DNA from: Dehalococcoidia bacterium
GTDB taxonomy: Bacteria > Chloroflexota > Dehalococcoidia > UBA2979
Assembly (NCBI GenBank): GCA_965262725.1
Contig: OZ253555.1
Location: 608,001 to 672,000, forward strand
Direction: 5' to 3'
DNA length: 64,000 bases
In this document: positions 1 to 64,000 of the stretch, piece after piece
How positions within the stretch are numbered: position 1 is the first letter of the stretch
Layout: each line of letters begins with the position of its first letter
The notes under the pieces: model-generated
Database searches by the model: none
Told to the model about the DNA's origin: nothing
What the model saw: the letters and a program-made list of their open reading frames with translations, nothing else
Position numbers and translations under genes: made by a program

Positions 1-99
1 TGGACCGTCGTGATGCAGGACGGAGGGCTGAGCGCCCACTTTGAGGAGACCGTCGCGATCACCGACGGCGAGCCGGAGGTGTTCACCCGCATCCGCTAG
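1..99 (+). CDS. map: Methionine aminopeptidase, C-terminal end (partial)
   Basis: Translates [32 protein letters not shown], the SAHFEHT-like C-terminal motif, in the usual position before infA. Confidence 0.85.
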
Positions 100-130
100 A
101 GGCGGTGCGGGGGACGCACGAGGGGGAGCT

Positions 131-385
131 GTGGGACGAGGTCGGCGGGCGAAGCCGCAGAAGACGAAGCAGAAGAAGGAGGTCATCGAGGTCGAGGGCG
201 TGGTGAAGGAGGCGCGGCCGAACGCGATGTTCGACATCGAGCTCGCCAACGGACACCACGTGCTGGCGAGCGTCTCCGGGCGCATGCGGATGCACTACAT
301 TCGCATCCTGCTCGGCGACCGCGTGCTGGTGGAGCTCTCGCCCTACGATCTCTCGCGCGGGCGGATCACGTACCGATTCCGCTAG
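131..385 (+). CDS. infA: Translation initiation factor IF-1
   Basis: [50 protein letters not shown]; GTG start after GGAG. Confidence 0.95.
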
Positions 386-416
386 AAGACGACCGGCGAC
401 GGAACGGAGCCCGGGG

Positions 417-530
417 ATGAAGGTATCGGCATCGGTGAGGCGGCGCTGCGACCGTTGCCAGATCATCCGACGACACGGGCGGCTGCGGGTGATCTGCAGC
501 AATCCGAAGCACAAGCAGCGACAGGGCTAG
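417..530 (+). CDS. rpmJ: 50S ribosomal protein L36 (absent from the ORF track)
   Basis: [37 protein letters not shown], zinc-binding form. Confidence 0.97.
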
Positions 531-540
531 GAGCACCCGG

Positions 541-921
541 ATGGCACGAGTCGCCGGCGTCGAGATTCCCGACAACAAGCAAATCTTGTTCTCGCTGCGG
601 TATGTCTACGGCATCGGCCATACCACGGCGCGGAAGATCCTCGCGCAAGCGCAGATCGACGAGACGACGAAGGTGCGCGATCTGAGCGACGCCGAGCTCG
701 TGCGCATGCGGGCAATCGTCGAGAACGAGCACACGGTGGAGGGGGACCTGCGCCGCGAGGTGCGGGGCAACATCCAGAGACTGGTCGAGATCAACTGTTA
801 TCGGGGCAACCGCCACCGTCGGGGTCTGCCCGTGCGCGGCCAGCGCACGAAGACCAACGCGCGGACCAGGCGCGGCGCGCGTCGAACGGTGGCCGGCAGG
901 CGGCGGGCACCGCGGAAGTAA
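541..921 (+). CDS. rpsM: 30S ribosomal protein S13
   Basis: [10 protein letters not shown]...YGIG...[20 protein letters not shown]. Confidence 0.97.
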
Positions 922-972
922 CGCGGCGCGGGGCGGCCGAGCGGCGGCCGCCCGCGAGCGAGGGGGATATGC

Positions 973-1365
973 GTGGGACGAGGGCGAGCCACCCGTGTGC
1001 GCAGGCGCGAGCGCAAGAACGTGCCGCGCGGACGCGCCTACATCGCGTCGACGTTCAACAACACCGTGATCACCCTGACCGATCCGAACGGCAACGTGAT
1101 CGCCTGGGGGAGCGGTGGCACGGCCGGCTTCACCGGCTCCCGCAAGAGCACGCCGTACGCGGCCCAGCTCGCCGCCGAGGGCGCCGCCCAGAGGGCGACG
1201 GAGCACGGCATGCGTGAGGTCGAAGTCTTCGTGAAGGGTCCGGGCTCGGGGCGCGAGGCGGCCATCCGCGCGCTGCAGGCCTCCGGGGTGCGCGTGGCCG
1301 CGATCCGCGACGTGACGCCCATCCCGCACAACGGATGCCGCGCGAGGCGCCGCCCGCGGAAGTAG
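973..1365 (+). CDS. rpsK: 30S ribosomal protein S11
   Basis: STFNNT...[14 protein letters not shown]...[11 protein letters not shown]. Confidence 0.97.
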
Positions 1366-1423
1366 GAGAAAAGATCTCGCCCCGGGCGCCCGCGAGGGCC
1401 GGGGCGGAAGACTCGGGGGTCGT

Positions 1424-2032
1424 ATGGCGCGTTATCGGGGTCCGAAGTGTCGCAAGTGTCGCCGCTACGGCGCGTCGATCTGCGGATCGGCGCGCTGCGC
1501 CCTCACGAGGCGCTCCTACCCTCCGGGGCCCCGTCCGGCGCGCCGGCGGAAGGTCTCCGACCGGGGGCTCCAGCTGATCGAGAAGCAGAAGGTCCGCTTC
1601 GCCTACGGCGTCATGGAGAAGCAGTTCCGCCGCTACTACCTCCACGCCGTCGGGCGCCCGGGCCCGACGGGCGAGGAGTTGATGCGCCAGCTCGAGGAGC
1701 GCCTCGACAATGTCGTCTACAGAATGGGTCTCGGCAGCACCCGCGCGCAGGCGCGCCAGCTCGTCACGCACGGACACGTGGCGGTCAACGGGCGCAAGCT
1801 CGATATTCCGAGCGCGCGGGTGCACGTGGGCTGGCAGGTGGGACTGACGTCGCGCGGCGCGGGCACGGAGTACGCGAAGATCGTCACGGAGGAGATCCGC
1901 GGTCGGGAGGTCCCCGGCTGGCTGGAGGTTGACCGCGAGCAGCTCACGGGGCGCGTCGCCGCGGAGCCGGGGCCCGGCGACATCGATCCCCACTTCAACC
2001 CCAGCGCGATTGTCGAGTACTACTCACGGTGA
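1424..2032 (+). CDS. rpsD: 30S ribosomal protein S4
   Basis: MARYRGP, EKQKVRFAYG, LEERLDNVVYRMG; N-terminal 4-Cys motif. Confidence 0.96.
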   Translation: MARYRGPKCRKCRRYGASICGSARCALTRRSYPPGPRPARRRKVSDRGLQLIEKQKVRFAYGVMEKQFRRYYLHAVGRPGPTGEELMRQLEERLDNVVYRMGLGSTRAQARQLVTHGHVAVNGRKLDIPSARVHVGWQVGLTSRGAGTEYAKIVTEEIRGREVPGWLEVDREQLTGRVAAEPGPGDIDPHFNPSAIVEYYSR

Positions 2033-2102
2033 TGAGTGGCGCCCCGCAGGGGCGCGCATGTGGGGCCGCGGTGTGGCGGTCGTTCACGCGGAGAGGTGCT
2101 GA

Positions 2103-3203
2103 GTGGCTCACGACCTGTTGATTCCCGAGATCCGCGTCGAGGTGGAAGAGGACGACTACGCGCGCATCGTGGCCGAGCCTCTGGAACCGGGTTTCGGTAC
2201 GACGCTGGGCAATTCGCTGCGGCGGATCCTGCTCTCGTCGCTCCCCGGAGCCGCCATCACGTCCGTGCGCATCGAGGGCGTCGAACATGAGTTCTCGACG
2301 CTCGAGCATATGAAGGAGGACGTCACGGAGTTCCTCCTGAACCTCAAGAGCGTGAGGCTGCGCGCCTACGCGGATCGACCCGCGCGCCTCTTCCTTGAGT
2401 CCTCGGGGGAGAGCGAGATCACGGCCGGCATGATCCAATGCACAGCCGACTATGAGGTCGTCAACCCCGACCTCCACCTCGCCTCGCTCGACGATGCGAG
2501 CGCGTCGGTGGTGGTCGACATAAATGCTGAGACGGGACGCGGCTTTGTGCCGGCCACGGTCTCGGAGGATCTGGTGATCGGCGTGATTCCGGTGGATGCG
2601 ATCTTCACGCCCGTCAAGCGCGTCAACTACAACGTGTCGCACACGCGCGTCGGGCAGGCGACGAACTACGATCGCCTCGACCTCGAGGTCTGGACGGACG
2701 GCTCCGTCAGAGGGGAGGATGCCGTCGCGCTCGCGGCCGAGATCCTCCGCGAGCAGATGCTGCCGTTCCACCGTCTCGGGAGGCCCGACGCCGTCGGGCT
2801 CACGTCCGGCGAGCCCGAGCGCCCCCGAGAGGGCTACGACACTCCCGTCGAGTCGCTCGGGCTCTCGGTTCGCGCCTTCAATTGCCTGAAGCGCTCCGGC
2901 CTGACGACGGTCGGGGCGGTGCTCGAGAAGTCGGAGGAGGAGCTGCTGGCGCTCCGCAACTTCGGCGACAAGTCGTACGAGGAGCTGCGCGACAGGCTCG
3001 TCGAGCGCGGTTTCTCGCCCCCGCGGTCGGAGGCGCGCCGCGTGGTTGCGGAGGCGGCCGCGGCCTCCGAGCCCGCGGCTCCTGCCGACGAGGACGGCGC
3101 GCCGGATCTCGACGAGACTGACGCCGACGGCGTGAGCGTCTTCGGCCGCGCGCTGATCGAGGCGCTGCGCGAGGCGGGCGCCGACGGCGGGGAGCGCGGA
3201 TAA
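2103..3203 (+). CDS. rpoA: RNA polymerase alpha subunit
   Basis: EPLEPGFGTTLGNSLRRILLSS; CTD LSVRAFNCLKR; acidic C-terminal tail. Confidence 0.97.
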   Translation: MAHDLLIPEIRVEVEEDDYARIVAEPLEPGFGTTLGNSLRRILLSSLPGAAITSVRIEGVEHEFSTLEHMKEDVTEFLLNLKSVRLRAYADRPARLFLESSGESEITAGMIQCTADYEVVNPDLHLASLDDASASVVVDINAETGRGFVPATVSEDLVIGVIPVDAIFTPVKRVNYNVSHTRVGQATNYDRLDLEVWTDGSVRGEDAVALAAEILREQMLPFHRLGRPDAVGLTSGEPERPREGYDTPVESLGLSVRAFNCLKRSGLTTVGAVLEKSEEELLALRNFGDKSYEELRDRLVERGFSPPRSEARRVVAEAAAASEPAAPADEDGAPDLDETDADGVSVFGRALIEALREAGADGGERG

Positions 3204-3247
3204 TGCGCCCCCGGGCGGACGCCCCCCGGGCTAGGTGAGGAGCGGGC

Positions 3248-3598
3248 ATGCGGCATCGGGTGAGCGGTCGACGGTTCGACATGCCTACCGCGCAGCGGAT
3301 GGCGATGTTCCGGAACCTGACCACGGACGTCCTGCGGCATGGCGCGGTGGAGACGACACAGGCGCGCGCGAAGGAGACGCGGCGCTTCGTCGATCGCATG
3401 ATCACCCTCGGCAAGCGCGGGACGCTGCACGCGAGGCGACAGGCACTCGCCTTCATCTACGACCCGGAGGTTGTCGCGGCGCTCTTCGATGAGATCGCCC
3501 CGCGCTACCAGGAGCGCCCCGGCGGGTACACGCGCGTGACGACCCTCGGCCGGCGCCACGGCGACGCGTCGCTGATGGCCCGGCTGGAGCTCGTCTGA
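3248..3598 (+). CDS. rplQ: 50S ribosomal protein L17
   Basis: MRHR...ETTQARAKE...RPGGYTRV. Confidence 0.96.
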   Translation: MRHRVSGRRFDMPTAQRMAMFRNLTTDVLRHGAVETTQARAKETRRFVDRMITLGKRGTLHARRQALAFIYDPEVVAALFDEIAPRYQERPGGYTRVTTLGRRHGDASLMARLELV

Positions 3599-3616
3599 GG
3601 ACGGAAGCAGAACCCG

Positions 3617-4444
3617 GTGGTGCCGGCTGGCCGGCGCTACGCGCTGCTGCTGGAGTACGACGGGACGGACTTTGCGGGATCGCAGCTGCAGCGCGGGGCC
3701 CGCACCGTGCAAGGAGAGGTGGAGGAGGCGGCTCGACGGTTCTCCGGGACTCTGGTGCGCGTGGCCTTCGCCGGGCGCACGGACTCCGGCGTGCACGCGG
3801 CGGGCCAGGTCGCGGCCCTGACGCTCCCCGGCACACACTCGCCGGAGACCGTCCGGGACGCGCTCAACCACTACCTCACGGAGGACGTGGCGGTGCGCGC
3901 CGCCGGCCTTGCGGGAGAGCGGTTCGATCCGAGGCGGGAGGCTCTGGGGAGGGTCTACCGCTATCGGCTGGTGGATGGGAGGCCGCGGTCGCCGCTCGGG
4001 CGGCGGTGGGCCTGGGAGCGCCGCGCGACACTCGATGGGTGCGCGATGGCGGAGGCGACGGCGCTGTGGCCGCGGGAGCCGACGGACTGGGCGGCCTATG
4101 CCGGACCGGTGCCGGCGGGCTATCCGACCGTCCGCACGCTGCGCCGCTGTGAGGTGCGCCGTCGGGGCGTCGGACGCCTCGACGTGACGGTGGAGGCGGA
4201 CGGCTTTCTTCCCCGCCAGGTGCGCCGCATGGTCGGCGTGCTGGAGCGGGTGGGGTCGGGGCGAGAAGCGATCGGGTCGCCCGCAGCGCTGCTCGGGGCG
4301 GGGGCGGGAAGCGCCGGTCCGACGGCGCCGGCCCGCGGACTGGAGCTGTTACGGGTGCGGTACGCGCCGGAGACGGTGGATTGGGAGCCGGGGATCCCCG
4401 ATGGCGGGGACCGGGGAGCCGGGATGTGCGATGACGACGACTAA
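3617..4444 (+). CDS. truA: tRNA pseudouridine(38-40) synthase
   Basis: EYDGTDFAGSQ, AGRTDSGVHA, TAPARGL. Confidence 0.93.
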   Translation: MVPAGRRYALLLEYDGTDFAGSQLQRGARTVQGEVEEAARRFSGTLVRVAFAGRTDSGVHAAGQVAALTLPGTHSPETVRDALNHYLTEDVAVRAAGLAGERFDPRREALGRVYRYRLVDGRPRSPLGRRWAWERRATLDGCAMAEATALWPREPTDWAAYAGPVPAGYPTVRTLRRCEVRRRGVGRLDVTVEADGFLPRQVRRMVGVLERVGSGREAIGSPAALLGAGAGSAGPTAPARGLELLRVRYAPETVDWEPGIPDGGDRGAGMCDDDD

Positions 4445-5231
4445 GACCTACCGCCTGCGGGGCAGCGAGATGCAGCGTGCCTGGCACGTCCTCGATGCTG
4501 ATTCGCGTCCGCTCGGCCGTCTCGCCTCGGAGGCGGCGTCGCTCTTGCTCGGCAAGCACAAGCCCGCCTACGAGCCCCATCTCGCGATGGGCGACTTCGT
4601 CGTCGTCGTCAACGCCGCGCGCGTCGCGGTGACGGGAGAGAAGTCGCGCCAGAAGGTCTACTACCGCCACTCGGGCTACCCGGGCGGTCTGCGCGAGCGC
4701 ACGCTCGAACAGCAGCTCGCGCGCGATCCGCGCACCGTCATCGAGCGTGCCGTGCGCGGGATGCTGCCGCACAACTCCCGGGGCCGCGAGCTCTTCCGCC
4801 ATCTCAAGGTGTACGCCGGAGCGGAGCACCCGCACGAGGCGCAGCTCGCCGCGGGAACGGGCGCGCGATCCCGCCGCCGCCGGAACCGGGTCGACGCCGC
4901 GCTGATCCAGGGTGATGGCGCGGCCGAGCCGATGACCGTCGCGGTGGCGGATCCGGTCGCTCCCGGGACCGAGCCGGCTCCCGAACCGGCGGCAGATCCG
5001 AGGGCTTCTGCTCCGGCGGTCGCGGGCGATGAGGGCCCCGCCGAGGCCCCGTCCGAGGCGGCCGCGGCCCGACCGTCGGGCCCGCTGAGCCGCTGGACGC
5101 GTGCTCAGCTCGACGCCGAGGCGACACGCCTCGGCGTCGTGATCGAAACAGGTTGGACGAAGCCGGATGTGATCGCCGCCATTCGCGCGCACGGCGCGTC
5201 GGAGGCCGGCGCGCAAGAACAGGACGGGTAA
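4431..5231 (+). CDS. rplM: 50S ribosomal protein L13 with a long C-terminal extension
   Basis: WHVLDA..LGRLAS, YYRHSGYPGGL, VRGMLP, HPHEAQ, then about 120 extra residues. Confidence 0.95.
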   Translation: MTTTKTYRLRGSEMQRAWHVLDADSRPLGRLASEAASLLLGKHKPAYEPHLAMGDFVVVVNAARVAVTGEKSRQKVYYRHSGYPGGLRERTLEQQLARDPRTVIERAVRGMLPHNSRGRELFRHLKVYAGAEHPHEAQLAAGTGARSRRRRNRVDAALIQGDGAAEPMTVAVADPVAPGTEPAPEPAADPRASAPAVAGDEGPAEAPSEAAAARPSGPLSRWTRAQLDAEATRLGVVIETGWTKPDVIAAIRAHGASEAGAQEQDG

Positions 5232-5234
5232 CCA

Positions 5235-5639
5235 ATGACCACTGATCAGCAACAGCACTACTACTACGGACTCGGCCGGCGGAAGAGTTCGATCGCGCGG
5301 GTGCGGCTCTACCCCGGCGCCGGAGCGGTCGTCGTCAACGGCCGGCCGGTCGAGGATGTGATCCCGCGCGCCTCGCTCAGGCAGGAAATGCTGCGTCCCC
5401 TCGCCGTGACGGGCGCCCTCGGCCGCTTCAACGTGCAGGTCAAGGCGACCGGGGGCGGCGTCTCCGGCTGGGCCGGCGCCATTCGCCACGGCATCGCACG
5501 GGCGCTGCTCGTCGTCGACGAGAGCAACCGCCGGCCGCTGCGGACCCAGGGGCTGCTCACGCGCGACCCACGCGTGAAGGAGCGCAAGAAGCCCGGTCTC
5601 AAGCGGGCGCGCAAGGCTCCCCAGTACACCAAGCGCTAG
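5235..5639 (+). CDS. rpsI: 30S ribosomal protein S9
   Basis: [10 protein letters not shown]...[28 protein letters not shown]. Confidence 0.97.
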
Positions 5640-5690
5640 CGGCCAGGCTACCGACAGACACCTGTCGCTACGACTCGGTGATACGACACA

Positions 5691-7124
5691 CTAGGCGGTG
5701 ATGCCGGCGAGTTCACGTCCGGCGCGAAGCGCCGCCTGCACCTGCTCCCGCGAGGGCATCTCCGCGTAGATGCGCAGCAGCGGCTCGGTCCCACTGAAGC
5801 GTATCAGGAGCCACCAGCCCCCCTCGAGCTGGAAGCGATAGCCGTCGAGGGAGTCGATGGCGTCGACCGCGAGGCCGGCGATCTCGCGCGGCTCCGCGGA
5901 GGCGACGCGCGATCGGATCGCCTCCCTGTCCTCGCTCCGGACCACGATGTCCACGCGGTCGTACTCGTGCGGGCCGAGGTCGGCGCGGAGCCCGTCGAGG
6001 AGCTCCGACGGCGTCGTGCCGGTGCGCACCATGTAGTCGAGGAGCATCAGCCCCGAGAGCACGCCGTCTCGCTCCGGGATGTGGCCCCGGAACGCGTACC
6101 CACCGGACTCCTCCCCCGCGATCAAAGCGTCCGTCTCCATCATGCGCGGGCCGAGGAAGCGGAAGCCGACCTGCGTCTCGTGGACGGGGCAGCCGTAGGT
6201 CTCGCCGAGGCGGTCCACCATGCGCGACATCGTGACCGAGCGGACGATGGGCCCGCGCTCCCCGCGCTCGGCGAGGAGATAGCGCGTGAGCAGCGCGAAG
6301 GCCTGATGCTGCGTGACGTAACGCCCGTGCTCGTCGATGAGCCCGAAGCGATCGCCGTCGCCGTCGGTGGCGAGGCCGACGCCGTAGCCGCCGTGAGCGA
6401 TCATCGTCATCGGCTCGCCGAGGTTCGATGCGATCGGCTCGGGTGCACGCAACCCGGGGAACGCCGGATTGGGCGCCCCGTGGATTTCGGTGATCCGGGT
6501 GGATGCGCCCGACCCGATCGCGGCGGCGATCCAGCCGGCCGCGGCGCCGTACATTGAGTCGACGAGCACCGAGATCCCCGCGCTGCGGATGGCCTCGATG
6601 TCGACGAAGGAACGTACCGCCTCGAGGTAGGATGTCCGTCCATCGATGCGCCGGATCGCGCCCCGCGCCTCGGCCTCCCCGGCGTCGACCCGCAGCACGC
6701 GCCCTTGGGCGCGGATGGCGGGCACGGCCTGCTCGATCTCATCCGTCACCGCGGGCACGGCGGCGCCGCCGTACGCCGGCTTCACCTTGAAGCCGTTCCA
6801 CCGCGCCGGGTTGTGGCTCGCGGTGATCATGATGCCCGAGCCGGCACCGCGCTCAATCACGGCGAAGGAGAGCGCGGGGGTGGGGAGCGGAGCGTCGGAG
6901 AGGGCCACGCGGATTCCGTTTCCGGCCATCACCTCCGCGGCGGCGGCCGCAAAGGAGTCGGAGAGGAACCGCGTGTCGTAGCCGATCACGATCTCGCGGT
7001 CGGCGAGATCGTGGCCCCTGAGGTACTCGGCGGTCGCCTGCGTGAGGACGCGCACGTTGTCGAAGGTGTAGTCCTCGCCGATCACGGCGCGCCAGCCGTC
7101 CGTTCCGAAGCGGATGTCGCTCAT
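5691..7124 (-). CDS. Phosphoglucomutase/phosphomannomutase family protein
   Basis: FGTDGWR, TASHNP phosphoserine motif, DGDGDR, GEESGG, RFSGTEP. Confidence 0.93.
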   Translation of the reverse strand: MSDIRFGTDGWRAVIGEDYTFDNVRVLTQATAEYLRGHDLADREIVIGYDTRFLSDSFAAAAAEVMAGNGIRVALSDAPLPTPALSFAVIERGAGSGIMITASHNPARWNGFKVKPAYGGAAVPAVTDEIEQAVPAIRAQGRVLRVDAGEAEARGAIRRIDGRTSYLEAVRSFVDIEAIRSAGISVLVDSMYGAAAGWIAAAIGSGASTRITEIHGAPNPAFPGLRAPEPIASNLGEPMTMIAHGGYGVGLATDGDGDRFGLIDEHGRYVTQHQAFALLTRYLLAERGERGPIVRSVTMSRMVDRLGETYGCPVHETQVGFRFLGPRMMETDALIAGEESGGYAFRGHIPERDGVLSGLMLLDYMVRTGTTPSELLDGLRADLGPHEYDRVDIVVRSEDREAIRSRVASAEPREIAGLAVDAIDSLDGYRFQLEGGWWLLIRFSGTEPLLRIYAEMPSREQVQAALRAGRELAGITA

Positions 7125-8242
7125 CTCGTCCCGCCGGTCCTCTCCGCGTCCCCGAAGGTGGCGCCTGGCTCGATCGCGGCACCGCGGGGAACGGTGGCGC
7201 CGGGCGGGATCCGCGCCCCATGCGCGACGACGGCGTCGTGGACCACCGCGCCCGCGCCGACGACCGCGCCTGAGGCAAGCACGCTCCCCTCCACGCGCGC
7301 TCCCTCCCCGATGGTCACGTCGTCCCAGAGGACGGATCGCGTCACGCGCGCTCCCTCCCCGATGCTACAGCGCGGGCCGACCACGGCCGGCCCGCTCACG
7401 CGTGCGCCCTCCGCGAGCCGGCTCCCCGCGCCGATGAGGACGGGTTCCTCCCCCTCCGCCGCCGTCGCGAGATCGCCGCGTCCGTCGTCGCCCGTTCGGA
7501 CGAGGTCGAGGTTCGCGCTCAGGTAGGCGCGCGGCGTGCCCACATCCGTCCAGTAGCCCTCGTGCGGCACGCCGAGGAGGGCGCGGCCGGCGTCGGCCAG
7601 GGAGGGGAAGAGGTCCTCCTCCACACGGTGGAAGCGATCGGAATCCATCTCGTCGAGCAGCGCGGGGTCGAAGATCCACATCCCGGCGTTGATCCAGTGC
7701 GAGGGCGCGCTCCCCGGCGGAGGCTTCTCCACGAAGCGCTCGATCAGCGCGGGGCCCCGGGCCCCCCGGTCGGCCCCCCTGCCCCGGAGCACGGCGACGC
7801 CGAAGGGCGAGGGATCCTCGACGGAGACCAGCCCGATCGAGAGCTCGGCGCGCCGCGCGCGGTGTGCCGCGGCCATCGCCCCGATGTCGAAGTCCGTCAG
7901 GATGTCGCCGTTCAGCACGAGGAAGGGCTCGCTCGACAGGGTTCCCTCGTCGCGCCAGCCACGGGCGACGCGCGCGATCGCGCCTCCCGAGCCGAGCGGC
8001 GTCTCCTCGTAGGCGTAGCCGAGCTCGACGCCGAGCGCGGAGCCGCTTCCGAGCGCCTCGCGCATCGATTCGGTTCGGTGCGTCATGGCCAGCGTGACGC
8101 GCCGCACGCCGTGACGGTGGAGATGGCGCAGCAGATGCTCGAGGAGGGGGCGGTTGGCGATGGGCACCAGCTGCTTCGGTGTACGCCACGTGAGCGGTCG
8201 CAACCGCGTGCCCTCGCCACCGACGAGAACGATTGCGCGCAT
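7121..8242 (-). CDS. Sugar-phosphate nucleotidyltransferase (mannose-1-phosphate guanylyltransferase-like)
   Basis: MRAIVLVGGEGTRLRPLT..PK, FVEKP, C-terminal hexapeptide repeats. Confidence 0.9.
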   Translation of the reverse strand: MRAIVLVGGEGTRLRPLTWRTPKQLVPIANRPLLEHLLRHLHRHGVRRVTLAMTHRTESMREALGSGSALGVELGYAYEETPLGSGGAIARVARGWRDEGTLSSEPFLVLNGDILTDFDIGAMAAAHRARRAELSIGLVSVEDPSPFGVAVLRGRGADRGARGPALIERFVEKPPPGSAPSHWINAGMWIFDPALLDEMDSDRFHRVEEDLFPSLADAGRALLGVPHEGYWTDVGTPRAYLSANLDLVRTGDDGRGDLATAAEGEEPVLIGAGSRLAEGARVSGPAVVGPRCSIGEGARVTRSVLWDDVTIGEGARVEGSVLASGAVVGAGAVVHDAVVAHGARIPPGATVPRGAAIEPGATFGDAERTGGTR

Positions 8243-8324
8243 CGAGGGGATCGTAGGGCAGCGCCCGGGACCGAACAACCGGGACGCCCCCGGGGTCACC
8301 CCGGGGGCGCCGCGAGCGAGCGGG

Positions 8325-9539
8325 TCAGTCGGCAGCGGCCCGCAGATCCTCGACGCGGTCGAGGCGCTCCCACGGTGCCTCGCTCTCATCGCGTCCGAAG
8401 TGTCCGTAGGCGGCGAGCGGGCGGTAGATGGGTCGCCACAGTCCCAGCGTCTCGATGATGGCCCGCGGGCGCAGGTCGAAGTGCTCGCGCACGAGTCGGG
8501 CCAGCGTCTCGTGGTCGAGGCGGCTCGTCCCGAAGCTCTCCACGCTCACCGAGGTGGGCCGCGCCACGCCGATCCCGTAGGAGAGCTGCACCTCGAGCCG
8601 CTCGGCGAGTCCGGCGGCGACCAGGTTCTTGGCGATGTAGCGCGCGGCGTAGGCGGCGGAACGGTCGACCTTCGACGGATCTTTCCCGGAGAAGGCGCCC
8701 CCGCCGTGCCGGGCGATGCCGCCGTAGGTGTCGACGATGATCTTGCGTCCCGTGAGGCCGGCGTCCCCCATCGGCCCCCCCGTCACGAAACGCCCCGTCG
8801 GGTTCACGAGGATGCGAGTGGGGCGATCCACGTCCAGGAGCTCCGGCGGGCAGATGGCTCGGATCACGTGGCTCTCCACGTCGCGCCTCAGTTCGGCCGT
8901 GTCGACGTCGGGCTCGTGCTGCGTCGAAATGACCACCGTATCGATGCGTCGCGGGACGCCGTGGGCGTACTCGACCGTCACCTGCGACTTCCCGTCGGGA
9001 CGGAGGTAGGGGAGAGTGTCCGCCCTGCGGAGTTCCGCGAGGCGCCGCACGAGTCGGTGCGCGAGCGTGATCGTGAGCGGCATGTACTCCGGCGTCTCGT
9101 TGCAGGCGAAGCCGACCATCATTCCCTGATCGCCGGCGCCGAGCAGATCGAGAGGGTCGACCCCGTCCTCCCGCCCGCGCGCCTCCAGCGCGTGCTCGAC
9201 GCCGAGGGCGATGTCCTGTGACTGCTCCTTGATCGCGTTCAGGACGCCGCACGTCTCCCAGTCGAAGCCGAGGCTGGAGCGGTCGTAGCCGATCTCGCGC
9301 ACCGTGTTGCGGACGATGGCCTGCAGATCGACGTAGGCGGACGTCGTGATCTCGCCGAAGACGAGAACGAACCCGGTCGTCGTGGCCGCCTCGCAGGCGA
9401 CGCGCGCGTTGGGATCCTCCGCGAGGATCGCGTCGAGCACGGCGTCCGCGACCTGATCGCAGAGCTTGTCGGGATGGCCCTCCGTCACCGACTCGCTCGT
9501 CAGCAGCAGAGAGGGTGAGACCTGGAAACTCGTCGCCAC
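8325..9539 (-). CDS. metK: S-adenosylmethionine synthetase
   Basis: [26 protein letters not shown]. Confidence 0.97.
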
Positions 9540-9577
9540 GACGCCCTCGCCTTCTCGATTCGCCCCCGGCTCGGGGC

Positions 9578-10876
9578 CTACGCCTCGGGGTCCGCGGGGA
9601 CGGCGGCGTCCCACGTGTTCAGGTAGCGGCGCTGCGCGTCGGTGAGAGTGTCGATCCTGATGCCCATCGCCTCGAGCTTCAGCCGCGCGACCTCCTGGTC
9701 GATCTCGAGCGGGACGTCGAGCACGCGCGACTCCATCCCGGCGTGCTCGTTCACCACGTACTCGGCACAGAGCGCTTGGTTCGCGAACGACATGTCCATC
9801 ACCGAGGCGGGGTGTCCCTCGGCGGCGCCGAGGTTGACGAGGCGGCCGCCGGCGAGCACGACGAGGTGCCGGCCATCCTGAAGCGTGTACTCCTCGACGT
9901 TGTCGCGGAGCGTGCGCCGCGCCTCGGTCAGGGCCTCGAGCGCGGGCAGGTTGATCTCCGAGTCGAAGTGCCCCGAGTTGGCGAGGATCGCGCCCGACTT
10001 CATGCGGGCGAACGCGGCCTCGTCGATCACGTTGATGTTCCCGGTCACGGTGATGAAGATGTCTCCCGCGGCGGCCGCCTCCGCGATCGGCATGACGCGG
10101 AAGCCGTCCATCGCCGCCTCCAGGGCGGGGAGCGGCTCCACCTCCGTGACGACCACCTGCGCTCCCATCCCCCGTGCACGGCTCGCGAGGCCGCGACCGC
10201 ACCACCCGTATCCGCAGACGACCAGCGTCTTGCCGGCGAGCAGCACGTTGGTGGCGCGGATGACGCCGTCGAGCGTGGACTGGCCCGTTCCGTAGCGGTT
10301 GTCGAAGAAGTGCTTGGTAGCGGCGTCGTTGACGGCGACGATCGGGTAGGCGAGCAGCCCCTCCGCGGAGAGCGCGCGCAGCCGGACCACGCCGGTCGTG
10401 GTCTCCTCCAGTCCACCGATGACATCCGGGAGGAGGTCGCGGCGCGAGGTGTGCAAGAGCGCCGTGAGATCGGCGCCGTCGTCGATGATGAGCTGTGGCC
10501 CGTGCCCGGTGACCTCCTCGAGGTGCCGCGCGTAGGTGGCGGCGTCCTCCCCCCGGAAGGCGAAAGTGGGAATGCCGTGCGCGTGGACCAGGGCGGCGGC
10601 GACCTCGTCCTGCGTGGAGAGCGGGTTGGAGGCGCAGAGCCGGATGTCGGCTCCCGCGTCCCCGAGCGTGAGCATCAGGTTCGCCGTCTCCGACGTGACG
10701 TGCAGGCAGCAGGCGATGCGCACTCCGGCGAGTGGCCGCTCGCGCGCGAACCGGCGCCGGATCTCCTCGATGACCGGCATCTCTCGCGCCGCCCACTCGA
10801 TGCGGCGCACACCGGCCAGCGCCAGCGAGCCGTCCGCGATCTCATGGGGCGTATCGACATCGCTGCGCGTCGTCAT
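9578..10876 (-). CDS. ahcY: Adenosylhomocysteinase
   Basis: [35 protein letters not shown]. Confidence 0.97.
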
Positions 10877-11853
10877 CGCGCTCCTCCTTCGTCCGCGTCG
10901 TGCGGGTGGCGGCGGGGCCTCTCGACCCACTCTTCGGCGTGCCCCCCGGACGCCGCCGCGCGGATCCCCGCTCGCCGCCGCGCGCGGAGGCGCCGCCACC
11001 ACGAGCGGACGCCCTCAGCCGGGCGCCGCACGAGCCGCGCCTCGACCACATCGGCACCTCTCTCGTAGCCGAGGCGCCGGTAGGCGCGGACGGCGCGGGT
11101 GTTCGTGGGATCGACGGTGAGCACGATGAGCCCCAGTCCCTGGGCCAGCAGCGTGGCCGTGACGGCGCCGGTGACCCTCGTTCCGAGTCCGCGCGAGCGG
11201 TAGGACGGGTGCGTCATCACGTTGCCGACCACGCCGACGCCCCGCCCCGGCGAGACGACGTGGGTGCCGGCGACCGCCGCCAGCCGCCGCCCGTCGAACG
11301 CTCCCCAGTAGGGGAGGCGCTGCACGTCGGAGGCGGTGTAGTGGGCCGGGGCGCCGCCCGCCCGGTAGAGCTGGTTGAGCGCCGGGACATCGACGTCGCT
11401 CAGCCGGCGCAGCGGCAGCACGCCGGGATCGGCCGGCGCGTCCGGTGCCGGCCGGAACGAATCGGCGGTCGTCTGCATGCGGTGCATGACCAGTCGATCG
11501 GTTGCCTGATGGGTCTTCTCCAGGGCCGGAAGATGCTCGGGGGCGGCCGTGGCGAGGTACGAGGCCGACGGCCCCGGGTGCAGCGCGAGCGCGGCACCCA
11601 CCGCCGTCGGGTTGCCGATCAGGAGCATCGTCCGCCCATTCCCGCGCGCCTGCACCACGATCCCACTCGCCCCGTCGGCGCGCTGCGCCAGCCAGAAGCG
11701 CGCCCGCCCGAATCGAGCCGGGTCGAGCTGCGCGAGGGCGTACGCGCAGTACGCGCGGTCGCCGCCCATCGCCGTCTCCAGCTCGCCCGGATCGCGGCTC
11801 TCGCGGACGCGCACGAACTCGCTCTCCGCCCGGCGTCCCGGGGCTGCGGTCAT
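10873..11853 (-). CDS. GNAT family acetyltransferase
   Basis: [16 protein letters not shown] (motif A), N..A...Y..LGY (motif B). Confidence 0.85.
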
Positions 11854-12163
11854 CGTCGGCGAGCGGCCGTTCGGCCGGGGACGCAGCAGCGAGCGCCCGC
11901 AGCGCTCCCCGGCACCCCGCGCCCGAGCCGCGGTGGCCGCTCGCTCGCCCACTCGATGCGGACGGAGTGGCTGGTCGCGCCGCGTACTCTCGACGCGGCG
12001 CGGGGCGCCTCTGCCACCAGCGCTCCTTCGCCGCCCCCGGACGTCCCTCGCGCGACGCGCTCCCTGTGCGACGCCCGCCGTCGTCGACCGGAATAGAATA
12101 GCGGTGCGGCTGTGCTCGCGCCCGAGGGCGCCCATCTTCTCGGCAGCGTGTAGCATCGCGCGC

Positions 12164-13021
12164 GTGGAGGCCACCCCGCGACCCGTCGGCGGCGATCGGC
12201 CGCGCCCCGCTCGAGGCGCGGCGGCTGATCTGTTCTCCGCGCTGGTCCCCTTCTACGACCTCGACGTTGTGGGCTACGACGCCGATGTCGAGCTCTACGA
12301 GGTACTGGCGGGGCAGGTCAGCCGGTCCCCCGACAGACCCGCCCGCGTCCTGGAGCTCGGCTGCGGGACGGGACGCGTGGCGGCGGCGCTCGCCGCTGCC
12401 GGTCACCCGGTCACGGCGGTCGATGTGAGCAGGGCGATGCTCGCGCGGTGCCGGGAGCGCTGCGCCGGTCTCCCCGTGCGGATCCTGCACGGCGACATGC
12501 GCACGCTGGACCTCGACGAGCGCTTCCGACTCGTGCTCGTGCCGCTCGGCGGGCTGGAGCACCTGAAGAGCGCGGCCGATCTCGTGGGAGCGCTCACGAC
12601 CGTGGAGCATCACCTCGCACCCGGCGGGCTCGCCGTCGTCGATGTGGCAGCGCCGCAACCGGAGGATCTGGCGCCGGGAGTGCAGCCGCTGCTGGAGCAG
12701 TGGACGCGCGACCTTCCCGCTGCTGGCGGAGATCCCGGCGCCCGCGTGTCCAAGTTGGTCTCCGTGGAATCGCGGCCGTCGGAGAGCCTTCGCGACGTGA
12801 CGTGGCATTTCGACGTGCAGCCGCCCGGCGGTGCGCTCAGGCGCACCACCCTGCGCTTCGCACTCCGTATGATCACCGCGGGAGAGCTCGAACTCGCGGC
12901 GGTGCTCGCAGGGCTTCGGGTGACGGGGTGGTACGAAGACTACGATCTCACGCCGCTCTCCGACGGCGCGGAACGTATCGTCGTGGCGCTGCGCCGGTCG
13001 CGGCGGCGGGGGCGCTCATGA
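12164..13021 (+). CDS. Class I SAM-dependent methyltransferase
   Basis: VLELGCGTGR, VDVS..ML, GDMR; start uncertain. Confidence 0.85.
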   Translation: MEATPRPVGGDRPRPARGAAADLFSALVPFYDLDVVGYDADVELYEVLAGQVSRSPDRPARVLELGCGTGRVAAALAAAGHPVTAVDVSRAMLARCRERCAGLPVRILHGDMRTLDLDERFRLVLVPLGGLEHLKSAADLVGALTTVEHHLAPGGLAVVDVAAPQPEDLAPGVQPLLEQWTRDLPAAGGDPGARVSKLVSVESRPSESLRDVTWHFDVQPPGGALRRTTLRFALRMITAGELELAAVLAGLRVTGWYEDYDLTPLSDGAERIVVALRRSRRRGRS

Positions 13022-13025
13022 GGGG

Positions 13026-14066
13026 ATGGCCGTGTCGCGGGTAGCGCTTGACGCGATGGGTGGCGACGACGCCCCCGCTGTGACCGTGGCGGGAGCGCTG
13101 CGCGCCGCGGCGGCGGGGATCGACGTGGCTCTCGTCGGCGACGAGGCAGAGGTGGAGCGGGAGCTCGACCGAGCTCTCGCGGACGCGGATGCGGGCGGGC
13201 AGGACGCGGGTGGGGCGAGGGAGCGCCTCCGCATCGTCCACGCGCCCGATCGCATCGGGATGGAGGAGCACTCCGCCCGCGAGGCGCGCTCGCGGCGCGA
13301 TTCCTCGATCTACGTTGGCACCGATCTCGTGCAGCGCGGCGAGGCCGACGCCTTCGTCTCCGCCGGCAACACCGGGGCGGTGCTCGCGACCGCCCTGGTG
13401 TTGCTCGGGCGTCTCCCGGGCGTGGAGCGGCCGGCGCTTGGCGTGGTGCTCCCCACGACGAGCGGCCCGCGTCTGCTGGTGGACGCCGGCGCGAACGCCG
13501 AGTCGCGTGCGTCCCACCTCGTGCAGTTCGCCCACCTGGGCGACGCGTACGCGCGCGTCGCGCTCGGCGTGACGCGACCGCGCGTGGCGTTGCTCTCGAT
13601 CGGCGGCGAGGCGAGCAAGGGTTCGTCGACGGTCGTGGACGCGCACGCCGCGCTCGCCGCGACGGACCTCCACTTCGTCGGCAATGTCGAGGGACACGAC
13701 CTGATCGCCACGAGTGCGGCCGATGTGATCGTTGCCGACGGCTTCTCGGGCAACGTCGCCCTGAAGTCGATAGAGGGCGTCATCGCGATGCTCTGGGAGG
13801 AACTGGCGTCCGTCGCACGCTCCTCCGCGCGGGGGCGGCTCGGCGGCTGGTTGCTCATGCCGGAACTGCGGACCACGATGCGGCGGCTCGACTACCGCCG
13901 CTACGGCGGCGCGCCGCTGCTCGGCGTGGGCGGGCTCGTCTATGTCGCGCACGGTCGCTCGGACGCGCGCGCGATCGAGAGCGCCCTGCGCAGCGCGTCG
14001 GAGGGCGTGCGCTCGGGACTGCTCGCGACGATCGCCGGTTCGGTGGCGCCGGCCGCCTCGTCGTAG
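13026..14066 (+). CDS. plsX: Phosphate acyltransferase PlsX
   Basis: ALDAMGGDDAP, SAGNTGA, DAGAN, DGFSGNVALK, YGGAPLLG. Confidence 0.95.
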   Translation: MAVSRVALDAMGGDDAPAVTVAGALRAAAAGIDVALVGDEAEVERELDRALADADAGGQDAGGARERLRIVHAPDRIGMEEHSAREARSRRDSSIYVGTDLVQRGEADAFVSAGNTGAVLATALVLLGRLPGVERPALGVVLPTTSGPRLLVDAGANAESRASHLVQFAHLGDAYARVALGVTRPRVALLSIGGEASKGSSTVVDAHAALAATDLHFVGNVEGHDLIATSAADVIVADGFSGNVALKSIEGVIAMLWEELASVARSSARGRLGGWLLMPELRTTMRRLDYRRYGGAPLLGVGGLVYVAHGRSDARAIESALRSASEGVRSGLLATIAGSVAPAASS

Positions 14067-14127
14067 GGGCGGCCCCTCGTGTCGTGGGATCGGCGAAGAG
14101 GCCGGCCGGCGGCCGGGCGAGGTCCTG

Positions 14128-14460
14128 CTACTCGGGCTGGATCGGAATCGCCTCGACGGTGCCGGGTACCTCGTTGAGCCCGAGGCCCCCCGATCCGGGG
14201 GCGAAGCGCCACCACAGCCGCATCGAGTCGCGCAGCGCGTCCACCTGATCTGTCGGATCGTCACCGGGAAGACAGTTGCCGAGGTGGTCGTCCAGCACGA
14301 GCGCGCCGACCGTGTCGATGCCGGAGCGTATCGCCATGAGCTGCGTCACGACCTCCTCGCAGGATCGATCATCGTCGAGCATTCTCGCGATGCCGCGGAC
14401 CTGGCCCTCGATGCGGCGCAGCCGCGCGCGCATCGGATCCGGACGGGTGCCATCGGTCAT
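14128..14460 (-). CDS. csoR: CsoR/RcnR-family metal-sensing repressor
   Basis: RLRRIEGQVRGIARM...C...H...C (x-C-H-C fingerprint). Confidence 0.88.
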   Translation of the reverse strand: MTDGTRPDPMRARLRRIEGQVRGIARMLDDDRSCEEVVTQLMAIRSGIDTVGALVLDDHLGNCLPGDDPTDQVDALRDSMRLWWRFAPGSGGLGLNEVPGTVEAIPIQPE

Positions 14461-14528
14461 GATCCATCCCTCGTTCGCCGCCGGGCCCGCGGGGCCCCGT
14501 CCTCGCCCGGCCCACCGCATGCTGCCGG

Positions 14529-14584
14529 TTGACATACCCCTTAGGGGTATCTAGAATACTAGGCGACCACCTCGCGCCTGTCAA
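14529..14584. promoter_or_regulatory. Overlapping divergent sigma70-type promoters with a CsoR-type operator
   Basis: Plus strand TTGACA(14529)-17-TAGAAT(14552); minus strand TTGACA(14584)-17-TAGTAT(14561); palindrome ATACCCC-TTA-GGGGTAT at 14534-14550. Confidence 0.85.
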
Positions 14585-14672
14585 TCACGCTCGTGACCGT
14601 CTCGGCGGGCGGGGGCTGTGAGATGATCCGGTACACTGGTCCGCGACAAGCGCCCATGGCACGGAAGGACAG

Positions 14673-15002
14673 ATGATGGCTCATCCTGCCGACACGACAG
14701 ACGACACGTTCGACCAGGACGTCGTGCAGAGCGATCTCCCCGTGATGGTCGACTTCTGGGCGCCGTGGTGTGGGCCGTGCCGCATGGTCGCGCCGCTCGT
14801 AGAGGAACTCGCCGACGAGTACGACGGACGCGTGAAATTCGTGAAGCTCAACACGGACGAGAACCCGCGCGTCGCCGGGCAGTTCGGGATCCGCTCGATT
14901 CCCACGCTTCTGGTGTTCAAGGGCGGCAAGCCGGTGGGGCAGATCGTGGGCTTCCGGCCGAAGAGCGACCTCGCCAAGCATCTCGAGGCGGCGCTGGTCT
15001 AG
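14673..15002 (+). CDS. trxA: Thioredoxin
   Basis: [16 protein letters not shown]. Confidence 0.96.
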
Positions 15003-15063
15003 CAGGTCAGTCCGGGGCGACACCGGGGAACGGGTCCGACCAGAGACGCCGGGTCCGGCGCCG

Positions 15064-15570
15064 CTACGTGAGTTGGCGGTCGGCCCGGGTCGACTTGTCG
15101 ATGCGGCGCCCCTGCTTCTCTTCCGCCCGTGCCAGCGCGCGACCGCGCTCCGGGTTCGGATCCGGAAGCACGCCGTAGATCGCGCGTCCCTCGTGGTCCG
15201 CGGGAAGATGCTCGGTGACCGGAAGACCTTCCGGCGTGCAGAACAGCAGTCAGTGGCAGTACTTCCACCGCTGCATCTCCTCGCAGGGGCAGATCCACGT
15301 CGAGCGCGTCGCCTCCTCTGCCTTGTCGGTGTAGAAGTTGCACGGGCAGAGGGGACGCCCCACCTCGTCGATGTGCTTCGCGAGCCCGATGACGAGGAAC
15401 TCGGTGATCTCGCGCTGCGGGTGCAGGTAGCTCCCGCTCTTGCGGGCGAACGACGTCACGAAGCGGGACATCTTCTCGATGTTGCGGGGGTCGGCCTGCG
15501 CGCGATCGGCGTCGGTGACCTGATCGACAGCGTATGCCTGGGCGTCACCCGATCCGGTGCTGTCGCTCAC
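15064..15570 (-). CDS. Ferredoxin:thioredoxin reductase catalytic subunit, predicted selenoprotein (UGA at 15250-15252 read as Sec; 168 aa)
   Basis: CPC...CPC...CH[UGA]LLF matches the FTR CPC/CPC/CHC pattern; the frame stays open to TAG at 15064; SECIS-like hairpin follows. Confidence 0.88.
15219..15234 (-). promoter_or_regulatory. Bacterial SECIS element
   Basis: CCGGAA-GGUC-UUCCGG hairpin starting 15 nt after the in-frame UGA; the G-first apical loop resembles the E. coli fdhF SECIS. Confidence 0.8.
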
Positions 15571-15747
15571 CGGCCGCTCCCCCGTTGCACGCGGTGCCTG
15601 TCAGTATGGTGACGGCCGGACGTGAGGCACAAGCGGGACCGTGGCGGCGTGGTGCGCGGGGACCCGGGCTCCGCGGTCGGTCCACAGTGGGCCGTGACTC
15701 GGACCGGCGGGTGCCCGGCGGCGGGTGGAAGCGGGGACGGTGATCCC

Positions 15748-16677
15748 GTGGACGATATCGACATCGCTATCGTGGGCGGGGGGCCGACCGGACTCGCCGC
15801 GGGCCTCTACGCTGCGCGGGCGCGCCGCCGTACGGTGCTCTGGGAGCGGGCCGTGCTCGGCGGGCAGATCGCGCTCACCTCGCTGGTTGAGAACTATCCG
15901 GGTTTCGCCGACGGCGTCCTGGGTCCGGACCTCAGCATCGACATGCACCACCAGGCCGAGAAGTTCGGCATGGAGACGCTCTACGGCAGCGTCGACGGGC
16001 TGCGTCGCGAGCCGCCCCACTACGTGCTCAGCACCTCGGACGGCGAGGTGCGTGCGAAGACGGTGATCGTCGCGGCCGGGGCGGATCCCGTGAAGCTGGG
16101 CGTGCCGGGCGAGGAGGCGCTCACCGGCCGCGGCGTCTCCTACTGCGCGACGTGCGATGCGGCCTTCTTCGCAGACGAGGTCGTCGCGGTCGTCGGCGGC
16201 GGCGACGCCGCGGTGGAGGAAGCGATCTTCACCACGCGCTACGCCCGCCGCGTCTACCTCATCCACCGTCGCGATCGGCTCCGTGCCTCGACGATCCTCC
16301 AGCAGCGCGGGCTCTCCAACGAGAAGATCGAGCCGATCTGGAGCACGGTGGTCGAGGAGATCCGGGGCACAGGGGATGCCCAGGTCGCGGCGCTGGCGCT
16401 CCGCCACGTCGTGAGCGGTGAGACGCGGGATCTGCCCGTCGCGGGCGTCTTCATCTTCATTGGGCACCGCCCCAGTACGGAGCTGCTGGCGGGCCTGGTG
16501 CCGCTGGATGGAGGCGGCCACGCCTACGTCAACCTCTGGATGGAGACCGGGCAGCCGGGTCTGTTCGCGGCCGGCGACGTGCGCGTCGACTCGGCGCGCC
16601 AACTCGCGACAGCCGCCGGAGACGGCGTGACCGCGGCCGTACGGGCCGAGCACTACCTGCAACAACACTTCGACTAG
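15748..16677 (+). CDS. trxB: NADPH-dependent thioredoxin reductase
   Basis: GGGPTG, ENYPGF, CATCD, GGGDAA, HRRDRLR, FAAGD. Confidence 0.95.
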   Translation: MDDIDIAIVGGGPTGLAAGLYAARARRRTVLWERAVLGGQIALTSLVENYPGFADGVLGPDLSIDMHHQAEKFGMETLYGSVDGLRREPPHYVLSTSDGEVRAKTVIVAAGADPVKLGVPGEEALTGRGVSYCATCDAAFFADEVVAVVGGGDAAVEEAIFTTRYARRVYLIHRRDRLRASTILQQRGLSNEKIEPIWSTVVEEIRGTGDAQVAALALRHVVSGETRDLPVAGVFIFIGHRPSTELLAGLVPLDGGGHAYVNLWMETGQPGLFAAGDVRVDSARQLATAAGDGVTAAVRAEHYLQQHFD

Positions 16678-16779
16678 CGGCTCGCCGGTGGGGACCGAGC
16701 GACGGCGGCCGATCGCCGCATCCGTCGCGGCGCCGCCGGCGAGCACAGCCCCGCGTCCGGGTTCCGCCTCCCCGTCGCT

Positions 16780-16797
16780 CCTTAACGGGGCCTTAAC
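16780..16797 (+). promoter_or_regulatory. Putative Pho-box-like direct repeat
   Basis: CCTTAAC twice at 11-bp spacing, about 70 bp upstream of pstS. Confidence 0.5.
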
Positions 16798-16867
16798 TGG
16801 CCGTGCCGAGACTCGCAGGTGTGGGTGGGCGAAACAATACGGAGTGGTGAGAAGGAGGGGACTCTTG

Positions 16868-17860
16868 ATGAGAGTGGTTCGGAGCCTCCGGCGACTGGAG
16901 CGCCTGCTCCTGCTGATGCTGGTGGGGGCAGCGCTGTCGCTGGCCGCCGCCTGCGACGGTGATGACGACACGGGCAGCACAGGGACCTCTGGCGCGAGCA
17001 GCGCTGCGCCCTCGCTCTCCGGCGCGGTCACCCTTGATGGTTCCAGCACCGTCTTCCCTGTGTCCGAAGCGGTTGCTGAGGAGTTCGGCAAGCGCCACTC
17101 GGACGTTCGCGTGACCGTGGGTGTGTCGGGCACCGGCGGTGGCTTCCAGAAGTTCTGCGCCGGCGAGACTGACATCTCCGACGCGTCGCGGCCGATCGAG
17201 GACTCGGAGCGTGAGGCGTGCGCCGCGGCGGGGATCGACTTCATCGAGCTGCGCGTGGGCCTCGATGGGCTCGCCGTGGTCGCCAACCCCGAGGCCGACT
17301 GGCTGACCGGCATCACGCTCGGGGAGCTCAACATCCTCTGGGGTCCGGAGGCCGAGGGGACCATCACCCGCTGGAACCAGGTGCGCGCGAGCTGGCCGGA
17401 TGAGGAGATCACGCTTTTCGGGCCGGACGTCGATTCGGGGACGTTCGACTTCTTCACCGAGGAAGTGAACGGCGAGTCCAAGGCGTCGCGGGCCGACTAC
17501 ACGAACTCGGCGGCTGACAACGTGCTCGTCATCGGCATCTCGGGCTCGAAGGGCGCGGCCGGCTACTTCGGCTACGCGTACTACGCGGAGAACGCGGACA
17601 AGCTCCGCATCGTCCCGGTCGAGGGCGTGACCCCGTCCGACGCGACGGTCGGAGACGGCAGCTACCCGCTCGCCCGGCCGCTCTTCATCTACGTCACGAA
17701 GCAGTCGCTCACGAAGCCGCAGGTGCGGGAGTTCGTGCGCTACTACCTGAGCGACGAGGGCATCCCGCTCGTCTCCGATGTGGGCTACACGAACATCCCC
17801 ACCTCTGAACTCGAGCAGGCACGGGCGACGCTTGAGGCTGCGATCGCGGAGGTGAGCTAG
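16868..17860 (+). CDS. pstS: Phosphate ABC transporter substrate-binding lipoprotein
   Basis: Lipobox AAAC; DGSSTVFP, SGTGGGF, DSGTFDFF, YPLARPLFIY. Confidence 0.92.
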   Translation: MRVVRSLRRLERLLLLMLVGAALSLAAACDGDDDTGSTGTSGASSAAPSLSGAVTLDGSSTVFPVSEAVAEEFGKRHSDVRVTVGVSGTGGGFQKFCAGETDISDASRPIEDSEREACAAAGIDFIELRVGLDGLAVVANPEADWLTGITLGELNILWGPEAEGTITRWNQVRASWPDEEITLFGPDVDSGTFDFFTEEVNGESKASRADYTNSAADNVLVIGISGSKGAAGYFGYAYYAENADKLRIVPVEGVTPSDATVGDGSYPLARPLFIYVTKQSLTKPQVREFVRYYLSDEGIPLVSDVGYTNIPTSELEQARATLEAAIAEVS

Positions 17861-18196
17861 CCCGAACGGACTCCACCCGGACGGTCACTCACTGGGTCCC
17901 CGGCACGCGGGACGACCGCGTGCCGGGGGTCTCCTCCATCTGCGGTACATGTCTGGCGCGCGCCTGAATCTTTCACCACCGCCGCGACAGGGTCGGTGTT
18001 CTCCCCGCAGGTGGGACGCGCTCGATTCGGCGTGCTCGCGGCTGGGCCGGGGCGAGATCGGCGGCAGGCCGGGCGATCACTCCGCGATCGGATGCTCAGC
18101 GTCCGATCCTCGCTCGCCACTGGTGACCGCGCTGCGATAGCGTGTGGGTGGCTGGCGCGGCCCGGTGCGCGCCGCCTGGCGGAGCCGGAGGTAGGC

Positions 18197-18730
18197 GTGG
18201 TCGACTGGCGTGGTTTCGGGACCGAGGAGTGGGGCGCCGGCCGGCCGGCGGAGAGCCCCGCTGCGAGCGTCCCCGACTCATCGCCGGAGCAACCCGAACC
18301 CTCTCCCGGCGACGGGGAGGGCATGGAGGCGGCGTCGCCCCAGCCCGACGAAAGCCGGGAGGAGCCGGGTGAGACCGTCGCCGGGACCCTGGTCACCGGG
18401 GATGAGGCGCAGTTCCTGCGGGAGCGCATCGAGCAACTGGAGCGCTCGGTCGACCGGTTGGAGCAGCTGGTCGGGCGAGCGCAGGAGCTGCACCTCGCCG
18501 AGCAGCGCGCCCACGATGAGACGCGGCACCAGCTCACGGAGGCACAGGCACGCGTGATCGGGCTGCTTGAGGCTCCCCGCGAGGCGCCTACGCCATCACC
18601 CGGCGGCGGCGCGCCGACGGCATCCGCGACGCGGTCACACTCGGCGCCGCTCGCGTCGAGCGCGGCCGCAATCGTGACGCGGGACCTGCGCGTCGGATTG
18701 ATACGCCTCTCGCGCTGGCTGCGGGGGTAG
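18197..18730 (+). CDS. Hypothetical coiled-coil protein
   Basis: GGAGGT ribosome-binding site then GTG; heptad-like segment FLRERIEQLERSVDRLEQLV. Confidence 0.5.
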   Translation: MVDWRGFGTEEWGAGRPAESPAASVPDSSPEQPEPSPGDGEGMEAASPQPDESREEPGETVAGTLVTGDEAQFLRERIEQLERSVDRLEQLVGRAQELHLAEQRAHDETRHQLTEAQARVIGLLEAPREAPTPSPGGGAPTASATRSHSAPLASSAAAIVTRDLRVGLIRLSRWLRG

Positions 18731-18841
18731 CCGGAGCTGCACACAGCTCTGGCTGCAGCGCCACGCTGCGGCGTTGGGTCCGACCTGAGCGAGACCTGCG
18801 GTGGAGGACCGGCCTGCCGTGGGCGGCCGGCCCATCCGCCG

Positions 18842-20239
18842 TCAGGCGGCGGGGGGCGGTCCCGCGTCGGTGTCCCGTGGTCCGTCTCCGGCACGCGCCT
18901 CTCGCTCCTCCGCCTCGGCGAGGATCGACTCAATCCCGCGACCCATGTCGCCGCGTGCCGACCTGAGCACGTCGTCCACAAACGTCCGTACGTCCGCGTG
19001 CTCGGCGCCGAGGTGATCGAGGACGCGCGTTGCCACCTCAAGACCCGACTCCAGTTCCTCGTGCACGACGAGATCGGCACCCAGCCGCAGGAGCGCCGCG
19101 CGATCGGCGACGTAGCGTGAGCGCACGACTATGAAGACGTCTGGCGCGAGTCGTCGGGCGACGGCGACGGCGCGCCGCGCCGCATCGCATCGGGGTCGTT
19201 GATCAGCAGAACGAGGACGCGCGAGCGCTCGATCCCGGCATAGCTCAGAGTCTCCAGGCTCGACGGGTCGCCGTAGTAGACCGGCGCCCCCGACGCATGC
19301 GCGCTCCTCACGCGCTCGGCGCTGAGTTCCAGGACGATGCGAGGGACCCCGGCCTCCCCCAGAGCGTGGCTGAGCAGGCGTCCGGCCACGCCGAAGCCCG
19401 CCAGCACGACATGACCGTGCATCGAGCGGACGACGGGTGCTGCCATCGTCGATGGATCGCGTTCTCATGAGCCGCTCGAGCGGCCGCAGAGCGGCTTCTC
19501 CGGCCCGCAGCCGCGGTGCGAGCCCCATCGCGACACGCGAGGCCACCATCGACACGACGCCGGCGGTGACGACGAGCCGCACCTCTCCGGAGCTGATCAA
19601 CGCGTGGTCTTCGGCCAGGACCAGGATGACGAACCCGAATTCTCCGAACTGTGCGAGGCTCACGGCCGCAAGCTAGGCGGCGCGCGGCGGGTAGCGCATC
19701 AGCGTCGCCGTGACGGCGGTCACGACGGTCTTCCCGAGGAGGAGCGCCGCAACTATCGCGAGGATCGTCACCGGCTCGTCGAGGAAGAGCCCGGGGTCCA
19801 CGAGCATCCCCAGTGAGACGAAGAAGATGCTCAGCAGCACGTCGCGTAGCGGCAGCGCCGTGGCGACTGCGCGCTCTCCGTAGCCGGCGTCGGCGAGCAT
19901 CATCCCTGCGAGCAGAGCCCCGAGCGAGAGAGAGAGGCCGATAGCGGACATGGCCCACGCTGTCCTGAGCCCGACGCTGAGAACCGCCAGCAGGAAGATC
20001 TCGCGACTCTGGGCGGCGTCGATGAGGCGGAACAATCGGGGCACGACGATGCGCGCGCCGACCATCGTGGCCGAGATGGCGACCACCGCGGTGAGCAGCG
20101 CCACCCCCCCGGCACGGAACGCCGCCGGACCGCTCTCCCCGGCGAGCACCGGCACGAGCAAGATGAGCGGCACGACGACGACCGCCAACCAGCCGACGAT
20201 CGCGAGATCGCGGACGAGGGTCGTGTCTTCCACTGCCAC
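18842..20239 (-). pseudogene. Cation:proton antiporter (KefC/YbaL-like) with TrkA-N domain, disrupted
   Basis: LSLSLGALLAG, LRDVLLSIFFVSLG, LAQFGEFGFV, GFGVAG, YGD split over three frames; stop at 19673; N-terminus missing. Confidence 0.85.
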
Positions 20240-20375
20240 CGCCTCGGTTCACCGCCCGTCGGCCGGGTTCACGGAGCGTGCATGAGGGATTGCCGCGAGA
20301 CGCGCGCGTCGCCGATTGGGGAGCGCCCAGAGAGCCCCGACTCGAGTCCGACGGCCTGTCGCAGCGGATGGCGTT

Positions 20376-20633
20376 CTAGCCGCTGCCGACCTTCTTCCAG
20401 TACAGGACCTGCTGCTTCGAATCCTCCCACGATGACCGGATCCGGATGCTGGACCGGCGTGCCGCATCTTGCAGCAGTCGCTTCACGGACGCTGGATTCT
20501 CGCCTCGCTCAAGTTCGATTCTCCCGGCGTGGCCCGCCTGCAGTGCTTCGATGTACGGCTTGCGGGCTTCCTGAGCTGATCGGCCGCGGCCCACGCCCAC
20601 ATCACTCGGGTTGAGTCTCGTGAAAACCGGCAT
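20376..20633 (-). CDS. Small basic hypothetical protein
   Basis: 85-aa ORF MPVFTRL...YWKKVGSG with GGGAGG ribosome-binding site. Confidence 0.65.
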   Translation of the reverse strand: MPVFTRLNPSDVGVGRGRSAQEARKPYIEALQAGHAGRIELERGENPASVKRLLQDAARRSSIRIRSSWEDSKQQVLYWKKVGSG

Positions 20634-20938
20634 CGAATCCTCCCAACAAGATCGCACCACACCATATGGTGCAATGGACGGAAACAGACCGCTAAAGCGA
20701 CTCTCCGCCCACCATTTGCTATCGAGGATATCACATCCTATTCACGCGGCGATACGTACACGTTCCAGCGCTAAACTCAGGTGAGATCATCGTGCATTGT
20801 CGGTTGTCAGTACTAACTCGCGGGGTGGGTGGGTTCGCCCGGTGTCGATCGCCAGGGTCATTGAGCCACGCGTCGCCACGGTCATTGGACCACCCGGGAC
20901 GCCGGTAGGCGGCTTGATATCAGTGAGCGTCTAGCGCG

Positions 20939-21712
20939 TCAATCACCTCCCGTCTGCGCCTCGAGCAGGGCGCGGTGCGGCGAGAGCCGCTGGCGGTAGC
21001 TATCGCCCTCGATCACGATCTGGTAGCTGGCGTTCGCGAGCCGGTCGAGGGCGCTGTTGCCGAGGATCGGGTCGTCGAAGAGACCCAGCCATTCCTCCAC
21101 GGCGCGGTTCGAGGTGATCACGAAGCTCGAGCTGCGGTGGCGCCCGATGACCAGCTCGTAGAGGTCGATGGACTGCTGCGCGCTGAGGCGATGGAGCCCG
21201 AGGTCGTCGAGGATGAGCAGGTCGGGCGCGAGGAAGCTTCGGAAGACCTTCTCGGCCGAGTGGTCGACGCGGGCCTGCGCCATCTCGCGGAAGTAGTGGT
21301 CGGCCGGGGCGAAGCGCACGGTGCGTCCGGAGCGGACGGCTGAGTAGCCGAGCGCCTGGGCTAAGAAGCTCTTGCCGACGCCGACGGGGCCGACGAGCAG
21401 GACGTGCTCGCGGCGGTCGAGGAAGTGCAGCGAGAAGGCGGCGTCGAGCAGGCGGCGGTCGAGCCGGATGGCGGCCGCCCAGTCGAAGTCCTCGAGGCGG
21501 CAGAGCTGCTCGAAGCCGGCCTGGCGCAGGCGCAGCTCCAACCGCCCGTGGTCGCGGCGGCTCACCTCGTCGACGAGCAGGATCTGCAGGAAGTCCGCGT
21601 AGTCGAGGTGGTCGCGCCGCGCGAGGGCGATGCGCTCGGGCAACGTGTCGAGCATACGGCCGAGCTTGAGGCGCTTGAGCAGCGGACGGAGGTCTGAGGT
21701 GGTGGCGGTCAT
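20939..21712 (-). CDS. istB: IS21 helper ATPase
   Basis: GPVGVGKS, LLILDDLG, ITSN, LDRL. Confidence 0.95.
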   Translation of the reverse strand: MTATTSDLRPLLKRLKLGRMLDTLPERIALARRDHLDYADFLQILLVDEVSRRDHGRLELRLRQAGFEQLCRLEDFDWAAAIRLDRRLLDAAFSLHFLDRREHVLLVGPVGVGKSFLAQALGYSAVRSGRTVRFAPADHYFREMAQARVDHSAEKVFRSFLAPDLLILDDLGLHRLSAQQSIDLYELVIGRHRSSSFVITSNRAVEEWLGLFDDPILGNSALDRLANASYQIVIEGDSYRQRLSPHRALLEAQTGGD

Positions 21713-23289
21713 CGTGGTGCTCCTGTCGGGGTCTGCGTGCGGGACTGTGCGAAGACGGAGCCCGAGTGGGCGAAGCGCCCCGGAGGCGGCGGCAGCTCGG
21801 GCTGGTCTGGGGTGCTCTCCTGGTCGAGGGCCTCGACGAGGATGCGCTCGAGGCGGCGCACGTCGATGAGGTCGACCTCGAGCGCGCGGCGGCAGGCGGC
21901 GTCGAGGCGGTCCGGGGAGTAGCGCTCGGCGAGGCGCAGCAGCTTGTGGCCCTGCCGCAGCTTCGCCCAGGGCAGGGAGCCCTCGAAGAGACGCTCGGCG
22001 TAGGCGCCCACGGCCTCCCCCAGCTCGGCGGCGCGGCGCTGTATCCAGTCGGGCGCCCGCCTGGTGTAGGGGGTGAGCTCGGCCGGGTAGTCGTTCGGGT
22101 CGGTGGCGCGGCCGCCCCGGCGCTGGCGCGGGTGGACCTTGATGAGCTGACCGCGGTGGTAGATGCGCACCAGCTTCGAGCCGAGCTGCACCTCGACCTT
22201 CTGGCGGGGCGGGCAGGCCGTGGACGGCACCGAGTACAGCGCGTACTGGCAGGCGATGTGGTGGTCGGGATGGACCGTGGCGGTCCGCCAGTCGGGGACC
22301 TCGTAGGGCTCGCCGTCCCAGGGAGCGAGGAGAGGGAGCTCCTCCTCCCGGAAGACCTCGAGCGGCCGGCGGCGGGTCGTGCCGTGGATGCGCTGTCCCG
22401 CCACCTCCAGGCACCAGCTGCGGGCGGCGGAGCGCAGGTCGACGACGTCCCGGAAGTCGCCGCCCTTGAAGAGGCGCTCGCGCACGTAGGGGATGCTGCG
22501 CTCGACGCGCGGCTTGTCGCGGGGATGACGCACGCGCGCGGGGTCGGTGATGAAGCCTCTGTGGCGGGCGTACTCGAGGAAGCCCCGCGTGAAGCGCGGG
22601 TGCAGCGCGTCGGCCCCGGCGACGGCGGCCGGGAAGTTATCGATGACGAGGTAGCGGGGCACGCCCCCGAAGAAGGCCCAGGCCTCCTCCAGGCCCTCGA
22701 TCACAGCGTCCAGCGTCTGGCTGGTGGTGGGCCACACAAAGCAGTGGCGTGAGTAGCGCCAGACGACGACCAGCGCCCACACCGCGCGCCGGCGGCCGCT
22801 CTCGGGGTCCCGGATGAAGCCGAGGCGGCCGAAGTCCATCTCCGCCACCTCGCCCGGCGGCCCGTCGTCCATGCGCACGGTCGACGGCAGCCGGTGGCGC
22901 CAGCCGCGGCGCCGGATGAAACGCCGCAGCGTGGTGTAGGAGACCTCGCAGCCTCGTCCGGCGAGGAGCTCCTGGATGCGCGTCAGTTGCAGGCGGTCGG
23001 TCTCAAGCCAGCGCTCGATCTGCTCCGCCCAGGGCGAGAGCAGCTCTTCGCTCGGCGCCTCGACCTGCCGCGGGCCGGAGAGGCTCAGCGTCGCCAGCGC
23101 GGCGAGCTGCTCCTCACTCGGCTCGGGACCGTCAGGTGTGAGGCCGGCCGCTTCGGCCGCGTCGATGTAGCGGCGGACCGTCTGACGCGACAACCCCATC
23201 CCGCTGGCGATGCGGCGCTGGCTGAGCCCCGCCTGCCAGCGACGAATGATCTCCTGAATCTCCACCCCGTGTACCTCCCGGTAGGCCAT
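21709..23289 (-). CDS. istA: IS21 transposase
   Basis: N-terminal HTH, PGEVAEMDFG, IDN, PRDKPRVE, YSVP. Confidence 0.95.
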   Translation of the reverse strand: MAYREVHGVEIQEIIRRWQAGLSQRRIASGMGLSRQTVRRYIDAAEAAGLTPDGPEPSEEQLAALATLSLSGPRQVEAPSEELLSPWAEQIERWLETDRLQLTRIQELLAGRGCEVSYTTLRRFIRRRGWRHRLPSTVRMDDGPPGEVAEMDFGRLGFIRDPESGRRRAVWALVVVWRYSRHCFVWPTTSQTLDAVIEGLEEAWAFFGGVPRYLVIDNFPAAVAGADALHPRFTRGFLEYARHRGFITDPARVRHPRDKPRVERSIPYVRERLFKGGDFRDVVDLRSAARSWCLEVAGQRIHGTTRRRPLEVFREEELPLLAPWDGEPYEVPDWRTATVHPDHHIACQYALYSVPSTACPPRQKVEVQLGSKLVRIYHRGQLIKVHPRQRRGGRATDPNDYPAELTPYTRRAPDWIQRRAAELGEAVGAYAERLFEGSLPWAKLRQGHKLLRLAERYSPDRLDAACRRALEVDLIDVRRLERILVEALDQESTPDQPELPPPPGRFAHSGSVFAQSRTQTPTGAPR

Positions 23290-23756
23290 CGCTGCTCCCT
23301 CCGCTGGGGATGCAGGCGATGGTGGCCGTACCGGCGGCCCGAGTGGTCAGACCCCCCGGAGGGGTGGCTCAATGACCTTGGCGAAGTGGCACATAGACCC
23401 TGGCGATCTCGCCGTTTGCTGGTCTATAGATCCTGGCGATTCACACGCCCGGTGTGGGCGCATGTCGGCCGGGCCGGCCTCGGGGCCACCGACCGGTGAG
23501 ACCCCCCGGGGGCAGTCACCAAGATGGCCTGTGACGGACCCCGGCGCCAGCGCGGCACATCCACGAGAGGACCGAGACACGTAGTATGTAACAGTGGGTG
23601 CACCGTCGGTGGCTGGTGTGTCCTGTCGAGATCGGCGAGCCAGCAGCGATGGCAGGAGCAGGTCCCTCCGCACGTGCTCTAGCAGCGGCACGACAATCGT
23701 TGTAGGCTCCACGTACCAATAGGCCTGAGTGCCTTAGGCGGGGAAGGAAGTACACG

Positions 23757-25451
23757 ATGGGTATGGAGTTCTTGCATAGTCGTGTTTCGAGGCGCGCCCT
23801 GATCCGGGGAGGTGCCCTGGGCGGCGTGGGTCTCGCCACGGCGGCCGTCATCGGATGCGGCGACGACGACGACGACGACGACGCGCCGGCGGTACAGGCG
23901 ACTCCCACCGCCACAGCAGCCGCCGGAGCGACGGTGGCACCGACCGCCGCACCGACGGCGGCGCCCACGGAGGCGCCCAGCGCGGCAATGGTGCAGGGCC
24001 GACAGAACAAGGCACCATCGATGGACCCGAACACGACGGCTCTGGCACCTGCCGAGTATTACGCCGTGTACGACCCGCTCACGCGACTCGACGTCACCGG
24101 CGGCGTCGTCACGCCGGCACTCGCGGAGTCCTGGGAGCCGCAGGGCCGGGACTGGATCTTCAATCTCCGCGAGGCGGAGTGGTCCGACGGCATGCCGTTC
24201 ACGGCTGCGGACGTGAAGTTCAGCTTCGAGTACTACGCGAACCCGGACAACATGTCGCGGCTCATCTCCCGCGTCAACACACAGGAGTCGGTGGTCGCCG
24301 TCGACGATCGCACCGTGCGGATCCGGGCAACGGGGACCGACCCGATCATGCCGCGGCGCGCCGCGCTCCCGTACGTTCTGCCGAAGCACGTGTACGAGGC
24401 GACCGGTAGCCAGACGACGTTCTCCGAGGCGCTCGCGAAGAACCCGGTGGGTACCGCTTCCTACGTCACGACGAACATCGTGCAGGACCAGTCGATCGAC
24501 TTCATGGCGAGCCCGTCGTCCTGGCGCGGCAACAAGGGCTTCACGCAGGCGAAGCTCAACATCATCGAGGAGTTCACGACACTGGTCGCGGCGCTGGAGA
24601 CTCGGGAGCTCGACTTCATGTCGAGGGTGCCGGCCACCGAGGTGGCGCGCGTGAACACCTTCAGCGATATCACGACGGGCGGCCCGGCATCGCTCGGCGC
24701 GCAGCACTGGGACTTCAACAACCGTCTCGCCGAGCAGAACCCCACGAACGATGTGCGCGTACGGCGGGCGCTGATCAACGCGATCGACGCGCCGCTCGTC
24801 ATCGAAGCGGTCTACCGCTCGCTGGGATCGCCGGCACTGAACCAGATCCCGAGCGAGCCCGTGTTCGGCTTCAGCCCGGAGAAGACGCCGATCCCCTACG
24901 ACCCCGACAAGTCGCGCCAGTTGCTGAAGGACGCCGGTTTCCCGAACGGCTTCCGCATGCAGGTCGACAGCCGGCTCGCCGGCGATGCCAAGGCGGAGGT
25001 CGAGGCAACCACTGGCTTCTGGAACGAAATCGGACTCGACACCAGCATCAACGTGCTGGAGATCAACATCTGGCGCGACCGGCTCTACGGTCGCGAGCAG
25101 GCCGCGTGGCCCGGCGCCTTCAACGCCGGCTGGGTTGCCTACCTCTACGACGCCTCGTTCCTCTACGACTGGTACGAGGGTGCCGGGGCGTACCGCCTGT
25201 GGGATGGGCCCGAGGACGCGACCGCGAAGCGCTTCGACGAACTCTACGCCGCGGCGATCGTGGAGCTCGACGAGGAGGCGCGTGCGGGCCTCTACAGGCA
25301 GATCAACGATCTCTTCTCGTACGAGGGGGACGCGCCTGTCGGGCCGACGCGCTACGGGGTCAGCCCGAATGCGTGGTACACGGACGTGATCTCGGACTAC
25401 GTGCCGCGAAGCTTCCCCGAGATCAACTACGACGAGGTTACGCCGGCGTAG
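23757..25451 (+). CDS. ABC transporter substrate-binding protein, family 5 (Tat lipoprotein)
   Basis: SRRALIR twin-arginine, IGC lipobox, PALAESW, WSDG.PFTA.DV, VRRAL..AID. Confidence 0.9.
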   Translation: MGMEFLHSRVSRRALIRGGALGGVGLATAAVIGCGDDDDDDDAPAVQATPTATAAAGATVAPTAAPTAAPTEAPSAAMVQGRQNKAPSMDPNTTALAPAEYYAVYDPLTRLDVTGGVVTPALAESWEPQGRDWIFNLREAEWSDGMPFTAADVKFSFEYYANPDNMSRLISRVNTQESVVAVDDRTVRIRATGTDPIMPRRAALPYVLPKHVYEATGSQTTFSEALAKNPVGTASYVTTNIVQDQSIDFMASPSSWRGNKGFTQAKLNIIEEFTTLVAALETRELDFMSRVPATEVARVNTFSDITTGGPASLGAQHWDFNNRLAEQNPTNDVRVRRALINAIDAPLVIEAVYRSLGSPALNQIPSEPVFGFSPEKTPIPYDPDKSRQLLKDAGFPNGFRMQVDSRLAGDAKAEVEATTGFWNEIGLDTSINVLEINIWRDRLYGREQAAWPGAFNAGWVAYLYDASFLYDWYEGAGAYRLWDGPEDATAKRFDELYAAAIVELDEEARAGLYRQINDLFSYEGDAPVGPTRYGVSPNAWYTDVISDYVPRSFPEINYDEVTPA

Positions 25452-25486
25452 GAGTCGTTCGGGGCACGCACGCGAATGACGTGGCG

Positions 25487-25512
25487 CTAGGGGAGGCGAG
25501 AGCCTCCCCTAG
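25487..25512 (+). terminator. Stem-loop downstream of the substrate-binding protein gene
   Basis: CTAGGGGAGGC-GAGA-GCCTCCCCTAG perfect 11-bp stem; no U-tract. Confidence 0.6.
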
Positions 25513-25729
25513 TCATGCCATGCGCGGCGGCGAGCTCAGGCGCCTTCGCGTCACGTGCGGATCACACGGGTCAGCGCCAACAAGAAGACGAGGCGTTCTT
25601 CGTTGCCCGGCAGAGAGCCGTGGGCTCCCCGAGTCCCGGCGCTTTGCGGGGGGTTGCCCCACGGGATGGGTGGATGTCCGGGACGTCCTGGCCGCCCCGG
25701 GTGAGAATTCCGCGGCGTAGACTCCCGAC

Positions 25730-26401
25730 GTGCGCCTTCTCCTCTTCGATATCGACGGTACGCTGATCGAGAGCGGAGGCGCTGGTCGGGCAGCTCTGGC
25801 CGAGGCCAGCGCCTCCGAACTGGGTCTCCCCGGGCTCGATGGCGTCGCCTTCGCCGGGCGATCGGATCGTGCCATCGTCCGGGATGTGCTCGTGCGCGCG
25901 GGCGTTCCTCCCACAGCGGCCGCGCGCGACCGCATCGTCACCGCCTATCTGGCGCGCCTCCCGGAGGCTCTCGTGAGCCACGACGGCCACATCCTGGACG
26001 GCGTCGTGGAGCTGCTCGATGCGCTGGCGGACTCGCACGCCTCGGTGGGCCTCGCGACGGGCAACCTGAGGCGGGGCGCCGAGCTCAAGCTACGCCACTA
26101 CGGCCTCTGGGAGCGCTTTCGTGCGGGTGGCTTCGGCGATGTCTCTTCCGACCGGGCGGAGATCGTTGCGGTTGCGATCGAAGCACTCGCCGAGGCCTCC
26201 GGCGTCGATGCATCCTCCGCTCGCCCGGTCGTCATCGGGGACACCCCACACGACGTCACCGCCGGACGCGCCGCCGGCGCTCGTGTTCTCGCGGTGGCGA
26301 CCGGGACGTACGGCGAGGACGCCCTGCGCCGGAGTGGAGCCGATCTCGTCCTCGGCGACCTGACCGAGACCGCATCGGCCCTCGATTTCCTCTTGGCGTA
26401 G
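25730..26401 (+). CDS. HAD-family hydrolase
   Basis: LFDIDGTL, ATGN, IGDTPHD. Confidence 0.92.
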   Translation: MRLLLFDIDGTLIESGGAGRAALAEASASELGLPGLDGVAFAGRSDRAIVRDVLVRAGVPPTAAARDRIVTAYLARLPEALVSHDGHILDGVVELLDALADSHASVGLATGNLRRGAELKLRHYGLWERFRAGGFGDVSSDRAEIVAVAIEALAEASGVDASSARPVVIGDTPHDVTAGRAAGARVLAVATGTYGEDALRRSGADLVLGDLTETASALDFLLA

Positions 26402-26520
26402 CGCCGCGGTGGACCAGAGATCACGCCCCGTGCCGGGCGGCTCACGGTGTTCCCGGGCAGAACCCGGAAGGGCTCAGCGGTTCGTCACTGTCGCGGCTCG
26501 GCCGGCCTTGCCTTGGGGCT

Positions 26521-26585
26521 TGGCGGGAGTGCGTGGGAGTCGAACCCACCCAGGACTGCGACGCAGCCCCACAACGGTTTTGAAG
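26521..26585 (-). tRNA. selC: 3' half of tRNA-Sec (att duplication, not an intact gene)
   Basis: CUUCAAA loop (UCA anticodon), long variable arm, 5-bp T stem with UUCGACU, 8-nt acceptor strand and GCCA end; upstream sequence cannot form the anticodon stem, D arm or acceptor 5' strand. Confidence 0.88.
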
Positions 26586-26851
26586 TTCCGACCGGTACGT
26601 CCCGCCGCGTGTTGGCACGTCCCCTCTCAAACCTGAGAGTCCGCAAAATCAGCGTCTCTCGTGCCCGTCTGTCCTGCCTCATTTCGTTCCGTGGTGACAG
26701 ATTTGACGCCAAATTGACGCCAACGGCCAAGTGGATCGCCGGTGGCGTCGGCGCTGGCGAGGTCGCCTGCTGGGGCACCCATGAGGACGGTGGGAGCGCA
26801 TTCGTACCCACCTTGCCCGTTACGGGGAGCGAGGGGAGTCGCTTAGAGCGG

Positions 26852-29800
26852 TCAGATCAGGGCGATACAGTCGTCGAGGAAGGAGTGGACATCGGCGTTG
26901 GGCACCCCCCAACCGAGACTCTCGAGCACCAATTGCTTGAGGTCGGCCTTCTTCATCGCCGGCTCCGCCTCCAGTAGTTGACGGAGGAGGGCGAGTACCT
27001 CGTCGGGCGGCATCTCGTCCACTCGGCGCTCCCCGCGCTTCCGGACGACTGCCTCTTTCGCCCCCGGTAGCCATAGCACGCGCAGCGCCTGACCTGGCCG
27101 GCCTAGGATGTCCGTGGCCTCGACGAGTCCCTGTCGCTCTGCTGCTGAGCAGGCCCGGTTCAGCGCTCGACGGGCGCGCTGTGTAACGTACTGCTTGCCC
27201 GAAGCGCGCACGATCACTCGATAGGCGCGACGAGCGACAACGGGGCCCTCGATCGCCACGATCTCGGTCAGCAGGTCTACGAGATGCTCCGTGCTGATGC
27301 TTTCCGCCTCGGGGATAGCACCCGACGGGTGCCACGACACGTAGGCGGCGAGCACGTGGGCAGGCAGCACATGCTCGCCCGAAGCCTGGTGACCAGCGGG
27401 CGGTAGCGGCAGTTGCTGGTCGCGGCCCGCGACCGGAGCCTCGGCCGATCGCGGGTCTTGGCCGGCCGCGACGTTCCCACCAGCGGGCGCCTCCCCGGAC
27501 CCGCGCGGGAGATCCCTTGGCACGCGATCGCCTGCAGAATCTCGTGGGGAGGCTTCGTCGTCGCCACGCGCTGAAGAGGATGGCTCCGGCGCCGCCTCGT
27601 TCGGAGACACGTCCACGCGGGACGCGCCTCGTGTTCCGGACGAACGATTGGATGGGTCCCCTGCGGGGTTCTCCCGAGTAGCATCATGGCCGTCGCGAGC
27701 GGTCTCGCCATGTAGATCCTCCGATCGCTCGGCTTCGTCGCCGCCCGCAGATTGCGTCGCTCGGGCCCGTTCCAGGGCCTCTTCGATTGCTGCCACCTCG
27801 GCGTCTGGATCCCGGATCCACGCCGTCGACCACACGCGGTGGATGCGCCACCCGAGGCCTTCGAGCACGTTCTGGCGGAGCCAGTCACGGTCGCGCGCGG
27901 CCGGGGAGCTGTGATAGGTCGCGCCGTCGCACTCGATTCCCAGGTCGAAGCCCGGCCCGCTCTCGGAACGAATCGCCAGGTCGATGCGGTACCCCGACAC
28001 TCCGACCTGCGAATCGACACGGTGGCCGCGACGCCGGAGCGCATCGCGCACCGCCTCCTCGAAGGGGCTCTCCGGCTCACCCAGGCCCGTGACTTCGCTG
28101 TCGAGCGCAGTCTCCGGCTTCTGGACGTACTCGAGGTATCGGCGAAGCTGCCGCGCGCCGGGTGTGGTCGACGTGATGCTCTCCGGTCGTAGCGAGCGTA
28201 CGACGGTCATCGACCTGCGAGCGCGCGTCACCGCAACGTTGAGGCGGCGTTCGCCGCCTGCCCGATTGAGGGGTCCGAAGTTGTTCCGCACGACGCCCGC
28301 TGCGGTCGGCCCGTAGCCGATGGAGAGCACCACGTGGTCCCGCTCGTCGCCCTGCACGTTCTCGAGGTTCTTGACGAAGAATCGCTCCGGCACGTCCTCG
28401 CGGAACCGATCGTCGAGGTGACGGCGCCTGATCCTCTCGAGGTCGATGAGGCTCTGGATGAGATCGGCCTGCGGGCGCGAGAGCGCGCCGGCGTTCGCCC
28501 GAGCCGGCTTCACACAGCAGCTCGCGCAGGACCGACTCGTTCCACTCGCGCGACGCGACCAGCGAGCGCAGCGCTTCCATGTCTGCGTCGATCGCCACCC
28601 AGTCGGTCTCCCGTCCCCGGAATCGCCTACCGATCTCGGCACCAAGGCTGCCCTCGAGCTCCCGCCAGCGCTGCCGGCCGCGTTCCACCTCGAGGGCGCC
28701 TCGGACCGCTTCCAGCGACTCGGCAAGTGTCAGCCGGGCGGGAGAGCGCAGCTGACCCCGGATCACGCGCTGATCCCTGCGGTACGCACCGCCGACGAGT
28801 CGCTTCCAGCGGCTCTGGTGGTCGGTGCGGTAGCGCACGAGCATCTCGTCGTCCACGAGATCGACCAGCGTCTCGGCGTAGCGCTCAGTGAGGGCGGCCT
28901 CGTCGGCGCCGAGTCGCTCGAGCAGCGAGCTCGCGTCCTTGCACGCGGCTTCCGCTTCGTCTCGTCGCTCGGCATCGAGCCAGTGCTCCGGCACGGGACG
29001 GAGGCCGACGATGGCCTCCGCCACGCCCCCTGCATCCTCGAGGTCGCGCAGTGTCCGCGGACCTTCCTGGTCGAGCGCGGCGGCGATGGATGCCGCGCTC
29101 GACCCGAACCGGCCGAACGCGTCGGCGATCGCCTCGGCCTGGTCGGCGAGGGGGCCGGGGTCCTTGCTCAGGGCGCCGGACCAACCCGGCCCGGCCGCGA
29201 CTGCTATGACCTCCTCCTCCGCGGGTGCGAGGACGAGCCTCTCGCGCATCGTCCGATAGTCGAGAGTCGGCGCCGCGCCGCCACAGGCCGAGGCGAGCCT
29301 CTCCTCGAGTTGCCGACGCACTTGTTGTTGCTGCTGTTGCTCGCCTACGACCTTGCGCAGGCGTCCGACGACGCCGCGCTCCAGCCACGGCCCGGGCACG
29401 GCATGCCCTCTCGCCAGCGTCGCCAGTAGGTCGATCTGGCGGCTCGCGTCTCCCACAGACCGAACGTCCCCCGCTCCCAGCCAGTCGGCGTGGCCGCTCA
29501 GGTGCTCACGAAGCCGCGCGATGGCCTCCAATGCCTGTTCGAGATCCGCCCGGATGCGGCCGATGAGTTGCAGCGAGCCCTGCGATGACCTGAGCGCTCT
29601 CCACGGGCTCGACTCGTGGGCACGGAACTCGTCGGGCCGGCGCGCGACGCGGGCGGCGGTCTCACGAACTTCCCAGATCCACTGCTGGTCGAGTTCGGAG
29701 GCCGGGGGCGTCGTGAAGGAGTCGAAGCGCGCCGTCCCGTGAAGGCGCGCGTACTCACCCTGTACTTGGTGGATCGAGAGGCCGAGCGGCTCGCGCCTCT

Positions 29801-31130
29801 GGTGGAGGAGCCGCACGACGCGGTTGAGACGGTTCCGGTGGGCTGCCAGATCCTCGATGGTGCTGGTGTCCGGTGTGTGCTCCCTTCGCTGAGAATCGTC
29901 CACTGCGCGTCGGAGCTGGACGTAGACCTCGCGCTTGCGTCCCCTGTCGCTGTGCAGATCGAGGCAGAAGATGCCGAGCCCGCATTCCTCCAGTCGGCGC
30001 TTCACCACGTCGAGTGCCGACGTCTTCTCGCTCACGAAGAGAACGCGCTTCCCGTCGGCGATCAGCGTCGCGATCAGGTTCGCGATCGTCTGGCTCTTCC
30101 CCGTGCCCGGGGGGCCGTGGATGACCAGGTGCTCCCCATCGCGTCCCGCCTCGATGGCTTCGAGTTGGCTGTAGTCTGCCGGTAGCACCGTGTACTGGTC
30201 TCGGAGATCCAGCAGATCATCGAGGCGCCCGCCGGCCAGATCCCCGATGCTCGGCGCCGCGTAGCCATCGCCGCGCGGCTCCGACGGGCCCGCCTCGTCT
30301 CCGCCCGCCGCCAGCAGCCGCGTGAGTCCACTGCGGGGCCCGTGCTGCCGCATCTGCTCCAGATCCTCGTGCATGGCGAGCTTCGAGTAGGAGAAGGTGC
30401 CAAGCACGAGGGAATCATCAACTGCCCAGTCCTGCCGGTCTCCGATTCGCTCGCGCACTCGTCCGAGATACGCCTCGATCGATTCCGCCTCGGCCGCTTC
30501 GTCATCCAGGTCGGGTACCTCGACGCCGAGCTTCGCGAGGGAGTGGCGCAGCGTGGGATTGACGATCCGCTCGTCGTCCTCGCGAACGAGGCGGAAGGGA
30601 TCGCGCGGAGACTTCCGCTCGAGATCACAGGGAATCAGGACTAAGGGAGCCCGTCCCCTCACGCCCTCGGAGTCGACCCAGTCAAGAAACCCGGCTGCGA
30701 GGAAGAGTACGTTGATCCCCTGCTCCTCCTCCCACTCGCGATCGCGGCGACGGAGGTTGCCGAGTCTCCGCTGCAAGTCGCCGACCTCGCAGTCGGTTTC
30801 GAGGTCCCCGGTAATGACGACCGGTTCCTCCTCTTGCTGCTCGTCTGACCCGGCTCGATTCGTGAAGCCCGGTCGCGACGTCGCCCGTGGTGGCGCGTAG
30901 GGAAACTCAAGGCCGCGTCGCGACCGGCGAAGTCTGGCGTCGAGCTCGTCGGCCGTGATGCCGGTGATACCGGCGGCACTTCGCCCGGGTTTGAAGTAGA
31001 TGAGGTTGTTGCGGCGGTTCAGCTGAAGCAGCCGCGTCTGCCACTCGCCGATTCTGTGTGCGATGCGATCGCTGCGCGCGTCCACGCCCGGCGGGGCGTT
31101 CGTCGTGTCGCCCGCATCGCTTCGAATCAT
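26852..31130 (-). pseudogene. DUF4011-SF1 helicase-Vsr-like nuclease (Hhe-like), internally deleted
   Basis: WQTRLLQLNRRNNLI, GPPGTGKSQT; C-terminal part NVQGDERD, RRLNVAVTRAR, ESPFE, GIECDG..YHS; frame shift near 28490; Walker B and motifs III-IV absent. Confidence 0.85.
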
Positions 31131-31249
31131 CCCTCGGCTCCCCCGCTCCCGGTGGAATGATAGGGAGATCACGGACTGTGTCGATGCCGAGCCTAGGAAC
31201 GCGCAGGCGAGGCTCCTGGACCCAGGGCACCGACGCTAGGCACAGCGGA

Positions 31250-31673
31250 AGCACGACTACCCCTTGGAGGCCTCGTGCGCTGCGCCCGCTGCGACGAGGC
31301 GACGGTTGGCCAGACGTCGATGGGCAAGTACCGCTCCTACCGCTGCCGCCGGGCCTACAGCGGTCCGCGCCACGACTGCTGTCCGACGCGCTACGCTCGC
31401 GCGGGTGACCTCGAGCGTGCGGTGGTGCGCGAACTCACCACGGTGCTTGCCCTGCCGGACGTGGTGCTGGCAGAGCTGGAGCATGCGTCGTCAAACGACG
31501 CGCGAAACGATGACCTGACTGCGCTTAGCAACTCCTCGCGTCGCTCGACAATCAGCGACAACGGGTGCTCAAGCTCGTCCAGATGGGCGACGTCGATGAG
31601 GCGTACGTGTAGATGGAACTCGAGTCCCTCCGCGTCCGACGCTCGCCGTCAGAGGCGACCATCGCTCGACTGA
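31250..31673 (+). pseudogene. Large serine recombinase remnant (zinc ribbon and coiled coil)
   Basis: GLVRCARC...YRSYRC...C...LERAV with frameshifts and a stop; no catalytic domain. Confidence 0.7.
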
Positions 31674-31919
31674 AGCCGGGCGGGCGGGCTCGGCCCCCAA
31701 ACGCTGCCTGAATGCCCGTCTCGACGACTTCGGGCGGTCAAGACTTTCAGGTGGTGCGCCAGGGCGGCAGCGGACGCCATGGCCGCCGCTTCGGGGATCC
31801 GCCGCGCTACCATGCACAGCCGTGCGTCTGCAGACGCACGGCTTCCCGCCTTGCCAAGAGCGGGCTTCGCGGCGGTGGCGCTGCCGTGCGCCGGCCGGGC
31901 CGGACGAATAGGGCGTGCG

Positions 31920-33494
31920 GTGCATGGTGAGTGGTGCAGCTCAGCGCGGGTGATCGTGGGCGCTGTCGCGGTGGCGCTGGTGGCTCTTGCCTGCGGCGGC
32001 GGGACCGGAGACACCAGCGAAGGCGGCCTCGCCGAGAGGATCGCGGCGCTGGAGGTGGCCGCCGTCGAGACACCATCTCCATCTCCACAGCCCGTCGCGA
32101 CGGATTTGCCGCCAACCGGGACGCCGACGGCTGCACCCGCGCCATCGCCGCAGGCCCCGCGGCCGCTCCCGACGGTGGCCGCCACCGCCGAGACGGTCAT
32201 GCCGCCCCAGGTCCGATACGTCTCGGATACGGGCGGCTCCGGAGTCAGCCACCGGGACGACTGCCGCGAGACGGCGCGCACCGGGCAGGCGGGACTGTCC
32301 GAAGGCCAGCGGGTGCTGCGCGAGGCCAGGGGCATCGGTCGCTGCGATGGCTGGTCCCTCGTGCGGGCCAGCGGACGCGCGAGCTGGGTCCGCACCGGCT
32401 ACCTGAGCGAGGCGCCGCTGCAGGTGACGCCGCCTCGCATCGCCACCGTGGCGCCTGTCCACACGGCCACCGCGGCGCCGCCCCCTGCGGCCTGCCGGAT
32501 CGAGGATGCCGCTGCCCGGGTCGTCGGCAGCACGGCGCTGGTCGTCGGGGCCGAGGGAGGCCGGGGCACTGCGTTCTACGTCGGGAATGGCGAGTGGGTC
32601 ACGGCCGCGCATGTGGTCGAGGACGTGCTCTCCGTCACGCTTCGCTCCGCGAGCGTCGACCTGCGAGCGGAGGTGCGCGGGCTGCATCCCACGAGCGACA
32701 TTGCGATTCTCGGCGCCGCGTCGGATCTCCCCGCGCTGCGGTGGGGCAGTCTGCCGAGCGTAGGGGCGCCGGTCGCGACGGCCGGATACCCGCGGGGCGT
32801 CGGCACCATCGCGTCTCTCACGAGGGGGCACGTCTCACGCCTCGTCAGGTTCGACTCGGATATCCACATACAGACCGACACGGCGATGAGCCCCGGCAAC
32901 AGCGGGGGGCCGCTCTTCGACGCGTGCGGCGATGTCGTGGGCGTGGTGACGTCCAAGTGGGTCGACGAGGCCATAGAGGGGGTCGGCTTCGCCCTCGCCA
33001 ACCCGACCGCCGAGGAGCGCCTCGCCGTCGTTCGCTCGGGGCCGACGGCCGAGGAGGTGGGCGAGCTGCTCGTGGCGGTCTTCGATGGCTGGCGCACGGC
33101 CAATGAGGAGCTGGACGCGCTCACTGCCGAGTGGAACGCCGTGGCGGAGGCCGCACGCCTTCCCTCCGCCGCGCTCGAGACGATCGCCGCGCGCCGCACC
33201 GTGGCGGCTCAGCGCATGTTCGAGCTGCTGCGCGGCCGCGAGGGCGATCCGGCGCTGGGCGTGCCGGCGATGCGCAGGTGGTGGGCGCACGCGCTTGCCT
33301 ACTGGCGGGACGAGACCTACCTCGGCGTCATCATGCAGCGGCGTGCGCAGGCGACAACCGATGTGGCGGCTTTCGAGGCCGCACGGGCCGTAACGAGTGC
33401 GGCCTTCGGCTCGTACGAGGACGCGGAGTGCGCCGTTGCGGAGCACTTCGAACTCTCCGGCTGGACGCGCGAAGACGGCTCGCCCTGCTACTAG
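31920..33494 (+). CDS. Trypsin-like serine protease lipoprotein
   Basis: ALAC lipobox, Pro/Thr linkers, TAAHV, SDIA, GNSGGP; start uncertain. Confidence 0.85.
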   Translation: MHGEWCSSARVIVGAVAVALVALACGGGTGDTSEGGLAERIAALEVAAVETPSPSPQPVATDLPPTGTPTAAPAPSPQAPRPLPTVAATAETVMPPQVRYVSDTGGSGVSHRDDCRETARTGQAGLSEGQRVLREARGIGRCDGWSLVRASGRASWVRTGYLSEAPLQVTPPRIATVAPVHTATAAPPPAACRIEDAAARVVGSTALVVGAEGGRGTAFYVGNGEWVTAAHVVEDVLSVTLRSASVDLRAEVRGLHPTSDIAILGAASDLPALRWGSLPSVGAPVATAGYPRGVGTIASLTRGHVSRLVRFDSDIHIQTDTAMSPGNSGGPLFDACGDVVGVVTSKWVDEAIEGVGFALANPTAEERLAVVRSGPTAEEVGELLVAVFDGWRTANEELDALTAEWNAVAEAARLPSAALETIAARRTVAAQRMFELLRGREGDPALGVPAMRRWWAHALAYWRDETYLGVIMQRRAQATTDVAAFEAARAVTSAAFGSYEDAECAVAEHFELSGWTREDGSPCY

Positions 33495-33629
33495 CGGCTC
33501 TCCTGAACCGGGGCGGGCCGCGAGGCTCGGTGGGGCATTGCTCCCCCGGCGCTGCGGATCTCGACGCGCGGGCGGTGCCTTTGCTCCCGGACGCGCGCCT
33601 GCGGACCGGATTCCCCTTTTGCTGCTCCC

Positions 33630-33850
33630 GGACGGTCGGAGGGAGAGCGCGGCAACAACGCCGAAATGATCTGAGAGCTTCCGCTCATCGAGGACATGGC
33701 TGATCACGTCCACCCGCTCTACCGTGAGATCCTCGCTGAGCGCAATGTGGTCGATACTCTTGCGACCTTGGAAGGTAACGGGACCGGTCGCGATCGTGAT
33801 GTCCGATGGCTTCCCGGCGCTGGCCCTCCTGATCATTCTGTTCATCGTCG
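33630..33850 (-). pseudogene. Endonuclease/exonuclease/phosphatase C-terminal fragment
   Basis: SIDHIALS...LSDHFGV motifs with no N-terminal part. Confidence 0.6.
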
Positions 33851-34171
33851 GCTCGGTATCCGAGCCGAGCGAGCCCGTCCCGCCCGCCACGCCGACGCCC
33901 GGGGTGTTCGCGCGCGCGGTGGCTGAGTCCACGCCCGACCGAGCCTACGGCCGGAGGGTTGGTGCCCGAGCAGGACGATCCAGGTGCCGAGGCCAGCCGC
34001 GACACCGCGCCCACCCGCGCCAGCCGCGCTCCCGTGGTGGCAGCGGCTCCCGTGGCCCTTGCCGAACCCGCCGCATAACGAGGGTCAGGTGGGCGCGAGG
34101 CTTGCGGCGTCCCCTTGCGCGTTCCCCCGCACCCACCGCTAGCATGGGGGAAGCCCGGGGAGGGAAGCGCC

Positions 34172-36490
34172 ATGCGCCGCCGCTATGGGCGGTACTCGTT
34201 GCCACTGCTCGCGGCCGTGCTCGCGCTCTCGGCAGCACCGACCGCCTGCAGCAGCGAGCCGGCCCGTGCCCCGGCGCCCGCGGTGGCCACGGTCGCGCCT
34301 TCGCGCGAGGCGCCGAGCCTGCCCGGGCCGACACCTCCGGCGACGGCGACGCCCCTGCCGACGCTCACAGCCAGCGCGACGCCGACGCCGGCCCTCCCGC
34401 CGACCGATTCGCCTTCGCCAACTCCGACTGTGGCGCCCCCGCCGACGGCGATTCCTACGCCGATCCCCACGCCGGCGACCACTCCGACGATTTCCGATCG
34501 GGCGGTCATCGAGGTCGTTGTCGACACCTGCCTGAACCTGCGCGAGGAGCCCTCGCTCGACGCGGCGGTCCGCACGTGCCTTCCGAACGGCGCCACCGTG
34601 AAGATCGCCGCGCCGCCATGGGAACACGGCAGAGCGAGCGATCTCCCGTGGCTGTACATCCGCACGAATGACGGGCTCGAGGGCTGGGCGAGCGCGGAGT
34701 ATCTGCGCCGGCACCGCGACGGCGCTCGGCTGGAGGAGGCGCCGGCACCCACGTTGCCGCCCGCGGGCGCCGGGCTGGCCACACCACCGGGCGTCTTCGC
34801 GGCGGTCGCCCTGGGTGGCCACTACGACGCCTGTGTGCTCACGGCGGCCAGGGAGGCAGTCTGCTGGGATATGAACGCCGCCGAGGAGGCAGTCGCCCTG
34901 CCTGGTCCGTACATCGCGATCGACGCGGCCGGGGGGACCACCTGCGCGGTCACGGCAGGCGGCGAGCCCGTCTGCTGGGGCAGCGACGAGTCAGCCGCCG
35001 ACGCCCCGCCTGGCCGGTATACGACGGTCAGCACGACCGAGGGCTACACGTGCGGGCTGACCGAGGCCGGCGAGGCGGTCTGCTGGGGCAGCCACAGCGA
35101 GCGTGCCCACAGGCAACGGGCCGAGGAGGGTGATACCGAGTGGTCCGGCTGGCCCCTGGGAAGGATGCCCGACCCCCCGCCCGACACCTACGTCGCGATC
35201 ACCGTCGGCTACTCGGGCTATCTCGACGGCAGCGTGTTGTCGGCCTGCGCCGCGCGGGCCGGCGGAGGACGTGCATGCTGGAGTTCGAGCGGGAAGTACG
35301 ACTACGACGAGGAGAGGCTCATCTGGGTCGGGGGCGGCGACCCGGCGGTGCCCGTGATCAACGGAGATTTCTGCTCCGTGAATGGGTGGGGACCTCCCTC
35401 CTGCAACTCGTATGGCCGCGGCTACACGGCGATCAGCGAGGGGGGAAGCCACACCTGCGCCATCACCCTCGACGGGGCTGCTGAGTGCTGGTCGTTCGAA
35501 GTCGGTGTCGGAGCGCTCGATGTGATGCACCCGCCCGATCCCTCGCCTGCCCGCTACGCGGCGATCAGCACGGATGGCCCCTACGGCTGCGCCGTGACGG
35601 ATGCCGGGGATCTCGCCTGCTGGGAGTCGGAGCGAAATGTGACGCCATCGCCCGACCCCGCGCCGGGCCCTTACGTGTCTGTGAGCGACGGAACGAGCCA
35701 TACCTGCGCGCTGACGGAGGCGGGCGAGGCGGTCTGCTGGGGCCTCACAAACCACGGGCAGACCCACGTGCCCCCCGGTGAGTACACAGCGATCAGCGCG
35801 GGTGAGTTCCACACATGTGCCCTGACCGTGACCGGCGAAGCGGTCTGCTGGGGCGCGATCTACGCCGACGCGCCTGCGGGGAGGTACGCAGCGCTCAGCG
35901 CGGGCTCGCCCGAGACCGGGGGCACCGCCTGCGCGCTGACGTATGCCGGGGAGCCGATCTGCTGGGGTGATCCGTACGGCATAGAGCCCCCGGCGGGTCG
36001 CTACGTGGCGATCGATGTACGCGATCAGCGTGGCTGCGCGCTCACCGAGGCAGGCGAAGCGGTTTGCTGGAATCGCAATGGCTCGCGAAACCTTGATGTC
36101 CCGTCGGATCCCTTCGCGGCGATCGGGGTGGGCGGTGGACGAACCTGCGCGCTCACGGCGCTCGGCGGGGTTCTCTGCTGGGACCGTGATGGCACGGTGA
36201 TGACCGGTACCCCCTCGGGTCATCACGTAGCCTTGGCCGTCGGCTGGAACCACGCCTGCGCGCTCACCGAGGGAGGCGAGGCGGCCTGCTGGGCATGGCG
36301 GTACAGCCGGTACAGGGGCCTGGAGGAGGAGGGTCCCTACGAGGGCGAGTTGACGCAGCCTCCACCCGGGCACTATATCGCGATCAGCGCGAGCGAGTAC
36401 CGGTCGTGCGCGCTCACCGAGGCAGGCGATGTCGTGTGCTGGGGCGACGCGGCGTACACGCGCATCCCCCGCCCGCTCAGCATCGAGTGA
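34172..36490 (+). CDS. Lipoprotein with SH3-like domain and RCC1-like repeats
   Basis: Signal peptide ending TAC, CLNLREEP...GWASAEYL, more than 10 repeats of (H)TCALTEAGEAVCWG. Confidence 0.88.
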   Translation: MRRRYGRYSLPLLAAVLALSAAPTACSSEPARAPAPAVATVAPSREAPSLPGPTPPATATPLPTLTASATPTPALPPTDSPSPTPTVAPPPTAIPTPIPTPATTPTISDRAVIEVVVDTCLNLREEPSLDAAVRTCLPNGATVKIAAPPWEHGRASDLPWLYIRTNDGLEGWASAEYLRRHRDGARLEEAPAPTLPPAGAGLATPPGVFAAVALGGHYDACVLTAAREAVCWDMNAAEEAVALPGPYIAIDAAGGTTCAVTAGGEPVCWGSDESAADAPPGRYTTVSTTEGYTCGLTEAGEAVCWGSHSERAHRQRAEEGDTEWSGWPLGRMPDPPPDTYVAITVGYSGYLDGSVLSACAARAGGGRACWSSSGKYDYDEERLIWVGGGDPAVPVINGDFCSVNGWGPPSCNSYGRGYTAISEGGSHTCAITLDGAAECWSFEVGVGALDVMHPPDPSPARYAAISTDGPYGCAVTDAGDLACWESERNVTPSPDPAPGPYVSVSDGTSHTCALTEAGEAVCWGLTNHGQTHVPPGEYTAISAGEFHTCALTVTGEAVCWGAIYADAPAGRYAALSAGSPETGGTACALTYAGEPICWGDPYGIEPPAGRYVAIDVRDQRGCALTEAGEAVCWNRNGSRNLDVPSDPFAAIGVGGGRTCALTALGGVLCWDRDGTVMTGTPSGHHVALAVGWNHACALTEGGEAACWAWRYSRYRGLEEEGPYEGELTQPPPGHYIAISASEYRSCALTEAGDVVCWGDAAYTRIPRPLSIE

Positions 36491-36589
36491 CGCCGCTGGC
36501 CGAATTGTCCGGACGCGGTCATCTGGTGTCGCGCGTTCGCCGCTCCGGTCTGGACGGCGCCGCTCATCGCCGGGGTGCGGGGACTTCCA

Positions 36590-36738
36590 GCCTGAACCGC
36601 CTCAACGTCGCGACCAGTCGCGCGCAGTGCCTCGCCGTCGTCGTGGCCGGCCCGGGCCTGCTCGGGGCGCTCTGCCGCACGCCGCGGCAGATGCAGCTGG
36701 CGAACGCGTTGTCGAGGCTCGTCGAAGTTTCGCCGTAG
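36590..36738 (+). pseudogene. SF1 helicase C-terminal remnant
   Basis: NRLNVATSRAQCLAVVV...CRTPRQMQLANAL (motif VI only). Confidence 0.6.
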
Positions 36739-36909
36739 GTTAGAATGCGCACCGAAGTCGTGCACGTACGTCTGTTCACAGTCGCAGATGAACCGGGGTC
36801 CACCGCTGCTCCTCGCAAATAGAGGTCTGCGCATCGCGTGACGGCGCCGCGGCCATTGGCGGCTGGGACGTAGGCGCCTCATGGTGTCTTGGAAGAAACG
36901 GACGCGAAG

Positions 36910-38733
36910 ATGGACGCCAACCCTTACCCGCTGAGGCAGATCCTCGCCCTGGAGCGGCGATACGTGGTTCCCACCTTTCAGCGTGACTACGAGTGGACGA
37001 AGGACGGCCAGTGGGAACTGCTCTTCGACGACCTCGATGCGATCGCCCAGCGGCTTGGAGGAGCACGGCGCCTCGCTGCCCAGGAGGGGCGAGAGGCTGC
37101 CGAGGCTGACAGGGATGTCTCGCCGCACTTTCTCGGGGCGGTCGTTCTTGATCAGTTGCCGTCGCCTGCCGGTGGAATCGGCATGCGTGCCGTTATCGAT
37201 GGGCAACAGCGGATCACCACACTGCAGCTTCTCATCAGGGGTCTCCTCGATGTCCTTCTGGAGTATGAGTCCCCGCGACGGGGAATGGTGCGGCGGCTCC
37301 TTAGAAACCCGGACGACGTCGTCGCCAGCCCAGACGAGGCTCACAAACTCTGGCCGCGCAAGCGCGACCGTGAGGCTTGGCGAGAGGTGATGCAGGACGA
37401 GCAACCGGAGATCAATCATCCCTATGCGGACGCGCGCGTCTACTTTGCCGACCGGGTCCGCGATGCCGTAATCGCCGGCGACGCGGAACCCCGTGCAACG
37501 CTCGATCTTCTCGTGGACGGGTGCCTAGACCTCTTCCGACTCGTCGTGATCGACCTCGATCCGAACGACGACGCTCAGGTAATCTTCGAAGTATTGAATG
37601 GCCGACAGACGCCACTCTCATCGGCAGACCTCGTAAAAAACCTGCTCTTCCTCCGCGCTGAATCGAGTAGCCCATCAGAGATCGACCGACTGTATGACCG
37701 CTATTGGTCGAGGTTCGACGATGAATGGTGGAAGCATGAGGTGGGGCGCGGGCATGCCGCACGTCGGCACACAGACGTGATGCTCGCTGCATGGCTGACT
37801 GCGACCGACGAGGAGCCCGGTCACCCAGACCGGCTCTACGGGCACGTTCGCCGCCTCGTCGATCGCCGGCACATCAGCATTCCCGACTTGCTGGAGGGGA
37901 TCGGGAGGTACGCAGAGCATTATCGGAACTTCCGGGGAGCGCGACCGGTCGAGGACCTCCGCATCCGGACTGCATACGAACGGCTGCAGGCGCTGGGGGC
38001 GGTTACAGCGCTGCCGCTCGTTCTTTGGCTGCGTGACCTGCGACTCTCGGCGGCAACGGAGAGGAGGGCTGTCGTCGCGCTGGAGTCCTACCTAGTTCGT
38101 CGCGCAGCGATTGGAGCGAGCACGCGCGCGTACCAGCAAGTCTTTCGCGACGTCTTATCTGGTGCTAAGGAAGCCCTCAATACGGGAGAGTCTCCCGATA
38201 TGGCGGTCGAGAAGAGCCTCCTGGCGCTCGAGGCAAACGCCTGGCCGCGGGACGAGGAGGTCCGTGAGGCGTTCGTCAGCAGACGTTATTATGGGGTCGT
38301 TGCCCAGTACCTGATCCGATTACTGTTCGCGGCGATCGAAGAGCGTCTGAAGACTGAGAACAGACTCACAGAGCAGACGGCGGTTCCTTACGACGCCTTG
38401 ACCATCGAACACATCATGCCGCAGTCCTGGCGCGAGAACTGGCCGATCAGCGCGGCGAACGAGGCGGAGCAAACGCTCGCCGAACAACGGCGCGACACAC
38501 ATCTGCACAGACTAGGTAATCTGACCTTGCTGAACGGATCGTTGAACACGCTCCAGTCCAACGCACCGTGGTCCGAGAAGCGATTGGCGCTTGCCAAACA
38601 CTCAGCGTTGCGCCTAAACGCTGACTTGGTGACGAACGCAGTGTGGCGTACGTGGGACGAGCAGAAGATCGTAGAACGCGGCGAGTACCTGGCAGCTGTG
38701 GCCTGCCGGGCGTGGCCACGGCCGACTGACTGA
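36910..38733 (+). CDS. DUF262 plus DUF1524/HNH nuclease (GmrSD/SspE-like)
   Basis: VPTFQRDYEW, HFLG, IDGQQRITT, FEVLNGR, IEHIMPQ, LGNLTLL...N. Confidence 0.92.
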   Translation: MDANPYPLRQILALERRYVVPTFQRDYEWTKDGQWELLFDDLDAIAQRLGGARRLAAQEGREAAEADRDVSPHFLGAVVLDQLPSPAGGIGMRAVIDGQQRITTLQLLIRGLLDVLLEYESPRRGMVRRLLRNPDDVVASPDEAHKLWPRKRDREAWREVMQDEQPEINHPYADARVYFADRVRDAVIAGDAEPRATLDLLVDGCLDLFRLVVIDLDPNDDAQVIFEVLNGRQTPLSSADLVKNLLFLRAESSSPSEIDRLYDRYWSRFDDEWWKHEVGRGHAARRHTDVMLAAWLTATDEEPGHPDRLYGHVRRLVDRRHISIPDLLEGIGRYAEHYRNFRGARPVEDLRIRTAYERLQALGAVTALPLVLWLRDLRLSAATERRAVVALESYLVRRAAIGASTRAYQQVFRDVLSGAKEALNTGESPDMAVEKSLLALEANAWPRDEEVREAFVSRRYYGVVAQYLIRLLFAAIEERLKTENRLTEQTAVPYDALTIEHIMPQSWRENWPISAANEAEQTLAEQRRDTHLHRLGNLTLLNGSLNTLQSNAPWSEKRLALAKHSALRLNADLVTNAVWRTWDEQKIVERGEYLAAVACRAWPRPTD

Positions 38734-39289
38734 CGGACTTCGGCATGTGGACGGGCGAGCCGAAGCTTCGCCCCTCAGATTCGCTTGAGTGGATTCGCCG
38801 GAGCGCCCGCGACGCTTATCGACAACACCATCTGTCATGCCAACACCTCGCGGTTCCCGGGCGCGCTGTAGCTGCGAGATCGGTAGGTGCGACCTGGATG
38901 GCCCAGCCACGCGCCAGTAGCGAGCTGATCAGAGTTGTCACATAAGTGACCTGCCGTCGTTAAGGCTAGCGAGCGCTCCGCGGACCGGCTTCGGTAGGTC
39001 TCGCCAAGGCGGAAGCACGTAGCCGATGTGGAGCGAGCGATGATTTCGAGGTGGCGAGCCGGATCGCCACCGAATACCGCACGCAGGGGTCCGAACAGGG
39101 CGCCCGCGACCTCCTCAACCGAATATTTCGCCCGTCGCGGTCCGAAGGCCGCAGGCGCACGGACCGCCGCCCACAGCCCACGTTCGTCCTACTTGGCCGA
39201 AAGGGCGGAAGCGATCATCGTCATGGACTCTGACCTACGGAGCCGGTGAGAGGGAGGGGCGAGCATGTCCATTCGCGACGGACACAGGC

Positions 39290-40707
39290 AGTAGCGTCCC
39301 AGCAAGTGGTGTCACAGGCGGGGAGACGGTCTCCGCAGGGGGACCTACTACCGACCACGGTGCCCATGCAGGTGGACGTAAGAGACCACCGCATCATCCT
39401 TCACGAAGTTATGACGAACGTGGAGGAGGACGACGGTGGTCAGAGAGAGCGTGGACGTGTTGGAACTGCTCCGCAAGCAGGCATCGGGAGCTGACCTCGA
39501 TTTCCTGCGCGAAGCGGTGGCTGTGCTCGCCGAGGCGGTCATGGACCAGGAGGTCTCGGCGCAGGTCGGCGCCGGCTACGGCGAGCGCAGCGAGATGCGC
39601 ACCACCCGGCGCAACGGCTACAGGCAAAGACGCTGGGACACGCGGGTGGGCAGCATCGACCTGCAGATCCCGAAGCTCCGCCAGGGGTCCTACTTCCCGG
39701 CGCTGCTCGAGCCCCGGCGCCGCTCAGAGCGCGCCTTGCTAGCCGTCGTCCAGCAAGCGTACGTGGAGGGCGTCTCCACTCGCCGCGTCGACGACCTCGT
39801 GCGCTCGCTCGGCTGCGAGGGCATCTCCAAGAGCCAGGTCTCGCGTATCTGCTCGGAGCTCGACACGGTCGTCACAAGTTTCCTCGGCCGGCCCCTGGAC
39901 TCCGGCCCCTACCGATACCTCTGGCTCGACGCGCTCACCCAGCGGGTGCGCGAGGAGGGCCGCATCGCCCAGGTGAGCGTCGTCGTCGCCACCGCGGTCA
40001 ACGTGGAGGGGAAGCGCGAGGTGCTGGGCATCGACGTCGGTACCAGCGAGGACGGGGCCTTCTGGCTGGCATTTCTCCGCGGCCTCGTAGCACGAGGGCT
40101 CTCCGGCGTGGAGCTGGTGACCTCCGACGCCCACCAGGGCCTGAGGGGAGCGATCGCGACCGTCTTCGGCGGCGCCTCCTGGCAGCGCTGCCGTACCCAC
40201 TTCATGCGGAACCTGCTCACACGCGTGCCGAAGAGCGCCGAGGCGCTGGTGGCGACGACCGTGCGCACCATCTACCAGCAGCCCTCGGCCTCCGAGGTGC
40301 ACGCCCAGCACACGCGGGTCGTGGAGCAGCTCGGTGCGCGCTTCCCGCAGGCCGCGGCAATGCTCGCCGACGCCGCGGAGGAGATCCTGGCGTTCACGGC
40401 CTTCCCGGTGGCGCACTGGCGGCAGATCTGGTCGAACAACCCCCAGGAGCGGCTCAACAAGGAGATCCGCCGGCGCACCAACGTGGTCGGCATCTTCCCC
40501 AACCGCTCAGCGGTCATCCGGCTCATCGGTGCGGTGCTCTCCGAGCAGCACGACGAGTGGGCCGTGGGGCGGCGCTACATGACGATGATGACGCTGCTCT
40601 CCCCGCCGGGGAGTGAGCTCACGTCAGGCAAGGAGGTGCTGCTGCAGGCTGCCGGCTAACAAATGATAAGGATGATGCGCAGTGACACCACTTGCCGGGA
40701 CGTGACC
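39290..40707 (+). mobile_element. IS256-family insertion sequence
   Basis: Inverted repeats CGTCCC(A/G)GCAAGTGGTGTCAC at both ends; no target duplication. Confidence 0.9.
39436..40659 (+). CDS. IS256 transposase
   Basis: RNGYR, YVEGVSTR, SDAHQGL, WQRC.THF, NPQERLNKEIRRR. Confidence 0.96.
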   Translation: MVRESVDVLELLRKQASGADLDFLREAVAVLAEAVMDQEVSAQVGAGYGERSEMRTTRRNGYRQRRWDTRVGSIDLQIPKLRQGSYFPALLEPRRRSERALLAVVQQAYVEGVSTRRVDDLVRSLGCEGISKSQVSRICSELDTVVTSFLGRPLDSGPYRYLWLDALTQRVREEGRIAQVSVVVATAVNVEGKREVLGIDVGTSEDGAFWLAFLRGLVARGLSGVELVTSDAHQGLRGAIATVFGGASWQRCRTHFMRNLLTRVPKSAEALVATTVRTIYQQPSASEVHAQHTRVVEQLGARFPQAAAMLADAAEEILAFTAFPVAHWRQIWSNNPQERLNKEIRRRTNVVGIFPNRSAVIRLIGAVLSEQHDEWAVGRRYMTMMTLLSPPGSELTSGKEVLLQAAG

Positions 40708-42314
40708 CGGAGACGCTCGATCGCCTGTTCGACGCGCTCTTCGGCGACGAGCCGGAGGAGACGCGCGCCGAGATCCGCCGGCGCTACGCGAACAAGGAGC
40801 GGATCGCGGGGGCCGCGAAACGGATCGAGGCGATCGCGCTCGACATCGCCGAGCACTTCAGGGCGAAGATCCAGCCAAACGGGTTCAAGGCGCAGGTCGT
40901 CGTGCCGAGCCGGCAGGCCGCGCTGCGCTACGCCGAGCATCTCAACGCCTTCGGCCTCCCCGCTTACCCGGTTATCACGACCACCAACAACGACGGCTCC
41001 GAATTCCAGGTGGCCCGCGACCTGAACGAGGATGAGATCGTCGGGGCGTTCACCGACCCCGACGGCGAGCCGCAGGTCATCGTTGTCGTCGACAAGCTGA
41101 TCACCGGCTTCGACGCGCCCGTCGAGCAGGTGCTCTACCTCGACCGCGCGATCCGCGAGCACACGCTGCTGCAGGCGATCGCGCGCGTGAACCGCCCCTA
41201 CTCCCGCACGCGGGAAGGCGTCACGACCGAGAAGACCTACGGCCTCGTGGTCGACTACCATGGCGTCTCGCGCGAACTCGAGAGCGCCCTCGCGATCTTC
41301 GACCACAGCGACGTCCAGGAGGCGCTGACAGAGCTGCCCGAGGATCCCGGGCCCGCCATCCAGGCGGCGGCCGATCGCGCGGAGTCGCACTTCCGCGGAC
41401 TCCACCTCGACGACCCATGGGCCTGCGTTCACTCCTTCGATGCCGACGCGGAGACGGACGGCGACTACAAGGTGGACGCCTACGAGCACTTCGATCGCGA
41501 CTACCGCGACTTGTCGACGCTGATGGACCGCTTCCTGCCCGACAAGGCCGCCCGCGCCTACCTCGACCGACTGCGCCGGCTGACCGTGATCCGCTCGTAC
41601 GCGAGGGCGGTCTTCCTGCGCGAGCGCGCCGACATCGACTGGACCGCGGTCGGCGCCAAGGTGAAGCAGCTGCTCGACTCGCGCATCGACGCGACCGTCC
41701 GCACGCTGATGGCGCCCGTCTCCATCCTCGATGCCGACTTCGAGCAGAAGATCGAGCGACTCCCTCACGACGAGGCACGCGCCTCGGTCATGGAGCACGC
41801 GCTCCGGGCGCAGATCAAGGAGCGCGTCGCCGAGAATCCGGCGTTCTACGAGCGGCTCTCGGAGGCCCTCGAGCGGATCATCCGCGAGCTGCGCGCGAAG
41901 CTGATCGACGCTGCCGAGGGGTGCAAGCAGATGGCGGTGCTCCGCGCCCGGATCGGGCGCGAGGAGGCGATCGCCTCTGAGCAGGGCCTAACGCCGGTCG
42001 CGTTCGCCGTCTACGGTCTTCTCGCCGGCGGCGCGTCCAACGGCGCCGGCAGGGGCGGGGCGGACCGCTTCTCGGAAGAGAGCCCGGAAGTCCACATCGA
42101 GTTCGACGGTCCGCTGAAGGACGCCGCCCGCGAGATCGACGCGATCGTCGAGCAGCACAGCTCGATCATCGACTGGTGGGAGAACCTCGACGTCCAGCGC
42201 GAGATGCGGCGAGACATCAAGCGGCTGCTGCGCGAGACGAAGCGCTACGAGGAGGGCGAACTCGACGAGCTCGTGAGGCAGGTCGTCGAAGTGGCTCGGC
42301 GGCGCCTCGCATGA
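40708..42314 (+). pseudogene. hsdR: Type I restriction subunit R, C-terminal half only
   Basis: KAQVV..SR..A, VVDKLITGFDAP, LLQAIARVNR, VVDY; begins at the IS256 end. Confidence 0.88.
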
Positions 42315-43039
42315 CCGAGGGCGGCGAGGTCCGCTTCGGCGACGCCCGCATCCGCTACCAGGTCGTGCGCAGCCCGAGGCGGCACAAGACGATCGAGATC
42401 ACGGTCGATGAGCCGGGGCTGGTCACCGTCGCGGCGCCAGCGGGCACACCGGCCGCCGACCTCGAATCTGCCGTGCGCCGCCGCGCCGGCTGGATCATCC
42501 GGCACGACGGCGCGGCTTCGGCAGCTCTGCCGCCTCGCCGTTTCGTGAGCGGAGAGTCGCTACCGTACCTCGGGCGGTCCGTACTGATGGCGGTCCACCC
42601 GACCGACGGTGACGAGGTCGCCGTCCGCTTCCACCACTGGCAGTTCGATGTGGACGTACCACGCTCCTTCCAAGGGGACGATCGTCGTGCGAAGGTGCGC
42701 GCGGCCTTTGAGGCGTGGTACCGCGAGCGCGCCGGCATGAAGCTCTCGCCGCGCGTCGAGCGCATCGGGGGGCTCCTCGGCGTCCGGCCGAAGGCGGTCC
42801 TGATCCGGAGCCCGCGCAAGCGTTGGGCGAGTTGCGCTCCGGACGGGACGCTGCGCTTCAACTGGCGCGCGATCATGGCTCCGCCCGCGCTCCTCGACTA
42901 CGTCGTCGCCCACGAGCTCGCCCACCTCCGCGTCCGGGGCCACACCCCCGAGTACTGGGCCATCGTCGCGCAAGCCGTCCCGGACTACCGCCTCCGCCGC
43001 AAGCGCCTCCGCGAGGTTGGGCCGCAGCTGGGTATCTGA
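42311..43039 (+). CDS. DUF45/YgjP-like zinc metallohydrolase associated with type I R-M
   Basis: RWASC...L.FNWR...DYVVAHELAHL..H...YW; overlaps the hsdR stop (ATGA). Confidence 0.9.
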   Translation: MTEGGEVRFGDARIRYQVVRSPRRHKTIEITVDEPGLVTVAAPAGTPAADLESAVRRRAGWIIRHDGAASAALPPRRFVSGESLPYLGRSVLMAVHPTDGDEVAVRFHHWQFDVDVPRSFQGDDRRAKVRAAFEAWYRERAGMKLSPRVERIGGLLGVRPKAVLIRSPRKRWASCAPDGTLRFNWRAIMAPPALLDYVVAHELAHLRVRGHTPEYWAIVAQAVPDYRLRRKRLREVGPQLGI

Positions 43040-43577
43040 GCTCGAGCTGACGGGGCGTTCTCGGAGACGTGGGGATGGCTCCGAGCCACCCGATCCGCAA
43101 CACTCGTTAACGGTGGCTTACACCGCGTCCGTATCGCAATGAAATCGAAAGGCTCCCGCGGTGCCACGTGGCTTCGATAGCGTGGTTCTCGTCCTGCTGG
43201 ACGAGCGCTACGAGACCGTGGAGATTCTTGAGGCATCGCGCGGCGCGGTCGAGGAACATCTGAAGCGCCCAAGTTCAGGGGCACGCAACGGACGAGGCCA
43301 GATGGCGGTCACGGCGTTCCGCACTTTCGCACAGAAGTGCTGGCCAACGTAGCCGATCCGTCACCTGCGTCCGCGAACCGGTGGGGACCGGGCGGCAGAT
43401 GCCCCACGGGACGGTGTGAGCCGCGCCGGACATCGACCTAGCGGCCCGGCGGCGCCCCGAACTTCGCCTGAACTGCCACGCGGTCCCTGCGGTGATACCT
43501 TCCCACCCCCGTACGATCTCGTTCGACACCCACCCGGTGGCCGCAGTGGCCGAATGCCGTTCTGATCGGAGCCGCAG

Positions 43578-44438
43578 GTGAAGCGTGATGCCTACCTGGC
43601 CGAGCCGGAAGTGCGCTCCTTCCTGAAGTGGGCTCGCCCGTTCGTGACCGGGGACCGTGAGCTCATCCACGGGTGGAGCGGCAAGCGGGGCGCGTTTGGC
43701 TGCCGGTCCCTGTTCGAGGCATACCGCCAGTTCGAGTGGGCGTTCAGAGTGCAGCTTCCCGGCGAGTCGAACACGTCCTGCGGGCGATCGCTCGACGACA
43801 ATTTCGCCGTGCTCGGTCGCTTGTCCCGCCTGCTACGGGAAGCCCGCGACCAGGGGAACGCGCCGGCGTTCTTGACGGCGGCCATCGCCGTGGTCGAGTG
43901 GGGAGGCGCGGGGGTGCGGCGGAACCGTGCCAGGTTGGAGGAGCGCGGAGCGGATGCGCTCGCGGACATTCGCGCGGACGCCGCTCGACTCGACCCGGCG
44001 CGCGCGGACCTCAGCCGACTGGACAAGGTCGGCTATCTGAACTCTGGATTCAGTAAGATCCACGCGCTTCTCATCGACGATTTCCCCATATACGACAGCA
44101 GAGTCGCCTGTGCCCTCGCGAGCATGGTGCGGCGCTACTGCGAGGAGAGCGGCCGCGCCGCTGTCCCGTGGCAACTCGCCTTCAGCATTCCGCCGTCCCA
44201 GGGACGGATCGTGCGGGATCCGTCCTGTGGCACCCTGCATTTCCGGAAGATGCGGTGGCGCGATACGAAGCAGTACGCGAGCTCGAACGTGATCGCCGCA
44301 TGGCTACTTGCGGCGCTCGCGGCTCACGGACCGTTTGGTGACCTTCCGCGCGACCAACGCCTGCCCGCCCTCCAGTCCGCCATGTTCATGCTCGGCTACC
44401 GTCCTGTTGTGGGCGGCGCGGGGTTCCCCGTCGACTGA
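43578..44438 (+). CDS. Hypothetical protein, possible OGG/HhH glycosylase-like fold
   Basis: Intact 286 aa; EWGG...N...SGFSKI...FPIYDSRV pattern. Confidence 0.6.
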   Translation: MKRDAYLAEPEVRSFLKWARPFVTGDRELIHGWSGKRGAFGCRSLFEAYRQFEWAFRVQLPGESNTSCGRSLDDNFAVLGRLSRLLREARDQGNAPAFLTAAIAVVEWGGAGVRRNRARLEERGADALADIRADAARLDPARADLSRLDKVGYLNSGFSKIHALLIDDFPIYDSRVACALASMVRRYCEESGRAAVPWQLAFSIPPSQGRIVRDPSCGTLHFRKMRWRDTKQYASSNVIAAWLLAALAAHGPFGDLPRDQRLPALQSAMFMLGYRPVVGGAGFPVD

Positions 44439-44617
44439 GGGGTTCGCCGCCGACACCCGACCCGCGGCACGCGCGGGGCGATACCGCAGCTCGCCTCTGC
44501 GAGGTCTCGGGTCTCAGTCGTCGCTAGTGGTCGCCTCTACGCGAACCGGGGCCGGTCCGCTTCATTCGTCTTCCTCGGGTGGCCTCTTCCGTCTGTCGAA
44601 CCTCCCGGTCCGCCACG

Positions 44618-44842
44618 TCGCTGTCTCGCTGCCTTCCCTGCTGCTCGTGCACCTCCTCTACCGTCGTTCGACCCCGGGTTGTCCTGTCTGCTCGATTCGA
44701 CGCCTGCCGCGGAGAGCGCTGCTCGTTGCCTCGGGTGAGGGTGATCCGTGCCTGCGTCCCGGATGAGCGAGCCGTGCCGGTTTCTCTTCTCCCTGGAGTT
44801 GGTGGTACCGGCAAACGCACTGCTGACGGGGGACAGGCTACG
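44618..44842 (-). repeat. ~225-bp dispersed repeat, copy A
   Basis: Colinear with 59963-60188 at roughly 85% identity by eye. Confidence 0.9.
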
Positions 44843-44850
44843 CAGGAGGG

Positions 44851-45025
44851 GTCCACGGGAAGTCCAGCGCAGGTCCAAAATCGGTCCAAAAGGTCCAGCA
44901 CAGATCCAGAATCGGTCCAAATCCGCGTGCACGGTTCCTGGGCTCGGCCGTATTCCCGGCGATCGGCTCCGTCAGGAAACGGTAGCTTTTCACAGGTTTG
45001 CACGCCGTTTGGACCAAATCTGGAC
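44851..45025. repeat. Phased GTCCA array (att-arm or iteron-like)
   Basis: GTCCA at 44851, 44862, 44873, 44884, 44893, (44904), 44915; inverted TGGAC at 45010 and 45021. Confidence 0.75.
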
Positions 45026-45828
45026 CGAAATTGCCCACGGATCATTGTGATCTGGTTCTTCAACGTGGTTGTTCGTGAACAGGTGAAGCCGGGCTGCCTC
45101 GTCGATTCCCTCGACCCACCAGTCAGGCTCGTCCTTCCGAGGATTCTCTTCACGAGCATGTCGTGGCCAGTCCGCTGTCGATACGAATCTACTGATGCTG
45201 CGATGGCAGTGACGATCGCACGCCAGCGGACATGAGCTGCCGCACCTCGGCGGGGTCGATCGTTTCGGCCCACGCGGATTCGGTGATGAAGACATCGTGG
45301 AACTCGGACCGTTTCACGGCGCCGGTCCATCCCGCCGGCACCAACTAGGCCGTCCCATGCACGATCGGCACCCGCAGGGAGGCCCCGCCCAGGACCGGCA
45401 GGTCGCCCCAGTCGAGGCTGACGGCGGCCTCTGCGGGGACCGCGCCGCCGCAGCCCGTGAAGGCGTGGGTCATCCGCTCCGCGCCGGGGAGCGCGGGACG
45501 GTGCCGGCCGGGTCGGGCTGAACCTCCGTCATTTCGTGGCGCGCGAGGCAGTCGTCGCTCTCACGCCACTCGAAGAGGTCGCCCGCCTCCAGCGAGTCGT
45601 AGTGGGCCGCCCGCGACACGCCGTCGGCGTCGGACGTATGGATGAGGAGCCCCGTGGGGTTCGGAGGTCGCTGGCATCTACGGGCGCTGGCGTCGGCCGT
45701 CGGGACCTCCGGGTTCGGGAAGGCGAAGCGCGACCGACGGCTGCCCCCATACCATGGCGAACGTCGGGTGATCGGCGCGGGCGGGGGCAAACACCGCCGG
45801 TCCCTGCGCGGAAGGCAGGCGGCCAAGC

Positions 45829-46512
45829 ATGGCGGGGACGGACAGCCGGGAACCCTTTCCCGAGCCGACTGCGCGCGACCTCGCGGAGGCGGTGGTTCGT
45901 ACGAGCCTTTCCCTCGTCGCGGTGGTCGGCGGGCCGGCAAACCGGGTTCTCGATCTCGCGATCGTTCCGGCGTACGAGCGGCGGCGGGCGGACTGGTTCC
46001 GTCGGCTAGACGATCGCCTGAAGTGCCTCGAACAGGCGGTGGAGGGACTCACCGTTGAATCGCTGAGAGACGATGATGACTTCATCAGCGCGGTGACCAC
46101 CGCAACCCTGATCGGGCTCCGCACCCACGACGAGGAGAAGCTCGCGGCGCTTCAGAATGCCGTGGTCAACGTGGCGCTGGGCCGCGAATCCGCCCCGAAC
46201 CTGCAGTCCGTGTTTCTCAGCCTCGTGGACTACCTGACCCCGCTGCACATGCGATTGCTGCGCTTCTTCCAGGACCCGCGAGTGTTTGGCGAGACCCCGG
46301 GAAGACTGTCATCCGGGCTCACCACGCGCGACATCGTGCTGGCTGCCTTGCCGGACATACCCCCGACCGCCTACGACCTGCTCTCCGGGGACCTCGAGAG
46401 CCGAGGCCTGATCGCCCGTCCGAAGACTCCCGGGATTGGCCTCACTAGCGAGCAAACGACCGAGCTCGGGGCCAGGTTCCTGCGTTTCATCAGCGAGCAG
46501 CAGCCGGGCTAG
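45829..46512 (+). CDS. Hypothetical protein, DUF4393/Abi-alpha-like
   Basis: EEKL..L.N....., F...V..LTP....L and C-terminal TELG.RF winged-helix pattern. Confidence 0.55.
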   Translation: MAGTDSREPFPEPTARDLAEAVVRTSLSLVAVVGGPANRVLDLAIVPAYERRRADWFRRLDDRLKCLEQAVEGLTVESLRDDDDFISAVTTATLIGLRTHDEEKLAALQNAVVNVALGRESAPNLQSVFLSLVDYLTPLHMRLLRFFQDPRVFGETPGRLSSGLTTRDIVLAALPDIPPTAYDLLSGDLESRGLIARPKTPGIGLTSEQTTELGARFLRFISEQQPG

Positions 46513-46759
46513 GCACATCGCGGGTTGCGGTGCCCGGAGCGACGTCGCTGGCGAGCGGCCCACGCGAGAGCAGATCGAGATCCCGGACGCGACGCCCGCG
46601 ATCGTGGGTACCGCTCTCTGAGAGCGGGTTCAGGAGATCCTGGATGACCCGGCGCGAGCGGATCGCAGACCCGTCGCGCAGCGGCACTACACGCTGAGCG
46701 GCCGTCCTCGGCGAGGCGGGAGATCCACGCCCGCAGCTCCGCCGTCTCTCGGTCGTCGG

Positions 46760-47269
46760 CGCGTGAGCGGTGAGCGCGGCGCTCTCCCGGCTGCGGGCCA
46801 CGGGGCTGGACGTGGCGGAGGTCGACGGCGCCACGCTGTGGCTCCCCCCCGGGGTGACCGTGGATGCGTGGGAACTGGAGGAGCTGGCTGTCGGCGTCGC
46901 CGCGCATTCGGTGTCCCCCGCGAGCATTTCGAGCGCCTTGCACGCGCGTTCCTGCCCGGCTGGGACGATCCCTGGGTGAGGGTCGAGCGCGAGCGGCTGC
47001 GCGATCTCGCCCTGGAGGCGCTGGAGGCGGACGTGCGTCGGGCGGCGGCGAGCGGCGATAGGGATCGCGCACTGACTGCCGCCTACGCGGCGGTGCGTAT
47101 CGCTCCGCTCCGCGACAGCAGCGTCGGCGTGCTGATCCAGATCCTTCTCTCGCGGGGAAGCCCCGCCGTGGCGCTGCGGACCTACCATGGCTTCTATCGG
47201 CGCCTCAAGGCCATCGGGAGCGCGGCCCTCGGAGGCGACGCGAGCGCTGGTCGCGCCGATGCTGGGTAG
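46760..47269 (+). pseudogene. SARP-family BTAD regulator fragment
   Basis: LPGWDDPWV..ERERLR...PLRDS...G....AL..Y, frameshifted. Confidence 0.7.
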
Positions 47270-47418
47270 CGCCCTCTGGCGGATGATCGAGGGCCGGTCG
47301 CCCTCGCGGTAGCGAGCGGCACCGACGAGGGGCCGAGCACGATCTGGGTCCGCGTGGCGGTGCCGGCAGCGCAGCGGCTCGGGCCAAGTCACGTACTGGA
47401 CGCTTGACGAGTGAGAGC

Positions 47419-47504
47419 CGTGCACCCTGTGCACCCATGCACTAGGGAATACAGGATGTGTACACCACACGTACTCCTAGGGAGCAGGATGCACAGGGTG
47501 CACG
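47419..47504. repeat. 15-bp perfect inverted repeat with extra TGCAC units (origin-like)
   Basis: CGTGCACCCTGTGCA (47419-47433) and TGCACAGGGTGCACG (47490-47504). Confidence 0.75.
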
Positions 47505-47543
47505 AGGGAGACGGGCGGGACGCGAGGAGGAGGGACGGCGAGC

Positions 47544-47810
47544 ATGGAGACAGAGGCCGCGGGACTGGTCACGTTTTCGCTGATGAGCAGGCAGGGCGGC
47601 GATCGGTGGCATTTGATCTGCGCCCGTTGCGGCCGCGGTCGGGTGCGCTCGGCCGTCGAGGTGTCGTGGCGTCGCGTGCGGCTGCTGCCAGCGCTCGGGG
47701 AGGTCTGGCAGGTGGACGGGAGTGATGCCGCGCTAGCGGCCGCCGTCGAGCACGAGCGGGAGCACGCCGCGGAAGGGGGCGCGCCTGATGGAGAAGGAAC
47801 ACGGCCATGA
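47544..47810 (+). CDS. Small hypothetical protein (CxxC)
   Basis: WHLICARC; coupled to the next ORF by ATGA overlap. Confidence 0.45.
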   Translation: METEAAGLVTFSLMSRQGGDRWHLICARCGRGRVRSAVEVSWRRVRLLPALGEVWQVDGSDAALAAAVEHEREHAAEGGAPDGEGTRP

Positions 47811-48223
47811 CCAAGGCGGGGCCGATCGTGGTTCTCAAGGTCGAGATCCACGACTCGACGGGGCGCGAGGCATCGAGGCCGGGCGCGTTCATGGTGCGGC
47901 CTGACGAGGCCGAGAGAGCCGGGCTGGTGGTCGGCGTGACGCCGCATATGCACTTGGTCTTGCGTGGCCGGTCGCCGCTGGCGGTCGCCGTGTTCGAGCC
48001 CGACGCCGCGGAGCGGGCCGCCGCCCTGTCCATCGCCGCCATCCCGGGCGTGTTCGCAGACGGGAGGGTGACATCCGGCGGCCTCCCGCTGGTCGAGGTG
48101 GATGGCACGCGCTGGCACTGTGCCTCGGCTGAGGCGGACGCGGCGCGCGTCGTGCTGAGGCGTGAGCTTGGCCCTCGGTGGCGCTGGCCGTGTGAGATCG
48201 TGAAGGGGCTCGCCGCCGACTGA
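47807..48223 (+). CDS. Hypothetical protein, phage or satellite context
   Basis: 138-aa ORF with AAGGA ribosome-binding site and ordinary composition. Confidence 0.55.
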   Translation: MTKAGPIVVLKVEIHDSTGREASRPGAFMVRPDEAERAGLVVGVTPHMHLVLRGRSPLAVAVFEPDAAERAAALSIAAIPGVFADGRVTSGGLPLVEVDGTRWHCASAEADAARVVLRRELGPRWRWPCEIVKGLAAD

Positions 48224-48332
48224 TAGCGGAGGCGCTCGCGGGGGCGTAAGCCCTATCCCGCGCCTGATGGCACCGCCGGGCGCGCTTGGGGTGCCTAGGG
48301 GCGAAGCGGGGGTCTTCCTGCCACACACAGGA

Positions 48333-48440
48333 CCGATCGCGGCCGAGGTGGCTACCTACCTCGAGGGGCTCACCATCCGGGGCGGCGACCTCGACGGCGA
48401 GCCGTTCCGGGTGCTCCCGTGGGAGCGCCGATTCCTGCGG
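48333..48440 (+). pseudogene. Terminase large subunit N-terminal remnant
   Basis: YLEGLTIRGGDLDGEPFRVLPWERRFLR resembles the G.PF.L.PWQ start of TerL. Confidence 0.55.
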
Positions 48441-50026
48441 GAGGACTCCCGAGCCTCGAACCAGACGAGCACCACGGCGCGAGCACAGGCATCGCCAAGG
48501 CGCTCTGCCTCTCGCGTCGGAAGGAACCTCGACCTGTGGCTGACGAGATTGCGAGTGCCGACGGCTGCCGCCAGCGTATTCGCGACCATTTGGTCGCGGT
48601 CGATGCCGGGTGTAGCGGCATGGACCGCCCTCTCAACGCTTCGCTCGGCTAGGTCTCCGGCCCCATCCCCCGTCTTCAGCGGTTTGAAGTGGGGAAGCCA
48701 CGCAGAGTCTCTCCCCAGGATCTGCACCATCGGCCGCAGCGTCTTGTTGTGAGGGCAATCGTCCTGGTGAGGCGTGTGACTGCACGGCGACTCGACTTCA
48801 AGGAGGGCGCGGAGGAGTTGCTCGACTGCTAGTGCTAGCGGCCTGAGCCTCCGATTGAGGAAGCCGGGGAAGCGGTCACGGCGCTGATCATCGTCGGTGA
48901 ACGACTCGTGCTGGAGGCTGCGCAGGACCTCGAAGAGGTCGTTCTCTTGGCAGAACGCCACGATCTCATCGGGCACGCTGTTGAGAGTGCCCCGACCGGC
49001 GATGCTCGCGAGAGGCTCTGCACCAACCATGAACCTCAGGTTCTCCCGTGCGTCGTCAGCAGCCGCGTCGACCGGATCGAGACGGCGCAAACCCGCGACC
49101 AGCGCCGGTCCGCGATGCCTCTCGGCGGAAGCGAGGAAGCTATCCCAGTCGTGTCCGAACGCATATCCGGCGAGTGCTTGGGCGTCGAGCAGGTATTGCT
49201 CCGCGTCCTCGGCCAGAGCGATGCGCTCGTCGGCACGGTACTCATTGATCAATCCGACAAGTCTTCCGAGGAACTCGAAGAAGGCCGGCTCGGCTACGCC
49301 TGACATCTCGAGGGCCCGCTGCGCCCAATCGGTCAGGACCGTCCGGAGTTGGTCGCGCGCCGGCTTCGAAAGCGATTCTCCTGAGAGCATGCCGTCGAAC
49401 GCTTCGTTAAGAGCAGCTTGGTCCGCGTAGAGAAACCTCTCCAACGCGTCGAAGCCAGCGGCCATCCCTCGGAGTGAACGGATCTCCTCGGTGTTATCGG
49501 GGAGGCGGTACCGACTCTGGAGTTCATGTGCCGGGTCTAGGTGTCGCAAGAATCGTGAGTGGACGTAGTAGTACTTCTGGCGGAGCAGTAGTTCGAGGAC
49601 ATGGACCTGCCAGGGGTGGTAGTACCGCTCGACAGCCGGGTGCCTTCTTACTTTTCGATCCGGCCCGGTGACGGCAACCTTGCCGGCGTCCCACGGCTCG
49701 AAGGTCGCGCAGTCGGGTGTGACGAGGAACGGATTGCGGCCACGCTCAGCGTCGAAGGAGTGGAGGCCGTCCGCATGGCGTAGCTGCAGCCTCCGCAATG
49801 CCTCGGGAGATGTCAGGTCTTCCGGGTTCGTGATGGGCACCCCGGAACCCATCTCGGCCGCCGCGATGACGTAGGCGGTTGGTCGGTGGACCCGGGCAGC
49901 GGGCAAGAGCAGGCAGTGTTGCTCATAGAACTCCAACTCCGAATCACTCGGCCAGCCCACGTTGAGCGAATTGGCATAGGACCTGAAGTTGCGGGCCGTG
50001 ATGAAGCGTTCGCCGTGCCGATTCAT
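48356..50026 (-). CDS. Large hypothetical protein with C-terminal HEPN-like motif
   Basis: About 556 aa; RNLVSH (RxxxxH) in a helical C-terminal region. Confidence 0.6.
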   Translation of the reverse strand: MNRHGERFITARNFRSYANSLNVGWPSDSELEFYEQHCLLLPAARVHRPTAYVIAAAEMGSGVPITNPEDLTSPEALRRLQLRHADGLHSFDAERGRNPFLVTPDCATFEPWDAGKVAVTGPDRKVRRHPAVERYYHPWQVHVLELLLRQKYYYVHSRFLRHLDPAHELQSRYRLPDNTEEIRSLRGMAAGFDALERFLYADQAALNEAFDGMLSGESLSKPARDQLRTVLTDWAQRALEMSGVAEPAFFEFLGRLVGLINEYRADERIALAEDAEQYLLDAQALAGYAFGHDWDSFLASAERHRGPALVAGLRRLDPVDAAADDARENLRFMVGAEPLASIAGRGTLNSVPDEIVAFCQENDLFEVLRSLQHESFTDDDQRRDRFPGFLNRRLRPLALAVEQLLRALLEVESPCSHTPHQDDCPHNKTLRPMVQILGRDSAWLPHFKPLKTGDGAGDLAERSVERAVHAATPGIDRDQMVANTLAAAVGTRNLVSHRSRFLPTREAERLGDACARAVVLVWFEARESSRRNRRSHGSTRNGSPSRSPPRMVSPSR

Positions 50027-50553
50027 GGGTCTCCTGCAGCAGGATGCTGCTTGCGCGCTCGAGGGTAGCAGCGATTGCAGAACGGTCACGTGGAGACCGG
50101 AGTTGTTGCTCGTCGTCGGCTCGGCCGCTGAGTGGCTGTGTGGCTCCACTGTGCCTGAATCGGTCGGCCTAGGCCTCCGTCTAGCCAAACAGCACCGCGG
50201 CGACCTTCTGCCACGGGCCGCGGAGGCTGGACGTTGACTCGTCTTCGACGAGGCCGTCCTCCCCGGCTAGTGTCCTCGATCCCTGAGATTTACGGGGAAG
50301 TTCGCTCCCGAGAGCCCCACCTCACACGGTTCCGCGCGGGCTGCGCAGCAACTGCCCACCACTGGGATATCCCCCGGGCGGCTAGGGCCGACGGCCTTGG
50401 CCGGAGGGCAGCCTCGACCGGAGCATGCGTCGCACCTCCGTGGTGGCTTAGCGCGGTTCGGGATGGGAGACTCACTCCGAAGAGTAGGCTGCCATCACCT
50501 AGATCCGGTGGCAGCGCGGCGTCTCGGGAGACAGGGCGGACCGGTAGCCGTGG

Positions 50554-51102
50554 ATGACTACGGAAGGCATCACGACTTGGGAGAACGCCCGCCGGCGAAG
50601 GTTGCTGAGCGACTTCCGGGACAATGTTGAACGGTACTTCGGTGCAGCCACTGACGAGGACGACGGCGCCGTTCGTCGTGAGCTTAATCGAGCCTTACCC
50701 GAAGTCCGGAGCGTCGTTGCTACCGCGGGGATAGTACCAATGCTCCGCTGGAATCCTCCGAGACTGATGGGCGGTCCCGCGATGGATGTCCACCTCCTCC
50801 GCGATCTGTTCCATCTCAAGCAGTTGTGGATCAGTCACACTCTTGTGTTGGACGAGCTAGACCGCTCTCTGGGCGTCTACGAAGCCGATAGACGTGGAGC
50901 ACTCGCACGGACCTGGAACCCCTTTTGGTGGCTCCAGCGAGGGCTGAGTTGGCTTGGTCGGATTCCCTTCCGCGTACTGCGTGCCGTTGGCATCAACACC
51001 ACTCGCCTTGAAGGCACCGGGGTTGGGTCGGTCATTGGACTCGTCACCGCTTTGGCCGCTCTGGCGGCGGCCCTTCTCACTATCGGTAATGAGATCCGTT
51101 GA
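50554..51102 (+). CDS. Hypothetical protein with C-terminal transmembrane helix
   Basis: 182 aa ending VIGLVTALAALAAALLTIG. Confidence 0.6.
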   Translation: MTTEGITTWENARRRRLLSDFRDNVERYFGAATDEDDGAVRRELNRALPEVRSVVATAGIVPMLRWNPPRLMGGPAMDVHLLRDLFHLKQLWISHTLVLDELDRSLGVYEADRRGALARTWNPFWWLQRGLSWLGRIPFRVLRAVGINTTRLEGTGVGSVIGLVTALAALAAALLTIGNEIR

Positions 51103-51115
51103 GCTCCAAGCCGGC

Positions 51116-51214
51116 CTAGCCAAACAGCACCGCCGCGACCTTCTCGCTCGCTTCGCGCTGCATGTCGGGCAGCACGTGGGAGTAGAGGTCGCTTGTTGTG
51201 CTCATCTGCGTGTG
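51116..51214 (-). pseudogene. Tyrosine integrase C-terminal remnant
   Basis: HTQMSTTSDLYSHVLPDMQREASEKVAAVLFG*; shorter second copy near 50180-50205. Confidence 0.8.
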
Positions 51215-51408
51215 GGGCTCGGGCTACGCGCCACCACCTACGGTTCGGACCGCGCCAGCCCCTTACCCAACCCACCCTCGACAACTCCTTTCCCTCCGCT
51301 GCGGGGAAGTCAGACTCCACCGAGCGTAGGCACTGGGCGGTCGGGGGTGGTGTCCCCATGTTCTTTGTCAAGGGCCAGCGCCACTGATCCGGGATGGCCG
51401 GCGCAGCG

Positions 51409-52626
51409 TCAGGTAGCCACCGACCCGTGACGAGGAGCCTCCTCGGCGCGGTACGGTTCGCGCGAGCGCAGCATGGCCAGGATGACGTCGCAGCGACGAC
51501 GCGCGAGGCAGATGACGGCTGCGGTGTGTTTCTTCCCCTCGGCCCGCTTGCGGTCGTAGAACGCCCGCGAGACGGGGTCGCGCAGCGAGGCGAAGGCGGA
51601 GAGGTACATCGCGTTCTTGAGCCGGTGATTCCCGCGGCGGCTCCGCGTCTGGCCCCGGATGCTGCTGCCGGATTGGCGGGTGACCGGGGCAGGGCCGGCG
51701 TAGCTGGCCAGCCTCGATCCGTTCGCGAAGCGAGAGATGTCACCGATCTCGGCGAGCATCCGCGCCCCCGTCGTCGGCCCGACCCCCGGCAGGGAGCCGA
51801 GGATGAGGCCGAAAGGGTGGGCCTCGAAGAGCTCCCCGATCTCCGCGCCGAGCCGCTCCCGCCGCTGCTGCGTGCGATCCAGCTCGGTCGCGACCTCGGC
51901 GATCACCCGACCCATCGCGACCGAGCCGGGTACGACCACGGTCTGGGCGCCGAGGGCCCCGGTGACGGCCTCGGTGAGCGCCTTCGCGAGGCGCGGCGAG
52001 CGCTTCCGGAGCGTCCGCGCGATGCGGCCGCGACCCGCCGTGGCCAGCGCCTGCGGTGTCGGGTAGCGGGCGAGCAGGTCCCGTGCCCCCGCATTGTGGA
52101 GCCTGGGGCCCAGTACGCGCTCCAGGGCCGGGGAGAGACCGGTGAGGGCGTCGCGGAGCCGGTTCGTGAGCCGCGTGGCATCGGCGGCGAGGTCGATGTC
52201 GTAGCCGTCGAGAACGCGCAGCTGCTCCAGGAGTTCGTCGTTGCCGGCGTCGAGCCAGTGCACCTGGTGGCGCCGGGTGCGGCCGGTGTCGGCCAGCACG
52301 AACGCGTCGCGACGGTCGGTCTTGGACTCACCCGGGTAGAGGTCGGCGGCACGGCGCATGACCAGCCCCGGCACGTACGCCACCGGCACGCCGCGGCGGG
52401 CGGCGACGGCGAGCACGAGCCGGGCCAGCGAGCCGGGCTGGTCGACGACCAGTGCCGCGGAGCCGAAGGACTCCGCGCGAGCGAGGAGCGCCTCGATGTC
52501 GGCCTCGTCGTTCGCGACGGCGACGGCGAACAGCGGCGAGCCTGCCGCGTCCAGCACATCGGCGAAGTGCTCGGTCTTGCCGATGTCGAGGCCGATCCAC
52601 ACGGTGGTTTCGTCGGGCGTACCCAC
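51409..52626 (-). CDS. IS110 recombinase/transposase
   Basis: IGLDIGK, KTDRRDA, SLPGVG, YAG.AP....SG, GNHRLK. Confidence 0.95.
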   Translation of the reverse strand: MGTPDETTVWIGLDIGKTEHFADVLDAAGSPLFAVAVANDEADIEALLARAESFGSAALVVDQPGSLARLVLAVAARRGVPVAYVPGLVMRRAADLYPGESKTDRRDAFVLADTGRTRRHQVHWLDAGNDELLEQLRVLDGYDIDLAADATRLTNRLRDALTGLSPALERVLGPRLHNAGARDLLARYPTPQALATAGRGRIARTLRKRSPRLAKALTEAVTGALGAQTVVVPGSVAMGRVIAEVATELDRTQQRRERLGAEIGELFEAHPFGLILGSLPGVGPTTGARMLAEIGDISRFANGSRLASYAGPAPVTRQSGSSIRGQTRSRRGNHRLKNAMYLSAFASLRDPVSRAFYDRKRAEGKKHTAAVICLARRRCDVILAMLRSREPYRAEEAPRHGSVAT

Positions 52627-52639
52627 TGCAACTCCTTCC

Positions 52640-52850
52640 GGGGTTTCTCCCTCATTCCAGCAGGAAGGCCGCAGGCGCGCTCGCCGTCATCCACCTTACA
52701 AATCAGCGATTGGCTCGCATGTCCCCATCAGAGGTTCATGCGCCGAACAGTGCCGGTGGCAACACCACCTGGGCCGTCCGTTGCGGCAGGGCCACTTGAG
52801 CCATGCCGGCACTGCTGGGCTTCCCGGGCTCAGAGGTTACTGAGCTCGTT
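52640..52850 (-). ncRNA. Predicted IS110 bridge RNA (boundaries approximate)
   Basis: Non-coding left end contains four segments matching the target and donor junctions in bridge-RNA order. Confidence 0.8.
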
Positions 52851-53601
52851 TGAAGAAGGTAAGGGGCCACTTCAGAGCATCACTCCCAACCCCATGTCCA
52901 TACAGTGCGAGTGGCCGACCTCGGTGGCCGTGGGGTTCTCGTCGCGGGGGCGGGCGGGTATGCCGACGATCGGCCGACGCGCGAGTACATCCGCGAGTCG
53001 CGGGTGCGCCATCACGCCTCGATGCCCCGGACGTGGCAATCGACCCCAGAGATACGATGCCTGTCCCGGAGCAGGAGATGAATCGGGCCTCGGCTTGAGT
53101 CGGCGAGCAGATAGCGGCGTCCGAGTAGACACGGCATCGCGATGTGCCGAGCAAGACAATCGCATGGCGCGAGTGGCCGAGCGCGAGGTTCGACCCGTGC
53201 ATGAAGAAAAAGATCATATGATCCGCTATCAATTCCCGCTCACGATCCGCTCGATCGTTCCCACGGCGCATCTGTGGAGCGCCGTCGGGTACCTACTCAA
53301 GCGGCGTCGGCGCTCGCGGGCACTCGCGACTCGGGAGCTTGAGCGAGGAATGGGACGCGCCGTCAGGCTGCCCTCCAGTGTCGACGTGGATCTCGTAGGG
53401 GCGAAGGAAGGCGCGCTTCACGAACGTGAGGTGGCGCTCGCTGCTGCCGGCCAGGTGAGAGCCCGGCGTCGCCGTCGCGCCACGCAGGCGCGCGGGGCCG
53501 CGGTCCCGGGAAGCACGCGGGCGCCAACGGCAGCCGCCCGAGCAACCGCGGCCGGCGCGGGCAGAGGCACCGCGAGGGGATGCTGCCCGAGTTCGATGCT
53601 C

Positions 53602-53624
53602 GACGGGATTCGAACCCGCGACCC
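53602..53624 (-). other. Isolated tRNA T-arm fragment (probable att scar)
   Basis: GGGTCGCGGGTTCGAATCCCGTC without the rest of a cloverleaf; TGAGC x4 at 11-bp spacing nearby (53680-53717). Confidence 0.55.
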
Positions 53625-53965
53625 GTGGACCTGGCGGCTGATCGGGAGTTGATTGCGCTTCGTGCGCGACTCGCGGCACTGAGCAGATCCTGAGCGACGT
53701 GTGAGCGAATCCTGAGCACCCCTGATCGCAGAATGGCCCTGCATCGCCGCACGGCGCCACCCGAGCGAGCGTGCGGAGACGCGGAAGGGGCTCGCCGTGC
53801 GGTGCGCACTCCTCGCCGTCTTCACAGCGCTCGCTTGCCGGCGCCGCCGCCGGGGCCGGGTAGCCAGAGCACTCACCCGCATGTCCAGACTCGCAAGTCC
53901 TCCTGCCACCCCCCTCGCGGAGGTGCGCCCGGCGCACGACGCACTGGAGGACGGGGCAAACGCCG

Positions 53966-54360
53966 GTGCCTGAAGGGGCCGTCTTGCTGACGGTGCACGA
54001 GGCGGCTGCGCCGCTGCGGATCTCCCGCAACCTCGCCTACGAAGTCGTGGCGAGGGGCGAGCTCCCGGCGATTCGCCTCGGCCGCGTCATCCGCGTCCCG
54101 CGCGCGGCGCTTGAGTACGACCGCGGAACGATGCATGCCACGGACTACCGGGCGAAGCTCGCTGGCTACCACCGGTACTACGACTCCCGCCAGTTCGAGG
54201 ATGACTTCGGCGAGCCGCCCGTCTTGCTGGTGGTGGCTCAGGGCGACCGGGCCGAGGAGCACGTTGCGCGGGCGGCTCGCCTCGCTGCCCGCGTGTGCGG
54301 GTCCAGGCTTCCGTTGATCTTGACCGCCGAGTGGCGGTTCGCACGCGATCCGTCCAACGC
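53966..54360 (+). pseudogene. Excisionase HTH fused by deletion to a Replic_Relax-like C-terminus
   Basis: LLTVHEAA..LRISRNLAYE..RGELP joined to LEYDRGT...Y..K...Y. Confidence 0.7.
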
Positions 54361-54592
54361 CCGTGGACTGCCCGGGCCATCTGGCGGACGGTCGATGGAC
54401 CGGAGCCCCGCCGGCCATGGCCGGACAGGACGCGCGCTGTGGAGCGCCGCGGTGGGAGCGGGACTCCGACTGAAGGAGGTGAACGATGAGCGACGATCAG
54501 CCGTTGGCGGCGACCGAGGCTGCAAGAGTTGCTGCGCATCTCGCGCAACCTTGCCTCCGAGTTGGTAGCGCGAGGGGCCGTCGGGAAAGTTA

Positions 54593-54650
54593 GGAAGGAT
54601 TCCGGAACGATTCTGGAACGTCTAGAACTCTTGTAGAACGCAGCCGGAAC
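54593..54650. repeat. Phased RGAAC array
   Basis: Units at 54593, 54604, 54615, 54624, 54635, 54646. Confidence 0.65.
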
Positions 54651-54884
54651 TTCCTGTGAACGCTCGATCGCAGGCTAGCCTTGCATCGTCGCACCACGCC
54701 CATCGAGGCGAGCGCGCATGGATGCGGAAGGGGCTTGGCCGTGCGGGATCCGTTGCTCGCCGTCGCCGCTGCGCTCGTCTTGCCGGCTGCTGCCTGCCGC
54801 GCCCGCCCGCGCCAGGCGGCCGATCCACTCGCGGCTCTCGCCCGCCCGCCTCCGGCGTGCGCGCACGCGGCACGGGGTTGCACC

Positions 54885-55140
54885 CGCTCCTCCTCGAGTA
54901 CGGCCGCGGAACCCTCGACTCGGGCGACTACCGCGCGAAGTTCGAGGGGTACCGCCGGTACGACGCCGCACGGAAGTGGGAAGACCACCTCCCGCGTCCG
55001 CCTACGTTGCGGCGAGCAACGCGCGGGGCACGGCGTCCGGCGAGCTGCACACGGGTGGGCCGGGCACGCCGGGGCGCTCACGACCACGGTATCGCGGATC
55101 GACCCCGGGGACGGCACACGCGTGGCCCGGCGGTGCCGTC
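54885..55140 (+). pseudogene. Second Replic_Relax-like fragment
   Basis: LLLEYGRGTLDSGDYRAKFEGYRRY, paralogous to the segment at 54108. Confidence 0.6.
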
Positions 55141-55298
55141 TGGCGGCCGATTCACGGCCGCCGCCGGTCAGGCGAGGGGAGGATGGCCTGGATGATCACA
55201 CGAGGATTGCTGAAGCCGGGCCGGCTCCGGCCGCGGTCCAGCGACACGCAACTGCGTGGTCTGGCGCAGCGCGCGAGGCCGCCCACGAGGGGTGACCA

Positions 55299-55523
55299 GT
55301 GAATGACGACCCACTGCTGCTGACGGTCCCCGAGACCGCGAGGCTGCTTCGAATCTCGCGCAACCTCGCCTATGAACTGGTGGCGCGGGGGGAGCTGCCT
55401 TCCGTCCGGTTCGGCAGGGTGATTCGAATACCCCGGAGGGTGCTCACCGACTGGGTCCGGGAGTCGGTCGGCCGGCGCGACACGGGTGCGCGCGCGGAGA
55501 ACGAAACATCGGAGAGCCGCTGA
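55299..55523 (+). CDS. xis: Excisionase (HTH_17)
   Basis: LLLTVPETARLLRISRNLAYELVARGELPSVRFGRVIRIPR. Confidence 0.88.
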   Translation: MNDDPLLLTVPETARLLRISRNLAYELVARGELPSVRFGRVIRIPRRVLTDWVRESVGRRDTGARAENETSESR

Positions 55524-55616
55524 CAGAACGCCTGTTCTGCTAGAATGAATTCGGCTGTGCGCTTCACGCCGTCGGCACGGCGCGGGCATCGTGGAGCGCG
55601 GCAGAGGAGGCAGCCC

Positions 55617-56774
55617 ATGGGCAAGCGTGACTACGGTAGCGGTGCCCTCAGGAAGCGCGGGAAGGGCTGGCAGGCCACGCTCTGGCTCCCGCGTGATCCG
55701 GTCACCGGCAGGCGCACGCGCAAGACGTTCACGGCTGCGACGAGGAAGGAGGCTGTGGGGCTGCGCAGCGCATTCCAGCGTCGGCTCGAGCACGGCCTGG
55801 ACGTGGTGGGAGCAGAGTCACCACTCGGCGACTACTTCGAGCGCTGGTTGCGCGAGCACGCGGCCCGATCCGTTTCGGCACGGACACTGTCCGTCTACCG
55901 GCAGACCGGTCGTGTGTTCGTGGCTCCGATTGCCTCGGTGCGCTTGTCGGACGTCCGCCCGCCGCACATCGAGAGAGCGCTCGATGCGTACCTGCGGTCC
56001 GGTGCGGGCAACCGCACCGCCGCCAAGCACCTGACCGTCCTGAAGTCGGCGCTCGCCCGGGCGGTGAGGCTGGAGTTGATCTCGCGCAACCCGGCGGACG
56101 CGGTGACGAAGCCGCGCGCAACCCGCCGCGAGATGCGCGTGGCCGACATGGAGACACTTGCCGCCATCCTGGGCGCCTGCGCGGATCCCGATTTCAGGCG
56201 CCTGATCAATCTTGCCGTCCACACGGGCCTCCGGGCCGGGGAACTGCTCGGCCTGAGGTGGGCCGATGTCTCCTGGGAGCACTCGCTGCTGCAGGTGAAG
56301 CGCTCCCGCAACCTGTTCGCCGAATCCGGGTTTGCCGAGCCGAAGACGGCCGCGGGTCGCAGGGCGATCGCGCTCTCTGAGCGGGAGATAGCGCTTCTTC
56401 GCGAACATCGCTCTGCCCAGGCTGAGAGACGCCTCTCGCTCGGGCCGGCATGGCCGGGCACTGACCTCGTGTTTCCCCGCGCGGATGGGAAGCCGGAGAA
56501 CGTCGAGCGTCTCGCCCGGCAGTGGCGCGAACTCTGTCGCCGTGCCGGCGTGTCGGGACTGCGATTCCACGATCTCCGCCACACGAGTGCGACGATCGCC
56601 CTCACCAGCGGCGTCCACCCGAAGGTGGTTCAGGAGCGTCTGGGGCACTCGACCATCAGCGTCACGCTGGACACGTATTCCCACGTCCTCCCGTCCATGC
56701 AGGAAGACGCGGCGCACCGGATCGAGGAGGCGATGTCCGTCCTCGACGGCCGGGATCGCGTTCGAACGAATTGA
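55617..56774 (+). CDS. int: Tyrosine integrase, intact
   Basis: GLRAGE, PKT, FHDLRH, LGHS, DTYSH; N-terminal arm-binding domain; GGAGG ribosome-binding site. Confidence 0.95.
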   Translation: MGKRDYGSGALRKRGKGWQATLWLPRDPVTGRRTRKTFTAATRKEAVGLRSAFQRRLEHGLDVVGAESPLGDYFERWLREHAARSVSARTLSVYRQTGRVFVAPIASVRLSDVRPPHIERALDAYLRSGAGNRTAAKHLTVLKSALARAVRLELISRNPADAVTKPRATRREMRVADMETLAAILGACADPDFRRLINLAVHTGLRAGELLGLRWADVSWEHSLLQVKRSRNLFAESGFAEPKTAAGRRAIALSEREIALLREHRSAQAERRLSLGPAWPGTDLVFPRADGKPENVERLARQWRELCRRAGVSGLRFHDLRHTSATIALTSGVHPKVVQERLGHSTISVTLDTYSHVLPSMQEDAAHRIEEAMSVLDGRDRVRTN

Positions 56775-57199
56775 CGACAATTGCTCATCTGGCCAGCGGA
56801 GAGGAACCATCGCGGGCGTGAGCGCCCGGCATGAATCGTGCTGGTTGGCGCCACGCCCCGACCGATCGGTGGATTCGGGCTAGTCTGGCTTTGGCGGGTA
56901 CGCTGCGATCCGGGGTTCTCGGCATGCCTACGTGGCCGCTCGGTACCGGACTGTCACGCGGATATCCCTGAAGTGACGGAGGCAGTGTCGAGCGTTGCGG
57001 CCCTTCTCCATGTCTCGGCACGTCTTGGTACGCCGCCCACGCCCGCCGCAGCTGGGACGAAGACGACCTGCGCCGCACCTTCGAGGCACAGCCGGACTCG
57101 GACGACACACTGTTCCGCGGTGGAGATCAAACGCTGCGTCGGCGGCGGCCGCGAGACCTTGTCCCGCGCGTCATCGGCCGCTCGGTCAAGCCGCGAGCT

Positions 57200-57691
57200 G
57201 TGGGCACCAGCCCTGCGCTGGACGGGATCGTCGCCCGGTTCTCCGAGGGGCCGGTCCGGGAGACGGCCCGACACCTCATTGATCGCGCCCGCGCCGCTGG
57301 GGCGACGTTCGAGCCCGGATCGGGCGGCTTCAGTATCCGCGGCACCTGCGAGCTCTGGCCTCAGCCCGTCACCGTGGCCTGGCTCTACCCCTCCGCGACC
57401 GGCTGGGCGCGCACGGCTCACTTCTCGTTCGGTGCGGGCATCCTCGGCGGCTACGATCCGCTGGCGCCGGAGGCGCCGAGCGCCCTGCTCCGTCGCTACG
57501 CTGGTCAATTGGAGGCCGATCCGTATGCGCACGACGTGTCGAGCACGGGCGTCGTTGCCTGGTGTGTCGAACCAGACGACGCGGCGAAGGACATCGGCGT
57601 GCTCGCGGAGCGTGTCGAACGGGTGCTCGCCGACCTCAAGGCTCTGAAGCCGCAGAGCGGCGCGGGGAACCCGGTGGGGCACGACGCGTAG
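57200..57691 (+). CDS. Hypothetical protein, probably 5'-truncated
   Basis: 163-aa ORF of globular composition with a weak start. Confidence 0.45.
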   Translation: MGTSPALDGIVARFSEGPVRETARHLIDRARAAGATFEPGSGGFSIRGTCELWPQPVTVAWLYPSATGWARTAHFSFGAGILGGYDPLAPEAPSALLRRYAGQLEADPYAHDVSSTGVVAWCVEPDDAAKDIGVLAERVERVLADLKALKPQSGAGNPVGHDA

Positions 57692-57979
57692 GCTCGTGAT
57701 CGCGCAGCCCTTCGACTTCGAACGGCGCCGAGAACGACGCGTCGGAGGACGAGGCCAACGCGAGTGGCTCTACTGAGCCATGTACGCGCGGACTCCATCC
57801 AACGCGCAGCACCTCCTCACCCTGCAAGAGTTCAAGGCTGCCACTGCTGATCTGCCGGACGACCACGACCATCTTCCGGTGCTTGTCGAGGCCGAGATCC
57901 GGCTCCTACAGCCCCTCCTCGCCGGCCTCCAGGATGCGCTCGACCGTAAGAACGGAACGGCGCACGTCGGTGCCGAGCC

Positions 57980-59176
57980 TCAGGACGTTCGTGCAGCTCG
58001 ACTGGCAGGATCTTGAGGACGTCGGGCGGCCGCAACTCGCCCAGCTCGCGGCCTGCTAGCAGCATCATCCCGACTAGGATTGGAGCCACCGAGATCTTTC
58101 CGCACCTCGGTCGATGGACCTGGGGCTGCTGAGCGTCCTTCACCAGAGGAGGGCGCCCACCCGTACTCGATCAAGCGCTTCCGCGCCTTCTGGATATGCG
58201 CAACTCTGAAGAGGCGTCGCTTCCGAGCATTCCACCCGCGGAAGCGACGCACGAACTCGTCGGCCTCGAAGGGGTCAACGCCCTCATGAGCGATCAACCA
58301 GTGCGCCGTGGCTAGCAGCTCAAGACCGTAGGGCGACTCGTAGCCTTCGATCAGCACGGCGACGCGGTCGATCCGACTCGCTAGATCGGGATGGACCCCG
58401 ATGACTTCTTGCGCCTTCGGGAGGGCGCCTTCAGCGAGTGTGATCGCCGGGGGGCTGGTGCGATCGCCGTAGCCGCGCGTGAACTGGCCCTCCATAGCCC
58501 GCAGCACATCGTTGACGGTCTCCGTGTAAGGACCGTAGACGTGCACGCCAAATCGCAGCTTCAGTCGCTGACCAGCCTCCTGCAGGAAGTAGGCGAGCTT
58601 CTGAATCTCGATCGTAGACGCCTCGTAGCCCGGCTCGAGGTACTTGGCGAGCAGACCAACGATTGCGGCACGTCTCAGGGTCAAGCCTGGCTCCTTGTTG
58701 GCAACCGGAATCGCCGCACCCGCTGGCGCTCCAGCAGGCTCGTACACCTCAACCCTCACATCCGGCAACGCCGCGAAAGCCGCCTCAATTCGCGGACGCA
58801 CGTCCGCCCAGTCAAGACCACCGTTGCCGCAACCCAACGGCGGCACGGCAATCGAGCCGATCTGGAGGTCGCGGACTTGGCGCACAAGATCGTCAAGCCC
58901 TGATTCGATGTCTTTCAGTTTCGACCTCGCTCGCCAGTGTCGCTTCGTTGGGAAGTTGATGATGTACCGGGGGTCACCCAGCATCGAGACGACAAGAACC
59001 CGCCCGATACTGACGTCACCGCGCCGGCAGGCACGCTCGTAGATGCGGTAGTTCTCAGGGAAAGCCTGCTTGAACTGGAGAGCGATCCCCTTGCCCATCA
59101 CACCTACGGTGTTGACCGTGTTGACGATGGCTTCGGTCTTCGCGTTCAGGAGATTGCCGTGCTGCAAGTGAATCAT
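57980..59176 (-). CDS. darG: DarG macrodomain antitoxin
   Basis: NTVNTVGVMGKGIALQFK, NFPTK.HWR, PPLGCGNGGL.W, QKLAYFLQ, YGLELLAT. Confidence 0.93.
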   Translation of the reverse strand: MIHLQHGNLLNAKTEAIVNTVNTVGVMGKGIALQFKQAFPENYRIYERACRRGDVSIGRVLVVSMLGDPRYIINFPTKRHWRARSKLKDIESGLDDLVRQVRDLQIGSIAVPPLGCGNGGLDWADVRPRIEAAFAALPDVRVEVYEPAGAPAGAAIPVANKEPGLTLRRAAIVGLLAKYLEPGYEASTIEIQKLAYFLQEAGQRLKLRFGVHVYGPYTETVNDVLRAMEGQFTRGYGDRTSPPAITLAEGALPKAQEVIGVHPDLASRIDRVAVLIEGYESPYGLELLATAHWLIAHEGVDPFEADEFVRRFRGWNARKRRLFRVAHIQKARKRLIEYGWAPSSGEGRSAAPGPSTEVRKDLGGSNPSRDDAASRPRAGRVAAARRPQDPASRAARTS

Positions 59177-59850
59177 CAGTAGTACCAGTGAGGGCACGCC
59201 GCAACGGGGATGGACTTCGTGCCGTTCCGAGCGCCGGGGAGAAGGTCCCGTACCTTCTGCTGCATCGCCACGTCGACGACTCCTATGCCGATGACACTAC
59301 TCCACGGTGCGTATCCGTGCACGAGGAACTCGGCCTGACGCCGGCGAGGCCGGTCGGGATCGCTCGGAATCGAGTTCCAGTACGTCACAGGGGTGCTCGA
59401 CGACTTGAGGGTCGTCGGTTGGCCGTCCCACATCAGATTCCAGTCAACCTTGTTCAGATCCCCCAGCTCTTCATAGAACTCAGTGATCGCCATGTCCGCG
59501 TGGCCGTCGGTGAATGCAGTCGGGCGCTCGCCATTCAGGCCCTGCGCCGTACAGACCAGATGAACGACCGTGCGTTGCCGCGCGTCTGCGACTCTTCCTT
59601 GGCTAATCGGGAAGAGCATCGGGGGCCGCGGCGCGAAGAAGAACCGGGCATAGTCGGTGAGTACGCCACCAGATCCAGTCGGGATCGGCCGGCGGCGAGC
59701 CCTTTCAACGATGTGCCGGTAGGCAATATTGGTGAACTCCTCGGGTGTCTGCTTGCGGCACAGGATGCGTCCGTCCTCGACAATCGAAGGCAGGTTTGCC
59801 ACGTCGGTGAGATGAAAGACCCACGTAGGGTGAGGAATCCGCCCGGGCAG
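59176..59850 (-). CDS. darT: DarT DNA ADP-ribosyltransferase toxin (DUF4433)
   Basis: FHLT...NLPSI, PMLF, FTDGHA, RRRQAEFLV, WYY; TGATG overlap with darG; start uncertain (CTG proposed). Confidence 0.9.
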   Translation of the reverse strand: MPGRIPHPTWVFHLTDVANLPSIVEDGRILCRKQTPEEFTNIAYRHIVERARRRPIPTGSGGVLTDYARFFFAPRPPMLFPISQGRVADARQRTVVHLVCTAQGLNGERPTAFTDGHADMAITEFYEELGDLNKVDWNLMWDGQPTTLKSSSTPVTYWNSIPSDPDRPRRRQAEFLVHGYAPWSSVIGIGVVDVAMQQKVRDLLPGARNGTKSIPVAACPHWYY

Positions 59851-59962
59851 TTCGCGTACTCCACTAAGGCAAGCTTCGCCGAGCGCTTCCCAAGTCCAGC
59901 TGTCCTCGGCAACTCGCCACCACGATGGTAGCGCACTTGGCGCGCGGCACGATCGCGCCGAT

Positions 59963-60188
59963 TCGCTGTCTCGCCGCCTTCCTTGCCGCTCGTCTACCTC
60001 CTCTGCCGTTGCTCGTCCACGAGTTGCCCTGTCTGCTCGATTCGACGCCTGTAGCGGAGGGCGCTGCTCGTTGCCTCTGGTGAGGGTGATCCGTTCCGGT
60101 GTTTCGGATGAGCGATCCATGCCGGATTCTCTGCTCCCTGGAGTCAGCGGTACCGACGGAACGCACTGCTGACGAAGGGCAGGCTACG
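59963..60188 (-). repeat. ~225-bp dispersed repeat, copy B, upstream of darTG
   Basis: Matches 44618-44842; a 22-bp third copy lies at 61409-61430. Confidence 0.9.
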
Positions 60189-60199
60189 AAGGGTCCGTC

Positions 60200-60889
60200 C
60201 TATCCCCACGCCTTGCTACGGGCCCATTCGTCGACAGCTGCCTTCGACGCCTGCAGTCGTGCCGTGTCGCCTCCGAACATCCCGGCTGCCAGCGGCAACC
60301 AAGCGTGGCCGTCACGTTTCACTTCAACAGCGACGACAACCGGGAGCCATTCGGACGACCAGGGCCCGCGACGCCATGCGAAGCGGCCCCCCGAGAAGCG
60401 CGCCGACTCTCCAGAGGTCAACCACCAATCGGCCTCCGCGAGAGACAGCACGTACTCGAACCTGTCGAACAGGTCCGTGTATTCCTCGTCCGAGGGGATG
60501 ATCTCGCTGAAGGACTCGCGGAGCGCTCCGTGCAGTTCATCGCTCAGGGGAGTGCGCCCGCCCTTCCCGGCTCCCCGCAACTCCTGAGCGACGCGGTCGT
60601 CGACCACGCTGCGGGGCGAGAGTGCCTGAAGGATGGGGCCGCGTTCGTTGTCGGTGCGCACTTCGAGGGAGAGAGAGGTGCTGAGCCCGGAGTAGTTCTC
60701 GCGAGCGACCATCGCGATTCCGGCCGCATATAGCGCCAGGAGTGCCGGATAGCGCACCAGTTCGAGGAACACGGTTTGCCCCGAGCGACCGTGAGGTGCC
60801 TCGGCCAGGCGGCGCAGCAAGACAGTGAGCTCTCGCCCGTGCGCTTCTTCCTCGCCCCAGTACGCAGCGCCAGCGACGAGATGCATCAC
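60200..60889 (-). pseudogene. C-terminal helical fragment resembling tails of SIR2/caspase-type effectors
   Basis: RYPALL.LYA.GI, TPLSD.L, Y..LFDRFEY..SL; no N-terminal effector domain (family link recalled, not verified). Confidence 0.5.
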
Positions 60890-60938
60890 ACGGTCCGCCA
60901 GACCCGCATAGCGGCGCGCACGGTCGGGAAGTCGACTC

Positions 60939-61280
60939 CTACCGCTGCGGGCGCTGCCGCCTGGCGCGCTTCGGAGTCGGGCACGGCGCCGCAGGGGAGA
61001 CGTCGACCGCGGCCGAGTCCTCGTTGAGCGTGCGGCGCCGAACGATGAGGCCGCTGCTGGTCACGAGGACGCCTAGGTCGCCGCCCGCGTCGCGGATCGC
61101 CTTCATTGCCGCTTCGCGCGTGATGGCGATCGCGACGTAGGAGCCCGGCCGCAAATCCCACGCGAGCCACACGTGCATCTTCCGACGATTCTGGATCGCC
61201 CGAATCGCGGCCCTCACCAACTCGCGGGAGGTCGGCTGCGGGGCCGCGTCGTCAACCACGCTCCGATCCGGCGTCGTCAC
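60939..61280 (-). CDS. Hypothetical protein
   Basis: 113-aa ORF downstream of the third repeat copy. Confidence 0.4.
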   Translation of the reverse strand: MTTPDRSVVDDAAPQPTSRELVRAAIRAIQNRRKMHVWLAWDLRPGSYVAIAITREAAMKAIRDAGGDLGVLVTSSGLIVRRRTLNEDSAAVDVSPAAPCPTPKRARRQRPQR

Positions 61281-61872
61281 CCTGTCCTATTCCCGCACAG
61301 GAGAGCGCCGCAGCGCGCCGAGAGACTGTGCACACGATCGGGGCTCTGCGCGTGGCGGCCTAGGACGGGCGCGGCTGCGGGCGGCGTGACTCGCCGCCGC
61401 TCACGGAGTGCTGACGGGGGACAGGCTACGAGCGGACATTCGCATGGCGTTCCCACTGTTCTCACAGGATCCCCACCGTTTCCCATTCGCCGCGAATCCC
61501 CCCGCCCGGACCCAGGGGGCAACTCGACGCGAACTGCGAGCAGCGCCCCAGTAGCGTACTTCGGCCGATTCCGTGGGACTCTCGTGGAACGCTCAGGGAA
61601 CAAATCGGGGATCGATGATCCACGCGACCGGACAGGCGGCCTGCACCCGTTTACACGGCGCTCTGCCGAGACGCTCTCCCACGGCTTGCCCAGCGCTCCG
61701 TGGCCCCGAAGTCCAGTGCCCGGGCGGGCGTACCCGGGCGACCGCAGTCTGTCCGCCCTTGACTTTCACCGTGCGGTTCCGCTAATCAGAGGTGCCCCTG
61801 TGGGGGCTAATCCTCCCCGCCGTCCGCCGCTTCTTGTGGCGAACTGGCGGGGTTATTCTTTGGACGCCTCCC

Positions 61873-62270
61873 ATGGCCGACCGAGTCGTCGTGTACGTCG
61901 ATGCGCAGAACGTCCTCCACCAGGCGCGTCGCTGCTTCCACGCGGAATCCGGACACCACACCGACGGCCAGATCGACCCGTTCGCGCTCGGAGAGTTGAT
62001 CTGCAGCCGCGCCCCGCCGGGTTACACGCGGACCCTGAGCGAGGTGCGCATGTACACCGGGCGCCCGGACTCGAGCAGGGAGCCGCGGACATACGGCGCT
62101 CACAGGCGTCAGTGCCAGGCGTGGGAGCGCGCCGGGGGCGTCGTGATCCCGCAAGCGGTGCGCTACCCGATGGACTGGCCCGCGAGCAGGGCCGAGCAGA
62201 AGGGCGTGGACGTCCAACTTGCGATCGACTTCATCGCCGGAGCCCTCGACGATCGCTACGAGGTCGACAT
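61873..62270 (+). pseudogene. NYN-domain RNase, 3'-truncated
   Basis: VVVYVDAQN, EQKGVDVQLAID; final S.D.D motif missing. Confidence 0.8.
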
Positions 62271-62489
62271 CCCCGAGGGCGACCTGGCGGCGGAAGGCGG
62301 CGGGGGTGGGCGGGCTCGCCGGGCCCCAGGCCCGGGAGCGGCTCCAGCGCCGTGCCGCTCCCCTCGGGCTGCCCGTCCAGGAGTCCGCGAGCGTCCCGTC
62401 GCCCGGTCGTGCGTGGCCCCGATGGCGGCGCGGCGTGCGGGATCCGGCCGCGGAGCCGGGCCCGCGGTGGCGCCCTCCGCGGAGACCCG

Positions 62490-62702
62490 ATGAACGAGGC
62501 CGGCGAGACCTGGTGGGTCTACGAGGACGATATCGCCGCGCACGCGCGCGTCCACAAGGCGAGCTGCTGGCACTGCAACAACGGACGCGGCCACAGTCGC
62601 CTTCCCAGCAACCGCTGGCATGGCCCGTACGCGAGCGAAGCGGAGGCGCTCCGTCTCCGACAGGGAGACCTGATTCCCGTGTCGCTCTTCGCAGGGAGAT
62701 GA
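62490..62702 (+). CDS. Small His/Cys-containing hypothetical protein
   Basis: WWVYED...ARVH..SCWHCN.GRG...WHGPY; GGAG ribosome-binding site. Confidence 0.5.
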   Translation: MNEAGETWWVYEDDIAAHARVHKASCWHCNNGRGHSRLPSNRWHGPYASEAEALRLRQGDLIPVSLFAGR

Positions 62703-63174
62703 CATGAACCACAGCAGGCACATCGTGGTGCCGAGCGCGACCCCGGCCGCCGGCCGCCGGAGCATCTCTACGTGCCCCCGAACAGGCTGCGGGCGATCGC
62801 GATTCAGGGGATCGATCCTGTCGTCGCGAACGTCACCGTCGATTCCGATCAGGCAGTACTCGCTCTGCGTCGCAGCGTCGTAGACCCAGACCCTGGTGAA
62901 GGCGATGTCGTTGTGGTTCGGGCCCGGCAGGAGACCGTGGTGAGTCTGGCTTGCCCCGCTCGCGGCGCCCGGGACGTCGTGTACGCGTCACCGCCGCCGT
63001 CCTCCGCATGGAGTGATGGACCACGCCTGAGCCACGACCGCACCCGCTTCCGACGGCCGCCCCGATCTGGCCGGGTCGCCGCCCGCCGCCAGAGGTGATC
63101 GCCGCCGTCCGCTCCGTGGGTGCTGCGGGAGCCACGCACGCCATCCATTGGTGATCACGTCCCGCGACGGCCGG

Positions 63175-63320
63175 ACCCCATACGGCTCTTGACCCCAGCA
63201 CGCGACGGCGCCGCCGGCCCTGACGCCGCACGTGAGATCCACTCCGGCGCCGACGGACGTGCATGTCCCGCCGGGCGGCGTGGCCTGGCCGGGGTCATCG
63301 CCGCCCCAGCAGGCGCCGGT
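63175..63320 (-). pseudogene. RCC1-like repeat remnant
   Basis: ACWG...GQATPP...TCGVRAGGAVACWG. Confidence 0.6.
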
Positions 63321-63737
63321 GCCGAGTCGCGCCGCCCATCTCGCGGGCGGTACTCCGCAGCCGGGCGGCACCCGACGCGGCCGCCCGCGCGCGCCCGGCT
63401 TCGCGCGCCCGCCGCCGCGGGCGGGCAGGTAGTGCAGTTCGTCGAGCGCCCGAACGCCTCCGCCTCGAGTGCCTCGCGCTTCCCCGGCTCCCGTGCCCGC
63501 CAGGCCGTGGAGTACTCCGGCCCTGCCGGCCGTTCCCTCCGGCTCGACGCGGCGTCCGTGCGGCCATGGCGCACGGTTCGGCGCTCTGATCCGCCGTCTC
63601 CGGCCGCCAGCGGGAGCCTCGGTCGCGCAGCGTACAGCGGCCTCCCCGCTGCTCACGGCGCCGGCCCTGCTACTCCCGGCACCTGGCCCCGGTGAACCGG
63701 CGGGGTGGTTCGCGATCCGGGCCGCTATGCTCGCCTC

Positions 63738-64000
63738 GTGGATCGTCGACTCCTCGCATGGCTGGCGGCGATACTCGTCCTGCTGGCGCTGTCGTGTCAG
63801 AGCGACCCTCCGCAATCCACCCGGACGACGACCCCGATCCCCGCCACCCCTACGCAGGGCGCGGCCGCGACCACCGTGGCGACCACGGCCTCCACACCCT
63901 CCCCCACAGCGACCGCCGCCCCGATCCCGGCGCGCTCCCCCACGGCGACCGCCGCCCCGACCCCGGCACCCTCGCCGACGGCGACCGCAACCCTCACCTC
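63738..64000 (+). CDS. Lipoprotein N-terminus with Pro/Thr linker (partial)
   Basis: VDRRLLAWLAAILVLLALSC followed by PTATAAP repeats. Confidence 0.7.
   Translation, partial: MDRRLLAWLAAILVLLALSCQSDPPQSTRTTTPIPATPTQGAAATTVATTASTPSPTATAAPIPARSPTATAAPTPAPSPTATATLT

Follow-up and report, generated by a model that had tools for sequence, protein, structure and literature searches.

Ferredoxin:thioredoxin reductase (FTR) is the textbook example of an enzyme whose iron-sulfur cluster cleaves a disulfide by two single-electron steps. Dai et al. (2000 and 2007) reportedly described Cys87 as the cluster-interacting member of the FTR disulfide, and no text assigning Cys87 to the cluster was found in the open literature. 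According to PMC3838966, one sulfur carries out the attack on thioredoxin, and a cluster iron gains the other as its fifth ligand. Homologues of FTR with selenocysteine (Sec) were predicted in 2008 from two Global Ocean Sampling (GOS) reads (Zhang & Gladyshev, PMC2398784). A curated NCBI model for Sec-FTR is also available (NCBIfam NF041072, FtrB family double-selenoprotein). The first-pass annotation of the locus described here had suspected such an earlier prediction, and these two sources bore it out. The novelty of the locus is limited because Sec-FTRs were predicted in 2008. It represents a widespread, mis-annotated branch of the known Sec-FTRs rather than a novel type of protein.

The window, which is the whole stretch of DNA that was analysed, comprises 64,000 nucleotides of a Dehalococcoidia bacterium (contig OZ253555.1). 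The following features were located at the gene.

15064..15570, minus strand: complete Sec-FTR-like gene with GTG start at 15570, predicted Sec-UGA at codon 107 and TAG at 15066..15064; 168 residues
15250..15252, minus strand: in-frame UGA (U107), aligned with Cys87 of Synechocystis FTRc
15577..15583, minus strand: Shine-Dalgarno-like GGGGGAG, 6 nt 5' of the GTG start, read from the sequence
15218..15235, minus strand: SECIS-like hairpin, G-CCGGAA / GGUC loop / UUCCGG-U, with six Watson-Crick pairs and one G-U pair

Under translation table 11, the open reading frame 15570..15250 (minus strand) ended in ...WKYCH and was followed by TGA at 15252..15250. Reading through the TGA gave 61 further codons up to the TAG and a product of 168 residues in which position 107 is U. 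This was the arrangement that the first-pass annotation had described, with YCH at the TGA and LLF directly after it. For the GTG start, the alignment of the closest relative (L022) began at query residue 1. The motif of the protein was CPC-x16-CPC-x8-CH-U, followed by LLF. Query residues 29-115 were aligned by phmmer without gaps on chain positions 9-95 of Synechocystis FTRc (1dj7_A), so that C75, C77, C94, C96, C105 and U107 corresponded to chain positions 55, 57, 74, 76, 85 and 87. Thus, five cysteines of the six-cysteine FTR signature were kept, and the sixth position (87) was UGA/Sec. The gene contained a single TGA, and the first motif CPC was encoded by TGC/TGT. Pfam PF02943 (FeThRed_B) matched residues 31-115 with 85.4 bits, above the cut-off of 22, and the best phmmer E value was 6.6e-24 to 7bzk_A. 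The central claim that had been made for this gene, an FTR homologue with Sec at the Cys87 equivalent, was upheld by the motif, by the alignment and by the TGA or TGC found in the homologues.

The core of the protein is predicted to have the FTRc fold. Residues 24-117 of an AlphaFold model superposed on the FTRc chains 7c2b_A and 7c3f_A with Z 11.4 and an rmsd of 2.0 Å over 94 residues (VIA-align), and Foldseek gave a probability of 1.00 for this fold. The model was built without the cluster; its mean pLDDT was 73.7, and residues 91-98 around the second CPC were below 50. The tail (residues 108-168) contained one cysteine (C111) and no CxxC, and FeThRed_B was the only domain found by Pfam. A separate clade in Dehalococcoidia has a CxxC...CxxC tail, as seen by eye in the sequences, and it also includes Sec forms (CYU; seven examined).

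Conservation across the UGA was investigated in 80 related loci, nearly all from Dehalococcoidia MAGs. The homologues did not end at CH, a point on which the first-pass annotation had made its reading depend. The aligned codon was TGA in 79 of the 80 loci and TGC in one (L041), and conservation continued beyond it. Thirteen more Cys forms were found in the same clade, and one of them (L110) was the sister of a Sec form of the same genus (L140). On a quick tree with SH-aLRT support, a minimum of three Cys/Sec changes was needed. Among the 61 residues after U, 21 columns were invariant in a 76-row alignment, and the invariant residues L+15, P+16, G+21, G+26, R+37 and A+38 were encoded by four to six different codons. 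This pattern indicated protein-level conservation of the 61 codons downstream of the UGA, with variation at their synonymous sites.

The hairpin was present as had been claimed, with CCGGAA-GGUC-UUCCGG at 15234..15219 starting exactly 15 nt after the UGA. In a 22-nt context its folding energy was −9.8 kcal/mol, and one of 200 shuffles folded as well. In longer contexts the window hairpin alone was not unusual (z = −0.62 for 48 nt, z = −0.17 for 66 nt), and therefore its significance comes from the relatives. The bSECIS criteria in the Fig. 2 legend of PMC13188914 include a loop of 3-9 nt, a stem of 4-16 bp, G in the first two loop positions, a UGA-to-loop distance of 16-37 nt and a minimum free energy of −7.5 kcal/mol or below. 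The window hairpin lay within the ranges of that legend, with a 4-nt loop, a stem of 6-7 bp, GG at the start of the loop, 21 nt from UGA to loop and −9.8 kcal/mol.

In the family, a bulged register (columns 16-24 with 29-36) was paired in 96% of cells over 50 distinct sequences. Three of its eight pairs were changed on both sides in a compensatory manner. The observed pairing percentage and covariation score were matched by none of 500 shuffles, and slid controls reached at most 62.5%. The continuous, unbulged register was rejected as the family consensus, since it paired 63.7% of cells over the 50 sequences, which was the level of the slid controls; the bulged register was taken as the consensus for this reason. 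The window and its four closest relatives lacked the bulged register that carried the covariation and had the continuous CCGGAA/UUCCGG stem instead. Codons +7 to +9 were GAA-GGT-CTT in 80 of 80 Sec forms. These rare codons make up approximately 21%, 14% and 9% of their codon families in this genome, which has 70.6% GC. The Cys form L041 had GAA-GGC-ATG at these codons and no hairpin. These comparisons indicated that an RNA-level constraint acts on the hairpin.

The Sec machinery, for which a search had been proposed in the first-pass annotation, was present in the genome. An intact tRNA-Sec gene (selC) scored 71.6 bits and was assigned the anticodon tca by ARAGORN. selA scored 457.7 bits and selB 284.9 bits, the latter above its cut-off. 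The selD gene was of the Sec type, with one in-frame TGA at ...ASCAG[U]AGK. All four genes exceeded their family cut-offs. In addition, a tRNA-Sec-like element lies at 26525..26622 (minus strand) in the window. It had been put forward as support for Sec decoding; the element exists, but it is an inert 3' duplicate of selC and no evidence for Sec decoding. Over alignment columns 40-104, which span the anticodon loop through the CCA end, it had one mismatch to the genome selC, and its 5' part was mostly unlike selC. The real selC is located approximately 112.6 kb away. As a second UGA-decoding tRNA the element was rejected, because it duplicates the 3' part of selC and its 5' half is largely dissimilar and pairs poorly. 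A reassigned TGA was also ruled out by genome-wide stop-codon use, because TGA remains a stop throughout the genome; it terminates 1430 of 2510 long open frames.

Two other readings of the UGA were weighed. The UGA could be a genuine stop of a truncated gene or pseudogene, giving a 106-residue protein without the second redox residue. The table 11 frame does terminate there, and 15 of the 150 public representatives listed end at query residue 106, with ...YCH in the five inspected. Such truncated entries, which the first-pass annotation had foreseen, are gene-caller output and have no bearing on translation. A stop would also have to be reconciled with a TGA kept in 79 of 80 loci, 61 downstream codons conserved as protein with varying synonymous sites, Cys forms that continue through the same position, a conserved and covarying SECIS-like hairpin and a complete Sec machinery; we regard it as extremely improbable. 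Read-through without Sec, by near-cognate Trp or Cys, a reassigned code or a tRNA-Sec-like tRNA carrying Cys, is highly improbable too. The inserted residue is not readable from the sequence alone, and the tRNA-Sec-like sequence in the window has a UCA anticodon loop. However, the similarity of this element to selC is confined to the 3' stretch, and its D-arm region differs. Pairing of its 5' acceptor strand requires a bulge, and there are mismatches in its anticodon stem. It reached 31.3 bits on RF01852, against a gathering score of 47, and no call was made for it by ARAGORN. TGA is the commonest terminator of the genome, and it is the true terminator of the FTR-like gene in 32 of 80 relatives. 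There is agreement of the hairpin with the SelB-type SECIS model, and selA, selB and selD are present and conserved, which also argues against insertion of another residue. We consider it very probable that the UGA encodes selenocysteine and that this is a real Sec-encoding gene.

The neighbourhood was examined for a possible substrate, and three genes were located beside the Sec-FTR-like gene.

14673..15002, plus strand: thioredoxin gene in convergent orientation, with its end 61 nt from the stop of the FTR gene; its product is a candidate substrate
15622..16677, plus strand: thioredoxin-reductase-like flavoprotein gene, divergent, with a CATC motif and HRRDRLRA; Pyr_redox_2
14128..14535, minus strand: CsoR-type metal-sensing repressor gene, divergent from the thioredoxin gene; PF02583, 78.7 bits

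The thioredoxin scored 116 bits on PF00085 and 131.7 bits on TIGR01068, against a cut-off of 96.8 for the latter. It was found at the same position in 23 of the 80 related loci, and the CsoR-type repressor gene was likewise syntenic in 23 of 80. Two facing promoter-like sites, 14529-14557 (plus) and 14584-14556 (minus), lie between these two genes, compared to 0.1 expected. The flavoprotein, whose true start is probably downstream of 15622, scored 332.3 bits on TIGR01292, slightly below the cut-off of 343.45. It was upstream in 13 of 80 loci; in 12 of these, tblastn matched approximately 281 of 351 residues, and in L023 the match covered 42 residues only. With this thioredoxin-reductase-like flavoprotein encoded by a neighbouring gene, thioredoxin reduction in the cell may be independent of the Sec-FTR-like enzyme. 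In approximately 47 of the 80 loci, the neighbours were unrelated (a PAC2-family protein, ribosomal protein S14 and parts of an ABC transporter). These neighbours, which are conserved in the larger sub-clade, gave no functional lead. The absence of a variable subunit, noted earlier from the adjacent genes, held genome-wide: PF02941 (FeThRed_A) had no match in the genome (91.6% complete), and the Synechococcus elongatus control was detected. The C-terminal extension might take over the role of this subunit, as the first-pass annotation had suggested.

These results bear on the substrate. A real FTR-fold selenoprotein might act on another disulfide, a persulfide or a small redoxin in a ferredoxin-dependent manner, as proposed for other FTR-like disulfide reductases, and the thioredoxin neighbour would then be incidental. 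The thioredoxin gene adjoins in only 23 of 80 loci, with unrelated neighbours in approximately 47, and where it adjoins in the window a thioredoxin-reductase-like flavoprotein gene stands beside it. Solved FTR-like fusions are known with a rubredoxin domain (4tpu) and with glutaredoxin (7pwe), and in classical FTRc, to which only model residues 24-117 align, nothing corresponds to the conserved C-terminal part of 50 residues. Against this, the core is 36-41% identical to thioredoxin-reducing FTRc with all catalytic residues in register, including the His of CHC, and the syntenic thioredoxin, where present, exceeds the TIGR01068 equivalog cut-off. A substrate other than thioredoxin thus seems unlikely, although it has to be taken seriously. 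That the enzyme is a ferredoxin-dependent thioredoxin reductase is the role we favor, with some reservation.

Selenium insertion, cluster binding, a ferredoxin donor, a thioredoxin substrate and an Fe-Se intermediate are what we infer for this protein, and they can be put together as follows. The protein would be a single-subunit FTRc homologue in which C75, C94, C96 and C105 hold a [4Fe-4S] cluster. The adjacent redox pair would be Cys77-Sec107, with a selenylsulfide where classical FTR has the Cys57-Cys87 disulfide. During translation, the hairpin with the GGUC loop, located inside the coding sequence 15 nt 3' of the UGA, would recruit SelB with Sec-tRNA(Sec), and codon 107 would be recoded. 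By analogy with classical FTR, ferredoxin would deliver two successive single electrons via the cluster and open the Se-S bond, and Cys77 would attack the disulfide of the substrate. In the one-electron intermediate, by the same analogy, Sec107 might be bound to a cluster iron as a fifth ligand before it resolves the mixed disulfide. The likeliest substrate would be the thioredoxin encoded 61 nt away. As a whole, this reading of a single-subunit Sec-FTR homologue with hairpin-directed recoding and an FTR-like mechanism is likely.

The position of Sec was compared among FTR-like genes of Dehalococcoidia with a single TGA. In 48 of 48 examined, Sec was at the Cys87 equivalent only and never at the Cys57 equivalent alone. 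The 48 genes comprised two clades, with 41 of the extended CHU type and seven of the CYU type with the CxxC tail. This placement at the Cys87 equivalent only, as read in the 48 single-TGA genes, is what is new here. Because Sec is limited to this position in all 48 genes of two clades, selection may place selenium on the cluster-interacting redox member, and the intermediate could be a [4Fe-4S] cluster with a direct Fe-Se(Sec) bond; we put this forward tentatively, with rather more doubt than confidence. If true, the clade would offer a natural and widespread system in which site-differentiated cluster chemistry could be studied with selenolate as a ligand. With selenium on the iron-binding residue, spectroscopists would have an intrinsic heavy-atom probe for Se EXAFS and 77Se NMR/EPR, and a natural Sec-FTR could reveal the reason for the selenium preference at that step. 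Study of this clade is favored by a common gene and a very clean signal. NF041072 is NCBI's only Sec-FTR model and does not cover the single-Sec clade. Since genes of this clade are truncated at the UGA by gene callers, the redox metabolism of Dehalococcoidia, a large and mostly uncultured class, is mis-described. No paper on the single-Sec extended clade was found in the literature, and BSepDB may well contain such genes.

Finally, the protein was compared with the known systems. The NF041072 family and the window protein are alike in that both are FTRc homologues (COG4802 / PF02943) with Sec at the Cys87 equivalent (C-x-U). Both types occur in Dehalococcoidia, where 30 of the 150 class-level matches listed had two TGA codons; five of these were examined and showed CPU...CPC...CIU. 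However, the window protein scored 33.3 bits on NF041072, far under the cut-off of 160, and it has one Sec (CPC, CHU), whereas the NF041072 family has two (CPU, CIU). Its tail of approximately 50 conserved residues (EGLP-ITEHLP-HEG-YG-DP-KGRAL-R) is absent from the GOS sequence of approximately 104 residues (PMC2398784 supplement). The single-gene FTR-like proteins 4tpu (Methanosarcina acetivorans ferredoxin-dependent disulfide reductase) and 7pwe (Desulfotalea psychrophila glutaredoxin-FDR fusion) also have no variable subunit. Their similarity to the window protein was weak but significant (E 9.9e-7; Z 5.8-6.4), and the window protein lacks their rubredoxin or glutaredoxin domain. The classical FTRc of cyanobacteria and chloroplasts (1dj7, 2pu9, 2puk, 7bzk, 7c3f) has CPC-x16-CPC-x8-CHC in exact register with 36-41% identity, and the modeled core superposes on it at Z 10-11.4 with an rmsd of 1.5-2.0 Å. 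The window protein differs from it by Sec in place of Cys87, by about 30 extra conserved C-terminal residues, by a genome without the variable subunit and by a host that is a non-photosynthetic member of Dehalococcoidia.

The gene lies on the minus strand of the window. The first-pass annotation had proposed that it encodes a hidden selenoprotein, with selenocysteine (Sec) at the Cys87 position of ferredoxin:thioredoxin reductase (FTR) and a frame continuing about 60 codons past a UGA. Both parts of this proposal were supported. The features of the gene were as follows.

15570..15250, minus strand: open reading frame under the standard bacterial code (table 11), ending ...WKYCH at the TGA 15252..15250
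15570..15064, minus strand: read-through FTR-like frame to the TAG 15066..15064, 61 codons past the TGA, 168 residues, recoded position 107
15234..15219, minus strand: hairpin CCGGAA-GGUC-UUCCGG, 15 nt 3' of the UGA, as had been claimed

A Shine-Dalgarno-like motif, GGGGGAG, was read 6 nt 5' of the GTG start, and the match of the closest relative began at residue 1. The product matched Pfam FeThRed_B with 85.4 bits (cut-off 22). Using phmmer, query residues 29-115 were aligned without gaps to residues 9-95 of the Synechocystis FTR catalytic chain (1dj7_A). This meant that C75, C77, C94, C96, C105, and U107 corresponded to positions 55, 57, 74, 76, 85, and 87. An AlphaFold2 model was built with 76 aligned sequences (mean pLDDT 73.7; residues 91-98 below 50), and its residues 24-117 were superposed on solved catalytic (FTRc) chains with Z 11.4 and rmsd 2.0 Å over 94 aligned residues at 40% identity. 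Residues 118-168 had no counterpart in classical FTRc in this superposition. The genome had one FTR-like gene, and no variable subunit was detected in it, in agreement with the claim that none was adjacent. The conserved C-terminal tail may take the place of this subunit, as had been suggested.

A scan with one genome per prokaryotic species gave 80 related loci, nearly all labelled as Dehalococcoidia/Chloroflexota MAGs. The tblastn matches in these loci crossed the UGA position, where the aligned codon was TGA in 79 of 80 and TGC in one (locus L041). The consensus after the UGA, U-LLF-C-x2-EGLP-(I/V)T-E-(H/Y)-LP-x2-HEG-x3-YG-x3-DP-x3-GRA, was strongly conserved: in an alignment of 76 rows, 21 of the 61 positions were invariant. 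Thus, the proposed check of Cys/UGA alignment and of conservation past the UGA gave a positive result. Invariant residues such as Leu+15, Pro+16, Gly+21, Gly+26, Arg+37, and Ala+38 (counted from the UGA) were each encoded by 4-6 different codons, which indicated selection on the translated protein. TGA was not reassigned in the host genome: it terminated 1430 of 2510 long open frames (genome 70.6% GC), and 32 of the 80 relatives used it as the true terminator of their FTR-like gene. The Sec machinery was complete. The search for selA, selB, selD, and an intact selC that the first-pass annotation had suggested found all of them, namely tRNA-Sec (71.6 bits; ARAGORN anticodon tca), selA (457.7 bits), selB (284.9 bits, over its cut-off), and selD. 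The selD gene (genome C1:2792527-2793462, locus L018) was itself a selenoprotein gene with one in-frame TGA, ...ASCAG-U-AGKMGP, and two hairpins were predicted within 60 nt 3' of that UGA.

The hairpin was compared with the bacterial SECIS model, for which four criteria are set out in section 5 and the Fig. 2 legend of PMC13188914, and it agreed with all four. The apical loop was 4 nt with G at its first two positions, the stem was 6-7 bp, and the distance from UGA to loop was 21 nt. The fold was −9.8 kcal/mol in a 22-nt context, equalled by 1 of 200 shuffles. The single window sequence was unremarkable in 48-nt (z −0.62) and 66-nt (z −0.17) contexts, and therefore the SECIS evidence came from the comparison with relatives. 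The 50 distinct Sec-form sequences compared were those with TGA at the Cys87-equivalent codon; in them, the core GGAA-GGUC-UUCC was invariant and the lower stem showed compensatory changes (GAUG/CAUC, GACG/CGUC, GAUC/GAUC). In a consensus register with one bulged nucleotide, 96% of cells were paired and three of eight pairs had changes on both sides. Neither the observed pairing nor the observed covariation score was reached by any of 500 shuffles, and slid controls paired at 62.5% or less. A continuous stem replaced the bulged register in the window and in the four relatives closest to it; when the continuous register was forced on all 50 sequences, 63.7% of cells were paired. The core codons GAA-GGT-CTT were found in 80/80 Sec forms. 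These codons made up roughly 21%, 14%, and 9% of their own codon families in the genome, as estimated from long open frames, and Gly and Leu codons outside the core of the same gene varied freely. The sole Cys form among the 80 loci, L041, had GAA-GGC-ATG at the core site without the hairpin. The GGUC loop, four closing pairs, and bulge below presumably resemble the E. coli fdhF SECIS. Taken together, the conserved TGA, the conserved tail, the SECIS evidence, and the Sec machinery indicated that the gene is, as judged from sequence, a real selenocysteine gene with Sec at the Cys87 position.

The first-pass annotation had also pointed to a tRNA-Sec fragment in the window. ARAGORN called no tRNA anywhere in the window, where Rfam also gave no match at gathering thresholds. 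The features concerned were as follows.

26525..26622, minus strand: tRNA-Sec-like fragment, sub-threshold (31.3 bits; gathering score 47)
Genome C1:747140-747232 (locus L001:1497-1593), same strand as the fragment: the real selC
28077-31172, minus strand: helicase-nuclease ORF 1, DUF4011 and AAA_11
26852-28726, minus strand: helicase-nuclease ORF 2, AAA_12, MTES_1575 REase domain, and DUF559

The fragment lay about 112.6 kb from selC. Over alignment columns 40-104, which cover the anticodon loop through the CCA end, it differed from selC by a single mismatch, and its 5' part was mostly unlike selC. This meant that the fragment was a 3' duplicate of selC. Its presence was therefore confirmed, and it is irrelevant to decoding. 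The duplicate looks like an att repeat, the kind left by an element integrating into a tRNA gene; such a putative large element in selC would span from window position 26.6 kb to beyond the window's end. The FTR-like gene was outside this interval. Three integrase-family matches were inside it (genome 664148, 677933, and 719124, the first being window 56148-56690), and none of them adjoined selC. Defence-like genes adjoined both copies, Cap4-nuclease/AAA at selC and DUF4011-AAA_11 plus AAA_12-MTES_1575 at the fragment. The two overlapping long ORFs at 26852-31172 (minus strand) resemble the halves of a single helicase-nuclease gene that a frameshift or an assembly error has broken in two.

The neighbourhood of the FTR-like gene contained the following features.

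14673-15002: thioredoxin gene converging on the FTR-like gene, 61 nt off (TIGR01068, 131.7 bits)
14128-14535: CsoR-type repressor gene beyond the thioredoxin gene
14529-14584: two facing promoter-like sites between these two genes (11/12 and 10/12 consensus matches)
Upstream, divergent: thioredoxin-reductase-like flavoprotein gene (TIGR01292, 332.3 bits, just under the cut-off of 343.45; CATC and HRRDRLRA motifs)

Of the 80 loci, 23 kept the thioredoxin and CsoR positions, 13 kept the flavoprotein, and about 47 had unrelated neighbours (PAC2-family protein, ribosomal protein S14, ABC transporter parts). These results were suggestive of a link between the FTR-like gene and thioredoxin that is confined to the window's sub-clade. 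The CsoR-type repressor read with the Cys...His-x3-Cys pattern of copper-sensing CsoR.

Pfam FeThRed_B matches were found in 151 of 301 same-class genomes. Among the 150 matches listed, 70 had no internal stop, 49 had one TGA, 30 had two TGA, and one had TAG. Of the 49 single-TGA genes among those matches, we read 48, the last one being in a genome flagged as unpublished, and the TGA was only at the Cys87-equivalent position in all 48. The window's type, CH-U with the conserved tail, accounted for 41, and the other seven came from another clade, marked by CY-U and by a CxxC...CxxC tail (L122-L127 and L178, in Dehalococcoidia genomes G169, G295, G150, G267, G057, G256, and G152). This second clade read CPC...CPC...CY-C/U, with Sec at the same catalytic position, and its tail looks rubredoxin-like. 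No mention of the CY-U variant was found in the accessible parts of the literature on Sec-FTRs. All five double-TGA genes examined read CPU...CPC...CIU.

Cys and Sec forms were interleaved within the window's clade. A quick tree, supported by SH-aLRT only, required at least three Cys/Sec changes of state. Its 103 rows (84 Sec, 19 Cys) were picked by similarity to a Sec query, with hand-picked Cys forms added. The Cys form L110 was sister to the Sec form L140 of the same genus (SH-aLRT 96). At codon +4 (U-LLF-C), the position of C111, 94 of 103 distinct Sec forms had Cys; of the 19 Cys forms, one had Cys there and most had Val. The second motif was CAC in all 19 Cys forms, and 86 of the 103 Sec forms had CPC. 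C111 may have a protective or resolving role. However, both patterns can mostly be explained by shared descent, since Val at +4 also occurs in Sec forms and Cys in one Cys form.

In the FTR mechanism described in section 4 of PMC3838966, one ferredoxin electron opens the active-site bond, one chalcogen attacks the thioredoxin disulfide with the other as fifth ligand of a cluster iron, and a second electron releases the products. By homology, C75, C94, C96, and C105 would hold the [4Fe-4S] cluster, and a Cys77-Sec107 selenylsulfide would lie beside it. Dai et al. (2000, 2007) reportedly assigned the exposed nucleophile to Cys57 and the resolving role, with binding to the cluster, to Cys87. If this is right, the Sec enzymes would go through an Fe-Se bonded intermediate. 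We infer this intermediate, as well as selenium insertion, the cluster, and the activity.

Standard annotation had been expected to truncate the gene. This expectation was correct: among the 150 matches listed from a public library of representative proteins, 15 stopped precisely at query residue 106. Five of these were fetched and all ended ...YCH, and one short entry started directly after the UGA. Prediction of Sec-containing FTRs in metagenome surveys, which had been suspected, was borne out: Zhang and Gladyshev (2008; PMC2398784) described two homologues from ocean reads, one of about 104 residues with Sec at both redox positions (CPU...CIU). Two reviews (PMC9312934 and PMC13188914) listed the family with a CxU motif, and the latter cited NCBIfam NF041072, 'FtrB family double-selenoprotein'. 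No paper describing the single-Sec extended clade was found in the accessible Sec-FTR and selenoprotein literature, and BSepDB (PMC13326102) may include it. The selenoprotein family had already been predicted, and the window gene is a variant of it that is widespread and routinely truncated, not a new kind of protein. What is new here is the strict preference for the Sec position (48/48), the evidence for repeated Cys/Sec switching, and the SECIS evidence from frozen codons. The window protein scored 33.3 bits against NF041072 (cut-off 160). It represents a subfamily related to but separate from the double-selenoproteins and covered by no curated model.

Follow-up and report, generated by a model that had tools for sequence, protein, structure and literature searches.

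Organization of the element

The window analysed here is a 64,000-nucleotide stretch of a Dehalococcoidia bacterium genome, which consists of a single 3.67-Mb contig with a G+C content of 70.6%. On its minus strand, at 51349..52864, lies a whole IS110-family element of 1,514 bp plus one extra CC, a span that includes both copies of the CC core. Reading along the minus strand, the left core copy (52863..52864) is followed by a non-coding left end of 236 nt (52627..52862), which is predicted to encode a bridge RNA, by the gene for a 405-aa recombinase with a GTG start (51409..52626), by a right end of 58 nt (51351..51408), and finally by the right core copy (51349..51350). Both core copies were placed from the junction sequences and from other copies of the element. 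The left junction reads AAGTGGCC-CC-TTACC and the right junction ATGGGGACA-CC-ACC, as the first-pass annotation had proposed, and the last bases of the right end are the left donor sequence. The two ends differ in length (236 nt versus 58 nt), and the RNA covariance model described below matches the left end only. No inverted pair joins the two termini among the 25 longest of 65 such pairs, and among the inverted pairs listed there are no subterminal inverted repeats of the IS1111 type (7–17 bp), the right end being just 58 nt long.

Two promoter-like hexamers are divided between the ends. TACCTT, a −10-like hexamer, lies at 52856..52861 in the left end, and TTGACA, a −35-like hexamer, lies at 51366..51371 in the right end; circularisation would assemble them into one promoter. 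The predicted distance between them, from TTGACA (51371-51366) to TACCTT (52861-56) across a circle junction containing one core, is indeed 18 bp. The arrangement is conserved: each of the 24 right ends recovered from close relatives has TTGACA or TTGACG 14–15 nt upstream of its terminus, TTAC.TT opens all 19 aligned left ends, and the pair joined via one CC keeps a spacing of 17–18 bp. A split promoter of the same kind is described for IS621 (Durrant 2024, PMC11208160). Contigs from RNA libraries cover the left end at 52550-52861 (X19) and 52559-52811 (X20) with 92–99% identity, although, as assembled contigs, they are uninformative on transcription, transcript ends and strand. No circle or excision joint is listed among the assembled contigs X1, X5, X19 and X20, which are broken at the repeat and speak neither for nor against a circle.

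Fifteen matches to the element were found in the genome. Three are full copies at 98–100% identity (L001, the window copy, L002 and L003), three are full copies at 80–82% (L004–L006), and nine are partial. A search with the left end only added one further short left-end remnant, L132.

The recombinase

The product of the gene matches PF01548 (E 2.9e-38) and PF02371 (E 1.2e-22) with scores that exceed the curated cut-offs, and its closest protein relatives are found in Dehalococcoidia MAGs. The 405-aa frame is intact in L001 and L002, and the frames of L003, L005 and L006 are damaged. Residues D14, D62, D104, D107 and S319 do not vary among 15 relatives. The alignment of the C-terminal domain to the IS621 recombinase (8wt6) has E 3.4e-17 in a protein comparison and 8.2e-24 in a profile comparison; S319 stands opposite the serine of the IS621 ..ESGSS.. 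motif, and the KTDxxDA motif also aligns with IS621. The N-terminal part aligns weakly with IS621 (domain i-E 6.3). Within this weakly aligned stretch, the profile alignment places D14, D62, D104 and D107 opposite the D-E-D-D tetrad of IS621, so that the second acid of the tetrad would be Asp, not Glu, and an invariant D-Q-P-(G/S/A/N) would stand opposite the IS621 E-A-T-G.

Predicted RNA of the left end

A minimum free energy fold of the single window sequence had a z-score of only −2.09 against shuffles and paired the guides with each other; it was dropped for comparative folding. We therefore took 19 left ends, some from this genome and others from relatives with at least 54% protein identity, aligned them, and folded the alignment with RNAalifold. 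The consensus consists of a 5′ hairpin, a long-range closing helix, and two modules, each made of an outer stem, an internal loop and a hairpin. In the window copy, the 5′ stem-loop lies at 52829..52844, and the 5′ strand of the long-range helix, at 52817..52824, pairs with 52663-52670 and closes both loops, so that the fold extends to about 52663. The target-binding module occupies 52746..52816 (outer stem 52816-52800/52760-52746, inner hairpin 52787-52773), and the donor-binding module 52674..52744 (outer stem 52744-52739/52679-52674, inner hairpin 52721-52704). The four guide segments sit between the outer and inner stems. Thus, the two internal loops expected at the outset are present, and the guides lie within both of them, rather than outside loops.

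The fold is backed by covariation. Over 40 named pairs, which leave out guide-to-guide pairs, 96.4% of the cells are paired in the 19 left ends, and 12 of the 40 pairs have changed on both sides. None of 500 shuffles reaches any of these measures, and slid controls pair at 33–53%. A covariance model built from this alignment has one match in the window and finds a full-length match upstream of the gene in 58 of 59 loci at about 50% protein identity. In the 59 model-aligned sequences, 31 of the 40 pairs show double changes and 95.5% of the cells are paired, figures that lean towards the model because the alignment was fitted to it. The window copy itself carries a G-to-A change that breaks one pair of the outer stem of the donor loop. 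A search of Rfam 15 over 51000-53200 with E up to 10 returned no matching family; three chance matches were to eukaryotic families.

Guide segments and their DNA partners

How does the left end read the DNA? According to Durrant 2024 (PMC11208160), the left guides pair with the bottom strand, and are thus read like the top strand, while the right guides pair with the top strand. All four segments of the element obey this rule, the left ones being same-sense and the right ones antisense. The left target guide, AAGUGGCC-CU (52788..52797), has the same sense as the left flank. The right target guide, AGGUGG followed by UG, lies at 52763..52770; its UG complements the donor CA directly left of the core, which fits the handshake rule. 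The left donor guide, AUGGGGACA (52720..52728), has the same sense as the right end, and the right donor guide, GUAAGG followed by UG (52692..52699), is antisense to the circle junction CA-CC-TTAC. All four lie on the minus strand. The first-pass annotation had proposed an IS110 element of this extent and strand with the motifs AAGTGGCCC at 52797-52789, GGTGG at 52769-52765, ATGGGGACA at 52728-52720 and GTAAGGTG at 52699-52692, and each motif was recovered at its position. Two of its assignments need refinement. The right target guide of the window copy, AGGUGG, differs by a single base from the GGGUGG found in the other copies, and it also has a single mismatch to its own flank. The last motif, taken as the complement of the donor junction, ends in two bases that pair with the left side of the donor itself, at what are the handshake positions of IS621. 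This UG 3′ of the right donor guide complements the element's own donor, not the target, and is conserved in all 19 aligned left ends.

We estimated how often such matches arise by chance in 20,000 shuffles of the left end. A 9-nt match was obtained with the left flank in 88 shuffles and with the right end in 139. The 5-nt right-target match (18,712 shuffles) and the 6-nt right-donor match (5,170 shuffles) are so common that they mean nothing alone. All four matches occurred together in one shuffle of the 20,000. As far as the sequences go, the two short guides therefore rest on comparison with relatives and not on the window alone.

This comparison covers 24 elements whose right end matched the search pattern. 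The 8-nt left donor guide is identical to the right end in 22 of them, and the remaining two, L005 and L041, miss by one base each; the guide occurs in the haplotypes TG, TA, CG and CA, each paired with its own matching right end. Right target guides of the types GGGUGG, GGGGGG and UGAAAGGG adjoin flanks reading ACCC, CCCC and CTTTCA, respectively, and the guide fits the first two flank bases in 20 of the 24 elements, with misses in L002, L037, L052 and L041. The right donor guide is GUAAGG in elements whose left end has CC|TTAC, and GUAACG in the distant actinomycete relatives with C-G-TTAC.

The left target guide was compared with the flank over positions 1–7 at eight junctions, those in the subfamily of the window copy where the guide is still present. 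The match is 7/7 in L001, L002, L003 and L034, 6/7 in L035 and L036, 5/7 in L039, and 3/7 in the truncated copy L008. One base of this guide varies, being G in L001, A in L002 and L003, and C in L034, which lies in another genome; the flank carries the matching base at six of the eight junctions. In the 80% subfamily and in the relatives at 54–72%, the left-target match is weak, mostly CCC-CC, at 3–5 of 7 positions in either register. The flanks of the other copies thus do not point to unrelated insertion sites: they read as related sites of the form TGGCC-CC-ACCC.

These observations bear on the idea that the target is chosen by the protein, or by a host-element structure that recognises a terminal repeat of the IS21 family, and that the matches in the left end are incidental. 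Every good target has one motif, TGGCCCCACC, which is compatible with sequence-specific protein binding, and a 2026 preprint (10.64898/2026.03.19.712850) reports an additional, structure-based layer of target fidelity in another IS110 element. However, the guides change together with the flanks and ends across subfamilies, in four segments and with the correct strand polarity; they lie in the loops of a fold backed by covariation; and the joint chance of the four matches was that given above, one in 20,000. We consider a target chosen in this way very improbable.

Taken with the IS110 domains and the intact 405-aa frame, the covariation-backed double-loop fold and the IS621 strand pattern of the guides bear out the bridge-RNA logic of IS621 that had been proposed for the locus. 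We conclude, with a probability of about 0.87, that this is a complete insertion sequence of the IS110 group and that it uses an IS621-type bridge-RNA mechanism.

The CC core

The full copies start with CC|TTACC and finish with ACA|CC, with the exception of one base in L005. At the empty paralogous sites L016 and L017, AAGTGGCCCCACCC is uninterrupted, so that insert and target share exactly two ambiguous bases, CC. The crossover dinucleotide that had been read from the window junctions is thus fixed by unoccupied sites in the same genome. A CT core obtained by shifting the boundary was rejected, because the right junction does not contain any CT. Accordingly, the earlier description of an intact programmable recombinase with a different core holds for the intact 405-aa frame and for the core, whereas its programmability and activity are properties that we infer.

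Among the relatives whose junctions were read, the CC core is common to those down to 54% identity. Judged from these junction sequences, it is a trait of the relatives examined and not peculiar to the window copy. In the actinomycete relatives at about 50% identity the core is ambiguous, with flanks that are runs of C and a left end reading C-G-TTACC. A left-end search in the genomes of 40 relatives matched in three and yielded few extra junctions. Within the RNA, GG is present in the right guides. The left target guide has U as its last base, opposite the bottom-strand G of the second core position; since this guide ends in CU, the second core base would meet a G·U wobble. Our literature search found no paper pairing "CC core" with "bridge RNA"; the supplementary tables of Durrant 2024 may give cores for many elements.

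The target in IS21-family terminal repeats

A genome search for AARTGGCCCCACCC with one mismatch allowed found 18 sites, as compared to four for the reversed control. The empty sites L016 and L017 are among the 18. Fourteen of the 18 read AATTGGCCCCACCC and have identical flanks. These fourteen lie at the left tip of a 2,627-bp element, present in 12 complete and three altered copies at an identity of at least 99.9%, which encodes an IstA-like protein (PF22483, E 7e-18) and an IstB ATPase (PF01695, E 1e-60). Each end of this IS21-like element has two TGGCCCCAC repeats. IstA needs the L1/L2 and R1/R2 direct repeats, as described in PMC10122671, and the TGGCCCCAC repeats correspond to them. The natural target of the IS110 element is the repeated TGGCCCCACC motif, which forms L1 and L2, the direct repeats within the terminal inverted repeat of IS21-family elements.

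The window copy is inserted in what remains of such a left end, a short and diverged relic. Its left flank (52865..52888) belongs to a 26-bp match (52863-52888) with 92% identity to the multi-copy IS21-like tip, and the relic continues in the right flank (51262..51348), where about 85 nt are recognisably similar, without istA behind. The same kind of repeat flanks relatives in other genomes, on the left in L034, L036 and L039 and on the right in L046. Among the search results listed, no report of an IS110 element targeting IS21 terminal repeats was found.

Single-base variation and unoccupied sites

Next, we consider the variable base, which lies at position 2 of the target. The resident guides carry G, A or C at this position, and the sole recently expanded IS21-like lineage (15 copies) has T in both repeats; this lineage differs from its one occupied sibling by exactly this base. 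Could the identity of guide and flank have arisen after insertion, by gene conversion into a shared flank, rather than by guide-directed choice? L002 and L003 have demonstrably recombined, having exchanged flanks through a 77-kb inversion, and the flanks have GAA-N-TGGCCCC in common. Moreover, at one of the two A sites, the IS21-like host matches its siblings at 100% identity over 2,569 bp, and yet has A where the 14 unoccupied siblings have T. This copy is split, with its first 60 bp at 1438844-1438903 and the rest at 1516341-1513773 in the opposite orientation. In contrast, the A at the other site, Y2, is native, since its empty paralogue Y1 also has A; the G in the flank of the window copy is native to the diverged IS21-like variants L016 and L017; and the C:C pair of L034 lies in another genome. 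Three matched pairs thus need no conversion, and we regard conversion as an unlikely explanation of the matches. Site Y was also considered as the right end of the IS21-like element, which was rejected: this duplicated non-IS segment of 800 bp lies 630 bp past the end in question.

The odd A site itself permits three readings. Conversion running into the shared flank is possible there, given the exchange of flanks between L002 and L003 through the inversion. It is also possible that the guide strictly chose a rare variant. A third possibility is that A changed to T as an escape in the IS21-like lineage that later expanded.

Sites that match a resident guide perfectly nevertheless stand empty, for the G guide at L016 and L017 and for the C guide at L025, so that the resident copies are either not very active or blocked; these empty sites argue against high current activity. 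One could go further and regard the family as a dead relic, guided by bridge RNAs in its time, of which the window element and its genomic siblings no longer move; the description as an intact programmable recombinase would then claim too much. Besides the perfect G and C sites, the left-half A site (Y1, at genome position 1513144) is unoccupied, as are the L2 sites of the T type, 14 in all, in the IS21-like element that expanded recently. The frames of three copies are damaged, as noted above, and the window copy combines a stem-breaking change with a guide mismatch. However, L001 and L002 retain full frames with all invariant catalytic residues, and L002 and L003 are the same but for one base and one gap, a near-identity that implies recent copying. 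In addition, each resident guide has a mismatch to the T-type sites at one position, and this alone may account for their emptiness. A family that has ceased to move is an explanation that we take seriously, but think unlikely.

Two linked readings are offered jointly and tentatively, as conjectures that we would not back at even odds. The first is that the element belongs to a distinct lineage of bridge recombinases with C at core position 2, in which the second core position was re-specified from T to C, along with the invariant D-Q-P loop, located where this base is read in IS621; its members would include the relatives from Dehalococcoidia and Acidimicrobiia with at least 54% identity, and perhaps also the actinomycete elements at about 50%. 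The second is that the element and its IS21-family target are engaged in an arms race in this genome, fought at single guide positions. If the first reading is true, C-ending cores would be opened to programmable recombination.

Proposed cycle

From the anatomy described above we infer a cycle of circle formation, transcription and catalysis, which the window copy may or may not still perform.

Circle formation: Excision would join the right end to the left end via one CC. The joined ends would place TTGACA 18 bp upstream of TACCTT.

Transcription and folding: The assembled promoter would drive a non-coding RNA of about 185–200 nt from the left end. This RNA is predicted to form a 5′ hairpin and, closed by the long-range helix, two internal loops.

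Strand exchange: The recombinase, with its putative D14/D62/D104/D107 tetrad and S319, would then exchange strands at the CC common to donor and target.

Implications

Bridge recombinases are under development as genome-writing tools. The published work, as far as our sources cover it, relies on CT cores; GT, AT and TT have also been tested or employed. A natural group with a CC core and a different motif in the core-reading loop is a starting point for a wider addressable sequence space. Moreover, this genome holds a natural experiment, in which sibling copies stand one guide base apart and their targets differ by the same base. Since the target is the transposase-binding repeat of another insertion sequence, one mobile element here polices or parasitises another. 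The known bridge-RNA mechanism is unchanged by these findings; what they add is a variant with a different core and a target in IS21 terminal repeats.

Comparison with known systems

The closest known system is IS621 of E. coli (Durrant 2024, PMC11208160; Hiraizumi 2024, PMC11208158). As described there, IS621 shares with the present element a two-domain recombinase, a long left end whose RNA combines a 5′ hairpin with internal loops for target and donor binding, same-sense left guides and antisense right guides, a 2-nt core at both junctions, and a promoter, putative in the present element, divided between the right and left ends. In both, the two bases 3′ of the right target guide complement donor positions 6–7.

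The differences begin with the core, which is CC here and CT in IS621. According to Hiraizumi 2024 (PMC11208158), the T at the second core position is "almost invariant" in IS621 and related orthologues and is read by the main chain at G63. In the present element, the left target guide has U at this position and would form the G·U wobble, and the second catalytic acid would be the Asp of the invariant D-Q-P, as compared to E-A-T-G in IS621, in so far as the weak alignment of this stretch can be followed. The two bases 3′ of the right donor guide pair with the element's own donor here, unlike in IS621, where pairing of this kind inhibited strand exchange (Hiraizumi 2024, PMC11208158). Furthermore, the protein has 405 aa, as compared to the 328-residue PDB chain, with significant alignment in the C-terminal domain only, and, unlike in IS621, a long-range helix closes both loops.

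With respect to its target, the element resembles the Tn3-end-targeting elements of the IS1111 group, which are likewise insertion sequences with a DEDD recombinase and naturally target the terminal repeats of other transposable elements. Those elements, however, have the guide RNA in the right end, long subterminal inverted repeats and Tn3-family ends as targets, in contrast to the L1/L2 repeats of IS21 here. Like ISPpu9, ISPpu10 and other REP-targeting IS110 elements, as they have been described, the element has a multi-copy genomic repeat as its target; in their case this is REP or a conserved intergenic sequence, whereas the target here is the transposase-binding repeat of a mobile element. 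By its protein domains, its ends and the fold and guides of its RNA, the element belongs to the IS110 group, with a putative catalytic tetrad and a putative promoter across the circle junction, and the CT core is the sole IS621-like feature that it replaces, with CC.

Multi-copy IS21-family element and genome inversion

The natural target of the IS110 element lies in the terminal repeats of IS21-family elements. One IS21-family element of 2,627 bp (e.g., C1:245325-247951, copy L114) is present in the single-contig genome C1 as 12 complete and three altered copies with at least 99.9% identity. This near-identity points to a very recent burst of the element. In every copy, both left-end repeats carry T at the guide-variable position, target position 2. 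In addition, a distant IS21-like istA/istB pair lies on the minus strand at positions 20981-22860 of the window, with 31–33% protein identity to the multi-copy element.

Two of the further full IS110 copies in this genome, L002 (C1:1438844-1440885) and L003 (C1:1513773-1518186), are mutually inverted and differ by only one base and one gap. Their flanks are swapped, and one IS21-like copy is split, with its initial 60 bp and its other 2,569 bp located 77 kb apart in opposite orientations. The split copy and the swapped flanks together reveal an inversion through recombination between L002 and L003.

IS110 relatives in other genomes

In the relatives L037, L038, L052, and L046, the initial ~23 nt of the left end are replaced by other sequence, and at least 1,285 bp upstream are common to copies with different right flanks. 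Judging from this shared upstream sequence, their IS110 appears to travel inside a larger repeated unit. Among the more distant relatives in the Nocardia records, the left donor guide has G against A in the right end in L057, L060, L062, L064, L065, L070, and L076, which would give a G·T pair with the bottom-strand T. The natural left donor guides of these copies thus seem to tolerate wobble pairing.

Remnants, empty sites, and a half-matching insertion

Three left-end remnants reside in the same genome as the window: one of 22 bp (C1:2555145-2555166; flank ..GAAATGGCC/CC), one of 51 bp (L014, C1:1948325-1948375; flank ..CGTATGGCC/CC), and one of 410 bp (L008, C1:1651232-1651639). L014 has A where its empty paralogues have T. 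A separate repeat family with ..CCAG(A/G)(A/G)ACACTGGCCCCGAATCTCC.. fits the C-type guide in its left half but not in its right half, and all 15 of its sites in this genome (e.g., C1:1851558 and 2477770) lack an IS110 insertion.

Finally, an 800-bp non-IS segment occurs as an inverted duplicate (C1:1512818-1513620 versus 1517853-1518186 plus 1440416-1440885). IS110 is inserted in one copy, at GGGAAATGGCC-CC-CTCC, and the second copy is empty. The left half of this site matches perfectly, while the right half matches poorly, and the insertion resembles the “half-match” insertions named in a 2026 preprint.
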